A DNA stretch of 63,958 bases, counting the filler, from Dimorphilus gyrociliatus (taxonomy: Eukaryota; Animalia; Annelida): NCBI GenBank assembly GCA_904063045.1. It is 4 parts of 4 records of this genome, joined end to end, with 100 filler letters (N's around TTAATTAATTAA, not from the genome) between each part and the next. Parts side by side here need not be neighbours in the genome. Positions count along the whole stretch, not along the records: positions 18,938 to 47,224 come from CAJFCJ010000182.1; 3 more parts are not named here. The stretch is one strand, 5' to 3'. Made by a program: the position numbers and the translations under genes. Under the pieces are notes generated by a model. That model was not told the origin of the DNA. It did no database searches and was given only the letters and a program-made list of their open reading frames with translations. This document shows, one piece after another, positions 1 through 63,958 of this stretch. How positions within the stretch are numbered: position 1 is the first letter of the stretch; every line of letters starts with the position of its first letter.

Positions 1-1581
1 TTATATCTCCACAGGGACCATGTATCATATGTTTGAGCACCTTAGATTGTAAAATTTTATCATTATTTGGTATCTCTGCAGATACCACCTCATTTATTCG
101 CTCAACTGTTTCTATTTTATTTTTTTTATCCAGAATAATTAATATGTGAGCATGTGGGAGGCCTCTTTTCTGGAACTCAATGGTATATATAAAAGCCTCT
201 ATTTTACCAAATATTTTATTTTTAATTAAGTCTTTTTTAAGCTTATATAGTTTTAGTTTAAATACTCGAGCTACTAAATCTGGCCTGTCAGATGCTGTTT
301 GGCCATCAAAGAGGTTTTCTTTTATTTCCTTCCAGTTGGGATTACATGTCATTGTTATGAAAAGATCTGGCTTTCCATACTTCCCAACTATTGCCATTGC
401 GTCATTATATCTCTCTCTCATGTTACGCGGAGAGCCTTGGAAGGTTGATGGTAATATAATAGGATGGCCTATGTCCTCTGTATCATTATTTAGACTATCC
501 ATTAGTCCTCTATACTTTTCTACTCTTAATTTATTTTGATTGAGTCTTATATAGTTTAAATTATTGGCTTCCACCTGTAGATAAGAGTCTATGATCCATT
601 GCTGGAATAGTCTTGAGCCATATAATAGAGGATTAAATTCATCTAGTCTGACTGCAGTCTGTGATACTTTGTGCTGCAGCATGGATTTCTTTTTACCACC
701 ATTTGTTAGACTTGTACTCCATCCCTTTTCACCATATGGATAAAATAATGAGTATACCATTGGATCGAGGTATTGACTTAGTATATCTATTCTATTTATT
801 TCTATTTTTAGGATACACCTTTATATCTCGATACATTGGTGGTTCTCCATTAAAGTCATTAAATACCATTGCTACTTCGTCCGTCTTTTTGGTACTGAAT
901 CTTTTCTTTAGCCGTCCTTTCTGTTTGCTATCATCTACCAGCTCCATATTGAGAAGGCCTGTAGATGTTTCCTTTTCGACTTGAGAGATATTTTTATAAC
1001 TTTTAGCAAATGGATTTGACTCTCTCATTAAATTATCCAGGTTTTGTAAGATATTTTTTTGACAGCCTGCATTTGCTTTGTTATTTAATCTTATATCAGT
1101 TGCCATTTCATTATCGACAACATATAGCTGTGCATATTTCTTTTGAATATCTCCATTATCTAATATAATGGATGGTAGCTGTGGTGGTATGTTTGCCCAT
1201 GTATCTTTAAACAATATGGACCACCACTATGCTTATTAGTTTTAAGACCAAATGAAGCAAAAGATATGGCCTATTATAGGATCTGGTATTTTTTTTAAAG
1301 TTTTTGTGGTCTTTATTTTTTTTTATTTGTTAACAGATCTTTTAGATATACGGGATAATCTGCTCTACTCTGTATGTCTACTTTACCAGCATGGCAACAG
1401 CTTTTGCCTATTTTGTTAGTACTTCTTTCTTCATCAAGTTTTAAAGAATTAAAGAAACTACATACTTTGTCCAATTAGTGTTCTTGGACTGTATTTTCAT
1501 TGTTATTAATCACATTTTCAGTGATTTTATTAATTTTAAAAATAACTTTAAGAGGTGATGATTTGTTATCATTCATGCATA
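1..1581 (-). mobile_element. Helitron Rep/helicase element, 5' part (runs off window start; frameshifted)
   Basis: Manual minus-strand translation of ~1-560 gives LPSTFQGSPRNMRERYNDAMAIVGKYGKPDLFITMTCNPNW...DRPDLVARVF...YTIEFQKRGLPHAHIL (Helitron Rep motifs incl. HUH). ORF 792-1214 (YAQLYVVD...ESNPFAKSY) matches the Helitron N-terminal region. 1250-1581 is homologous to 57700-58039. Confidence 0.93.
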
Positions 1582-1679
1582 CAGGGAGGTTCATAATTAT
1601 GATTTTTTTAAAATAAATAAAAGTTTAATAATATTTTTTATTCACTATTAAACATAGCATGTGCTCTATCTCAGAACGC

Positions 1680-2390
1680 TATATAAGAGTCGTTTATATT
1701 GCTGCCCACTATTTCCATGCAATTTCAATATTTCTTTTTAAATACAGGCCCGTTGTAGCTCTTAACCTCATTGCGTTTAAATAATCTTTCAAAGTTCCAA
1801 ACACATTTTTGATAGGATTCAAATTAGGGGAGTATGCAGGAAGATATTGTACTTCGACTCCATAATCATTACAAGCCTCTACTATAATGGCACTGTGGTG
1901 GAACCTAGCATTGTACATTACAGCCAATGCCCCAATAAAAAGTTGTTTATCGTTACACTTGCTTAAAAAATCACAAAAAAGGTCTTTGTTAAATGCACCA
2001 TCAACGATCTTATAATGCTCTATACCATTTCTCGAGATGATAGCACATAAAGATCTGTTTTTGCCACTACTATTGGGATAATGTAGCTCAGGATCCGTGC
2101 CTGTAACAGCATACCCATAATTAATAGAAGTATGTTGGTTAAAGTCTGACTCATCTGAAAACAGAATGTTTCTGTTAGTATGCTTCAGAACCTTGCTACA
2201 AAACTCTACTCTAGCCCGTTTATTAGACTCAGTAAGCTCCCCCAAAGGTTTAGTTTTTAACCTTTTTCTTTTGAAGCCAATAGCTTTGACATCATGATTC
2301 AGCTGTAGTAATGAAATCCTGGGAAGATAACCTACTCTGGTTATATACTTGTGTTAAAGAGTTGTCTCTGCCAGATATCTCACATATTTC
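1680..2390 (-). mobile_element. IS630/Tc1-family DDE transposase relic
   Basis: ORF 1709-2245 has ILFSDES, MYNARFHH (degenerate MDNA..H) and YLPAYSPNLNPIKNVF. The 5' side is cut by the MITE at 2391. Confidence 0.88.
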
Positions 2391-3033
2391 GGATCAACTC
2401 CAAAATTTCCCCTATTAATTTAAATCCAACTCAAGTCTAAAATTTCCTCGTCTACTTTTTTTTATGCCACAACAAGGCGCATTCATTAGAACAATTGAAT
2501 TGTTTCTATCAAACTTTTTTTTTCTTTACCTTATCAAGCACAGATAGATGGCTTCATAAGTAAGGGGTATAATTAGTAGTATGATATAGTGTATCATAGA
2601 GAAAATTTTGTAAGCGAAACGGCACCCATACTCAAGCAGTTGAGTCTTTTCACAACTGCTTGAAAAAAGAAATAAAAATAAGAAAAGGCGTAAGAACAGA
2701 TAAACGCAAGCCTTTTTAAATGAATTTTGTTTTTTATTTAACAATAAGCATAGAATGGGAGATCCAGTCTTTGATTTATTAAAATTCTTTTAGCTATTTA
2801 TAACATGTCATTTATTTGATTATTTTTATTATTTATTTTTTATTTATTTCGAAATTTATATTTAATCATAAATCATAATTATTATTTATTTGATTATAAA
2901 AATTTGTTTTATTTTTTTATTATTTAGTTATTTTAGATAGAAAATATATTTTCTAGAAGGTAATTTCTTATTTGGACTCATGAGTAAAATTTCCCCCTCC
3001 CCCTTCCTTGGGGAGAAATTTTACTCATGATCC
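2391..3033. mobile_element. Non-autonomous TIR element (MITE), Merlin-like GGATC termini, copy 1
   Basis: Starts GGATCAACTCCAAAATTTCCC and ends GAGAAATTTTACTCATGATCC. The internal sequence aligns by eye with 6571-7297. Confidence 0.75.
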
Positions 3034-5599
3034 TATTCTTGGACATCAGCTATTCACATAAATAAGGATGAAGACATTGAAATTACGAAAATATAAGCTA
3101 AAAACGAACTAGATGATTCTCTTGATAAAATGAAAGATAATAGATTGATTATTAATAATTTAAAACACAAGAGTGAAAATTCTTTCTATGGTGAAATCAT
3201 CTTTTCTAATGATAAAGACCAGAAAATTTTGGATTTGATTTTAGATTTAAAACAAATTTTGTACCTTTATGAAAATCTGAAAGAAAAAAATTATTAAAAA
3301 CAAAGTGGGCTTAGTATTTATAAAGAGACCAAAATATATAAGCTTTCCAATACCACCTTAGAAAGTATCTAAACAATAATCCTAAACGAAGTGTGTCAAA
3401 CAAAGTTAAAGCTTTATTTAATAATTGTTTACAGGCGAGATTGAAAAACGAGTATTTCCACGTTTCTCCACAAGCATATAGACTAATAGACTATATAAAA
3501 GAAAACTGTACAGTAATAGATAAATTACTAAAAATAAATAAGAGCGCCTATAAAGTCCTTTATAAGAAAATGTAAGAGCATCCAAAAGAGGATGTAAATA
3601 TCAACAAATATGATTTGTTTGATTTGTGTACTATGCTTAAGTATTACCTTCAAGTGTATTAAAGGGTTTACTGACGAAGGAGGCTATTAAGTCAATAGTT
3701 TGCATTTTTATAAATAAAGACTATAAAGATCTCAAAAAGATATCACGTTATTTGAGAGGCATCTCTTTGGTAAGAGAAGAAGATTTTTGACTACTATTTT
3801 AAACTTGTATATTAAACCAAACAAAAAGTAAAGGTAGAAGTTTGCTGGGGATAGGCAGTTTATTGAGCTGTGCCTTCCGTTTTTTTTGAAAAATAGGTTC
3901 TTGTTAGTGTTTTTATTTATACTATGCAAAAGAAGCTTAAACAATAGAATAACATATAAAGCCTTTAGGCGATTTATTAATGTTAGCTTTATGGATAAAA
4001 TTTTACCAGAGTAGAATAAAAAACTATAAATCCTTTTTAATATACAAATAAAGCTGTCCAACATTTAATTAACATTTTTTAGATAAGAATGAAAAAAAAT
4101 AACAAAGGTAAAAATCCTTTTTCATCCATTATATTTATGTAATCTATAAACCCCCTCGAATGTGTCGTAAACAGACTTCTATTATTCAGGAGAAAATAAC
4201 AAGGATTATAGACCTTGGAAGTACAAAAAAAAATACTAAAAGCTCAAAAGACCTGGCAGGGGGTATGGAATGATAAAAAATATAAGAATTTATATAAAAA
4301 GGAAAGGGGCTGGTTTGTGCTCTATTTATAAAAAAGATAATATTGATCATTCTTTTAAGATGAAGGCCAAAAAGTGGCTCCGTTTATTGTCACAAGGAAC
4401 TGAAGTCTGAAATAATTAAATATACTCAAACAAATCATAATATGCACAAAAGTATAAGTTTATTAACACCCTTACTATAGTATTATTATTGAGGTATCAA
4501 TAAATACTGTCAAAATTTGAAATATAGAGAAGGTGGTTATATAGGCCCAATAGCTTCTTAGATCGAGTATCATTTAATTATTTTAATACTTACTAAAAAC
4601 AATGTATAAGATAATATGTAGTTGGTTTATATAATATGGTAAGGAAGTAAAGATCAATGGGAAATACGATGTTATGAGGGGAGTAGTAAAATAATCAGTA
4701 GAATAACACTGATACATAAGCAAAGGGATATATTTGTATGGATGATTAATAATGAGATATTAGTTTCCGATAGCTATTCCAAAATTAAATGCTTTGTATT
4801 CCATCAATATAGTAATCCAAAGCATACTATAGCCTAGAAGTATAAGAACGTTGAAAATCCCAACAACAACATGTTCTTAGTTGATTCTCTAATTTCTTAT
4901 TTGAATAAAATCAAATAGAATGGGTAATTTTACAGAAAAAATACCGAGGTATGAATTTAGACGTGCATAAGATTTACTTAATAAAGTAAATAAATTAGAG
5001 AATTAATTAAGAAAACGAGTTATGTATATTCAAAAACAAAAGGTAGTGTAACATAGTATTAAATAATTAGATCGAACTTTCCTCTGCATCAACAAATCTA
5101 AATCTTGACTAAAATGGTAAATAGATTATTCTATAAAAGTATATAGGGATATTAAACATTGAAATTCGTATAAAGGACTTTTTATAATAAAGTTAAATTA
5201 TATAGGAATGTTTTTGTCTAACCAATTTTATATATACTGTACATATTCATTATCAATTATCATTAAGTTTAATATAGCATATAATTTTATTTATTGTTAT
5301 GTATCAATAAGTTGCTTGTATCAATAAGATGTAGACCAAGTTACCATGAGCTTTTTTTTTAACTTATAGGATATTTTAGTATAAATTTTTCTTTTTTAAG
5401 TCTTATTGTATCAAAGGATGCAATGAAATTAATGAAAGCTTTTTATACTTATTTTAATAGAAAAAACATTTTTTAAAGTATATTCACAAAAAATTTAATT
5501 ATTAAATTGTTTCTTAATAAGTAAGCAGGTTGGTATGTCTAACATTTCGGAAAGAGATCTTATCATCTCATATATTTTAACTAAAAGCGTTCGTGAGTT

Positions 5600-6560
5600 C
5601 GATGATAGGTCTAAAAACGTGCATTCCTCAAAAATTACAGAATTTTGTCTATATTTATGGTAAAATATTCTATAAAAAAATATTGAAAAGAAAAAGATAA
5701 TTTTATCTGATGATTTTTATAGAAAAGAGCTGTTTTGGCAATTCACATGTAACGGGCCATTCTGGAATAGTTTCTATGGCAAATTATATTAACAGATCAT
5801 ATTTAGGAATTAAAATTAGTGAAATTGCTCAGTTTGTGCGAAGTTGTGATAAGTGTCAAAGAAGTACTAGAATTTAGTCAGAGAGCTCTATAACTGCAAT
5901 TACATCAGAGTATTTTAGACACCGAATTATGATAGATCTTGTTGAGCTATTACAATATAGAGATAAAACGAGGGATATCGATATATATTTAATATAATTG
6001 AAACTTTTACTAAATTTGCATTTTCTTTTGCTACAAAGTAAAAACTGCTATTCCCCTCTCGCGTATACTAACAAACCTTTTATATTCAGAAGGTAAATTT
6101 GGCATTATTAATACAGATAACGGTAGTGGGGGTATTAACAGGGAGTAACTAGAATTTGCAATGTTTGGGGAGTAGAAAGGATTCATGGAAGACCAAGACT
6201 CCCACAATCACAGGGGCAGATAAAAAATCTAATTTTACAATTAAAGAAAAAAGTAAAGAAGCATTATAATTAGGGAGTAATAAATGGGTTGATAAAGTGG
6301 ATTGTTTTTATATGAATATAATAATTCTCAGTATAGTGCTACAAAGCACACACTATTTTATATTTACAGAGGTGCGTTTAATAGTCCTAATACCCTTAAC
6401 TTACAGAAAATTGTCGAATTAAATGATATAAGGAGTCAAATAATAAATCATGCCAATCGATATGTCAATGAATATAACTTAAGAATTGTTAGGTGTGATT
6501 TTGATAACAGAAACTGCATACTACTCGCAAAAGATTTGATATGAATATCCAATGTAGAAG
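5600..6560 (+). mobile_element. Degraded Ginger-like (rve integrase) transposase
   Basis: Fragments read GHSG/..RSCDKCQ (zinc finger), RIMIDLV, FTKFAFSF, NTDNG, HGRPRLPQSQGQI and YNNSQYSATKHT, with multiple stops and frameshifts. Same family as 51389-53174. Confidence 0.85.
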
Positions 6561-6570
6561 AAGAAGATCT

Positions 6571-7297
6571 GGATCAAGTCCAAAATTTCCCCCCTATTAA
6601 TATAAATCAGACTCATGTCTAAAATTCCCCCTCTACTTTTTTGTCGCCACAATAAGGCGACGACCTCATTAGAACAATTAAATGATTTCTTTTAAACTTT
6701 TTTCTTCTTTAGCTTATAAACCACAAATAGGCGGCGGTATAAGTAAGGGTGATAATTATTTGTATCATATAGTGTATCATAAAGAAAATTTTCTAACCGA
6801 AACGGCACACATTCTCAAACAGTTCGGCCTATTCACAATTACTTGAAAGATAAATTAAAATAAGAAAGGGCGTAATAACAAAAAAATTTCAACAATTTGT
6901 GAATGAATTCTGCTATATATGTAATAATCGTCATAGAATGGGAGACGCAATATTCGATTTATTAAAATTTTTCTAAGTATATTTTTTTTTCTTTTATTGT
7001 TTTTGTATATTATTTTGTTGTATTATTAATGTTTATATTTTTAGATTTATATATTATAGATTTATGATAGTATAATATTTTTTTACTATTCTGTTGATAG
7101 TATGATTTTAATCTATTCATTATAAATTTTCGCTTTTATTTTAACAATTTATTTTTTGACTGTTTAGTTTTTTTTGTATTTTTTAGTTAGACACAAGTCC
7201 AAAATTTCCCCCCCTATTTTTTTTAGTTAGACACAGGTCCAAAATTTCCCCCTGGGGGGAATTTTTGGACTTGATCCGGGGATTTTAGTCATGATCC
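6571..7297. mobile_element. Non-autonomous TIR element (MITE), copy 2
   Basis: Left TIR GGATCAAGTCCAAAATTTCCC; right GGGAATTTTTGGACTTGATCC (ends 7277) plus a second AGTCATGATCC end (7297). Subterminal GACACA(A/G)GTCCAAAATTTCCCC repeats at ~7192 and ~7221. Confidence 0.8.
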
Positions 7298-7299
7298 GG

Positions 7300-7825
7300 A
7301 TTTCTGTAGTTTCTAGGCCAAAAAGAGGGAGGTCATTGTCAGGGGAATCTGCTTATATTAATGTACCTGCAGCAAGAAGCAGAAATATATCAATAGTAGC
7401 TGCTATGAATAAATATGGAATGGTTTTTTGACAAAATACATGAGAAAGCTGTCAATAGAGAAGACTTTAAGCAGTCTTTAATAGAAATAAATAATAAATG
7501 TGGCGATATAGGAATAGAAAAGCCTATTTTTATTATGGATAATGCGAGAATTCATCATTATCGTGGATTAAATAGCGATGAATCTATCAACAGCTTTAGA
7601 ATTGTCTATCTACCACCTTATTCTCCGTTTCTAAATCCTATAGAAAATATTTTCTCTTCTGGAAGAATAGTATTATCAGGGAAGCTGTAGTTACAGAAGA
7701 ACGGCTAAGAAGGACTATTTCAAGAAAATTTGAAGACATTTCAGCTATTAGTTGTATAAGTTTTTATAGAAAAATGCTCGGTTACTTAAATAGGTGTATT
7801 AAACGCGAAGAAATATTAGAATAAA
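7300..7825 (+). mobile_element. IS630/Tc1-family transposase relic (C-terminal DDE half)
   Basis: Reads NISIVAAMNKYG...IFIMDNARIHH...YLPPYSPFLNPIENIFS, with frameshifts. Confidence 0.9.
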
Positions 7826-7879
7826 GATATTATATTTTGTGTTTTTTTATGATAAAATTTTCAAAATAAAAAATTATTA

Positions 7880-8690
7880 TATTGGTCGAAAAATTATTAT
7901 ATTGACTGCAACAGTTATTATATTGATCGACCCCCCATATAAATAATACCAATAAAAAAATATCTTTCATGACAATCAAGAGATATTTTAATAACCAAGA
8001 CGTTAAATCTTTTTCTCCAATCAACCCCCGACTTCTTAAGCCTATACATATTGAACAAAGGCTTAGAATATCAAAATAAATATACTTCAATTGGCCGAGT
8101 TCATACAAGAGAATTATGTTTACAGACGAAAGCAAATTTAATTGATATCAATCTGATGGAAAGGTTAAGGTTTGGAGGAAAAGAGGTGAAGGCTATAAAG
8201 GAAAAAATTTGATGCGAACAATAAAATTTGGAGGTGGAAGTGTAATGGTATTGGGATGTTTTAATTATAATGGTGTTGTTAGTATAAAAATAATAAAAAA
8301 TAAACTGAATGCACTAGGTTATATAGAAATCCTAAGAGATGAACTAAAGCCATCTGCTGAAAAATTAACAGGAAATGAATATATACTTCTACAGGACAAT
8401 GATCCTAAATATACAGCAAAATTAACTAAGGAATATATAGAAAGCCAAAATATAATACAAATACCATGGCCATCACAGTCGCCAGATCTTAGCCCAATAG
8501 AGAATTTATGGGATTATGTAAAAACTGAGATGAAAAAGTATAATGTTCGTACAATAGCTGAGTTAAAAACAACAATTATCCATGTATGACACCAAATACC
8601 AATAGAATTATGCCAAAAGTTAGCTTTATCATTCAAAAAAAGAATTTATGAATGTATTTTAATGATTAGACAATCATTAAAATATTAAAA
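7880..8690 (+). mobile_element. Tc1 (DD34E) transposase relic
   Basis: Reads DESKFN, VWRKRGE, TIKFGGGSVMVLGCF, LLQDNDPKY and WPSQSPDLSPIENLW. Confidence 0.93.
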
Positions 8691-9394
8691 AAAAATTAAA
8701 ACAATATTATTTATTCTTTATTTAAAAAAGTGAAATATATTAAGTATAAATCTACTCTATTGTGTTCTATTTATGATATTTACAAAATATTTTTTAGTAA
8801 AAAAAACAATATAACTTACTAATATGGTAGTAAACATACAAAAAAGCAATAAAATTTAATCAAATATACATCATTAATATAAAAAAAATATAATACACAA
8901 GTGGATATGGAAAGATATAGATTGTTTCATACATAATTAGCATTTTTCTGACTTAAAACAGCCATTTCCATTTTTGGAAAAACGTATAATCATATATCTT
9001 GAAAGCTGATAATTTATTATTGAGGGGTATGGTGCATTTTCAAAGTTTTCCTATATTTTATTCTTTATTCTAAGCATTAAAAATAACATATTTATAGAGT
9101 TGTATCTTTTTTTTTGTTACAAAAATCAAAAATTAAATCAAAAAGTGATCGAAATTAAAGTACAAAAAAAACAAATGACTATTTTAATGTAACTTTTATT
9201 GATGACCTTAAAAATAGTTTTTTAAAAACTAGATAAAACTTCCTTTATAAAAATCGTTGTATCTTTCTTTTTGTTACAAACTCTATATCCTTTAATATTA
9301 AAGTTTAAGCAATCTATTTTTCTTGAAAATTCTCCTTTGTCCCTGAAGCATGTTTCAGATTCTAAAGGATAAATACGAAAAAAATCAGTAAACA

Positions 9395-9793
9395 ATGTAT
9401 ACTGATCCATTTACCAATAGAACAAGCCCTATAAGATCTGAAATGAATGAAGGCCGTAGAGAGGAAAACTTTATAATAGTGAGAATAAGAGACGAAGATG
9501 GACATATAGTAACCATCAAATATCACAGACCTCAATTAAGTTATACATCCTTAATAATAGAGGCACTCGGAAGTAGTGAAGAAAAACTACTTAAATTAAG
9601 AGAAATAAATGAGAAAATTGGAGATAAGTACAAATTTTACTACTACAGTAAGGATAATTTGTATAATACTCTATGTTATACATTATGTAATGATAAAAAC
9701 TTTGTTAAAATTAAAAGTACAGCTGATAAAAGTAATAGAGGTGGAGATTATTGGATGGTTGATGTGAATCGTCATGCAACAGAAAATGAATAG
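9395..9793 (+). CDS. Divergent forkhead (winged-helix) domain protein
   Basis: RPQLSYTSLIIEAL..SEEKLLKLREI...KYKFY...KNFVKI......GGDYWMVD aligns to the forkhead consensus KPPYSY..LI..AI......LTL.EIY..I...YPYY...CFVKV......KG.YW..D. A CCC upstream of the second ATG (9443) suggests that may be the real start. Confidence 0.8.
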   Translation: MYTDPFTNRTSPIRSEMNEGRREENFIIVRIRDEDGHIVTIKYHRPQLSYTSLIIEALGSSEEKLLKLREINEKIGDKYKFYYYSKDNLYNTLCYTLCNDKNFVKIKSTADKSNRGGDYWMVDVNRHATENE

Positions 9794-9840
9794 AAAAAAG
9801 AGAGAAAAAGCTTATCAATTTACATTATATTGGCAACTTC

Positions 9841-10989
9841 GGATCAGGGGTAAAAATTTATCCTATTCAAAATTTTTAAAATTATAATTTAATAAATTCA
9901 TATCATTTTCAAAATTTATAAAACCGGAGTTATTCTTCTACATCACAATCTTTTAAATATTCATCGAGATTATTGCTACTATTACCTATTAATTTGGACT
10001 TGTGTCGAATAAAAAAATAGGGGAAAAATCCAAACTTATAACCCCTTAATAAATGAATTTAAATACTATTATAAGTTACAGAGACGATACAGAAAGGCTT
10101 ATTAGCTTTCTAGGATCAATTAATCTCCTCAAAACTTTTATTTATTGTAAAGGTTCCAATTCAATTTTAAGATTAGTAAAATTCAAAAGGAATGTGGATA
10201 AATCTGCATTTAGATTTTTTAAAAAAATTGTAACTTTTTCCTAAAGTATATCCAGTGGAGGAAAATTCGTTTTTTAATAAATACAAAATCGAACTATATG
10301 ATATTTTATTAATTTTATATTATAAATATTAATTTACCCCTAGGTAGAGCTATATAGAAACTTTGGAATTGATAGAAATGTAGTGAAGAAAATAGACAAA
10401 CATTTGTTAGAAATATATGATCGGAAATGACCGAAACACCATTATTTTTAAGTGGGGAAGGAGATATTTTACAGATAGATGAGTGAATGTTTCATTATAA
10501 ACAGAAATACCATGTTGGCCGTAAAAGTCAAACAGATAGGTGGGTATTTGCTATGGTGTATACTTCATCCCCCCTTCCAAATGTATTGTAAAAATGTACC
10601 AAATCGGAGAGCTCGTGTCTTATACCAATAATTAAAGCTAAACGTATGATCGGTACTATAATATGAAGCGATGAGTGGCTGCATATAATAGAGTTAATAA
10701 TACATATGACCAAGATACAGTAAATCATAGGTTATATTTCGTACAACCAGAGACTGGAACTCATACCCGAAACATTGAGGACCTCTGGGCAAAGTTAAAG
10801 TATAGTTTAAGAAAAAAAGAGGAGTTGGAACTGGTTCATTAGACCAAATGTTAATGGAATGGTCATATATAAATAACTATACTAATAGTTTTGAAAATTT
10901 TTGATTAAGTTTAGGTAATTAAAAGTAGTTTATTTAATTTTCACAATTTTATTGAAAAATTTTTATGATAGGGGAAAAAGCTCCGATCC
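9841..10989 (+). mobile_element. Merlin (ISXO2/IS1016-like) transposon relic
   Basis: Reads GDILQIDE*MFHYKQKYHVGR...WVFAMV, SDEWAAY, TVNH..YFVQPETGTHTRNIEDLWAKLK. GGATC...GATCC imperfect TIRs; degenerate flanks GCAACTTC/AAAACTTT. Confidence 0.88.
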
Positions 10990-11114
10990 AAAACTTTGGA
11001 CTTCTGTCTAACTGCAAAAATACAAAAAAAGAATTAATAGTTTAAAATATATTATTGAAATAAAAACAAGAATTTATAATATATAGTTTAAAATCATACT
11101 ATCATTGGATTATA

Positions 11115-12711
11115 GCGGTGTGCACCAACTCGTCAGGAGGCGAGTTGGTGACATAAGAAGAAATTTTTTTTTTAAAATTTTTTAAAAAGAACTATAAATA
11201 AATTTAACTTTCGAGTAACCATTCGATTATATTTCATAAAGCAACTGACCCTCTATTATTAGTAAACATTTCATAATTTTTTATTGCTAATTGCAACTTA
11301 TACTCTTTTTTTAGATCATTATTAGGAATTTCAATTGTCCTCCCTGATAAAGCTTGTATTGTTCTATATCTACTTCTTTCTTCTTCCTCACAGATCAGCT
11401 CATAAAATCTTGCTATATTAGATGAGCTATAACTGATTCTTGGTTAGGCTTCTATGCCATGCTTCATTATATTGGTTGTTCTGGAATATTGTTCTTAACT
11501 CTATCAAAACATGACCAAAACTCAGTGTTATATCCCGGTTGAATGAATGTACGATTCGAAAATCTGCCTATATACGTTTTTTCGAAATAATCGAATACCC
11601 CCTATGTTTTTCATAGTTTTCAGATATTATTGTCAAATTTTTAATTTTATGGAAAACATTTAATACATCTTCCACAGGATAAAAACCTAGATTCAGCAAT
11701 TTTCTAATTAAATTACGATCTTCTTTATTCATTTTATATTCTCTTGTAGTCCTAATTTCTGGACATGTTTCCAAGTAGCCTGGCTAAAATGAAAACTGCA
11801 ACCAAACAGTTTTGAACTGATAAAACTGATTTAGAGCATTGATAAGTGCCAGCTCGAAACCTATTATTATAAATTTCGGAGATAATGAAGAGTTTAGTTT
11901 AATATAATCAAAACAATTTTTATACAAAGATTCTGTTTTGTTGGCCATTAATATAAAACATATATGATAAAATTTATTATAATTTGCCCTTGCTTCGTAA
12001 TTAATTGATGAGCTCATGTGGTATGCTTTGAAAGTACCATCAATTAAAACTATTTAACTTTTTAGCACTATTTTTTTGGTATCCTGTTTGAAATATAACG
12101 AGTCTATTTTTTGTTTCAATACCAGAGTCAATTCAAGAATTTATCTCCTCTAAAGTTGTTGTGGAGGCTTTTTGGAAAATCAGGAATAGTTGGTTTTATC
12201 CAGAGAACTTGATATTTTTGAGTCTATTAACATAGTTTTTCAATGATTTTTCTATTGGCATTGAGGGAACTAATTCGGGGTTAACTTCTGACATAGTCGA
12301 ACGACTATGTCAGAAGTTCTTTCATTGGAGGCTAAGGCTTTCTTTTTAATTTGCTCCTTTTTAGATGAACTTCAATTTTTTATGATCTACATCATGATCA
12401 GTTGAACTAAAACACTAAATTTTCTTTATCTTCAACAAGCCTTCCTTTACATGTTCGCTGCTGACATCTCCAAAACCTTTTTTCATCATTAGCACTGTAT
12501 AAATTATAAATATATCCATCTAAAATAGCAACTGGTTTTCCTCTTTGACTTTCACTAAAATAACACCTGATATTTAAAGGCTATTTTTTTTAAAAAACTT
12601 TTTTCTAAAAAATTTAATGAAAACTTTTCTTCTTATGTCATCAACTCGCCTCATGGCGAATTGGTGCATTTTACTCTTTAAGATAGGTTGTGACGAGTTG
12701 GTGCTGTGCCG
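11115..12711 (-). mobile_element. Mutator-like (MULE) transposon relic with TIRs
   Basis: Reads DGTFKAY, ICFILMANKTESLY, IIIGFELALINAL and C.FHFSQATW (MULE core). Inverted termini TGCACCAACTCGTCAGGAGGCGAGTTGGTGACATAAGAAGAAA at ~11120 and ~12625-12668. Confidence 0.87.
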
Positions 12712-14002
12712 TTTCATTAAAATACACTTAATCCTAAAAAATATTTATAATTTATTTTAAAACAATTTTTGATTTATTAATCATCGAACCTTAAAATTAG
12801 CGTTGCAAAAAAAAGTAGCACCATGTAATTTTCCATCCAATAGCTATAACCCCTACATTTTAAAAGCCCTTAAATGATCAGGCAACTTAGTGAAGAACCC
12901 AAACTGCTTATTATTCATGATTTGATCAATAACGAAACACAATTGTCAGTTTCAAGAAAATATAACTGTTCAAGATCAATAGTACAAAAAATAAAAAATA
13001 TGTAGGATGAATATAAATATATTACAAGGAGATGTGGTTCTGTTCGAAAAAAAACTTTCAAGTAATAATATCAAATACATATTGCTTTTTGGAAGAAAAA
13101 TCCTATCATCACGTTTAAGGAAATAAAGAATCAGCTTGCTATCGACTTAAAGGTTCAATTAAGTAGATATACCCTATCTAGAATGTTTAATAAATTCGCA
13201 ATAAAGTAGTATGTGCCACAATCAACCCACTTCTGAGCAAAGCACCCCGAATTAGAAGAACGGCCTTGTGTAACAAATTTCTAGAATATATCAAAGACGA
13301 ATTATCAAGTATAATATTTCCAGACAAGTGTAGATTTCATGTCTACCAGCCAGATAGTCAAATCTTTGTTCGGGAAAAGAAGAGGAGAAAGGCTACATCC
13401 GTAGCATGTAAAAAATATCGTTAAATACAAGGGAGGTCTATTCTGTTATAGGGGAGTATATAATCAAAAGGTGTAGAATCATTGGATTTCATTAATGAAA
13501 CTATGAATGCTGCGAGATACAAACAGCTTCTATGTCAAAACATGGGAGAGTCAGCTAATAAGATGGGACTAGAAAGCTTCATTTTTCAACATGATAACAC
13601 TTCTTGTCATAAATCAAAGATAATTTATTCACTATTTTAAGAAAAAATGGAAAATAATGAAATGGCCGGCTCAATCCCCATATTTAAATCCCATTGTGCA
13701 TAGTTGGGCTCTAATGGAAAAGAAACTGGAAGATTTAGGTATATTAAAAAAGAAGACCTAGAGTCGAATAAGCCAAACTTGGAATGAATTAGACTTAGAT
13801 ATAATCTGGGAATATTATCTTAGCTTCCAGAAGAAAACTTTAAGTTTATAGAGAGCTATTGGAAACTATATTGACAATTAAATTAAATGGTGCTACTTTT
13901 TTTTGCAACATTAATTTTAGAGGGTTCTATGATTAATCAATCAAAAACTATTTGTAATTAAATTATAAATATTTTTTAGGATTAAGTGTATTTTAATGAA
14001 AC
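12711..14002 (+). mobile_element. Tc1-like element with ~110-bp TIRs, degraded transposase
   Basis: GTTTCATTAAAATACACTTAATCCTAAAAAATATTTATAAT...AGTAGCACCA is inverted at 13888-14002. Internal HTH (MIRQLSEEPKLLII...), SKGVESLDFINETMNAARY, FQHDN and WPAQSPYLNPI. Confidence 0.88.
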
Positions 14003-14028
14003 TTCCATAAGTATAGCCTTATCCCCAA

Positions 14029-15110
14029 GGATCTGTACATCCGGTTGATTTTATTTCTTTGAGAGTGCTAATTTTTTTGAACCCGTTGTATATACTAAAA
14101 AAAGTTTTTTTATAAAGGTGGATGATAGAAATAAGTAAACTACTAATGATATAGTCGATAAATATGTACATCCCAATACTACACTAATTTATACAGACTC
14201 TTGGACTGAACATGATGGATTAATAGAAAAAGGATTTATTCATGACAAAGTAAATCATGAGGAATATTCCTAGCGATACTTCAATAAATCAGTTTATTTT
14301 CGATATTTTGTCTCAAAATAAACAAAGGATATCTGTAAACTGCAATAATTTACTACCTATTATAACAACTGTTCTTGAAATTTAGTTTTTAATTGTAAAT
14401 TTAAGTATTGTAGAAATGAAAAAGTAATTTTTACAAAAGAATATGTAATGTCATGTAAGATATATGGTTTTGGCTCAATAATTATAACGTTAGACAAATA
14501 GAACAAGTTTGACCTGAAATGGGAAAACATTATATTCCTACCTGAAGCCTTTGATCCAAAGGTAGAGGAATTCTACCATAAAAAATTTGGATCAATAGCA
14601 AGAAATGGGATAGAAATGGAGGTAGATGAATCAGGTTTAGTAAAACCAAATACAACGAAAAAATTATTGAAGGCATATAGGTGTTATGTTTGGTAGAAAG
14701 AACACCAGAAATAAAAATAATATTAGTACCAATACCTAAGAGAGATAGCCATAATATAAATCACAAATTTAATTTATATGTAAAAGAAGGTATTGTTGTC
14801 CACAGCTTATATTTAAAAGGCTATAAAGATGCCTCAATCAATTGAAAGCATCTTAAAGTGAATCATGAAAATAAGTATACCAATCATATTACGGGATCTG
14901 GTACGAATACTATAGAAGGAAATTGGAGAGCCATTAACCTCGAAGTTCTTAATAAATATATCGAAATGACCGAGATCATACCTGCTCTGTCTCGTTTATG
15001 TTACAAAGATGCTATCTTAAAGAATTTTTTGAATTTTTCGTTAAATTTTTTTTATGTTTTTTTATTTTTACAAATAAAAATAAAGGGTTTAATTTTTTTT
15101 AGTATGCTCT
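14029..15110 (+). mobile_element. Merlin (ISXO2-like) transposase relic, rearranged
   Basis: Reads GIEMEVDESG, CLVERTP, LKVNHENKYTNHITGSGTNTIEGNWRA. An extra C-terminal piece (TDSW..., HDKVNH) lies upstream. Starts with GGATC. Confidence 0.8.
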
Positions 15111-15529
15111 GAGGGGGTGTTGTGTATTTTGGTACTACAGTCTTTTTTTGTACTAAAAAGTAAAATTTCATTTATTTTAGATAAAATTAAAAAAAAAAGT
15201 TGCATGAATAATGATTTGTTAAATAAAAATAATTTTAACTTAAAAGTTATCAATTCTAAGAAAAAAATAAGTATAATACAACTACAATCAGAAGTTGATC
15301 AATTAAATAAACAGATTTTGATAATGACAGGACTATTTGAAAAATATTTAGACTCAAATTTAGAAATTTTTGTAAATTATAATAAATTTATGAAAGATAT
15401 TAAAAAATTAAATTAAATGGAAAAATTACAAAAGATTCCTTTTTTATTAAATTTTACACACATTTTCAAATTAAATTACAAAAAATATTTTTGTTAAAAA
15501 ATCTAGTTTTATTTAAAATTGATAATTAG

Positions 15530-18292
15530 TGTTAGATGGAATAACATCCCCCTCGAGAATAAACGTTCCTTCGTCTCTTATTAGTTTACCATAAAATTTA
15601 CTTTTTTTTATTATTTCTATCCCCTATTACGGCGTTTGGTAAGAACGAATAAGTGTCTCTACCAAAATAGTACAAGTAGTTTAGGATAAGATAGGTAAAT
15701 TAATAAGTTTTTTGATTTTTTTTGTGAATATTTGACGAATTAAAGTCCCTACCAAAATAACATAGAAAAGATTATATTATACAGCATAAAATTTTTATAG
15801 TTTATGCCTCTACTACTCTTTGAGTCATATTTTTATCTTCAATTGTAATAGTATTTCTAAAAATGTGAATAACTATATAGGTTTCATCATGGTATAAAGA
15901 ACAAATGGACAATGTCTTTTGCTAACGTTAGAATCAAAATCTTTAGCAATAATACATTTATCACCAATGTTGATTTTTCTATCTTCTATGGTTCTTATGT
16001 TATATTCTTCTTTATATAATAGTTTTTGCATCTTGTAATATTTCAATTCTTTTACTGTTCATATCATTAGGATCCATTCATCTAAAAATACAAATGGGGT
16101 TTAATTGGTTACAATGTAGACTATGTTGTTATTGAAAAATTATTTCATCATGTAAACCAATCCATCTTTCATCGACTTCTCCCCCTTTTCTAAGTCGTAG
16201 TTTTAAGGTTCTATTGAATCTCTCAATAACTCCTTGAGATTGAGGACGTCTAAACCGGCCTGTAATGTGAGAAACATTGTACCTCTCACATATTTGACTC
16301 ATTAGATTGTTAACAAATTCGCTTCCATTGTCTGTAAGTAGAAATTTCCATGGTCCCTCAATCCTAAATCTCCTCGAAAATCTATTATTGATTGTTACAG
16401 TTTTGTTTATTCAATAGCCGAAAACGTATTTCGAAAAGCAGTATATTATATTAAGAATGTATTTATTATAACCTTCATTTAGTTATACATATCTTGATAT
16501 GTCAATTATGCCAGCTTTTAGTCTTTCATGTATTGTATATACAATAATTGGTTGAATATGTGTTACATTGGCAATCGAAATGCCCCTTTGACAACCTTCG
16601 CATACACTTACATAGTTTTTTAGATGAGTTTCCTTGATATTTGCATAGTATATACCAATGTTTTTTTCATTTTTCTCGGACAAACTTGCCCAGGTAAATG
16701 AGTCCGATTTGATATATCCAGTCTTTTATTTTCTTCAAAGTTACATGTATATAATCTGATTTCTGATTCTTTTTTCAAAAATAAATCCCTTTCTTTTAAT
16801 AAAAACTGGCTACACTTGGTTTTTAGGGACCTATTTTATGCTTTGTTATGATCTCTTGGAAGATTACCACTTCTTAAATATGAAATTATTATCTCTTTTT
16901 TTCGGGCAAGCTAAGTTATTAATACTAAGAATTTTAGAAATGGGATAAAAAATAACAAATTATTAAATTTATATGAAATTGTAGAAATAAGACAAAAATA
17001 TTCGTATGATAAAGAATCTTAGTTTTTAATTTTTGCCAAAAAAGTTAAAAAATTGTTTTTTTAAAAACTACAATTAAATATGAATAAATGGCATCTCGGA
17101 GTTTTCCAGTCCCCCCGGGAATAGGCCTTAATCTAAAAACTTTCCCCCTAACAAATGATAAAAATTTTGAAAAGAGAAATAAAAAATATTGAAAAAATAG
17201 CACAAACTTATCTTAATTTAAACTATTATTCAATAAAATGTAAAAAATGTTTAAGAAAAGAAAGATGGTTAATTAAAAAAATACTTATTTTCAAATGTAA
17301 TAGCAAAAGATGTGAATTTAAATCATCAACAAAACTTAATGGGACAAAATTTAGTGATTTAGGCTTATCAATAAAAAAGATATTTAATATCATTTATAAT
17401 ATTTTAAACGGTGCTGATATAAAATCGTTAATTAACTTTGAAAAAACAACTAAAAAAAAATAATAGATGGTGTAAGAATAATAAAGAAAATATTCTGAAC
17501 AATTTTAACCACTTAGCTGGTCATGACAAAGTAATTGAAATAGATGAGAGCAAATTTGGAAAGACAAAGTACCATAGGGGCATAAGATTGAAGGTGTTTG
17601 GGGGTTAGGGATGTTAGAGAAAGAAATAGGGCATGTAATAGCAGTTCCCTTGGAATCAAAAAAACCAATTGAACTTAGATATTATATACAAAAATACGTA
17701 AAAAAGGGCTTTGCAATTATGACTGACTATTGGAAAGGATATAGAGACTTAAATATACTAGGCTATATATCTAAAAAAGTAAATCATACTAAGTTTTATA
17801 AAGCCCCAATAACAGGAGGACATATAAATACAATAGAAGGTATGTGAAATGGAACGAAAGTATTTATAAAACCGAGATATAAAACATACAAATTAATTAA
17901 GATATTTCTTTATTTATACATGTTTAAAAAAAGAAATCTAGTTGATCTGGATAATATAATTAAAACTCTAATTTCATAATAAGCATTTAATACTATATTT
18001 TTATAAATTCACAATTTATTAGAAAATGTGAGATTTTTTGCGGGCATCCCCTGTGAATAGAGGGACCACTTAGCCCAGAACAATAATAAGAATTGAAAGC
18101 TAAATATTTATTAAAAAATTTGATACTAAATTAATATAATTTTTTTATGCTATTTTGGTAGGGACGCTCATTCGTCCTTACCAAAACAGTGCAATAGTGA
18201 TTAAAAGTAATTAAAAGAAGTTAATTCTATGGTAAATTAATAGGAAATAAAGGAACATTTATTCATCGAGGGGTATGTAATTCAACCCAACA
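15530..18292 (-). mobile_element. Old Ginger-like element with long diverged TIRs and degraded rve integrase (~15800-16900), carrying a nested Merlin
   Basis: 15530-15680 is an imperfect inverted repeat of 18150-18292, with termini TGTTAG / TGTTGG. Minus-strand fragments: CEGCQR, IHERLKAGIIDIS, GRPQSQGVIERFNRTLKLRL. Confidence 0.8.
17090..18075 (+). mobile_element. Merlin (ISXO2-like) transposon nested in the Ginger-like element
   Basis: N-terminal CKKC...FKCNSKRC zinc ribbon, then VIEIDESKFGKTKYHRGH, EGVWGLGM, MTDYWKGY, KVNH and NTIEGM*. Element boundaries are approximate. Confidence 0.9.
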
Positions 18293-18339
18293 ATGTTTAT
18301 ACTAAAAAGTTGTTTTATATATTTTTTATATTTTTTTGT

Positions 18340-18837
18340 AAGGAAAATGGGACATTCATATTTAAAAACTTAATATTTGTAACTTTATATTACTTTATTG
18401 AGGGTATTGTTCTTTTTACTTTTTCCTTTTCTTGTCTTACTCTTCTCTCTATTGTTCATCTCCTCAAATACTTCCCTTACTTTTCCTCTATTCATTTTTT
18501 CTCTTAATCTCTTCTTTCTTATTAAACTCGTTCTAAACCTATCATAATACTTTCTAGTGTTCTTTTCATAGTGACATATTGAATATAAGTGAAACATTTC
18601 TTGGAATCCCAATCTCTTGACATACAACTTATTAAAATTAGTTACAAATCATCCCATGTTAATACGAATGGAATTACTCTCACCTTGTATTTCCATCTAC
18701 TTTCGAGTTCCTTTCTTAAAATATCATATTTTCTTTTTTTTTCTGTTCTACACTTTTTAAATTGATTCTGGAAGTTATTTCTTTTCTATAATTTTAATAG
18801 TTTTATTTATTTTATCATATACTATTATATCTGGTTT
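18340..18837 (-). mobile_element. 3' end of an RLE-type non-LTR retrotransposon (restriction-like endonuclease domain)
   Basis: Reads KPDIIVYDKINKTIKIIE..ITS..NLKSVE.KKRKYDIL..EL...WKYKVRVIPFVLTWD, the PD-(D/E)xK pattern of R2/R4/NeSL-like elements. Truncated by the contig end. Confidence 0.8.
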
Positions 18838-18937
18838 NNNNNNNNNNNNNNNNNNNNNNNNNNNNNNNNNNNNNNNNNNNNTTAATTAATTAANNNNNNN
18901 NNNNNNNNNNNNNNNNNNNNNNNNNNNNNNNNNNNNN
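18838..18937. other. Artificial contig spacer (N44-TTAATTAATTAA-N44)
   Basis: Exact 100-bp spacer whose core gives stops in all six frames; found three times. Confidence 0.98.
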
Positions 18938-19349
18938 CGGGTTAGGGTTGAACCAAATATAAAGGTTTTTAGGGGATAAAACTGTACCTTTCACTGCTTA
19001 CAGGAGATTTGTCCTTGAAGATTTTGTCCTTGGACAATTTGAAAACTTTGTTGAATTTCTTGAGATTTCATAAAATAAATTAAAACTAACCCTAAAACTA
19101 ACCATGACCTAAAATTGGACAAAGTTTCAGACATATTTTGCTAAAGGTTGCAATTTCCTTATTAGTACTTTTTTAGTGGAAAGGCTAAAGCATTGATTTA
19201 TTTATTTGCAGCTTGAGTAAAATTTTATATTAACAGCTATGGTTATAATTGCTCAATAACCATGCGTTTATGGTTATAACTCTGTATAAAATACTTATTA
19301 CCTTATTTTTTTTTAATGGTAAAAATTTAATTTAGCAAAACAATCTGTA

Positions 19350-19565
19350 AGTGAATCCATACAAAGTGGAAACATGCTGGAAACTTGTTCCAAAATGCAA
19401 GAAATCAGTCCAGAGGAGAATGATTGTAGGATAAATGGATTTTTAAGGATCTGTAATGGACTCCTCCATTCATCAGGCAATTTTAAAAAAATTGATTTCA
19501 GTTTCTGTGTCTAACTGAAAACCAATCAATACAAATTGGTAATATGTTGAAGCATTGTTGTTAGT
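19350..19565 (+). pseudogene. Fragment of an RI-like LRR gene paralogous to 30354-33657
   Basis: SGNMLETCSKMQEI...GFLRICNGLLHSSGNFKKIDFSFC-LTENQSIQIGNMLKHC resembles GFLEICNGLSKSKNSLKHINFSGC and INFSNCNLNEGQGNKIGEILNNC in the large LRR ORF; frameshifted. Confidence 0.7.
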
Positions 19566-22500
19566 AGATGTTGTTTGCCATCTTACTACCTCACCTGTAG
19601 GTAATTGACTACCATCTTGCCAAGTAAATTTACCATTGTTCTTTGCCAATCCTAATCGTGTTCTTTTTTCATTTCTATTTATAAATATTTTCTCAATTAA
19701 TTGAAACAATTAGTAGAAAAATTGTAAATAAAAATCTTCCTACTGAGTAAGAAAACCTTGGAAAAATACATTTAAAATTTCATCATATTTTGGCATTATC
19801 ATATAACCATCACCTGTCCATGGTATACCTTTACACTGTTCAATGGCTTTGTTGTAATGATAAGTTGTAGAGTAAGGGTAGGAAATACATTTTGTGCTGA
19901 AGAGAAAATATCCAGGAGGACAGGCTGAAGAAGAATTTTTTTAAGATTTCGAAAATTAATATTCAATTGCAAAATATATGACTACCTGAATATTTTTTAC
20001 CATGAACATATATTTTCAAGCAAGTAGGCTGATTTTTATTCTCAATGAAGATTGATAAGTATACAGTCAAAATTGGAGTGGATAAGTGAATTTCGCATGT
20101 CGACTGAAAAAAAGGAAAATGTCTTATAAAGAAAAATGAAAATAGTGGACATATACTACTTACATTTGAAATTATGATATCAATTCCTTGAGTATATGTA
20201 TACCACTGTACACTATCAAGTGAGTATTTTATTGTTAAATCCAAGTTCTTTGTTGTATTGGAAAGAATAGTAAATCCAGTAACAGTATATACTTTTTTGA
20301 AATTTAAACTTAGATTAAATAATTGTTAAAACTGGTTGTCACATGCTAAATTTGAATTTTTGTCAATTGGTCCCCAAGAGAAAGAATTTCCAATTGTATC
20401 TTCATCAACAATAATCTTTTCCTTAAAATTTTCACTATTCTCAACAGCATTTTGTTCTAAAGAATTAAAAAGAAAACCAGTTTTTGTGAAAAGAAAAAAA
20501 ATTTAAATATAGAAAATTTTTTTGTACGTTTTATGCAACCAATAATTTCTAAACGTATGCCTCTCCCTCCTACAAAGCTTTTGGATGAAAATCTGATAAA
20601 TCTTAACTCAAGAGTTTCATTAAAAAGTATTAAATTTTTCATATTTGTAATCCATCTAGGATGTTTTCTTACAGATAGTTTCTGTGAGGACAGATCAATT
20701 TTTTTATGTATTATACATAAGTTAGTTTTTATTTTGTCATAGATTTCACATTATAAACTCTATTTTTTTTACCTCATCATGAAACTTCCATCCATGAATT
20801 CTATGCAATGAATATTCTACTTTAAATTCATAAATGTAATAGTTCTGATTTTTACACCTTTGTGCAATAAAACCAGTCACATAGTAAACATGACCTAAAT
20901 CTAATTGTATGTATTTATCAGAATTTGCTGCCCAACAGGTGTCGCTATTTAATCTAATGTTAATAGACGGATAATTATCCATAGAAGCTTGTGCAATGAT
21001 TTGAGAAGCATGTATTTGATCCAGTTTCTCGAGTCCCAAAGGATGGTTGCATTGCGGAGTATTCATTGGCCATTGCTCTTCTCCAATATATCTTCCATAC
21101 AACTGAATATTTAAAATTTGATATGTCTTATATTCAGTTGGATTGAATCTAAACCCCTTACAAACAACATTAGGGGGTAATACATGATTGTTGAAATAAT
21201 CTCCACCATCTTGTATAAAATATGGCTGTTGTCATAGGAACATTGAATGAAATATATTACAGTATATGATATTCGTACGGAAAATTTTGTGCTGGTTTTA
21301 CTAAAAGTGATTAGTTTCTATTGTTTCTTCAATCAATAGATGGAATATTATATCATCTTTTAGTAAAATTAGCATAACATCTTCTTCAATATGTATTGAA
21401 TATCTTACAATAAAATCTCCATCCTTATCATTTATTGGTAGCCAATGGTGATAGATAGATCTTCTATAGAAAACATGAGCTCTAATAGTGTAATAGGAAG
21501 AAGTCAATTGGGCAGATGTAGTAAAGGAAGTCAATAAAACTAATCTTTCAAAATCAACTTGTAGATAGCATTCAACAGTTTTAGCACACCTGACACCACT
21601 CTGTGGAGAATCAACATAACCTAGACGATATTGCTTATTTGTGTCAGGGTAGTTGAGATTATCATAGTGTACAGTAACATTAAAATCTTCTTCTTGTTCA
21701 TAATTTCCTTCTGGCAATAGTTTATAGCTCTTTCTATCAAAGCAAAAATACTCGTAATAATGATGGTTTGATGTTAAAAATTTGTCTTCATTGTAATTTT
21801 ACTGATGAACTATTTGAATTGTAAATATTACATTCTGTTCTAAAATGCACTCTATAAAATGAATATGTAAATTAGTGTATGCAAATAGTAAATTTATAAT
21901 TTACGTACTTGTGTAGCCAACTGACTGATTTGCACATCTTGTGAGAGAGACAATAGTTTAGGCATATTGCTATATTAGTTATATCAATAGATTCTATTTT
22001 AAATTGATCGTGTAATCTGTATGATGGTCTTAGTGACCATACAGGTTGACATTCTTTCTTCCTCATTATAATCGCTTAAGTCATCTGGCACTGTTGAAAT
22101 TAAGAAGAAATATTACATTTGTTTACTTTTCCGTTAATGCATGCATAAGTAGAATTTATTTTTTTTTGAAAAATGCATTTTATCGAAAGATACGTCTTTT
22201 TTCAAAAAATTTCTAAAAATGAAATTTCATTGATTGTTTACCTTTGGGAAAACAATTTTTTCTCATTAACAAGTTCTTAATAAATTGAAAATAATTTTTT
22301 TCGAAAATATTGCATTTTTAAAAAAATGAAATTTTTAATAAAATACTAACAGTTTGCCTTTGTCTCACACATTGCGTAGGCATGAACAGTACATTTAATT
22401 TTAAATAAATAATTTTTTACATGAATGCATGAATGGTAATAATCAGGACTGTAGTCAGCGTGAAATTTTAAATAGTTTGTTACTGGTGTTCCATCCAACC

Positions 22501-25500
22501 AAACATATTTACCCAAAGTTGTTTGCTTAGCTCTGATAAAAATACCATAAGTTGTATCTCTAATTACATTCAAATGTCTTTTATTAATTTTAATGAAATA
22601 TATTTTATTTTACAATTTTGTTTACCTAAAGTTGAAAAATCTTTGAACAAAATCAGTTTCAAGTGTATTTTTTGGCATTACTAGATAACCTTGACCTTTC
22701 CAGCTAAATCCTGATTGACAAAATTTCGCGCTACTCTCAAAATTGCCTGGTGTTTCAGAGATCATATAGCACTTGTCCAAATGCCTCACTGAACCTGGAG
22801 GACATATTGGTGCTTTTTCACCATATAATTCAAATCTGACACATTGTTTTGGTCCATTTATAAAATCAAGACGAATATATCTAAAGCGTAAAGCTGGTGA
22901 TGCAGCAAGAGTTGTATGATTAACTTCAAAGTCACATTCTAATTCCTAAAATCAAAGAGAAAAAAATTTAAATATATTGACACCAGTTTTCATAATGATG
23001 TAATATCTTATTCTTACTTGATCAACTTTGATCACATTTGTTGCATTGTATTGTGACCCAGATAGAAAAATATTCTCACAGATATCTCTTAAAATATTAT
23101 CTTTATAGTAAATAAATATCCTCTCTATATAGTGAATTAAGCCTAGATCAACTGACCACCAGGCATCTATTTCACTTGGTCTCTTACACCAGAATGAATG
23201 TTTAGTATTTAATGCCATTTTTGGTGAATTTATAGGCTTATTTTCAGAGGATGCAGCGGCAATTTTGGGAAATTTATCAGTAACATTCAGTTGAGGATAT
23301 TTTACTGGGTAGCCATACAATTCCATACCGAAAAATGTTCCACCGCTTGATTTAATGTTAAAAAATCTAAGATAATGACCAACTATTGGTTGTTTGAATT
23401 CAACAATTGTAGGAGTATTTAAAAATTGCGCATTGTATTGTCTAGTTGCACCACTTTCCGTTTTGTCAATAGACCAATCCAAAAGATTATCAGAGTACTT
23501 GACACTAAAACTTTTGATGTAAAAATTATTTGAACAGCTACCTTCTATTAAAGATTTTATTGTTTCATATCGAATGCCAAGGTCAAGTTGGAAAAATGTT
23601 TCAACCAAATAATATCCTCCCGATATCAAATAGGAATTACAGCCTAATCGAATTTCATGAATTCCATTAGTAGGATTCGTTTTAACTCCACTAATCATTT
23701 GAGAATGTAAGATATAAAGATTTTCCAAACCAAGAGGTTTAATATAATTCTTAGTGACATTCACACTACAACCATAAACTTCCAATCGAACTCCAGCTTC
23801 TTCTGTTCCTGATGCTGGAGTGAATTTAAGATATTGACCAATTAAAGGTGTATAGAATGAATTATGGGCAAGTGACAGATGATTAAAATTTCCATAAAAT
23901 TTCTAAAAATAGATCAAATAAATTGGAACTAAGGCCTATAACTTTAAAAAGTGTTTTAAATTACCATTACATGTACGAAAGGGATCCAAAATTTATTGGA
24001 GACCTAAAAATTCTGATTTTCAACCTTGGGTTCTTTTCTACTTTAAGGGAAAAATAGCAATATCTCATTTTATATTACAAGGAACAGGAATGCCAAATGA
24101 TGAAGGATATATTAAATCTTTTTCAATACATTCATCTTTAGATAATGAAGATTATAAAGATGTTGTTTGGGATTATGACAATACATATGTGTTTCAAGGA
24201 CTATTTGATAATACTTATGCAAGATTATATAGGTTTCAAACAGTTCTTAAGACACAATATTTAAAATTCAACCTGACTAGCAAAGGGTCATATTTTGCTA
24301 TGCAAATTGAATTATATGGTTGTGTAGAATTTATTCCTGATTGTTTCTCTTTACCAACAACATCAAACTTTCAAGTTAAAGGAGCTGATAAACCTGTAAA
24401 ATTGAAATGTCTTGGAGATTGGACTGTACTAGGTCAGAATCTAGATAAGGCTGAGTCATGGTCCAGAGGTTGGTTGGACTATAAAAATGGATTTGAAAGT
24501 GAAAAAATATTCTGGGCTGGTAATCAGTTAGCAACTTANNNNNNNNNNNNNNNNNNNNNNNNNNNNNNNNNNNNNNNNNNNNNNNNNNNNNNNNNNNNNN
24601 NNNNNNNNNNNNNNNNNNNNNNNNNNNNNNNNNNNNNNNNNNNNNNNNNNNNNNNNNNNNNNNNNNNNNNNNNNNNNNNNNNNNNNNNNNNNNNNNNNNN
24701 NNNNNNNNNNNNNNNNNNNNNNNNNNNNNNNNNNNNNNNNNNNNNNNNNNNNNNNNNNNNNNNNNNNNNNNNNNNNNNNNNNNNNNNNNNNNNNNNNNNN
24801 NNNNNNNNNNNNNNNNNNNNNNNNNNNNNNNNNNNNNNNNNNNNNNNNNNNNNNNNNNNNNNNNNNNNNNNNNNNNNNNNNNNNNNNNNNNNNNNNNNNN
24901 NNNNNNNNNNNNNNNNNNNNNNNNNNNNNNNNNNNNNNNNNNNNNNNNNNNNNNNNNNNNNNNNNNNNNNNNNNNNNNNNNNNNNNNNNNNNNNNNNNNN
25001 NNNNNNNNNNNNNNNNNNNNNNNNNNNNNNNNNNNNNNNNNNNNNNNNNNNNNNNNNNNNNNNNNNNNNNNNNNNNNNNNNNNNNNNNNNNNNNNNNNNN
25101 NNNNNNNNNNNNNNNNNNNNNNNNNNNNNNNNNNNNNNNNNNNNNNNNNNNNNNNNNNNNNNNNNNNNNNNNNNNNNNNNNNNNNNNNNNNNNNNNNNNN
25201 NNNNNNNNNNNNNNNNNNNNNNNNNNNNNNNNNNNNNNNNNNNNNNNNNNNNNNNNNNNNNNNNNNNNNNNNNNNNNNNNNNNNNNNNNNNNNNNNNNNN
25301 NNNNNNNNNNNNNNNNNNNNNNNNNNNNNNNNNNNNNNNNNNNNNNNNNNNNNNNNNNNNNNNNAGGAAAAATAAAACTGGTATTTAATGTCCAAAAGGT
25401 AATTCGTAATTTCGTAGCTGAATGAAGGTTTAATAAGGTTATATTGATAGTTTGGTTATCTGGTTGGCTAGTTCTATACTGATCCAATGATTTCCAAACA

Positions 25501-27827
25501 TCGTTGTCTCTGGACCAGTCTATTCTCCATTCGGGAATTGGATATCTCGAAAAATGAATTTCGAATGAGACGATATGATATAATAAATTTAATTGAATAA
25601 AGGAAATAGATTCCACTCTATCATATGTGAAATTTGCCGTGTCATTATGAACGGTAACGACATTTCCATTCATTGGACAAGTCGTTAGTGTTGTGGCATT
25701 GTTTTCAAACTTGACTTTAGGGCAAGCAGCTGAGAAAAAAGTATTTTTTTAAAAATGAAAAAACTAACGTCTCTCGCTAAAAGTTACCGTTTAATTTTCC
25801 ATAAAATTCAAATACTGTACATCCAATATTCTCCCATGTGTCTGGATAAATACGAACATGTCTAGCAGTAATAGGCTGATCCAACAGAATTTGAATAGGA
25901 GTGAACGTATATCGTTCAATCGAAGCTGCAAAATTTATAATATCGCCACTGCTATTCTTCAATTTGCTGGACAACGTTGCATAATCGCAGCCAACCGCCA
26001 AATTGAATGATTTAATGTATCCTTCCGATTGGGGAATTGGCGCTAAAGATAATCCATAAAATTGAATTGTTAATGACCATGTTACACCAAACCAACTGGT
26101 TTTGGTTACGACATGGAAACAGGCGTGTTGAAAAGGAAATTCCCTTTGACGGCCCCTCAATCTTGCTAAATAGGGAGAATAATGGAAAGTAGAGAAATAT
26201 TTGATATTTTTTGCAGTCAATTGAACATCTTCTATTAAACCGGATTCCATTCCTAATGGAACTCCTTGTAAATCTGCAATGACGAGGAAAATTCCTTTTT
26301 TGAAATTGTCACAAAAAAAACAAATTATTATTTTTAACCTATAATTGAAATTTCATTGTCCAATCTGAAAGCTCGAATCTCTAACCGGATATCAGGTGAT
26401 GTTTGCCAACTATCGGGATTTATACGTAGACACTTGGCGATAATTGGATGTTTTAGGATGATAACTCGGTCAAAAGACCACAATTTATGACCTAACATTT
26501 TCTGTTGATAAAAAAAAATAAGAATTTCATTTTTTTTCTCTAAAGAAAAGAAAATATTGAAAAATTTTTGATTACAATGATTTTTTTTGTCTGTTTTTGA
26601 GTATACCAAGAAAAATCTAAGCAGTTTAAACTATATTGAAGGTGATGATGTACTATTGTATGTTTAAAATATAGTTCTCCTCCTAAAATATGATAGCCAA
26701 TTATCTTGTAAAGATTTATCAGATCTATTTGTAGCCATTGGTATTTATTTGAGAATTCTAGTCGAAATGTTCCAAACGAATCTTCCGTTTTAAAATTTTT
26801 ATATCTAGCGTCTTCAGGTCTGGAAAAAGTTGCTTTGGATGAAGCTGTAAAACTGGATTCCGGAAGATTATCAATAATGTTCTCTGTATAATTCTTATCA
26901 TTTTCGCATTCCCATTGATAAATTCTGAAATATGAACTCTGCTTTAGAATGACGAAATCTTCGGCGTATACTTTAGTAGGATGAAGATAGCATTTTTCGT
27001 ATACTTTATCCCAAGAAATACTATAACAAAGTCCGTAAACTCCAGACAGACAAGCCTAAGAGGAAGAGCGATTGTAGCGATTTTTCTATTATTATTACTA
27101 AATATAGATACTTTAAGGCATTCGTCCTTTGGAATTGTCTTTAATACGTAATACCTATAATCTCTAAAGCCTTCCAAAACATGCCAATAAGGCCTACATT
27201 CAGTCGGGTCGACTAAGGAAAGGGAAGGATAATATATGTATATTTTTATACCAAAATTAAAAGTCAGTTACCAACTTTTTTTTACTTCACAAATATATCC
27301 AGAATTCAGATTCCAAGTATCTTCTTCGGCTATCCATAATCCATTACTAACGTCAATCGCAATAAAGTGTTTATCATTCGGTATCGGATTTTGAAATTGT
27401 TCGAAATTATGAAATGTGACAGGTGTATTATCATACCAGACGAAATCTGTTAAAAAATTGCCTGTTGTATTTATTCTCTTTAGGCCTAAATAGTAGAAAT
27501 CTTTCGCCGAATGTTGAAGATAGATCTGAATGAATGATAATTTCCTGGCAGATTCAATTTTAATTGGTGTTCCATTAACATTTTGACATAGAGATTCTAT
27601 AGTTGGAATTGAATTTGAGTAGTTATTAAATTTTCCAATACAACTATCAAGATATCTTAGCCATCCATAAGGACAGTTGTCTCCTAATGAAGTAAAAATT
27701 CATCCTACTTATTAATTTCCTTATATAAAATTCCAAAAAAAAAAAACACTCAACCTTTCACAAAAATAGATGATGTAAAAATTGTTAAAGTAGTAAGAAT
27801 GAGAAGATTTTCTGAGAGTATTATCAT
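19566..27827 (-). CDS. Multi-exon secreted mosaic protein: signal peptide, C-type lectin, PAN/apple, >=8 F5/8 type C (discoidin) domains, further CTL and PAN domains
   Basis: ATG at 27827 gives MIILSENLLILTTLTIFTSSIFVK. CTL: CPYGWLRYLDSC...YYLGL...FVWYDNTP. PAN: ECLKACLE..CYSISW...CYL. Repeated discoidin motifs (WLQIDL, QLDLG, LRINP..W...IRLE, RLEVYGC). Short GT-AG introns. Spans an 826-N gap, so continuity is inferred; the 3' end is disrupted. Confidence 0.75.
23930..24538 (+). CDS. Opposite-strand fragment: F5/8 type C domain followed by the start of a fibrinogen-related (FReD) domain
   Basis: YWRPKNSDFQPWVLFYF...LQGTG...YIKSFSI...MQIELYGC, then CLGDWTVLGQNLD....WSRGWLDYKNGF....FWAGN (FReD consensus GGWTVIQRR.DG..F.R.W..YK.GFG...FWLGN). 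Cut by the N gap. Confidence 0.8.
24539..25364. other. Scaffold gap (826 N)
   Basis: N run without the TTAA linker, i.e. an intra-scaffold gap in segment B. Confidence 0.98.
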
Positions 27828-29340
27828 CGTGTTTCCTCGTAACTTTTCGAATGGTCCATAATTGTAATGGATAGGTGAATTTTTATACCTGAAAAAAAAA
27901 AATATTATCCAATTAACGTCAATTGCCCAAACACTGAAAACATAATAGAATTATTCAGTATTGATATGAAAAAAAAAATAGAAACATTCATAAAATGCTA
28001 AAAACAATAAAAGACTTGAAAGATTATGAAAATTATTGGTTATTAATTATTAAATATGTTTGCCATATATATATATATATATTCATAAACTCAATATGTG
28101 TAGTTTATGAACACTTCTGAGGAAAGTTTGTAATGGTGTCAAAATTCCATAGAGACTAGATAGAATATATCTATCTGAAAACATTTACACAATTCAAAAA
28201 TTGAACCTTCAACATTCGATTTCAAATCAATTTATCTATATTTAGTCACCATGGAAAACTATAAAAAGTAGAAAGAAAAAGTCTTGAAAACAGCATCTAA
28301 TGTCTTTTTTTAAATAGAACTTGGGGGTAAAATTTTAAAAGTCATGATAGGCCTAACAAAAAAAAAGTCCAACTGGTCTGTAAACATTTTCAGCATAAAA
28401 AGAATATTATATTAATTATCAATTTTTAAAGGTTAATTGTAGACAATGGAAGCGTAACGAGACGCTTAATCCTTCATTGACTTCATGAAGAATTCGTTTT
28501 ATAACAAATGTAAAAATATATTTCAGCAAAAGTTGTCTACAATCATTTTTAGTAAATTTTCATTAATTTCAAGGAATTTAGGTATTTTAGATTAATAATT
28601 AATTAATTAATTAATCAATGATTCAACCAATCAATGACGTATTTTCTGTTTACAAAAAGAACAAAAGGATAGTAGGCAGCTTTATTTAGAAAATATTACT
28701 CATTTCTATGAATGTTGATAATAGGTTACATGGATTATTAACAATGAATGTTAAATATTTAATTTATCAGTAATTCAATATCAAATATACTGAGAGTAAT
28801 AAACAGTCAGAAAAAATGCCTTTTTATGTATTGTAAGAGTTTGAAAGAAGAAACAATTATTAAGCATCAAATTCAACGAGTCCCTTTAATACAGTAAATC
28901 CAATATTATACTCTGTCATATTGTAATAGCAATTTCTTGTTTTAGTTATTTGTAAACATGTCTAATAGTCAGTTCATTAGTGTAAACAAACCGCTGATAT
29001 TACAAAACAAAATTCAACTAGACAGAATAAAGAAACATATCTTGATGATGGAAAGAATTTAAAAGAAATTCAAATGCAGTATTTTATCTTAGAGGATTTT
29101 TAATTGCAGCACTTCCGCCTACAAAGTGTTGATATTGGTAACCAGCAAACAATGTTTGAAAATGACAAAATGTTAATACTTTTAGTAAAATTAAATGAAT
29201 ATAGACAATTGAAATGTAAAACCTCAATGTAAATAGGACTATTCCAAATAGAACGAATGAAAATATTCATCCTTCTGTATTATCGCTCCTTACACGAATA
29301 TTAAAACATATTGTTGACTTTGAATAAAAAGACCTAAAGA

Positions 29341-29450
29341 TTATATTTCGTCACTTCCGTGTTGGCAATCATATCTCTTATTGCAGAGTTGTTCATCTCG
29401 ATGATAGATACTCTCATTCCCACACAGAACTGGAAGATGAAATAAGCTGT
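29341..29450 (-). pseudogene. Isolated LDL-receptor class A-like exon/fragment
   Basis: CGNESIYHRDEQLCNKRYDCQHGSDE resembles the LDLa C-terminal CD...DC.DGSDE; a stop follows immediately. Confidence 0.45.
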
Positions 29451-30353
29451 AAACAAGTTTATAGACATTGCAGATAAGAGTCTTTGTAAATAAAAAATGA
29501 TTTCTTGACCAATTGATTTTCACTTTCTTGAATGAAGAGAATAGATTATTCCCATGCTTAAATATTTAAACACTTCTATATACCTAGATATAATATATAT
29601 AATGGAATGAACTTTTCAGTATTTTAATCTCCTTCTAACATTGTATAGCAATTGTACTTTGTTGTATTGTAACTGTAGGAATTTCTGGTTTGTCATAACT
29701 GTAATTGTCGTCCTTCCCAATCATTTACCAACTTACCAAAGTACTCACAATTGAACTGCTTTTAGTTCAAATTCATAAATTGAAAGATTAATAAACTGTG
29801 CTTTTAATGTTGGATAGCAAATAGCAATATTCTGTGGATAATTTAATAGAATTCATTGCCACACACTGTATATGTACTGCTTTATGTGAAACTATGTGAA
29901 TACTGCTTATCTCTATAAGTGCTATCTGCACAGTACAATATTGGTTCAATACTACTTATCTATTGCAGAAAATAGCTGACGAAAGCATGTGTACATCTCT
30001 ATTTTATCTTTTATGATTTTTTATCATTCAGATTCATTTTTAGTCAGTCATAGGTGAGTAATGCTCTCTCTCTCTCAAGCTAAATACGTAGTATATAGGT
30101 ATGGCAGTAGGGTTTTTAAACACTACCCACACCCTCTGAAAAGGACTTCATTTTAAAAAAAAACACAGGTATAATAAAATTTAATTTAAAATCAAAAAAA
30201 GTTTTATGGTTGTTATTATCAAATTAACCTGTTATCACGATTTTTAAATGTTGAAATTTGAATGATTTTTAGTTAGTTTTCATAACAAAAATTAAAGAAT
30301 TTTTATAATAATTGCATTCAGATTTCATATTTGATATCAACTTTTTAACAAAT

Positions 30354-33300
30354 ATGGCTGAAAAAGAATGTGATGCTGTAGATGATCAATGTGTAATTTG
30401 TTTGGAATTGAGGACTGTAAAGGATTCAATAGAATTCCCTTGTTGTCATACCTTCTGTCTATCTTGCATAAAGGAATTATCTAGAGATAATTGTCAATTT
30501 CCATGCCCAATTTGTAGGCAGGTTTGTCAAATTGAAAATGCAAGGATTCATTTATTTAAGAAGAATAATATAAACCAGGAAGAAAATAATGAAAAATATA
30601 TTAAAGATAAAGATTTATCGATCTATTCTGAAGAATTTGATTCGGTGTACAAATTAAAAGAATTTCAAGAAATTCAAAGGACTTGTGGCTCATTTGCATA
30701 TTCGCTAAGATTTCCAACAAAAGTAGAAAGTAAAAAACTAATAGAATTGTTGAGTGATTATAATGACATAGAGACAGTTTCTATTGTTAAAATGAAAAAT
30801 ACGGATGTTAATTTTGAATCTATCTGCAAAGTGCTTATTCAGTCATCTGACAATTTGAAATATATACAATTTCAAGAATGTATTATCAACAGTAATCAAT
30901 GCAAATATGTCAGACATTTGCTAGAAAATTGCTCCAAACTTATCAAAATCAATTTCAGTTGGAATAAAACTATGAAATACGGATTATTTGACATTTGTCA
31001 TGGACTTTCTAAATCGTTTAATAGTTTAAAATCTATTAATTTCAGTAATTGTAATTTAAATGAAGGTCAAGGTAACAAAATTGGAGAAATATTGAACAAT
31101 TGTCATAAAATTGAAATTATTAATTTAGCTGGTAATCCTAATATTAGACAAGGGTTTTTAGAGATTTGTAATGGATTATCTAAATCCAAAAATTCTTTAA
31201 AACATATAAATTTCAGTGGTTGCGAAATAACTGAAACTATTTGCAAAACTTTAAAACAATTGTTAAAGATTTGTACTAAAATTCAAAGTATCAATTTTAG
31301 TAGAAATACAAATATGGGAAATGGATTTATGGATATTTGTTTTGAAATTTTTCATTCATCAACTCTATTAACACATTTGGATATTAGTTGTTGTAATTTA
31401 GAGGCTGAACAATGTAAATATATTTGGTATATTCTACAAAATTCCTCTAAACATTTTCAATATTTAAATCTACAAGATAATCAATTTACTTGTCAAGTTG
31501 GAATATCAATATTTCAAAATATCATTGAACATTTTACTCAAATAACAATATTATGTTTATCTAAATGTTATTTTGATAAATCAATTGGTGATTTAATTGG
31601 TAAGGCAATTGGTTGTAATCCAAATCTTCGACAACTCAGGTTGAGTGATAATAATTTTGAATCTGCTGTTGGAAAATCAATATTTCAGAATATAACTGAA
31701 AATTGTACTCAATTAATAGAATTATGCTTTTCAAATTGTTCATTTAATGAAGATATTGGAGAAAGTGTTGCTCATGCGATTAGTTGTAATCCAAAACTTG
31801 AACGACTAAATATGAATGATAATAGTTTTGGTTCAACTGTTGGAAAATCAATATTTCAAAGTATAGCAGTGAATTGTTCTAAATTAACAGAGCTATGTTT
31901 ATCCAATTGTTCCTTTAACAGTGATATTGGTGACATAGTTGGTAAGGCAATTGGTTGTAATCCAAAACTTGAACATCTTAATTTGAACAATAATAATTTT
32001 GGTCCTACTGTTGGAAAATCAATATTTCAAAATATAACTGCAAATTGTACTCAATTAACAGAGCTATATTTATCAAATTGTTCTTTTAATGAAGATATTG
32101 ACAATATTATTGGTTCTGCTATTGGTTTGAATTCAAAACTTGAACGAATAAATTTGACTAACAATAATTTTGGTTCTGTTGATGGAAAATCAATATTTTT
32201 GAAGATAACTGAAAATTGTACTCAATTAACAGGGTTATATTTATCAAATTGTTCATTGAATGGAAGTGTTGGCAATGCTCTTGGTTCTGCTATAGGTTGT
32301 AATCCAAAACTTGAGCAGCTATATTTAAAAAACAATAATTTTGGTTCAACTGCTGGAAGATCAATATTTCAAAATATAATTAAAAATTCTTCTCAATTAA
32401 TAGAGCTATGTTTATCCAGCTGTTCTTTTAATGAAGATGTTGGTGATACAATTGGAAAGGCAATTGGGTCAAATCCAAAACTTAAACAACTAAACTTGGA
32501 TAAAAATAATTTTGGTTCTGAAGTTGGAAAATCAATATTTGAAAGTATAAAACAGTATTGTGGTCAATTAACAGAGATAACTCTATCAAATTGTTGTTTT
32601 AATGAAGATATTGGTAAATCAATTGGATATGCAATTGGTTGTAATCCAAATCTTCGACAACTCAGATTGAGTGATAATAATTTTGGACCTGCTGTTGGAA
32701 AATCAATATTTCAGAATATAACTGAAAATTGCACTCAATTAATAGAATTATACTTTTCAAATTGTTCATTTAATGAAGATATTGGAGAAAGTGTTGCTCA
32801 TGCGATTAGTTGTAATCCAAAACTTGAACGACTAAATATGAATGATAATAGTTTTGGTTCAACTGTTGGAAAATCAATATTTCAAAGTATAGCAGTGAAT
32901 TGTTCTAAATTAACAGAGCTATGTTTATCCAATTGTTCCTTTAACAGTGATATTGATGACGTAGTTGGTAAGGCAATTGGTTGTAATCCAAAACTTGAAA
33001 AACTTAACCTAAGCAATAATAATTTTGGTCCTACTGTTGGAAAATCAATATTTCAAAATATAACTGAAAATTGTACCCAATTAATAGAGTTAAACTTATC
33101 TAATTGTTCTTTTACTAAGAATATTGGAAATATACTTGGTTGTGCAATTGGCCGAAATAAAAAACTTGAATATTTAAACTTGAATGATAACTCTCTTGAT
33201 TCTACTGTTGGAAAATCAATATTTCAAAATATAACTGAAAATTGTACTCAATTAATAGAGTTATGTTTATCCAACTGTTCTTTCAATGAAGATATTGGCA

Positions 33301-36300
33301 ATTTTGTTTCAAAATCAATTGACTGTAACAGACAACTTAACATTTTAAATCTGCAAAATAATAATCTAGGAATTGAAAATGTTTCACAAATGTTGAAAAT
33401 TGTAATTGAACGTTTTTGCAAGTTAAATTGGATATGTTTATTTGAATTTAGCTATGAAATGAGTAATACTATTGGTTTGATAACTGATTTGAATCAAATA
33501 CGTTTCCCAGCTAAACACTTAGAATGGGAAAAGAATAGACATATTAATTTACCAGATAAAACACTCTCATTCATTTGCCCTTTGAAAGGCGATTTGAGAG
33601 AAGAAAATGAAAATCTTGAATTATTCGAAAAACTATTCAAACATTTCAAAACTAAAGGTAATTTTTATTTAAGTTGATTATCCTTTTTTTCTTTTTAAAA
33701 CTGTGTTTCCATTTTTTTTTACTTTTTACAGGTATGTCTTTTTTTGAAAATAAACCAATACATCAAAAGCTGTTGAAAGATAAAGGGACAACAATGGATA
33801 AGAATGAAATTACCATATGGTATGAATCATTTATAAGAGTTTATATATTTTTAAAAGTAACTGATAGAGTTGTAAAGACAAATATTGGTATAATTATTGT
33901 ATTAATGGAGAATTCAATATCTAAAGATACACTTATCTGTGTTGATTATCATAGAGATTCTATAATCTATCATACAATGTTGAAAAGTGGAAAAAAAATT
34001 GGCCAATTGATCTTTCCACAATCCAACAATAAATCAAATATTCATTATGATTTCAATAGAAAATTATTAATTGAAGATGGATCAATAACTTTGAATTTAT
34101 ATGCTAAGACTAGGGAAAGATTTTCATTAAGGAGATTAAAGGAAGAGATTCCATACAATAATCTTTTCCTTGGTTTAAAAGTACTGGAAAACTGTACAAA
34201 TTTAAATAAACTGCAATTATTTCTAACATCAAATATCCAATATATAAATTCTCAAACAAAAAATATTATATTTTTGAATAAATTAAAGAAAATTTCAAAA
34301 TTTAAAACTCAATTTCAATATTCAATTTGTTTTAATAACTCAAATACTTTAACTAACAAATTGAATGTAAAATTTGCTCTAGATGGTTTTGTTTTTACTG
34401 AAAATTTTGCAATCAATTCAATTGAATATCCAATTTATTTAAATTTAAATTATTATGGCGAAACAACACATATTTGTGATAGAATTGATGTTAGACCTAT
34501 TGAAAGATATAGGTCTAACAGGAAATTGTATGATACACATATCTACACAGGAGAAGAGTTCACTTTAAATATTGACAATGCAAAAATCTATTTTCCAGCT
34601 AATTGTTTTAAAGAAAATTTCATAATTGTTTCAATGAGATTAAATTTTAAATATTTAAAAAATGATTCAAATGAAAGATTCCAAAATTTCATATCTTGCC
34701 AACCAACATTAGAGAGATTTAATAAAAATAATCAACCACAATTAGAAATGTCAACAATTTTAAATTATGAATCTGAACAAGATTTCAAATCCAAAATTGG
34801 TGTGAAAAATGTAAAAGTCAACAATTTCTATCAAAATATTGTTCAAATGAATATAATTCAATTCTGTAATATTGGTATTATTGAAAAATTGGAAACTGGT
34901 AGTGAATATTGGATTTCTTATAGTATGAATATAGAAAATATTGGTAAATTCAATAATTTATTCATGCATTATCAAATAACTAGAAATTTAAAGGAAATAA
35001 AGGTAAAAATAGAAACATTAATTTAAATTTTTTTTTAAATTTTAGAAATTTTTTATTGCCTTTAAAAGAAAGGAAATGTAAAGGTACAAAATGGAGGATT
35101 TAAGATAAGGCATGCTAGAATATGTAATATCTCTGATACCACTTTACAGTGCCAATTGAAAAGTGGTGGAAAGATTCTTATATCTCTTGACAGTAACCTT
35201 GAAAGGCTTATCATCAAATTTGAAAATAGTAATTAATGTATAAAAAAAAATTCTTTACTTTTATTCAAATTCTCTTTATTTCTAGACCGAAACGCATTCT
35301 TGCATTTTAAATATCCAATAGAAAATGTAAAGACATTCCAAGCTGAAGTTATATTCTATATTCTTCATAAGGATAGAAAAAAACAATTTTGGAGTGACGA
35401 TTATATTTCCTATTCTGCTGAGGACAAAGAAGATTTTGTACCGAATCATGAAAATTTTATAGAATTTGTTGAAAAAAAAAGTTGGTACTTTATTCATTAT
35501 TTATATTGTTTGAATAACAAAAAAACCAAAATTTTACCAACCTTCAGAACAACTTGTTACTTTTCCATTTGAACCAGTTAGTGATGATCTAAGAAACAAT
35601 GAAAATTTAATTAAAAAAATTGAAACTGGAGTAAGTTAAAATGGTTTTTAAAAAGAAAATTTTTTTTGTCAAAATATTCTACGTATAATTTAGAAAAAAA
35701 ATTTTTTTTCTTTTCCAGGATCTATACGATACTAGAGGATTAACTAATGTTATCATTATAGTTATGACGAAGAATAGACACCTTGGAACGGAAATTGATG
35801 TGAAAAATCTTCGATCACTATTCACCAGTCTAAATTACAATATTGAAGAATGGAGGGATTGCAATAAAATGGAATTAGATAGAAATATTGAAAAGTGGAA
35901 GGGTCAAATGTTAATTAGTGGAAATGAAATTAAGTCATTAATTATATATGTATTAGCTCATGGCCTTAATGAAAGTTTTCAATTGATGACTTCTACTGAA
36001 ATTGATACTGGTTTAATGTCATATAGTGATTTGTTGGCAAAATTCGATGTAAATTATTTAAAGGGAAAACCAAAACTATTCTTTACACAATGTTGCAGAA
36101 GTAATTTAAAAACAAAAATATCAATTCTAAACACTTTTTTGGTTTTATAAAATACTCCTTTTCTTTCTCCTACCAGATCAATCTAACTCTACAACTACAA
36201 ATTTTATAACATTAAATTCAAGCTCAAAGAAATTAGCTGATATGTTTTGTCTACATTCAACAGTTGAAGGTGAAAGCTCTTGGAGAACAGAAAGAGGGAG

Positions 36301-36502
36301 TATTTTCATCAGGGGATTGATGTTTTCAATGTTATATTTACAGTATAGTCAACACAGACTTTTTAAAAATGTAGAAACTTATACGAGATATTTTATGGAT
36401 CAATCAACAGAAAATTTAACATATGAACAAATAGCGGAAGGAAGAAACACAAATAGTAAATCCTACTTTTTCTTCCCTTCAAACAGGGAACAGTATTACT
36501 AG
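30354..36502 (+). CDS. RING finger - RI-like LRR array - ZU5/UPA-like - caspase fusion protein (~1,930 aa, 6 exons)
   Basis: Exons inferred from GT-AG sites and frame continuity: 30354-33657, 33732-35002, 35046-35228, 35286-35630, 35719-36100, 36177-36502. C3HC4 RING CVIC...CCHTFC..C...CPIC; 57-aa LRR pair repeats; caspase p20 with VLAHG and KGKPKLFFTQCCR; p10 with ADMF..HST.EG..SWR...GSIFI. Two single-base A-run frameshifts (~35072, ~35522) must be corrected. Confidence 0.8.
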
Positions 36503-37469
36503 AATACTAATGTCAAGGTGACAAACATTTAAGAACAAGGCTCTGTTGTCTGTAATGCATAAAAAAAGATTTGTACACTTTAAAATAGTGACATTGATAC
36601 TTAAAAATTACAAATGATGGGGCATAAGAAAGAGTCTTTTTTGTAATTAGAATCGTAGACAGATGGAGCCACTATTGAATTGAAATTACAGCAAATATAA
36701 ATTGTAACTGTCTTTTTTCAAATTTTGAAATATGTTTATCGAATCAGTGTTTAACATCCTTTTTTGTTTTTTTATTATATAAATAAATTTGAAAAAGGTA
36801 AAAGTTTGATTTTAAAAAGAGACAAGATTATTAACATTATTGGCAATATTACAAATATGGATTTACCAATTAATTTATGCTTTGAACAATGTATGAATAT
36901 TAATGAATGTGTTAGCATTTCCTACTTGTTTACCAGTTTATTTTATTGCAATAATTTAACAATTTCACCAAATCAAAATACTCACAATATTTCAGGTTTG
37001 TTAACCCTTTATCAATCTATTAGTAGCCCCTCATAAAATGTATCAAAGGAACTCTCTCTTTTTTGTACTGTTTATTACAAGCATTAAATATGACAAGTTT
37101 GAAAATCTATAAATAGTTATATATGACCTTTTGACCTTTTTCATTCTTCTCCTGACATATTTCTATTGAATAGTGAAAGTTTAATATTCAAACGCCATAT
37201 TTGAAAAAAGTAAGAATGACAAAAAATTTAAACTTGCAGTTTAAGAATCATTCATATTTACCAAATGTATGTATGCTCTTTTACCTAAAGTTAAAGAAGA
37301 TCCATTTTGATTGACACTGGCAGGACATCTTTGATTTTTATTTCTTCTGCTGCAAATCCATACAGTTCTCTTCTTTGTTTTAAATTTTATATTAAAAGAA
37401 AAGCCATTATGCACTAGTAAATCCTTTTTGTCATGCCTCTTTGAACATTGATCTGGTATATTCCATACC

Positions 37470-37870
37470 TGTGTTCAATTTCCTAAGATCATTGAGTTGC
37501 CTTTTGCTGTATCAATTTTTGAGCAATTTCTGAGATACCTAAGAGCTTGTGCAAATAAAATTCCTTTAATGGTATGTTTCGGATGTGCAGACTTAGGGTT
37601 AAATAGACAGTAGAAGTCTGTAGGTTTGAAATAAGTTTTGAATTCCAGAGGGTTAAGTTGAATTTTCAAATCTAAGAAGATGGTTGTGTTACCAGCTTCA
37701 GATCTGGTTAGACTGATTTCCTCATTTCTATTGCTTAGGTACTTCTTTCAATCTCTCATCCTCCCCTACAGTATTACTACTCTGCTTTTTGCACACAAAG
37801 AGTATACCATCAATATAACTTCTATACACCAATAGGTGTTCCTTGTAATTTGTAAACACCTCTTCTTCCC
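37470..37870 (-). mobile_element. Penelope-like retroelement reverse transcriptase relic
   Basis: Reads YKLQGTPIG, SYIDGILFV, FKTYFKPTD...NPKSAHPKHTIKGILFAQALRYLRNCS, the PLE RT/thumb pattern. Confidence 0.75.
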
Positions 37871-38917
37871 AAGCTCCTAGGACTATGTTTGCGTAAGTTG
37901 GACTAAAGTTAACTTTAACAAAAACTTTAAAGAGCCATAGCTCCTATATTTTTTATCCGATTTTTTTAATCCACCAATTAGATGTTGTTAAATTGGTCAT
38001 TTACTTAAAAAAAACATACTTTTCCAACTTAAAATTAAATTTACACCTTGTTTTATTTGAATTTTTTAATTTCTTATATTTTTTCATATTCAGCTTAGAA
38101 AATCACATTATATTAATATATTCAAGCTTGGGGTCAGTTGCCAATGCACCTGTTAGCAAAATATTTTCAACCCTGAAAACATTTGGGGAAAGGGCTAGTT
38201 TGAATATTTGGATGAATTTATTGTTAGAGGGGCTCCAATTTAGGGTTATAGAATATAAAAAACACAGATATTACACTCAACTTCAGATATATTAAGGTAG
38301 GTTTCAACCCTCCATGTGCAAGTTTGCACCCCCACCCTTCAAGTTAGAATATAACAACAAAACCTTCAAAATATTAACATTTCAATTAACGATATCAATG
38401 TGTTTAAAGATCTAGTACACAAATTTTCATGAGCTTGGAAATTGAGTTATATTAATAAAAAACAGCAATTTTTTCAATTTTACAGCTCAAACACATATGG
38501 TTTAGTTCAAAATTTCGAAATTTTGAATTCAAATTATTGCTGTATACCTTGAAAACTTTTCAATTGTAAAGTTTCTTTTTTCAATATCTCTGCTTACAGC
38601 AGATGATAAGACTTTAATAAATTTTTAGCTAGAGAAATTCATACAACTTGGCATACTCGACTAAAAGGGAATACTGCCTGTAAGCCTGGAACACGTGAAA
38701 ATCTTGTGACTTATATGAATATATAGAAAATATCTTATATTTTATTACAAAGAGATGTACAATAAATACAGCAATAAGGGAGAAAAATACAATAAAATTA
38801 AATTAAAAGTTTTTAATAAAAGTATCATTTCAATAATTAAATTTTAAAAATATATTTTCTAAATATATAATAAATGTTGTTACAAGCTGGAAAAGAGTAA
38901 CAACACAGCAACAGAAA

Positions 38918-41900
38918 ATGTCTGGTCATATGAGTATTTTTGCAGTATTTGTTATATTTATTAATAGTTCACCTGTATCATTGAAATTGTGTGGATTGTC
39001 TAAAGAACAATTAAACATAAAAGCAGAGAGGGAAAGTGATTATAAATTTAAAATTGATCCAATTGAAGAAACTGATTTATATATATATGGAAGATTGCAA
39101 ATATATATGAAGCAGTTGAACAAAACATTCTTTCTAGATGTAGTACAAGGGCACTCTCTCTACTTTTCCTTCAGTTTATTATGTCAAAAAATGGGCTATG
39201 ATAACTATCTTTCTATGTCCCAAAGATGTGAAAATGGTTCAAGTTAGTAATAAGATAAAATAAATAACAACAACAACAACAAACAACAACAAAGATGACA
39301 TTGAACAGAAAATGTTTAAATGAAGTAGTGAGACTCCATTGATAACATTTTCTGTAGTATACCCAAAAAAAATTAACTATGTGATTTGTATAGATGAATT
39401 AAAAGAGAATAAACAAAATTTTTTTTTTTCAGTAAAACCAAATTATTTTCTCAAGAGTGAAAGATTCAAATCATTCAAAGTGTAAATTGAAATTTGAAAC
39501 ATTCTTCAAATACAATTTAATCTTATTTGTTATATTTCAGTTTTAAGTATTTAGATATAAATCAAGTTACAGCAACTGAGTACTGTTTGAGATGTTTTAG
39601 GGCTAAAATACCACCATGTAAGAAAGATAATTTAAATACAGCTATTGTATATTAATTATAATCTATTTAAATAACTCAAACAGACTTTTTTGCTCAAAGA
39701 CAAAAGGGACGTTATAGAATTTTCGCTAGACTAAGAAGTCGTACATATCCTATACGTCTCACTGATAGATCAATAAATAAAGACATTTGTAAAACGGTTA
39801 ATATTATCCGACCTGACCCTGGAGATTTTAAGTTTGTCTTTGGGGTTGAAGAGCATATAATTGTATCGTTGAATAATAATTATGGAGAAGGAGAAGATGT
39901 TGAAAATGCAAAATTATTCAAGTTTTTATTAGTGAGAGAGATATATAAATCAAGCGATATGGTTTATTGTGAAAAGAGTGATATTAAGGAGTTTTCTATT
40001 CGAAAGAATGTAAAGGATAATACTTTAAAGTATTTTAATTATCAAATTAATGATAGAGTGTTCAAAATACCAACCATTGCATCAATTACATACGGAAATA
40101 TACCATTAGCTTTCAATTACAGTAAAACAGTAGTTGGGGTCACACACCCACGCACACGCTTTATATACTCTTCTTCTTCTTTATAAATAGAAAATTTCAA
40201 GGTTACCAACGTATTCCCAAACATCTGTTGGTCTATAGGAAAAGTTCCAATACCCAGCAAGAGATATATTCATGTCTCTCCTTTTTCCTGGAAGGTCAGT
40301 TGAACTTACTCAAATATATATATTGTGATTAATACACACCAATTTCCTTTCTCAGTATTGGGATTGCCATAACATTTACAATTCATATTTTGTCTCTAAT
40401 AAAGCAATCATGGTATCCAATTGTAAACAAACAAACAACATCTTTTCCATCGCCGATTGTCAGCTTGAAGTAGGTGCAAATAATTTTTATATAACAACAA
40501 TTGATTGTCATCAAGATGAAAAGTTGAATGGTTTGTATCATTCATTTGTTTATTCAATTGTATTTTCTTTAACGATAAATCAATTATGTTAAAATATCCA
40601 ATCAGATGGGCACATTGCCTTATATAATGGCAGAGAATTTTATCATTTGCACCCCTTTGCCCATCTCAATAGGAAGAAGAACTACTCTCAATTTACTGGA
40701 ATTATACTTATTCACCTAAATAGACAATGGTTTCAAATATGTATTAGCTCTCTTACTTTACAAACAACTCAGTCTATATGCCAAAAACTGGGCTTTAAAG
40801 GCGGTTATACACAAACAAAAGTCAAAGATATTAGTGAAAATCTTTCAGCCTATAATTCAATTGGAATTAAATGCAAAAATACGTCCACATTCCACAAAAA
40901 TTGTACAACTTCCTGCAGAGCTATGACATTTTCAAAAGCCTCTAATTTCAAACTAGCCCAGTAGAGAGATATTTTTCAATTTCTCTTTGAAATATTTAAC
41001 TGAATCATCTGTTTTGTTTATAGAGGCCTATATACGCTTACAAAGGGATTTAAGTCAATTATTACCTGTTCCAATGGAAGAATGCCAGGTAAAAAGAAAA
41101 AAAAAATTCCACAAAAATGAAGAGGCGTCTAACATTTTTGCAGAATGTCCACAAGAAAATGGATATCAATTTGACAATGTTTGCTATTACGTGTTCAATT
41201 CTGAAACATCTGTATCATTTTTCGAAGCTGAGAAAATTTGCCGCAGCAAACACCTAAATATGATTGATGTAACAAATTCAAAAGAAATATACTATTCAAA
41301 TTTATTATTGAACATTAAGAGAGATTTTGATAAGAATTTTTTGAACTACTTTACTGATGATTCAATAATAACAAGTAAATGATTATAGAATATAAATAAC
41401 ACAGAACAAAACACCAATATTGAAGTTTTATTCAATTTTTAGAAAATATTAATATTAATAACTCAAGAAATAAACTGGTTACCGTCACATCAAAATGTCA
41501 ATTATGGAGTTATGCATCTTCATTCATACTCAACAATAACAAGTTGGCAAATATTTTTTGTTCAATAAAAAAATTTCATATTTTTAATATTTAAAAAAAA
41601 AATAAAACAAAACAATTAGAGATTTTTGCAAACAGTATTACAGTGATTTTGAAAATGGAAAAACTGTTAGTTACAATATAAAAGACAGATACTTTTGCTA
41701 TTCTTCTAAATATGAGCCAAATTTAATCATACTTGAGGACAAACCTACCAAATATATAATTAAAGAATGGAATTGTAATGATAGAATTACTAGAGCTGTC
41801 ATTTGCACTTCTTCACAGTTGAATTTCAATGGAACGAGTCTTGTTTTTAAATCATTTAAATATCAAAATTGGGGTAAACTATTAAAAAAGTCAGTGGAAA

Positions 41901-44900
41901 ATGACTGCTTTGGAAAGACATTCTTTTGTCAACTTTCAAAAGTTTGTATTAGTATCTCTGATGTTTGTGATGGACAGTCTGATTGTGAATTTTCTGAAGA
42001 TGAATTAGATTGTCAACAGAGGAAATATTTCAAATGTAAGAATGGTTTTGAGATGGTTAGTCAGCAATCAGTTTGTAATTTTATTAAGGATTGTCAAGAT
42101 GGATCTGATGAAAGTTATTGTGGTAAAATGGAAATAAAAAACAAAGTATTTCACATATTTTACTAAATTATTGCAAAAATTCTAGAAAAAACTCTTTGCC
42201 CACATGAAAGGTAGGTAATATGGACTAGAGAGGGAAGAAGGGAGAAGAGGAGAGAAAAGATAAATATTTATGTTTTCAGCTGTTCAAATGGACAGTGTAT
42301 ATCTAAAGAGAAAATATGTGATAGTGAAAGACACTGCTTTGATGAAAGTGATGAATTATTCTGCTTTTTAAATGAGACCAGTACTTGAAATCTAGTATTA
42401 TTTTATCAATTTTATCTATCTTTCAAAACTGTTTTTGTAGTTTGTCGTGGAGAAAATCAGTTTAAATGTAGTCGAAAATGTGCACACAATTCTTTAAAAT
42501 GTGATTTCAAAGTTCATTGCTCAGATCATGTAGATGAAGACTCAGAATGCTATAAATTCGGTTCAACAGCTATCCAATCAGATTGTTTGAAGAATTTTCC
42601 GTATTTTAATCAGAAAAAATGTTATGTTGAATTTAATTCTATTGGAGAATTATTAACAAAAGTTCATTATCCATTCAACAATTTACAAAATTGTTCATAT
42701 CAACTTGAATGCAAAACTGGATATTACAAGTGCAGAGATACTTTCTATTGCGTATCAATTGAGCAGATTTGTGACAATATTCCACATTGTACATTGGGTG
42801 ATGATGAAATGAATTGTGGTTAGAGAAAGATTTATAACTATATAGGATGATGGACAAAACGTCCACTATTTCTCATTTCTACCCAAACCATAACCCAACA
42901 ATGGATAAAGTAATTTCTCAATTTTTGGTCCTTTCCTTCAGCTTTGCTTTAAGATTGAGTGTACTTAATGAAATTGTATTTTTCCTAACCCAAGAAAAGC
43001 CCCAAATCTAACCCTCAGTGGACGTTTTGTCTCGACTCCTACCTATCCATCTATCTATATATATATACATATACTACTTTACAGATAATTTCCGTCCAAA
43101 AGGTTATTTCAAATGCAAAAATGAGTTGTATTATATTAACATTAGCAACATCTGTGATGGAATTATAAATTGTTTGAATGGCAATGATGAATTATTTTGT
43201 AAAGAATCTTTAAAATGTCCTAAAATGTGTAATTGCCAATTAAAGTATTCAATCAATTGTTCATTTAATGATAAAGATGGAATTGATAATTTAAATATTC
43301 AAGTGTTTGGCCACAAAAGCCTTTATATTAAAAATGTGAAAAATGTTATTCTACCGGCAGATGGCGTAGTTAGTTTAACTGTAATTGAAATGAATAGAGG
43401 ATTAATCAATGATTTTGAACAAATGCTAATTTTTCCAAATGCTTTCTATATTGATTTAGCATATAACAAGATAAAAATGATAAAAATGTCACAGAAATCA
43501 ACTGCATTCCGCCTTCTGCAATATTTAAATCTTAAACATAATCCATTAAAAACTCTAAATGACAAGAATTTATATTTTCCAAATTTACTCTATTTAGACA
43601 TCTCCAACACTAGAATAAAAGTACTCAATGTCAATTTTTTCAATGCTTTCAATTCGCTGGAAATTTTTAAAATGTCTAATTGTAAAATAGACATTATTGG
43701 CTCAATGCCAAAATTAACATTGATGAACAAGTTGTACGAAATTCATTTAAATAATACTGAAATTTCACCAGAACTGATAACATTAGATTTTGTTTTTAAA
43801 ATTCAAAATGCTAAAAGAGTTTACAGTGAAATATTTAAATTATGTTGTTTGATGAAAGAAGTTGGTAAAGATTTAAAGATTTGCCTTCCAAAAAAAATTG
43901 GAATGAACTCTTGCGGAAATTTATTTCCAACAGCAATTATTAGGATATTGTTTTGGTGTTCTGCAACATTTTGCATTATTGGAAATGTATGCTCCATTTT
44001 CTTACATTGCAGAAAGAATTCAAAAGGAAAACAACTATTCTATATTTGTTTGTCATTTGGAGATTTATTTACTGGAGTGTACATCATATTTTTAGGAATT
44101 GCTGATTGGTTTTTTGGAAATATGTACTTGGAGAAAGATTTCTTTTGGAGAAACAGTATTTACTGCAAACTTTTGGGAATATTGATTATATTTTCAATAA
44201 TGTTTTCAACATCAAACCTCTTGATAATTGCAGTTGAAAGATATATTGTCATTCTTAATCCATTCACAACTTTTAGAATTAGGAGTAAATTTCTTGTTGT
44301 TTTGTCAGAAGCTATTTTCTGTATAGCAATAGCAATCTTACCAATCATTCTATTCAATGTAGTCACTTTTTGTCATCATCATCACCATTATCATTCTCTT
44401 CTTTTTTAAATAGGGCTATTTTGCAACTTCATCAATTTGTTACTCAATTCACATAAGAAGTTCAAAAGTTACTGGATGGCTTTACTCCTTTTTAGTTTTT
44501 GGAGTTTTAATGTCAATTGCTTGCAGTTTAAATGTAGCTATCTATACTTTTATTATAAAACTTATCCTGAGTTCAAAGAATCTTTTAAACGCTGATGCGT
44601 ATGAGAAACGCATTCGAAGTATATTCCAAAATATTTTACTTATAACTGTGACAAATATTCTTAGTTGGTTTCCAGTTGCAATTATGGGTTAGTTGCAAAA
44701 AATCATTTCTTTTGATATTCTATTTTTAGACAAATTTCACTCTCTCTTTCTCATTGAACTTTTTTCTTCTTTAGGTGTTTTATCTACAGTTTTGAAGATT
44801 ACAATCAGTAATAGTGCATTCATCACAATTATTGCAGTTTCTATACCTTTAAATCCATCTTTAAATCCTTTTATATTTTGCGTTGGTGAACTTGGAAGAT

Positions 44901-44941
44901 TGTTTGCTTTGAATAAGGCCATCAACAAGAAAAGAATGTAA
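38918..44941 (+). CDS. GRL101-like (type C) leucine-rich-repeat GPCR with SRCR-like, C-type lectin and six LDLa domains (multi-exon)
   Basis: Signal peptide MSGHMSIFAVFVIFINSS; SRCR-like GRLQIY...LCQKMGY and WFQIC...ICQKLGF; CTL CPQENGYQFDNVCYYVF...AEKIC; six LDLa repeats (41905-43200); LRRNT CPKMCNC plus LRRs; hinge CC...IC.P....SCGNL; 7TM with LSFGDLFTGVY, IAVERY, SWFP and PLNPSLNPFIF. The exon structure of the 5' part is approximate. Confidence 0.85.
42853..43031. mobile_element. Small intronic MITE-like element
   Basis: Perfect 15-bp inverted repeat GACAAAACGTCCACT (42853-42867) / AGTGGACGTTTTGTC (43017-43031), with internal TAACCC-like motifs. Confidence 0.6.
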
Positions 44942-45329
44942 ATATTAGAGAGAGAGAGAGAGAAAAAAAAGGGAAGAAAATGATGGAAATGAAAAGTTTG
45001 ATAGAAAAAAGTTTTATTTGATTGCAAAATTTTTATAGACAACACAAAAATATTTTTTGCTAACATCTTTCTATCAGGCCTGGGGTGGTGGTAGGAGAAA
45101 ATTCCCTTATGACATTTCTCTTTAAGTAGAAGTGATATGAGGATTGATTCATTTATATATTTTTAGTTAATACTGTTAATTATATTCATATCTTGTCATT
45201 TTAAAAAGAATTTGCCCAGGGGTGTTTTTGAAAAAGTCTACAGCAAAAACTTTCCATCAAGTGTCCAGTACTTACTCCTCCTGTTGGTCAAGCTACCTGG
45301 TACTTTTTTTGTAACCTCCTTTTCCTCCT

Positions 45330-45800
45330 CAGTAGATTGTATATATATTAGGGTTACCCTGAAAGTTGTACCTGTTTGTGTCGTACAGCTAAAAAGAAAA
45401 AAATTACATAATTTGTTTAGTCTGATGGCGCCAGGTCTGGGCTGTAGGTTGGATGAGACAAGACTACCCATCCAGCTGTTCTAAGATATTGAGTAGTTTG
45501 TAAGCTTGTATGAGATCTTGTAATAAATGCACCTCTTTACAAGGCCTGATTTTATTTATTCTTTGTTTTAATCTCTTTAAAATGCTGATGTAAATCTCTG
45601 AATTCATTCTGACTTGCAAACTTAAAAATTCTAGGTGAATAAGCCCGTCCCTGTCCCAAAATACACATGCCATCATTTTGTCTGGAGACTTACCTGTCTT
45701 AACTTTTTTTGGTGGTAGAGAAAACTTTGTATGATACTCTAAAGAAGCTCTTTTAGTCAATGGTTCATGATAAAATACCAATGTTCCCAAAAAAGTTTTT
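45330..45800 (-). mobile_element. mariner (DD34D-type) transposase relic
   Basis: Reads FYHEPLTKRAS, PPKKVKT.KSPDKMMACVFWD..G, NSEIYISILKRL and GWVVLSHPTYSPDLAPSD. Confidence 0.9.
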
Positions 45801-47224
45801 TAGTGATAGTGAATTAATGAATTCACTTTCTATTAAAAATGTTAACATAGGCCTACAATGCATTATTTTAAAATTACAGGGAAACAAGCAAAACTTTCAT
45901 GGTGACCAAAATATATATACTGTACAACTGGACTCCATATCCAGCTAACTATAAAATCTAAGTTGTTGGATGAAATTTTTCATAAAAAACCTTGTAGAGA
46001 AAAATTACAAGATATGAACAAAGTAATAGTATTCAATCAATCAATCAATAATTTCTATATAATTCTATTTAGACAAAAATATCACAGGGTAATTTTCTCC
46101 ATAATTTAACTGCTGTTTTTTCTCCTATCTAATTAATATATTATCTTTTCTTTTTAAAGAGAAGAGGATGTCAAGCCAGAAATTCTGAATATTTTCTTTA
46201 AAAGTTAATAATAAGAGAATATTTTAGGTTCATGTGCCAAAAATCTTTAGAAAATGATATTAAAGGTTTATTGAACAAAAACAAAGATTGGTACCAAAAA
46301 CAGAGGGGTTTACCCTAACCCTAACCCCTTCAATTTCTACCCATAACCCGAAATAGATAATCAATATGGCATTGGTCAAACCATTTGTACTAATTAATCA
46401 TTTTTAAATGATGATTCCTCTCAGTGCAGCAACTATGCTATCTTCCTAATTTACATGCTTAGTGTAGAAGCTTAGTTTAACTTGATGTAATTTTTCAACC
46501 CTTGAATGAAAGATTACGAAAAACTGGGCAACTCTTTGAAAGGAAGAAAGTAGGGGAAGCTATCATCATTTGGGAAAAAACTTGTTCAATACTTTACAAC
46601 TAGGATCATTTTCTGAAGAATTTTGGAGTGAACTTTATATCCAACAGGAATTTTTGTGTAATGGGGTATTTTTTTTAGCATTACAATAATCCCCTTGTTA
46701 CACTAAATTCTACTGATATATTTGTATAATTCACAATATTTCTCTCTTCTTCTATCTTTCTCTAGAAGTAATTTCATTTACAAGTCCATTAGTTCATACT
46801 GAAGATTGTGATTGCAAGTATAGATCAACATCTTGTTTAAACATAGACAAAAAATTCTTTAAAAGTGGCAATTATTGGCAATGCATAAATAATATAAGCC
46901 AAGCTGTTTGGTTTTGCCATCAAAATGGTATTGTTTTAAATGGAAATATTAATTTTCAAGCCATTAATGTGAAATTTGAGAATGTTTGTATTTATTAAAG
47001 AATTTAATTTATCACATTTTTATCCTCAAAATTTCTGATTAGAAAGTTGAAAAGTGTAAGAAAGAGATAAAAGTAATTGGCTATTTTCTTAATCTAACAT
47101 CAATTTCAATGCACAATTACGAATTGGAACGATTAGACATTAAAGCGTTTGGAGTATTTGTAAAAAATATTTTAAAAAAGAGAGCTACTTTAATACATTA
47201 ACAGTGAAAAATAATCTATTATTA

Positions 47225-47324
47225 NNNNNNNNNNNNNNNNNNNNNNNNNNNNNNNNNNNNNNNNNNNNTTAATTAATTAANNNNNNNNNNNNNNNNNNNN
47301 NNNNNNNNNNNNNNNNNNNNNNNN
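47225..47324. other. Artificial contig spacer
   Basis: N44-TTAATTAATTAA-N44. Confidence 0.98.
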
Positions 47325-48737
47325 AATCTCTTTTTCTCCGTCTAGTTTACTTATGTATTCATCCAATCCTATCTTCTTTCCTTCACTTCTGTTACTCTCG
47401 TATCTTAAAAACCTAGCATACTTCTTTGAATTTCCTTGGTCATCATCTCTCACTGCTAACTTAATTGAGTTTCCAAATTCTTTACTGAACTCTTCAAATT
47501 GACTTTCATCCATTTCTGTAACCATTTCAAGTGTTTTCTTAGCTACTATCTTTTTAATTAGTTTGTAAGTTTTTTGTCCTTGGATGACTTCTCTACTAAT
47601 GTTGATAGGAAGGTCTGGGAAGTGTACAACACCTGTAACGAACACCCAGTCTGGTAGACAATCTCCTAATTTATCAGTTACGAATACATTTTGACAGTAA
47701 AGTTTTATGTTATTCTTCTTTGGTTTGTCTGAAAATAAATTAGCACGATTCTTCTTTGGACAGAAAATTAAAATATCAAAGTTTATTGTACCTTCTAGAG
47801 ATGAATGTTTAAGTGTTAAGAAGTCTTGCCAATCGTTAGATATTGTTTTGTAGAAGTCGACGTACTCCTTTTTAGAGATTGAGTCTGGTTTTCTACCCCA
47901 GAGTGGTTTGTCTTTGTTTAAGTGAGTCATTTTTTGTACTCTTTCTTTAGTTTCTTCTTTTTTTTCTTGTTCTTCTACTTTATTAACGTTTTCTTCTTTA
48001 GTTTCTTTATCTTCTGTGACTTCTTCTACTTTATTTTCTACTTCATTCTCTTTAGCTTCACCTTCATTTTGTACTACTTCCTCGTACTCTCTTAAATAAA
48101 TTGGATAAGCTATAAAAAGTGAATTTTCTTTTATAATTTTTTTCAATTCTTCACTTTTGGCTATCCACTTGTGCTTCTCTGCCAACTTCAGTACAACTTT
48201 GGTTCCATGGTTGAACTCTGCTTCCTCACTCTCATAAACTGAGTACTCGTCTTCCCCAGCTATGCTTTCCCAACAGATGGCTTTCCCTTCCGCACTTTTC
48301 GTGACAACAAGTACTTCCTCTGCTATCAAATATGCTGAATAAAATCCAACTCCAAACTGTCCTATCAAGTTGTTAGACTGTGCTTTCTCGTCCAGCAACG
48401 TTTTAAAAGCTTGTGTACCAGAGCTTGCTATAGTTCCTAGGAAGTCGTCTAGCTCTTTCTCGGTCATACCAACACCATTATCTTGTATAATTAAATGTGT
48501 TGGGTTGTCAAATGGTTCTGCCTTTACCGTGATTTTGAGGTCTGCTATATCGTCAAGCTTGGCATTCTTTGACTTTAAGTCGTTGTAGTTGTGCTTCAGT
48601 TTGTCTAGAGCGTCACTTGCATTGGAAATTAACTCGCGGATGGCAAACTCCTTCTTTGTATAGACAGAGTTGACTAGGAGGGAGAGAATGTTATTCACTT
48701 TTGCGTTTAGTTTGGTTACTCTTTTTTGGGATGTCAT
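47325..48737 (-). CDS. HSP90: Cytosolic heat shock protein 90, N-terminal and middle domains (truncated by contig end)
   Basis: Motifs IRELISNASDALDK, DNGVGMT, LGTIASSGT, IGQFGVGFYSAYL, NKDKPLW and DLPINISRE. Intronless and divergent; CCC immediately before the ATG. Confidence 0.97.
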
Positions 48738-48740
48738 GGG
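48738..48740 (-). promoter_or_regulatory. Microsporidian CCC motif immediately upstream of the start codon
   Basis: AT-rich run then CAACCC-ATG for Hsp90. Same pattern at 59007-59010 (AACCCC-ATG) and 52863-52865 (CACCC-ATG, minus strand). Confidence 0.65.
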
Positions 48741-50639
48741 TTGAAAAAAAATTTTAAAATTTATAAAAGAAAAGAATTCTAGAAAATTCCAAACACATTT
48801 CTTTTTATAATAAATTAGTATAGATTTTATATTGTATATTGTTTTTATATTGTTTTTATAATAAATTGGTATATTATAATAATTTATATTAATTTTATAT
48901 TGTATATTGTATATTTAATAATCAATTAAAACTGTCTATTTTAAAAGATCAATAAATCTTTTCTATTTAGAAATCTATTCTTTTTTAATTAAATAAATAA
49001 ATTATAAATCAAGTATTGTATATTAAATTTACTCTCCTTTTTTTTATATACTATTTAATATACTATTATATATTAAAATTATATACTATTTAATAATTCT
49101 TTAATAATTGCTGAATGTTTTATGGTTTTCATAAATTTATATATTTACTATTTTTCTAAAATTTACTATTTTAAAGAAATTCTTAGAATATTTTTAATTC
49201 TTATTTTTATAAAAATATTCTGATTTCTTTCTTTATATAGTAAAATATGAAATGATCTTATTTCTATAAAAAACATTTAATTTACAATTAATTTGATTTT
49301 TCAATCTCTTTATATAGTAAATGTATTAATCTTTTTGAACGTATTATAGGATTTTTAGATACAATGATTAATATATTGGAAGAATCGATGATTAATATAT
49401 TTGAAACTCTTTATATAGTAAAGTGTATTAATTTCTTCTTGATCGTATTATTATTATTATTAATATATTTGAAACTGGAGATATTGAAATATCGATGAAG
49501 AGTTTTTGTTTAATAAAATAATAGAATTATTGAATTTTCCATTTTATAAAAAGTTTATTAAGTCTAATTACTTCTCTTGTGTTGTATACAAAAATATTAT
49601 AAATTCAGAAGACTCTAAAGTATAATTAAGTTGTGATAATTTTAAGATAAATGTATGGAGGGACTAAAAACTTTGATTTAGATTGTTCTTTTTTATATTT
49701 CATCACTAATTGGAGATAAGAGTGACTTTCATGAAATATTAAAACAGACTGATTTAAAGTTTAAACCTGATTATATAAAAGGATTTAAGACGAAAGATTT
49801 AGCAATTGTTGTTGATAATCGTACAAAGGTATTAATAAGGTGGTATTTAAATGCTTTAGTAATAATAAGAACTATTTCTAATAAAGAAAATTTTTTTATA
49901 GAGAAAAGAAAAGACATTGGAGATTTTGGATATAATTTTGGATATGATTTTAAATATTAATAATTAACTTTTACAAATAGAATATCAAAGTATAAGTTTG
50001 ATCTAAAATAAGACAAGCGTTATTAAAGATTAAGCTAAACTCTTATACTTCTAAATAAGCTAAATACAAATTATTTAAGCTTTTTTGATCGAACCAATTA
50101 CCTGAAAATAAGAGTTTAGAAAAGTTACTACGCATTTATTCTATAAGACAGTTATTAATACCAAATAATATTTATTGATTCTATTAAACTAATTTAATAA
50201 GAATACATGAAGTGTGATTATGTTTTTACTTTTAAGTTAATTTTAATATCTATTTTTTATACTAAAACTAATAATTTATTTTCTTATTTCATCAATAGTT
50301 ATAAAAAGTCTTTAAGTTTTACATTTTTATATATCAAAATTACTACAAAATCTGTGTTTTTTATTATTTAACACCTTTTTTTAGACCCTTTATTGTGTAT
50401 AACTTTGTTGTACCAATTTATAGGGAAATTAGAAACCTTTTAATATTGAAAGTTTAATAATAGAAACAGTTAAAGAAAATAGAAACAGTTAAAGAAAGGG
50501 ACAACATTGCTTCTTACTTGTTATTAGAGTGTGTTCAATCTTTTAATAATAGGTTACTGACGAACTCCTTTTTTAAAAAACGAGACATTTGAGTTATTTA
50601 AATTTTTGATAGTAAAAACAAAGAAAGAAAGGAAATCAT

Positions 50640-51340
50640 ATTTATTTTAAATTAAAAAAAGGAGAATATATTAAAAACAGTTCATAGGAATGGACATTCT
50701 GGTATCTTTTCAATGAGATTAGTAAATCATATTAAGGTATAAAACAGCTGATATATTAACATTCGTTTCTTTTTATTATACATATCAATGTAGCACTAAG
50801 ATGATTTACCTCGTCAGTTGGACAGCATATAACGCTAGACCTCTTTTATTCGTTTATATATAGAAGAGAAAAAGAAAATTTAAGATATTTTTTAATCTGT
50901 CAGAACATTTAGTAAGTTCGCCTTCTCATATTCAACGAAGGATAAAACAGTAGAAACATTTTCAGGAATATTAGAAAGGCTTTTTTATGAAGAAGGTGAA
51001 TTTTATTTTATAGACACCGATAATGAAAAGAGTGTTTGTAAATTCTTAAGCAGATTTGATACATGGAACCCCCTTAGGATAAGTATAAAGGTTCAATAGA
51101 AGCATTAAGACTAAAATAAGAATACTTATTTAATAGAAAAGCAATAGGTGGATCAATAACTTAGATATATTAATATAATAATTTTCAACATAGAGCTATC
51201 AAGCATACACTTTTTTATATATATAAAGGTACTACAAATAATCTTACTAACTTAAAAAAGAAAATATTATAAAAATTAATAAAATTAGAGTTAAATTATT
51301 AATTATGCTAGAATAAATAAATTTCAGCTGGTTATAGACA
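50640..51340 (+). mobile_element. Heavily degraded Ginger-like integrase relic
   Basis: Reads GHSGIFSM and FSKFAFSYSTKDKTVETFSGILERLFYEEG, with many stops; directly adjacent to the young copy. Confidence 0.7.
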
Positions 51341-51388
51341 ATTACAAGCTTTTATTCAAAGATTTCGTTAAGACCAGAAGACATTTAT

Positions 51389-53174
51389 TGTTAGGATAAA
51401 TTAAGTACATAAAAAAAATTAGGTACATAAAAAAATCCTATTAAATTACCATAAAATTGTTTTTTTTTAATTATTTTAACCCCTATTTTGTTCATTTTGG
51501 TAAGGATAAATTAGGTACATGGTAAATTGGTAGGGTTTTTTCTATCCCCCCATAAAAATTAAATAGAGTTTTTTACCATAAATTTTTTTTTTGTCTCCAT
51601 CGAAAAAATTAGGTACATAAAAAATTTTTGAGGGTAATTTAATAACATTTTTGAAAAAAATTGGATAAAACTATTTTATTCGATGAATTGTTTTAAAACA
51701 TATCTAGTTGCAATTTTCATATTATTATTCTCATCCTTTATTGTTATTCTATTATCATTATGAATTGATATAACAGTGTATATTTCATCATAATATAATG
51801 ATGTCAATGGATATCTTCTAGTATTGACATTATTATCGAAGTCTTTGGCTAATAAGTATTTTCTCCCCACTACTACTTGGTTGCTATCGTTTGCTCTTGC
51901 ATTGTATTCATTAATATAACTACTTACATATTTTATATAATTATTTCTTGCTTCCTGAAGTGAGAGAATGACGTTATTATTATAATTATTGGGATCTACA
52001 TTACGGAATAACACAAAGGGCTTAAAACCTGTAGCACTATGCTTGCTATTGTTGTACTGATATACTACATCCTCATGAACCCTAATCCAGTTTACTTCAC
52101 CTCTTAAAGCCTTTCTCATCCTGCTTTTTAGTGTTCTATTAAATCTTTCGACAACTCCCTGTGATTGTGGATGTCGAGGCCGGCCAGTTACATGCTCAAT
52201 ATTAAACATACTACATATGTTTCTGATTCTTTGGTTAATAAATTCTCTCCCGTTATCTGTATGGAGAGTTTTCCACGGCCTTCTGAATAAAATAAACTTC
52301 TTAAAATTTCTGCTACAGATTCTGAGCTTTTATCATATAACTTAAAACTGAATGCAAACTTCGAAAAACAATCTATTAAGTTTAAAACATATCTATAATT
52401 ATCATTAAATTCAGCATATGTACTCAGATCTATAATGTCGGCCTGTAAACGTTCATGTATATTATATATAAGAATAGGTGTTATAGGTCTTGTGATATTG
52501 ATTGTATTTTCTCTTTGACAGCCCTCACATGAAGTAATATATGATGTAATATCGTTTACTTTTATATTTATATAAAGATTGTCAATGATTCCCTTGATCT
52601 TATTAGCACAGATATAACTTGGTAAATGAGCCTCCTTGATTATATTCTTTTTCTCTACATGCTCAAAATCACAGATATATCTCTTTCTGACTCGATTTTG
52701 TTCAACATAAAGTGTTGAGTTACTATAAAAAAACCTTCCTGCTTTCTTGATAAACTGTCTTTTACGTTCGCCTTTAAGCTCGCGTGGTATAACTTTATCA
52801 ACAACGTATGATATTATCTCATTTTTCTCATTTATATTCGAAATAACTGGAATCATGGCCATGGGTGGTACAGAATTTATCGAATAAAATAGTTTTATCC
52901 AATTTTTTTCAAAAATGTTATTAAATTACCCTCAAAAATTTTTTATGTACCTAATTTTTTCGATGGAGACAAAAAAAAAATTTATGGTAAAAAACTCTAT
53001 TTAATTTTTATGGGGGGATAGAAAAAACCCTACCAATTTACCATGTACCTAATTTATCCTTACCAAAATGAACAAAATAGGGGTTAAAATAATTAAAAAA
53101 AAACAATTTTATGGTAATTTAATAGGATTTTTTTATGTACCTAATTTTTTTTATGTACTTAATTTATCCTAACA
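51389..53174 (-). mobile_element. Young Ginger2/TDD-like integrase DNA transposon, 296-bp TIRs, 5-bp TSD TTTAT
   Basis: TIRs 51389-51684 and 52879-53174 look identical by eye, with termini TGTTAGG...CCTAACA and TTTAT on both flanks. The interior is almost entirely the integrase ORF. Confidence 0.93.
51676..52862 (-). CDS. rve-type integrase/transposase (H2C2-like zinc finger + DDE core), one -1 frameshift at ~52275
   Basis: ORFs 52188-52862 and 51676-52209. Adding one C (GGCCG to GGCCCG) joins LFYSEG-PWKTLHTDNGREF...GRPRHPQSQGVVERFNRTLK. Also CEGCQR, LQADIID and DCFSKF. Confidence 0.9.
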
Positions 53175-54211
53175 TTTATTAATAGTTTTTATTTTGCAGA
53201 AAAATATATCAAATTATAAAACTAGAGTAAGAATTATTAATAATAAAGATGAGAAAGTAGTACATAAAAATAGGTTAAAAGGTTATAATCTATTGGAATA
53301 GTTTTTAATTTCCCTATTTAATTAGTACAACAAAATGATACGAAAGGTGGTACATTAGTAAAAAATTATAGATTTTATAGTAACTCTCATATACATTAAT
53401 AAGTGATTGTGGTAAAATAAACAACAAAGATAGAAATAATAAATTTATTTTTATAAATTCAATAGAAAACAAAAGTATTAAGTTATTTATAATCATTATT
53501 TATTTGAGAAGTATTTCTGTTTTTGCTGCTATGAATAAGAATAGGTACATAGAATGTTTGTTTAAATAATAAATACTTAAAAAAAATATCAGGAGACTTA
53601 AATATGAAATATTTATAAGAAAATTGATTATAAAATACCTTCCACCATATTCATCCTTTCATGAGTCTCATAGAAAATTTTTATTCAGTTTGTTAATCAA
53701 CTGAACAAGTTTATCTTACCAATGTGACTTATTATATAACAAATCAACGATTTATAATAAAAATGGTTAATTTGCTATTTTACTTTTATACTAAATTTAA
53801 TATAAAAAAATATTTTTCTACAGTTTTATGTCAAATTAACAGAGTTTCTATATGTTAAATAATAACAATAATAAAATATTATACTTTTACAAAGACAATG
53901 TTAAATTACTTCAGCTGACTAAAAACAATGTTCTTTAACTTCAGCTGACTAAAAAGATAGTTTATAAAATTTACATTAAAACTTTTTTTTAATAAAATAT
54001 TGATTTTTATAAACTTATAAAAACACAGCTAAGTAGAAAATATAACCAATAGAACTATTGATAGAAATATATTTAATATAATTTTACCATCTGTTTATAA
54101 AAAAATAAAAGAGAATAGTTTATTTAGAAGAGACTCAAAAGATAATTAATTTAATAAACCTTAGAAAAAAATATTTCTTTTAGTTGGATATTTGAAATTC
54201 AAAAGGTTGTA

Positions 54212-55926
54212 TTATTTTCTAATAACTAAAACTCCTTGTTTTTCTAAATTTTTAATCTCTTCAAAGTGTAAATTATTATATTTAAGAGTTAACGGCAAAT
54301 ATACTTTAGATAAATATTTGTAATTTTTAAGAAACTCAAAATCTTTTACTTCAAAATCGTAGCCACTTAAATCAAGAATTTTTAAGAAAAAGAGAGATTT
54401 TAGGTATTTAAAACTGGAATATAAACTATGAAATCGAGGAAATACTAACTTTTTAATATTCTTACACCCTCCTATACCAATTAAATCACTTTTATCAATA
54501 TTGATATACCTAAAAGACTTAACTGCTCTAAATACTTCAATCTGTCTATATTTGCAAGACATCCTTCTTTTAACTCACAACGGTCTAAAATAAGAACTTT
54601 AAGATTAGGTAAGCATGAAAAAATAGAGTTCATATCCTCCTTTACTAGTCCCTTACTATATGATAATTCTAATTTATTAACCGTACTGTTATAAGAAGTG
54701 AATTGAAATGCACCGCAGAGAATAAAACTTTGTTTTATAACTATCGTTGTTAACTTTGGTAGTTCAAAAATTGATGTAATATCTGTTGCACCTAAATGGT
54801 TATATTCGGTTATAGTAAGTGTTTCCAGCTCTTTTAATTGATTTATACTTTCTAATGCTCCATTGTTACACACACAATTACCTAAGCTAAGTACTTTAAG
54901 TGATGATATCTTCCATAAAAATTGTAAATTATCATTAGTTAGATCAAAATTTCCAGTTAAGTCTAATGATGTAATACTATAAATTTGTAATTGATTTGCT
55001 AGATCAGCTCTCAATTTACATCCAAATAAATCCAATTCTTTTAGATTTTTCACCCCATTTAACATTTTTATACCAGACTCAGCAAGGTTTTGATTGGATC
55101 CTAAATCTAAAATTTCTAGTTTTTCAGATAGCTTATACTTACCTAAAAGACTTATATCAAAGTTTGAAGTATTCAGTTTTAGCGATTTAAGGTTGTCTAG
55201 CTTTGATATTCATATTATATCATCGTTATTTAACATTCTGTTTTCAGCCAAGTTCAACTTTTGTAGCTTTGATAAACAAAAAATGTTTTTTAAAGACCCG
55301 GGAGACAGATTTGAATTTTCTAAGTTTAACGAAATTAAATTTGTTAATTGAAGTATAGAATTGATATGCTCAACACTAATATCAGTATAAGTAAGGTCAA
55401 GTTCTTGTAAATTTTTAAGTTTATAAATGCCTATAAAATTGTCAGTCATATGTCTAAACCCTGTGAGAACTAGTCGTTTCAAATCTTTCAAATTAAATAT
55501 ACAGTCTATTTCTTCACCTGTGATATCACATCTTTCAATTTCAAGCATTTCCAGTCCTTTAATCTTGGATACCAACTTTAATGAATTCTCTGGTAAATCA
55601 CATCCACTAATCTTGAGCTGTTTCAATGTTTCTAAAGTAGATATAGATTCTAATTCAATTTGATAGATCGTATTCTCCATACAATACAACTTTATAAGAT
55701 TTTTACAGCTTTTTATATCATATAATGGTATTTTATATTTATATGTAAAGTTTGAAACGTCAAGTTCTGATAGGTTTTGAAGACTGTAAATTTGATTGAA
55801 TAGAGTTTTTATTTGAGGAGAATCTATGTTTTCTTCACTTTCAGTATCTGTAGATGTACTAGGCCATGCTTTTATAGATAAAAAGAGCTGAATTGTAATT
55901 TTTAAGAGTAATAAGTTTTTTAACAT
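54212..55926 (-). pseudogene. Signal-peptide LRR protein (microsporidian secreted LRR type), apparently disabled
   Basis: MLKNLLLLKITIQLFLSIKAW signal, then LxxLxxLdL repeats. In-frame TGA at 55210-55212 (ORFs 55210-55926 and 54481-55065 share a frame and the LRRs continue across it) and a 2-bp AT insertion at ~54506. Confidence 0.8.
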
Positions 55927-57599
55927 TTGGAATTTTTTTATTTTTCGTTTTAAATAATAAAATTGATGTGATTGACATTAAGTTTACTAAATAAAGTATA
56001 AAAGGCGTAATTAGGAATCTTTTATTGCTATTTTACAATATAAGAAATTTGAAAAACGGTTTTTAAAAACTGTCAAAAAAAAATAAAAACTAAAAAAATT
56101 CATTGGTAGATTCTAATTACATTAAATAAGTAAAAAACATTCTATTAATTAATAAGTTTATAAACTCTTTTAATAAAATTTATTTATAGCATATTAACAT
56201 TTTATAATATAATTTATAAACTTAAATAGTATATTAAGTATCTTTCAGTGTTGTTTTAGTATTTTTTAGAGTGGTTATTAAATTAAACAATAAATAAATA
56301 ATGATTTTGAAATACTCGAATCGTTTTTTAACTACTATTTTTGTCTCTTCTAATTTTAATATAAACAATGCTTAATTGTTTATGAATTGACAACCAAGAT
56401 AAATAAAACTTAGTACTAAGACAGTTAATATGATATAAATATTCTATAATTTATGTATTTTTTTAATTCTATATTTGTATTCAATACTTTAAATCATTGT
56501 AAATCTGTATTTCAAATATTGTAAAATCTGTATTCCATTTTAGTTTTTTAAAATATTATATTCTATCTAACTTTACATCTATTTTTTATAGAAAGAAGTA
56601 ATTCAATAAATTTGATTTGTAAAAATCCATATTTAATGAAAATTTTAAGTTCTGATTCAGTATTAAATATATTAGACTTTCTTAAAAGTGGGAGAAAAAT
56701 TTTATTGTTTTGTTCTATACAGGCACTTCCAAAGTGGTCTAAAATTCATAAGCTTATGATGACTGTTTAATATAAATTAATAAAAATAATGAAACGAAAA
56801 TTTGGTACTGATTTAATTTTTAAAGACCGTATGTTTTATTTTGATAACTATACATTAAAGGAATCCTCTATGCATCCCAATGAAGTATTAGCTTGGTATT
56901 ATAAAATTTCCTATTTTATAGACAATCTAAAAGTCATACGATGTTGGATAAAATATAGAAATTTTGATAGTACAGAATTTAATCATAATATACGTAATAA
57001 AGACCGTAGATGTTAAAAATGTTCTTATAGTTTTTTTGCTGTGTTAATAGAAATACTAATGAGATTATATTAAAATTTGAATTGGAGTTTAAAACAATAC
57101 AGAGTATTAAACAACTTAGATCAACCTTTCAAAAAAAAGTATTCATTAAGTGATGTTGATGAATTTAGATTACCGTATTTTATATTTTTCTACTTTTTAG
57201 ATATTATCAAAAGTTTTTATATTAAAAAAATATATAAATTAATTACCGAAGAAATATAAAATAGATAAGTTCGTATGAAGATATTTTAAGAAATCAATCA
57301 AAAGGTACTTATTTAGAAATTCTTAAAATGATAAACGAATGATGATTTTTAATATTAAATTTATTTATGAGATTGAAATAAGACAACACTATATTTAAAT
57401 GGCTAGGACTACATAAGAAAAGGATGACCTTTTAAATTTATAGTTAAGTTTAAAAGAATATTTATGAAATACGTTTTAGTAGAATTTAATATATTAAAGT
57501 ATCAATTTACAGTCTAAAGAATCAAAAATTCCTCAGATTTAGATTATTCAATAAACCTTTTTATAATATTTGTATTTATTATTGATAATGATAGTTGTA

Positions 57600-57699
57600 N
57601 NNNNNNNNNNNNNNNNNNNNNNNNNNNNNNNNNNNNNNNNNNNTTAATTAATTAANNNNNNNNNNNNNNNNNNNNNNNNNNNNNNNNNNNNNNNNNNNN
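57600..57699. other. Artificial contig spacer
   Basis: N44-TTAATTAATTAA-N44. Confidence 0.98.
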
Positions 57700-58039
57700 C
57701 AAATGAAGCAAAAGATATGGCACTGTTATAAGATCTAATATATTTTTTAAAGTTTTTGTGGTCTTTATTTTTTTTATTTGTTAACAGATCTTTTAGATAT
57801 ACAGGATAATCTGCTCTACTTTGAATGTTTACTTTACCACCATGGCAACAGCTTTTGAATATTTTGTTAGTAGTTCTTTCATCTTCAAAGTTTAAAGAAT
57901 TACAGAAACTACATATTTTGTCCATTCTTCCACAGTAGTGTTCTTGGACTTTATTTCATGTTATTAATCACATTTTCAGTGATTTTTTTAATTTTAAAAA
58001 TAACTTTAAGAGGTGATGATTTGCTATCATTCATGCATA
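57700..58039 (-). mobile_element. Helitron 5' end, second copy (zinc-finger N-terminus)
   Basis: MDKICSFCNSLNFEDE....FKSCCHGGKV...YPVYLKDLL...FKKYIRSYNSAISFASF. Highly similar to 1250-1581; similarity stops sharply at ...TCATGCATA. Confidence 0.88.
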
Positions 58040-59010
58040 GAAAGCATGGATCAGCCTCTTTTTTAACAAAAAGGTTATTTTTAAAAATGACTTTATTTTT
58101 GTTTATAGCACAACTACAAACAGATTTGGAATGACCACCATTAGTAATATGATGATCAATATTTGATGAAACATTTTTGTGTCTGCATCAGAAAGTTTTA
58201 ACTTTAAATTAAGAAGCTTATTATTTTTTTTAGAAAACATATGGGTGTTTTAAAATGATTTTATTTATATATTATTTTTTTCTAGAAAATTCGTTTCCAT
58301 ATTTGGAAGTATAAATAGCTCTTTTAATATTTACCAAATTAGGTATGCATTTAATTAACAAAAATTATTCATAGTTTTATTTACGTTTGTTGTAATAAAA
58401 TTGTCTTCATAAATGATGTTTATATGTTTTATGAATTTATTTGAAAAATTATACTTTATTAAGTTGAAAGATAAACAACCAAGAGTTTTAAAATTTAAAG
58501 ATAAACAATATACATGTTTTACAGAAGTCTAAGTCGTATTTTTAGAGATTTAAGATTTTGATTTCTACCCCCAATTTTGTCTTTTTATATATATGATTAT
58601 TTTTTTATTTAGTATTGTATATTAATTTACTATACTATAAATTGTATTATATTAATTTAGTATTTCATATTAATTTAGTATTAAAGTAATTTTAAAAATA
58701 TTTGAATAATCAAAAAAATATACAAATATAACCAAAAATCTTGTTTTCTTTGATTATATTAATTAAATCATATTTTATATTATATTATTGTATTTCAGTT
58801 AAGAATTGGTAAAAAAAGAGTCTAAAAAATTTAATTCTATACTAAAACGTAAACTTATAACAAATTTACTGTATTTTCAATCCTTCTTTTTTTCAAAACA
58901 GAATAAATTTTATTAGGTTTAGTAAAACTGCTTTTTTAAAACAAAATAGTTTAAAGATAAAATGTTTCATAATTTTATAAAATTTACAACTCAATCTTTT
59001 AACAAACCCC

Positions 59011-59862
59011 ATGAAAAATGAAGAAAATATTAAAAAAGAGAAGAATTTATTCGATTTCATTGAAAAAGTTGATAATAGTGTTTGTATTCTTGATTTAAAT
59101 AATCCTGAGGTTATTAAATACTTAGTAAGAGATGTTAAAGGTGCTTGTATAGGTACAAGTGATGAAGAAGCTTCAAAGGTTGACTTACTTTCAATTTTCA
59201 ACCAAAGCTTAGATACCTCAATAGATAGAAACTTAGAACTTACATCAGACAATAGAGCTTCTAGGTACTTCGCAGATAATAGGATCTGTTTTAACTGTGG
59301 TAAAATAGGACATGTAGATAGGAAATGTCCAAGTAGGAATGTCAAAACTTGTATTCTTTGTTCTGGACATGATCATACGAAGGGTAGTTGTCCACAAATA
59401 GTATGTCTTAGGTGTGGTATGTGTGGTCATAGAATTAAAGATTGTAAAATTCTTTACAAATCTCTTGATAATAACAACAAAATAAACAAAGTTGACAACG
59501 GTTTGAGATTCAAAATGTGTAATAAATGTCCTAATGAACATTCTATGTTTGATTGTCCTAGAAAGTGGAGAGTTTATTTGACTAGTTCACTTGAAAATCT
59601 TGAAATGAACAGAATTAGAAAAATATGTGTTAATTGTTTCTCAGATGACCACTTTTTAGATGATTGTTATAAACATAGACACTCAAAGACTTCTATATTT
59701 TGTAATTCATTCTATAAATATATCAAAAAAATACATGGCACGAAAAGAAAAGAGGACTACTTTGAAAAACTTTATAAAATAAGAGAAAATCTTAAAAGGG
59801 AAGAAAGAAGAAAAAATAAGTTTAAGATATCAAAAAATAGAAATAGAAGAAATAAAAAATAA
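59011..59862 (+). CDS. AIR1: AIR1/AIR2 (ZCCHC7)-like multi-zinc-knuckle TRAMP subunit
   Basis: Five CX2CX3-4HX4C knuckles, with CPRKWRVY (Air1/2 CP.IWR.Y) and HFLDDC (HFGDDC) hallmarks; CCC before the ATG. Confidence 0.75.
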   Translation: MKNEENIKKEKNLFDFIEKVDNSVCILDLNNPEVIKYLVRDVKGACIGTSDEEASKVDLLSIFNQSLDTSIDRNLELTSDNRASRYFADNRICFNCGKIGHVDRKCPSRNVKTCILCSGHDHTKGSCPQIVCLRCGMCGHRIKDCKILYKSLDNNNKINKVDNGLRFKMCNKCPNEHSMFDCPRKWRVYLTSSLENLEMNRIRKICVNCFSDDHFLDDCYKHRHSKTSIFCNSFYKYIKKIHGTKRKEDYFEKLYKIRENLKREERRKNKFKISKNRNRRNKK

Positions 59863-60365
59863 TACTTATTCAATTTTTTTTTTCAAATATTTTGTATATA
59901 AAATTTAGACTATATTTTTAAAAAATACGGTTTTGTAGTTTTTTAATAGAAAAACTAAATTCTGTTCTAATTTTTGTTATTTTTTATTTTGGAAGTCATT
60001 TTTAAAAGCTATGAGACTAGATTAAAATATTTTTGAATTGACATATCATAAAATAACCCGAAACAAATTTCATTGCGGATTTGTTTAATTCAAATGCAAA
60101 TGATTAACTTTAGATAGGTAAAAGGAAAATTAGGTTCCCTTTCACATTAAAAATTATATTTGTCGTTGAATAAGCATATCCTATATCGAATTACATCATT
60201 ATTAAGAGTCTAGTTTCATTTAAATTGTTTCAATTTAGTTTTACATATTAAGTTTTAGTTTTTATCACTTTTAGATAGCTTATCATTTTTTTTTATTTGT
60301 TGCTTTTCGAGTAAAACTGTTAGTGTCTCAGTTACGGTTTATAAGAACATTTTTTGACAAATTCT

Positions 60366-62937
60366 ATGGACTTTTTAAAATGTAAAAGATTTATACACTC
60401 AAATATTTTAGCGTTTTTGTTATTGTATAGTTGTAGAAAGCGTACTCATGTTGCCCATAATAATAGTAGATTAACTCATGGACATAATGAAGGAAGAGAA
60501 CATGCAAAAGGAAGCCACCATTCTGGATTTAAACATGGACATAGATACGGAAGAAATGGTGTATATGCTGATGCAGACCAACATTTATCTCATGGAAAAA
60601 CAGGCCATTTTGGTAGTATAGATGGTCATGGAGAAGGAAGTTTCCCATTTGGAAGAAACACAGGACATTCAAGTAGACATGGAGGTCTAGGCGCTGGACA
60701 CAGTAGAGCACATCATAAGGGCGCAGCAGCCAAAGCTGCAGGTCAAGGTGCAGCAATTGCAGCCAAGGAAGCCGGTGCTAATGATGCAGAAGCAGCAGCA
60801 GTTGGTCATGCTGCCTCCAATGCTGCAATAAGAGATATGGAGGCAGGCAGTGCAGCAGGGAATGATCCTTTTGCATACGGTAGACACAAACTCAAGAACT
60901 TAGATCTCTTCGGTCTTGGTCCAACAAGCCTTAATAGTCTATATAAAGGACCAGGCGGAAAATCAGCACAAGCTGCAGCAAATAGAGCATTGCTAAATGG
61001 AACTCCAATAGATTTTAATATGTATTATGATGGTACTCCAAAAGATTTAAGGCACAATAAAGGTGCTAGAAACTATATGGATATATTAGCCGATAAAGCT
61101 GCAGCAGGCCATCCAGCTGCTTTAAAAATTGAAGATGAACTTTCAAAAAGAAACCTTGGAGTTGGAGGTGACGGAGCTTATGATATTTGGCCGAAAGCTT
61201 TATTAATGGTGGCCCACGAGGACAAATGAGAGCAATGAATGAACTAAAGAACCTAGACAAGGATTCTAGACTCGCAATAGCACAACAGGAAGCACTCACA
61301 TATAGTGGAAGACCAACTGATGAACTGGTAAAAATTAGTCTCTAATTTAGGTCCTGATGGAGATAGACCTAGCGTATTTGGAAAGTTTACACCTGAAGAA
61401 AATTGATAGACTTATGCGACTTGCAGAAGATCCAAACTCACCTATTCATAAAAAATCATTGATTTTAGACGAAGACTTAAAACATGAAACTGAAAACTTC
61501 CCTAAATACACAGCAGAAATTGGAGAGAGAGCAGAAAATGAATTTAGAGCTAACCATCCTGAAGCATCACCTTCTCAAGCAAAGCAATATGCATCAGAAA
61601 AAATAAAAGAAGCAGAAAAGAAAGTATCAGATTTGATAGCTGCTAAAAAAGATAGATTAAGATTAGCCAGAGATTCAGAGGCTGTTGAGGAAGTTGCAGA
61701 AAAAGCAGAAGAAGAGTATTTAGCAAATCACCCAGGTGCACTTCTATCCGAAGCTAAAACATATGCAGCTGACAAAGCAAGTTTAAAACAGCAAGAATTA
61801 GATAAATTAAGAAGTAGAGACAAGAAAGAAGAATTAGAAGGACAGAAGGCTTATAAGAGTGCAAGAGATATTGGTCTTCCACACGCAAAGGCCAGTGAAA
61901 TTGGTAAAGACGTAAACAGATGCCGAAAGAGCAGCTCATAATTTCACAAGATGTTACATATAATGATGCAATTACAAATGGATTGACACCCCTGAAGCAG
62001 ATAAGTTAGCAAAAGCAGTAGGGGATTTAGAAAAACTCAAGAAGGATCCAAGACTAACACCTCGAACACCAGAGGAAGAATTAAGAAAAAATATTCTTAT
62101 GGAAAGATTATCAACTTATATTAAATGGGCCCGTCGATCCATTACATCCATTAAATGACCCAAATCATCCCCTTAATAATCCATTACATCCATTAAATGA
62201 TCCGAATCACCCAGCTAACAATCCACTACATCCATTAAACGACCATTAAATCCTTTAAACCCACTAAAACGATCCACTTCATCCAAGTATATTTTACCAA
62301 GTGATCTTAAACCAATAAATTCATTATCTGAAAGTGAAACTAAAATTAGAAGTGCTCTATCCAAGATAGGTCCAGATGGTTTACCTAAAGCCCCTATAAT
62401 ATCTCCATTTGAGAAGAATAAGGCACTTGAACAATTTTGCAAGACAAACTTGATTCATTGATCAATAAAATTCCGCCATCCATTTTAGATCGTTACCTGC
62501 AATAGAAAAGGATCGGCTATTTGACATCCTTAAAGGTGATGTTTTACAAGATGCAGCAGAGACTAAAGCAGCAGTCCCACTTCCTAAATTATCATTAGTC
62601 GAAAAGGATGAAATAGTAGATAAAATAGTTACAAGTTTGACATCTCCAGATCCAGTAGAAAGAGAATCAGCACGTACAATAATGGAAGAATTTATTAATA
62701 GAGATGTTGTAACACAAATTAATGAAAAAGATCCTCTTGTAAAAGAACTTAGAAAGCAAGAAGTTCAGGAAGAAATCTTAGGAGATTAATAGAAGAGGTA
62801 TTACTTGCAGAAGAATAAAACCATCAACTGAACTAAATAAAGAGAATCTTAAAAGAATTGAAGAAATTAGAAGGAGAATGACTACACCTACAACACCAGA
62901 AAAAGAGGAAATAAGAAGACAGTATATTAAAGAAGAA
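60366..62937 (+). CDS. PTP3: Probable polar tube protein 3, broken by several single-base indels; C-terminus missing
   Basis: His/Gly-rich N-terminus and Ala-rich block, then NDPFAYGRHKL...SLYKGPGG...TPIDFNMYYDGTPKDLRHNKGARNYMDIL..KAAAGHP, which resembles the PTP3 core as I recall it (not searched). ORFs 60354-61229, 61357-61941 and the intervening frames join after correcting homopolymer indels. Confidence 0.65.
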
Positions 62938-63958
62938 CATAAATAATGCTTCATAAGAAATTGGTTTTTTAAGCTTTTCCGCTTCTTCTTTAATATACTG
63001 TCTTCTTATTTCCTCTTTTTCTGGTGTTGTAGGTGTAGTCATTCTCCTTCTAATTTCTTCAATTCTTTTAAGATTCTCTTTATTTAGTTCAGTTGATGGT
63101 TTTATTCTTCCTGCAAGTAATACCTCTTCTATTAAATCTCCTAAGATTTCTTCCTGAACTTCTTGCTTTCTAAGTTCTTTTACAAGAGGATCTTTTTCAT
63201 TAATTTGTGTTACAACATCTCTATTAATAAATTCTTCCATTATTGTACGTGCTGATTCTCTTTCTACTGGATCTGGAGATGTCAAACTTGTAACTATTTT
63301 ATCTACTATTTCATCCTTTTCGACTAATGATAATTTAGGAAGTGGGACTGCTGCTTTAGTCTCTGCTGCATCTTGTAAAACATCACCTTTAAGGATGTCA
63401 AATAGCCGATCCTTTTCTATTGCAGGTAAACGATCTAAAATGGATGGCGGAATTTTATTGATCAATGAATCAAGTTTGTCTTGCAAAATTGGTTCAAGTG
63501 CCTTATTCTTCTCAAATGGAGATATTATAGGGGCTTTAGGTAAACCATCTGGACCTATCTTGGATAGAGCACTTCTAATTTTAGTTTCACTTTCAGATAA
63601 TGAATTTATTGGTTTAAGATCACTTGGTAAAATATTACTTGGATGAAGTGGATCGTTTAGTGGGTTTAAAGGATTTAATGGGTCGTTTAATGGATGTAGT
63701 GGATTGTTAGCTGGGTGATTCGGATCATTTAATGGATGTAATGGATTATTAAGGGGATGATTTGGGTCATTTAATGGATGTAATGGATCGACGGGCCCAT
63801 TAATATAAGTTGATAATCTTTCCATAAGAATATTTTTTCTTAATTCTTCCTCTGGTGTTCGAGGTGTTAGTCTTGGATCCTTCTTGAGTTTTTCTAAATC
63901 CCCTACTGCTTTTGCTAACTTATCTGCTTCAGGCGGTGTCAATCCATTTGTAATTGCA
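61967..63958. repeat. Fold-back inverted duplication (~970-bp arms, 45-nt loop)
   Basis: 61967-62937 is the reverse complement of 62983-63958 apart from ~10 single-base indels. ORF 62833-63942(-) is the cleaner reading of the same PTP3-like segment. Confidence 0.95.

Follow-up and report, generated by a model that had tools for sequence, protein, structure and literature searches.

NLRP1 and CARD8 carry a FIIND, which is a ZU5-UPA unit, followed by a CARD, while PIDD1, the core of the PIDDosome, has the order LRR-ZU5-ZU5-UPA-DD. In all three proteins, the death-fold domain recruits a caspase by homotypic interactions. To our knowledge, a death-fold domain always follows the UPA in characterized ZU5-UPA signaling proteins (PIDD1, NLRP1, CARD8, UNC5, and ankyrin). 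The proteins with a ZU5-UPA-DD supramodule (UNC5, ankyrins, MACC1, and SH3BP4) have a C-terminal death domain and serve as scaffolds or receptors; none carries a protease, and most do not self-cleave. A RING E3 module is tied to caspase control functionally in the IAPs and to LRRs physically in, e.g., LRSAM1. In these proteins the RING is C-terminal, and RING and caspase are on separate polypeptides. In amphioxus, gene models described as “LRRs-caspase” and “TNFR-caspase” shortcuts fuse a recognition-type domain directly to a caspase whose active-site pentapeptide is intact, and the authors proposed that they couple sensing directly to cell death (Zhang et al. 2008, PMC2575513). The searchable text and supplements of that paper report no ZU5/UPA or RING in these models.

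Here we describe a locus of the annelid Dimorphilus gyrociliatus, within a window (the whole stretch of DNA analyzed) of 63,958 nucleotides, filler included. The reading of positions 30354 to 36502 as one intact protein-coding gene, with RING, LRR, a ZU5/UPA-type middle, and a caspase connected across predicted junctions, largely holds at the sequence level. The gene model is as follows.

30354..36502, + strand: whole gene model, D. gyrociliatus; seven exons, 1906 aa, ends in TAG
30354-33657, 33732-35002, 35069-35228, 35286-35480, 35548-35630, 35719-36100, 36177-36502, + strand: predicted exons
33658..33731, + strand: predicted intron 1, 74 nt, AAG|GTAATT...TACAG|G
35003-35068, + strand: predicted intron 2, 66 nt, in-frame join; exon 3 starts at 35069
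35229-35285, + strand: predicted intron 3, GT-AG, in-frame join
35481-35547, + strand: predicted intron 4, 67 nt, GT-AG
35631-35718, + strand: predicted intron 5, GT-AG, in-frame join
36101-36176, + strand: predicted intron 6, GT-AG, in-frame join
36782, + strand: AATAAA, 3' of the gene model

Spliced translation of the seven exons gave an uninterrupted ORF of 1906 codons with no internal stop, in DNA of 27% GC. All six predicted introns are GT-AG and 57 to 88 nt long, with a GC content of 0.12 to 0.24 versus 0.23 to 0.32 for the exons. Four of them (introns 1, 3, 5, and 6) had been proposed in a preliminary description, and their GT-AG boundaries and in-frame joins were borne out. That description also had an intron starting at 35003, which we retain; its acceptor moves from 35045 to 35068, and the A-run correction that had been invoked to keep the frame is unneeded. 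A second frameshift suspected near 35522 disappears once the missed 67-nt GT-AG intron 4 is removed. The fusion of RING, LRR, ZU5/UPA-type middle, and caspase in one gene is supported without any frameshift repair. Two of the predicted junctions are weaker than the others: intron 2 ends in the acceptor AAAAG (35068), and intron 4 begins with the donor GTTGGT (35481). Intron 4 is supported by relatives whose ORF segments end just past a shared F[IL][KE]F[CV] motif. The donor of intron 1 fits the consensus, its acceptor is CAG with a T-rich tract, and the frame is restored across the join; the relative P0001, where a single uninterrupted ORF spans LRR units and a ZU5-type middle, supports this join. 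The exon for the caspase large subunit has no in-frame start codon before beta-strand 1 and so must be spliced to upstream exons, while the Pfam caspase profile runs on across intron 6 into the exon for the small subunit. The domains and sites that we assign to this protein are listed below.

30390..30515, + strand: C3HC4 RING finger, aa 13-54 (regex for the eight-ligand spacing)
30855..33419, + strand: ribonuclease-inhibitor (RI)-type LRR array, ~30 units, aa ~168-1022 (Pfam, TRF, regex)
33779..34516, + strand: first ZU5-UPA-like (FIIND-like) module, exon-2 aa ~16-261 (fold only)
34517..34873, + strand: second ZU5, exon-2 aa ~262-380 (fold, Pfam matches in homologues, F-[S/C] motif)
34862..34867, + strand: candidate autoproteolysis site F1479|C1480 (Q-F-C), at the C-terminal end of the second ZU5
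34868..35630, + strand: ~190 aa from the F|C site to the caspase (exon-2 tail and exons 3-5), no Pfam match
35719..36100, + strand: caspase large subunit (p20), Peptidase_C14 1.5e-11
35959-35961, + strand: His1752 (LAHG), catalytic dyad
36094-36096, + strand: Cys1797 (QCCRN), catalytic dyad
36177..36502, + strand: caspase small subunit (p10) with SWR and GSxFI, Peptidase_C14 1e-3
36284-36286, + strand: Arg1835 (SWR), S1 pocket

Exon 1 encodes 1101 aa, for which Pfam gave RING and LRR only and no NACHT. We defined a RING by the pattern C-x2-C-x9-39-C-x1-3-H-x2-3-C-x2-C-x4-48-C-x2-C. The canonical eight metal ligands are present at aa 13 to 54 with the spacing C-x2-C-x13-C-x-H-x2-C-x2-C-x13-C-x2-C, so that the C3HC4 RING reported earlier is exact in its ligand spacing, while the curated Pfam scores fell just below threshold (zf-RING_2, 25.8 bits with a cut-off of 27.3; zf-C3HC4, 16.8 with a cut-off of 21). 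The long RI-like LRR array was likewise confirmed. With RI-type LRRs taken as tandem 28/29-residue units with LxxLxLxx[N/C]xL, the units alternate between 28 and 29 aa; 27 were matched by regex, and the first four matches are spaced 57 aa apart. Pfam matches were strong (LRR_1, 3e-30; LRR_4, 1e-28; LRR_6, 5.5e-11), and the underlying DNA repeats with a 171-nt period in 10.5 copies (TRF) that are 70 to 87% identical.

At the other end of the protein, the caspase described earlier is present, with p20 and p10 matching Peptidase_C14 (profile positions 18 to 128 in the p20 exon and 154 to 208 in the p10 exon) and LAHG, QCCR, and SWR in place. We took SHG ... QACxG as the dyad and Arg179, Gln283, and Arg341 (caspase-1 numbering) as the S1 pocket. 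The best solved relative of the p20 exon is caspase-3 (phmmer, 1.8e-6), with His and Cys aligned and the S1-pocket residue present as Gln1795. The p10 exon aligns weakly to caspase-3 p12, with “ADFLYAYST..SWR..GSWFI” matched. Judged from these residues, the caspase looks catalytically competent. The equivalent of Arg179 is offset by one residue (NRHLGT versus SRSGT of caspase-3), which leaves the substrate specificity uncertain. The intersubunit linker is 20 aa long and lacks Asp. No exon gave a Pfam match to Death, CARD, or DED, and the caspase stands where the C-terminal death domain of ZU5-UPA-DD proteins would be.

Between the LRRs and the caspase, the middle region came closest in fold to the FIINDs of NLRP1 and CARD8. 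Pfam recognized neither ZU5 nor UPA in the D. gyrociliatus protein itself. The ZU5-like stretch flagged in the preliminary description corresponds by fold to the second ZU5, which has the ZU5 beta-sandwich, with the Pfam profile matches found in its homologues. The UPA had been assigned to the exon with “VQNGGFKI,” where Pfam finds nothing; instead, fold comparison places a UPA-like fold upstream, at exon-2 aa ~112 to 260, as the second half of the first module. The earlier assignment is thus misplaced, or at least unproven. The first module has no Pfam match and no conserved cleavage motif or F-S.

The second ZU5 ends in a family motif, [H/Q/S/K/N]-F-[S/C]-x-x-G. All 10 aligned members keep its F, S/C, and G, although they share only 20 to 27% identity. 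HFS or HFC is present in 6 of the 10, while the D. gyrociliatus gene has QFC, i.e., Q at −2 and Cys at +1 compared to the classical HFS or SFS. By mutagenesis, Phe(−1) and Ser(+1) are essential for autocleavage and the −2 residue is dispensable (PMC3210808). The invariant F-[S/C]-x-x-G agrees with what experiments have shown FIIND, PIDD, and Nup98 autocleavage to require (PMC3210808), making F1479|C1480 a candidate site. It aligns with “DHF” of the ZO-1 ZU5, and beta strands are predicted directly after it. The ~190 aa that follow, interrupted by introns 2, 3, and 4, could be a second UPA. Pfam found nothing in this region in either the D. gyrociliatus exons or the relatives' ORFs, and the homologous 168-aa ORF in L007 gave only weak beta-sandwich (discoidin-like) Atlas leads (0.66).

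A representative search returned only 7 relatives, and no relative found carries an annotation. The ZU5-then-caspase order is kept by distant homologues at at least four loci in a related organism (L001/2, L003/4, L006, and L007(-)), where a Peptidase_C14 ORF lies ~0.7 kb downstream of the ZU5-type ORF, both on one strand. All of these retain the catalytic His and Cys. No RING was seen in any relative found. One of them, L007, seems to carry a NACHT in front; its N-terminal part is NACHT-like by Atlas features (0.95, 202 shared features), with no Pfam NACHT match and no Walker A motif. The family is probably small and fast evolving, with a constant ZU5-caspase cassette and differing N-terminal sensor parts.

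Comparing the locus with known systems, we find the best analogy in NLRP1/CARD8 or PIDD1 with a caspase in place of the death-fold domain. As in NLRP1, LRRs lie upstream of a ZU5-UPA module. As in the FIINDs of NLRP1 and CARD8, the ZU5 ends in x-F-[S/C] with a −2 residue that varies within the family, and NACHT appears to stand in front in one relative. Unlike these proteins, the D. gyrociliatus gene has no CARD, with the caspase itself following; it has an N-terminal RING rather than NACHT or PYD; it carries two ZU5-type modules where they have one; and the candidate nucleophile is Cys instead of Ser. The PIDD1 analogy drawn in the preliminary description is reasonable at the domain level, with N-terminal LRRs ahead of at least two ZU5-type domains, an HFS-like motif at a ZU5 end, and an initiator-type caspase as the output, but fold matches to the NLRP1/CARD8 FIIND are as good or better. 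The gene also differs from PIDD1 in having a RING, no death domain, no need for RAIDD, ~30 RI-type LRRs instead of 7, and only one conserved cleavage-type site. Sequence similarity to PIDD1 is undetectable, so that link is one of fold and motif. No fusion of a caspase to ZU5/FIIND or to RING-LRR turned up in our literature search. The earlier statement that no such architecture had been described stands to that extent and is qualified by the amphioxus “LRRs-caspase” gene models, which are the only precedent found in that search (PMC2575513). Amphioxus belongs to another phylum, and the likeness noted here is one of architecture.

The order RING, ~30 LRRs, ZU5-UPA, ZU5, and caspase implies that sensor, self-cleaving scaffold, and protease may share one chain without an adaptor. 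Starting from the observed domain order, ORF, catalytic residues, and homologue order, we propose a mechanism by analogy with NLRP1/CARD8 and PIDD1. The second ZU5 would cleave itself at F1479|C1480, with the halves remaining noncovalently bound. The LRR part would detect a ligand or perturbation and keep the C-terminal part inactive. Loss of the N-terminal piece, by removal or release, would let the C-terminal fragment (~190 aa plus caspase) self-associate and so activate the caspase through induced proximity, without a DD/CARD adaptor. The removal may be driven by the RING of the same protein, via ubiquitination and proteasomal degradation. Adaptor skipping and a RING role in turnover, both raised in the preliminary description, are what we infer here as well. 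On balance, we lean toward one intact gene encoding a 1906-aa cytosolic sensor-effector, with adaptor-free caspase activation through a cleaved ZU5, in a fast-evolving family. A more specific version strikes us as unlikely when taken as a whole: an adaptor-free, inflammasome-like switch in which the ZU5 is cut at F1479|C1480, the RING ubiquitinates the N-terminal fragment upon LRR engagement or damage, the proteasome removes this fragment as in the “functional degradation” of NLRP1/CARD8, and the in-cis caspase fragment oligomerizes and fires, with the ZU5-caspase cassette being a mobile effector module joined to RING-LRR here and to NACHT in a relative.

The same single gene could also work without cleavage, a reading that we consider somewhat improbable. 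The ZU5/UPA domains would then serve, as in ankyrin or UNC5, as rigid spacers or as modules for interaction, an LRR ligand would oligomerize the whole protein and activate the caspase directly, and the RING would be an IAP-like brake that keeps levels low by self-ubiquitination. Many ZU5 domains do not self-cleave, and UNC5b has Leu at the Phe position (PMC3210808). The QFC of the D. gyrociliatus gene in place of HFS or SFS and the first module without a conserved F-S point the same way, and the intersubunit linker without Asp fits activation by dimerization only. However, the invariance of Phe, Ser/Cys, and Gly at ~25% identity is difficult to account for unless the site has a chemical role.

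Two further readings concern the gene itself. Adjacent genes (two or more) or alternative transcripts, i.e., a RING-LRR protein terminated by the stop at 33675 and a ZU5-caspase protein from the ATG at 33734, might have been joined in silico only. This stop is 18 nt into intron 1, the ATG is in frame two bases into exon 2, and no RING-bearing relative was found. Against this, only 57 nt would separate the two, the splice signals of intron 1 named above bring the frame back, and P0001 has LRR units and the ZU5 middle in one ORF; we regard separate genes as distinctly unlikely. Less probable still is a decaying or nonfunctional lineage-specific gene or an assembly artifact, with both frameshifts real and the caspase no longer made. 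The less typical splice signals of the two revised junctions and the very fast evolution of the family would fit such decay, but a frame-preserving GT-AG solution exists at both places, 1906 codons run without a stop, the catalytic and structural motifs are all intact, and the position of intron 4 is common to relatives.

In the D. gyrociliatus protein, the protease itself takes the death-fold place. Were the protein expressed and processed as in the single-gene, cleaved-ZU5 reading that we favor, it would let the induced-proximity and functional-degradation models be tested on a single natural chain, and its built-in RING is a simple, testable handle on the coupling of ubiquitination to caspase release. 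The locus also holds a lesson for annotation, as ORF-based gene calling breaks the gene into five or more pieces. Taken together, if expressed and processed, this protein would indicate that a ZU5-UPA switch can be wired straight to its effector and that invertebrate sensor-to-caspase shortcuts extend past the amphioxus LRR-caspase models.

The gene at 30354-36502 on the plus strand was best described by a predicted seven-exon model, and spliced translation of this model gave 1906 residues without internal stops. Its domains run in the order RING, leucine-rich repeat (LRR) array, ZU5-UPA-like module, second ZU5, and caspase. The predicted exons and the two introns that required placement are as follows.

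30354-33657, plus strand: predicted exon 1
33732-35002, plus strand: predicted exon 2
35069-35228, plus strand: predicted exon 3
35286-35480, plus strand: predicted exon 4
35548-35630, plus strand: predicted exon 5
35719-36100, plus strand: predicted exon 6
36177-36502, plus strand: predicted exon 7
35003-35068, plus strand: predicted intron 2, 66 nt, acceptor AG at 35067-35068
35481-35547, plus strand: predicted intron 4, 67 nt, from the GT at 35481 to the CAG ending at 35547

The predicted introns measured 57 to 88 nt, with a GC content of 0.12 to 0.24 versus 0.23 to 0.32 for the exons, and the GC content of the part carrying the gene (18938-47224) was 25 to 31%. The source can be described as an AT-rich invertebrate whose introns are very short. 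Four of the six donors read GTAA[T/G]T; the least typical was GTTGGT at 35481. The four clean introns of the preliminary description (33658-33731, 35229-35285, 35631-35718, and 36101-36176) were correct; at its fifth junction, 35003-35045, the frame is lost. Exon 2 closes at 35002 in phase 0. In the downstream frame, past the stop at 35063-35065, a single AG (35067-35068) preserves the phase. We therefore placed intron 2 at 35003-35068, and the A-run correction invoked earlier is not needed to keep the frame. The frameshift assumed near 35522 likewise requires no repair, since the GT-AG intron 35481-35547 connects the frame that reads “...FIEFVEKK” with the one that reads “QLVTFPFEPV...”.

Relatives of the gene agreed with these joins. 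In P0001, an ORF-fragment relative of the middle region, a single ORF holds both LRR units and the middle domain, which provides independent support for a join of the exon 1-exon 2 type. The ORF segments of the relatives stop a few codons past a common F[IL][KE]F[CV] motif, precisely where intron 4 starts. No in-frame start codon precedes the first core strand in the caspase exon, supporting splicing to the upstream exons, and the Pfam caspase profile continues from 128 to 154 over intron 6. A ciliate genetic code was ruled out, as TAA and TAG are both absent from the 5.7 kb of exon sequence and the neighboring genes are of animal type. The neighbors in the window were the following.

19963-26609, minus strand: multi-exon F5/8 type C (discoidin) gene with several domains (Pfam down to 7.5e-11), broken by an assembly gap (N) at roughly 24540-25360
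41819-44409, plus strand: LDLa repeats (6e-13), LRRs, and a rhodopsin-type 7TM (2.5e-9); probably a relaxin/LGR-type receptor gene
45464-45790, minus strand: mariner-type transposase fragment (Pfam Transposase_1, 3.3e-14)

Searches for sequencing runs turned up several DNA runs and one of uncertain kind. Of the 31-mers sampled from 33000-36600, 73 to 76% were present in a 2017 run of unstated kind, X1, labeled as a different organism. This share would fit a spliced transcriptome or, alternatively, a close relative that differs by ~1%.

At the N terminus, residues 13 to 54 precisely fit C3HC4 RING spacing, and Pfam RING models scored slightly below their thresholds on the gene. Searching for homologues of the RING-linker region (amino acids 1 to 170) gave no match, and a RING was not seen in any of the relatives. 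Residues ~168 to 1022 are alternating 28- and 29-residue LRRs of the ribonuclease-inhibitor/NLR type, encoded by 10.5 copies of a 171-nt (57-amino-acid) double unit. Between 31456 and 33335 the copies were 70 to 77% identical, except for one pair 1026 nt apart at 81 to 87%. The overall range of identity (70 to 87%) points to recent turnover of units, and the closer pair indicates a recent internal segmental duplication.

In the middle region, no Pfam domain matched exons 2 to 5 of the gene. An exhaustive phmmer search of exon 2 against 1.84 billion representatives returned only seven relatives (best, 5.9e-14 at ~26% identity), all of them ORF fragments from unannotated Logan assemblies. A scan of metagenome contigs gave no match. 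When the 90% clusters were searched with a profile, low-complexity words swamped the listing and P0004 alone was returned; a single-sequence search of the same clusters gave no match. With two further paralogues drawn from the relatives' contigs, we built a family alignment of ten members. Common to it were “IYxGEExxLxxDNAxLxxPxxC,” “NLIxCxPxxxxF,” and an invariant F-[S/C]-x-x-G. Pfam ZU5 matched two of the ten directly (best, 9.5e-6; P0001, 1.2e-3), and the sole ZU5 match of the family profile to PDB sequences was the ZO-1 ZU5 domain, with the alignment reaching its “DHF.” Contigs from different samples, intended for a dN/dS comparison, were identical.

Support from fold comparisons came from the VIA-align and AlphaFold DB libraries. 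An AlphaFold model of exon-2 residues 250 to 423, the second ZU5, had a pLDDT of 75; GAIN and Nup98 autoproteolytic domains were interleaved among its fold matches and then trailed. By the definition in PMC3482391, ZU5, GAIN, and Nup98 autoproteolytic domains form one ZU5 superfamily. Among PDB entries, Foldseek found no match at an E value of ≤0.001 for either exon-2 model; for the second ZU5, the only high-probability matches with a TM score of >0.4 were ankyrin ZU5 domains, at nonsignificant E values. Taken together, the modeled fold, the ankyrin matches, and the Pfam hits in two of the ten family members bear out the ZU5 domain proposed earlier.

The model of the whole exon 2 (423 residues; pLDDT, 73.5; pTM, 0.73) placed two more beta-sandwiches upstream of the second ZU5. 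In AlphaFold DB, Foldseek matched residues 16 to 261 with significant scores to the ZU5-UPA pairs of SH3BP4 (1.7e-5) and mouse NLRP1b (1.3e-4), to “FIIND domain-containing protein” clusters (2.2e-5), and to human NLRP1 FIIND 1070-1358 (3.1e-4), CARD8 (5e-4), and UNC5 (5.8e-4). An ESM Atlas shape search with this first module again returned SH3BP4-type ZU5-UPA proteins. A UPA-like fold is thus seen in the model, as had been predicted, but it lies upstream of the “VQNGGFKI” at which it had been placed. The ~190 residues past the second ZU5 (exons 3 to 5, including “VQNGGFKI”) had no specific Pfam or Atlas match, and Pfam found no UPA in these exons or in the corresponding ORFs of the relatives. 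An internal duplication between the first module and the second ZU5 plus downstream part was undetectable by hhalign.

The p20 exon aligned to caspase-3 at LAHG (His1752) and QCCRN (Cys1797), and “ADMF..STVEGESSWR..GSIFI” of the p10 exon matched “ADFLYAYST..YYSWR..GSWFI” of caspase-3. Both catalytic residues are kept in the caspases of four relatives, with the pentapeptides ECCRS, QPCRN, QPCRK, and NSCRS. The first S1-pocket Arg is shifted by one residue in the caspase-3 alignment, and the 20-residue intersubunit linker (36101-36240) contains no Asp, which leaves it without the customary site for Asp-directed interdomain processing. This would suggest an initiator-like enzyme that would be activated by dimerization and not by linker cleavage.

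In a related organism, a Peptidase_C14 ORF lies ~0.7 kb downstream of a ZU5-type ORF on the same strand, an order seen in contigs L001/L002, L003/L004, L006, and L007 (minus strand). A downstream GPCR was ruled out as a sign of synteny between L001 and the window, because the receptor at 41819-44409 is unrelated to the GPCR beside the L001 homologue. The N-terminal parts vary between relatives; that of P0001 has only a few LRRs. Three loci are listed here.

L007:229-6525, minus strand: chain of same-strand ORFs, NACHT-like...ZU5-type middle-caspase (NACHT from Atlas features and motifs by eye)
L006:510-4680: additional ZU5-type ORFs, in tandem, adjoining a ZU5-caspase gene
L007:7304-8248: additional ZU5-type ORF, head-to-head, adjoining a ZU5-caspase gene

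The L007 chain begins with an 871-residue ORF whose language-model (Atlas) features pointed to NACHT clusters (0.95, 202 shared; NACHT in 10 of the 10 best matches). Inspection by eye showed a Walker-B-like stretch, “ILFIDDFHD,” along with the NACHT-associated “FFDKKFQEYFASYF”; neither a Pfam NACHT match nor a Walker A motif was found in it. Judged from these features, the chain looks like NLRP1 with a caspase replacing the CARD. For a 168-residue ORF of L007 that corresponds to the ~190 residues past the second ZU5, the only leads among the Atlas features were to discoidin-like beta-sandwiches. Since extra ZU5-type ORFs sit beside ZU5-caspase genes in L006 and L007, the family appears to occur in small clusters.

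At the C-terminal end of the second ZU5, the gene has Q-F-C (F1479 and C1480; nucleotides 34862-34867). Across the ten aligned sequences (20 to 27% identity), Phe, Ser/Cys, and the Gly at +4 are invariant, and position −2 varies among H, Q, S, K, and N. Mutagenesis of CARD8, NLRP1, PIDD, and Nup98 showed that neither Phe(−1) nor the +1 nucleophile can be dispensed with and that the −2 residue has little influence; Nup98 H862Q was only slightly impaired (PMC3210808). The family F-[S/C] motif matches these requirements, making it a candidate autocleavage site. An “RF|S” at exon-2 residues 130 and 131 was rejected as a first cleavage site; it is unconserved in relatives and lies past the strand that aligns where the NLRP1 UPA begins.

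The order of the domains is shown; from three precedents, namely, FIIND/PIDD autoprocessing, UPA-mediated self-association of a released C-terminal fragment (PMC7794386), and NLRP1/CARD8 activation, we infer how such a protein might work. NLRP1 and CARD8 are activated when their N-terminal fragment is lost. A RING in cis could trigger such a loss, or it might simply keep the amount of protein low, in the manner of the IAP RINGs.

The architecture had been considered undescribed, a view that calls for qualification. Amphioxus “LRRs-caspase” and “TNFR-caspase” shortcut models are known (PMC2575513), as are fusions of TRADD-N to FIIND/ZU5-UPA (PMC8195603). In a nonexhaustive full-text literature search, we found no ZU5/FIIND-caspase or RING-LRR-caspase protein. 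The gene is of interest to the fields of cell death and innate-immunity evolution.
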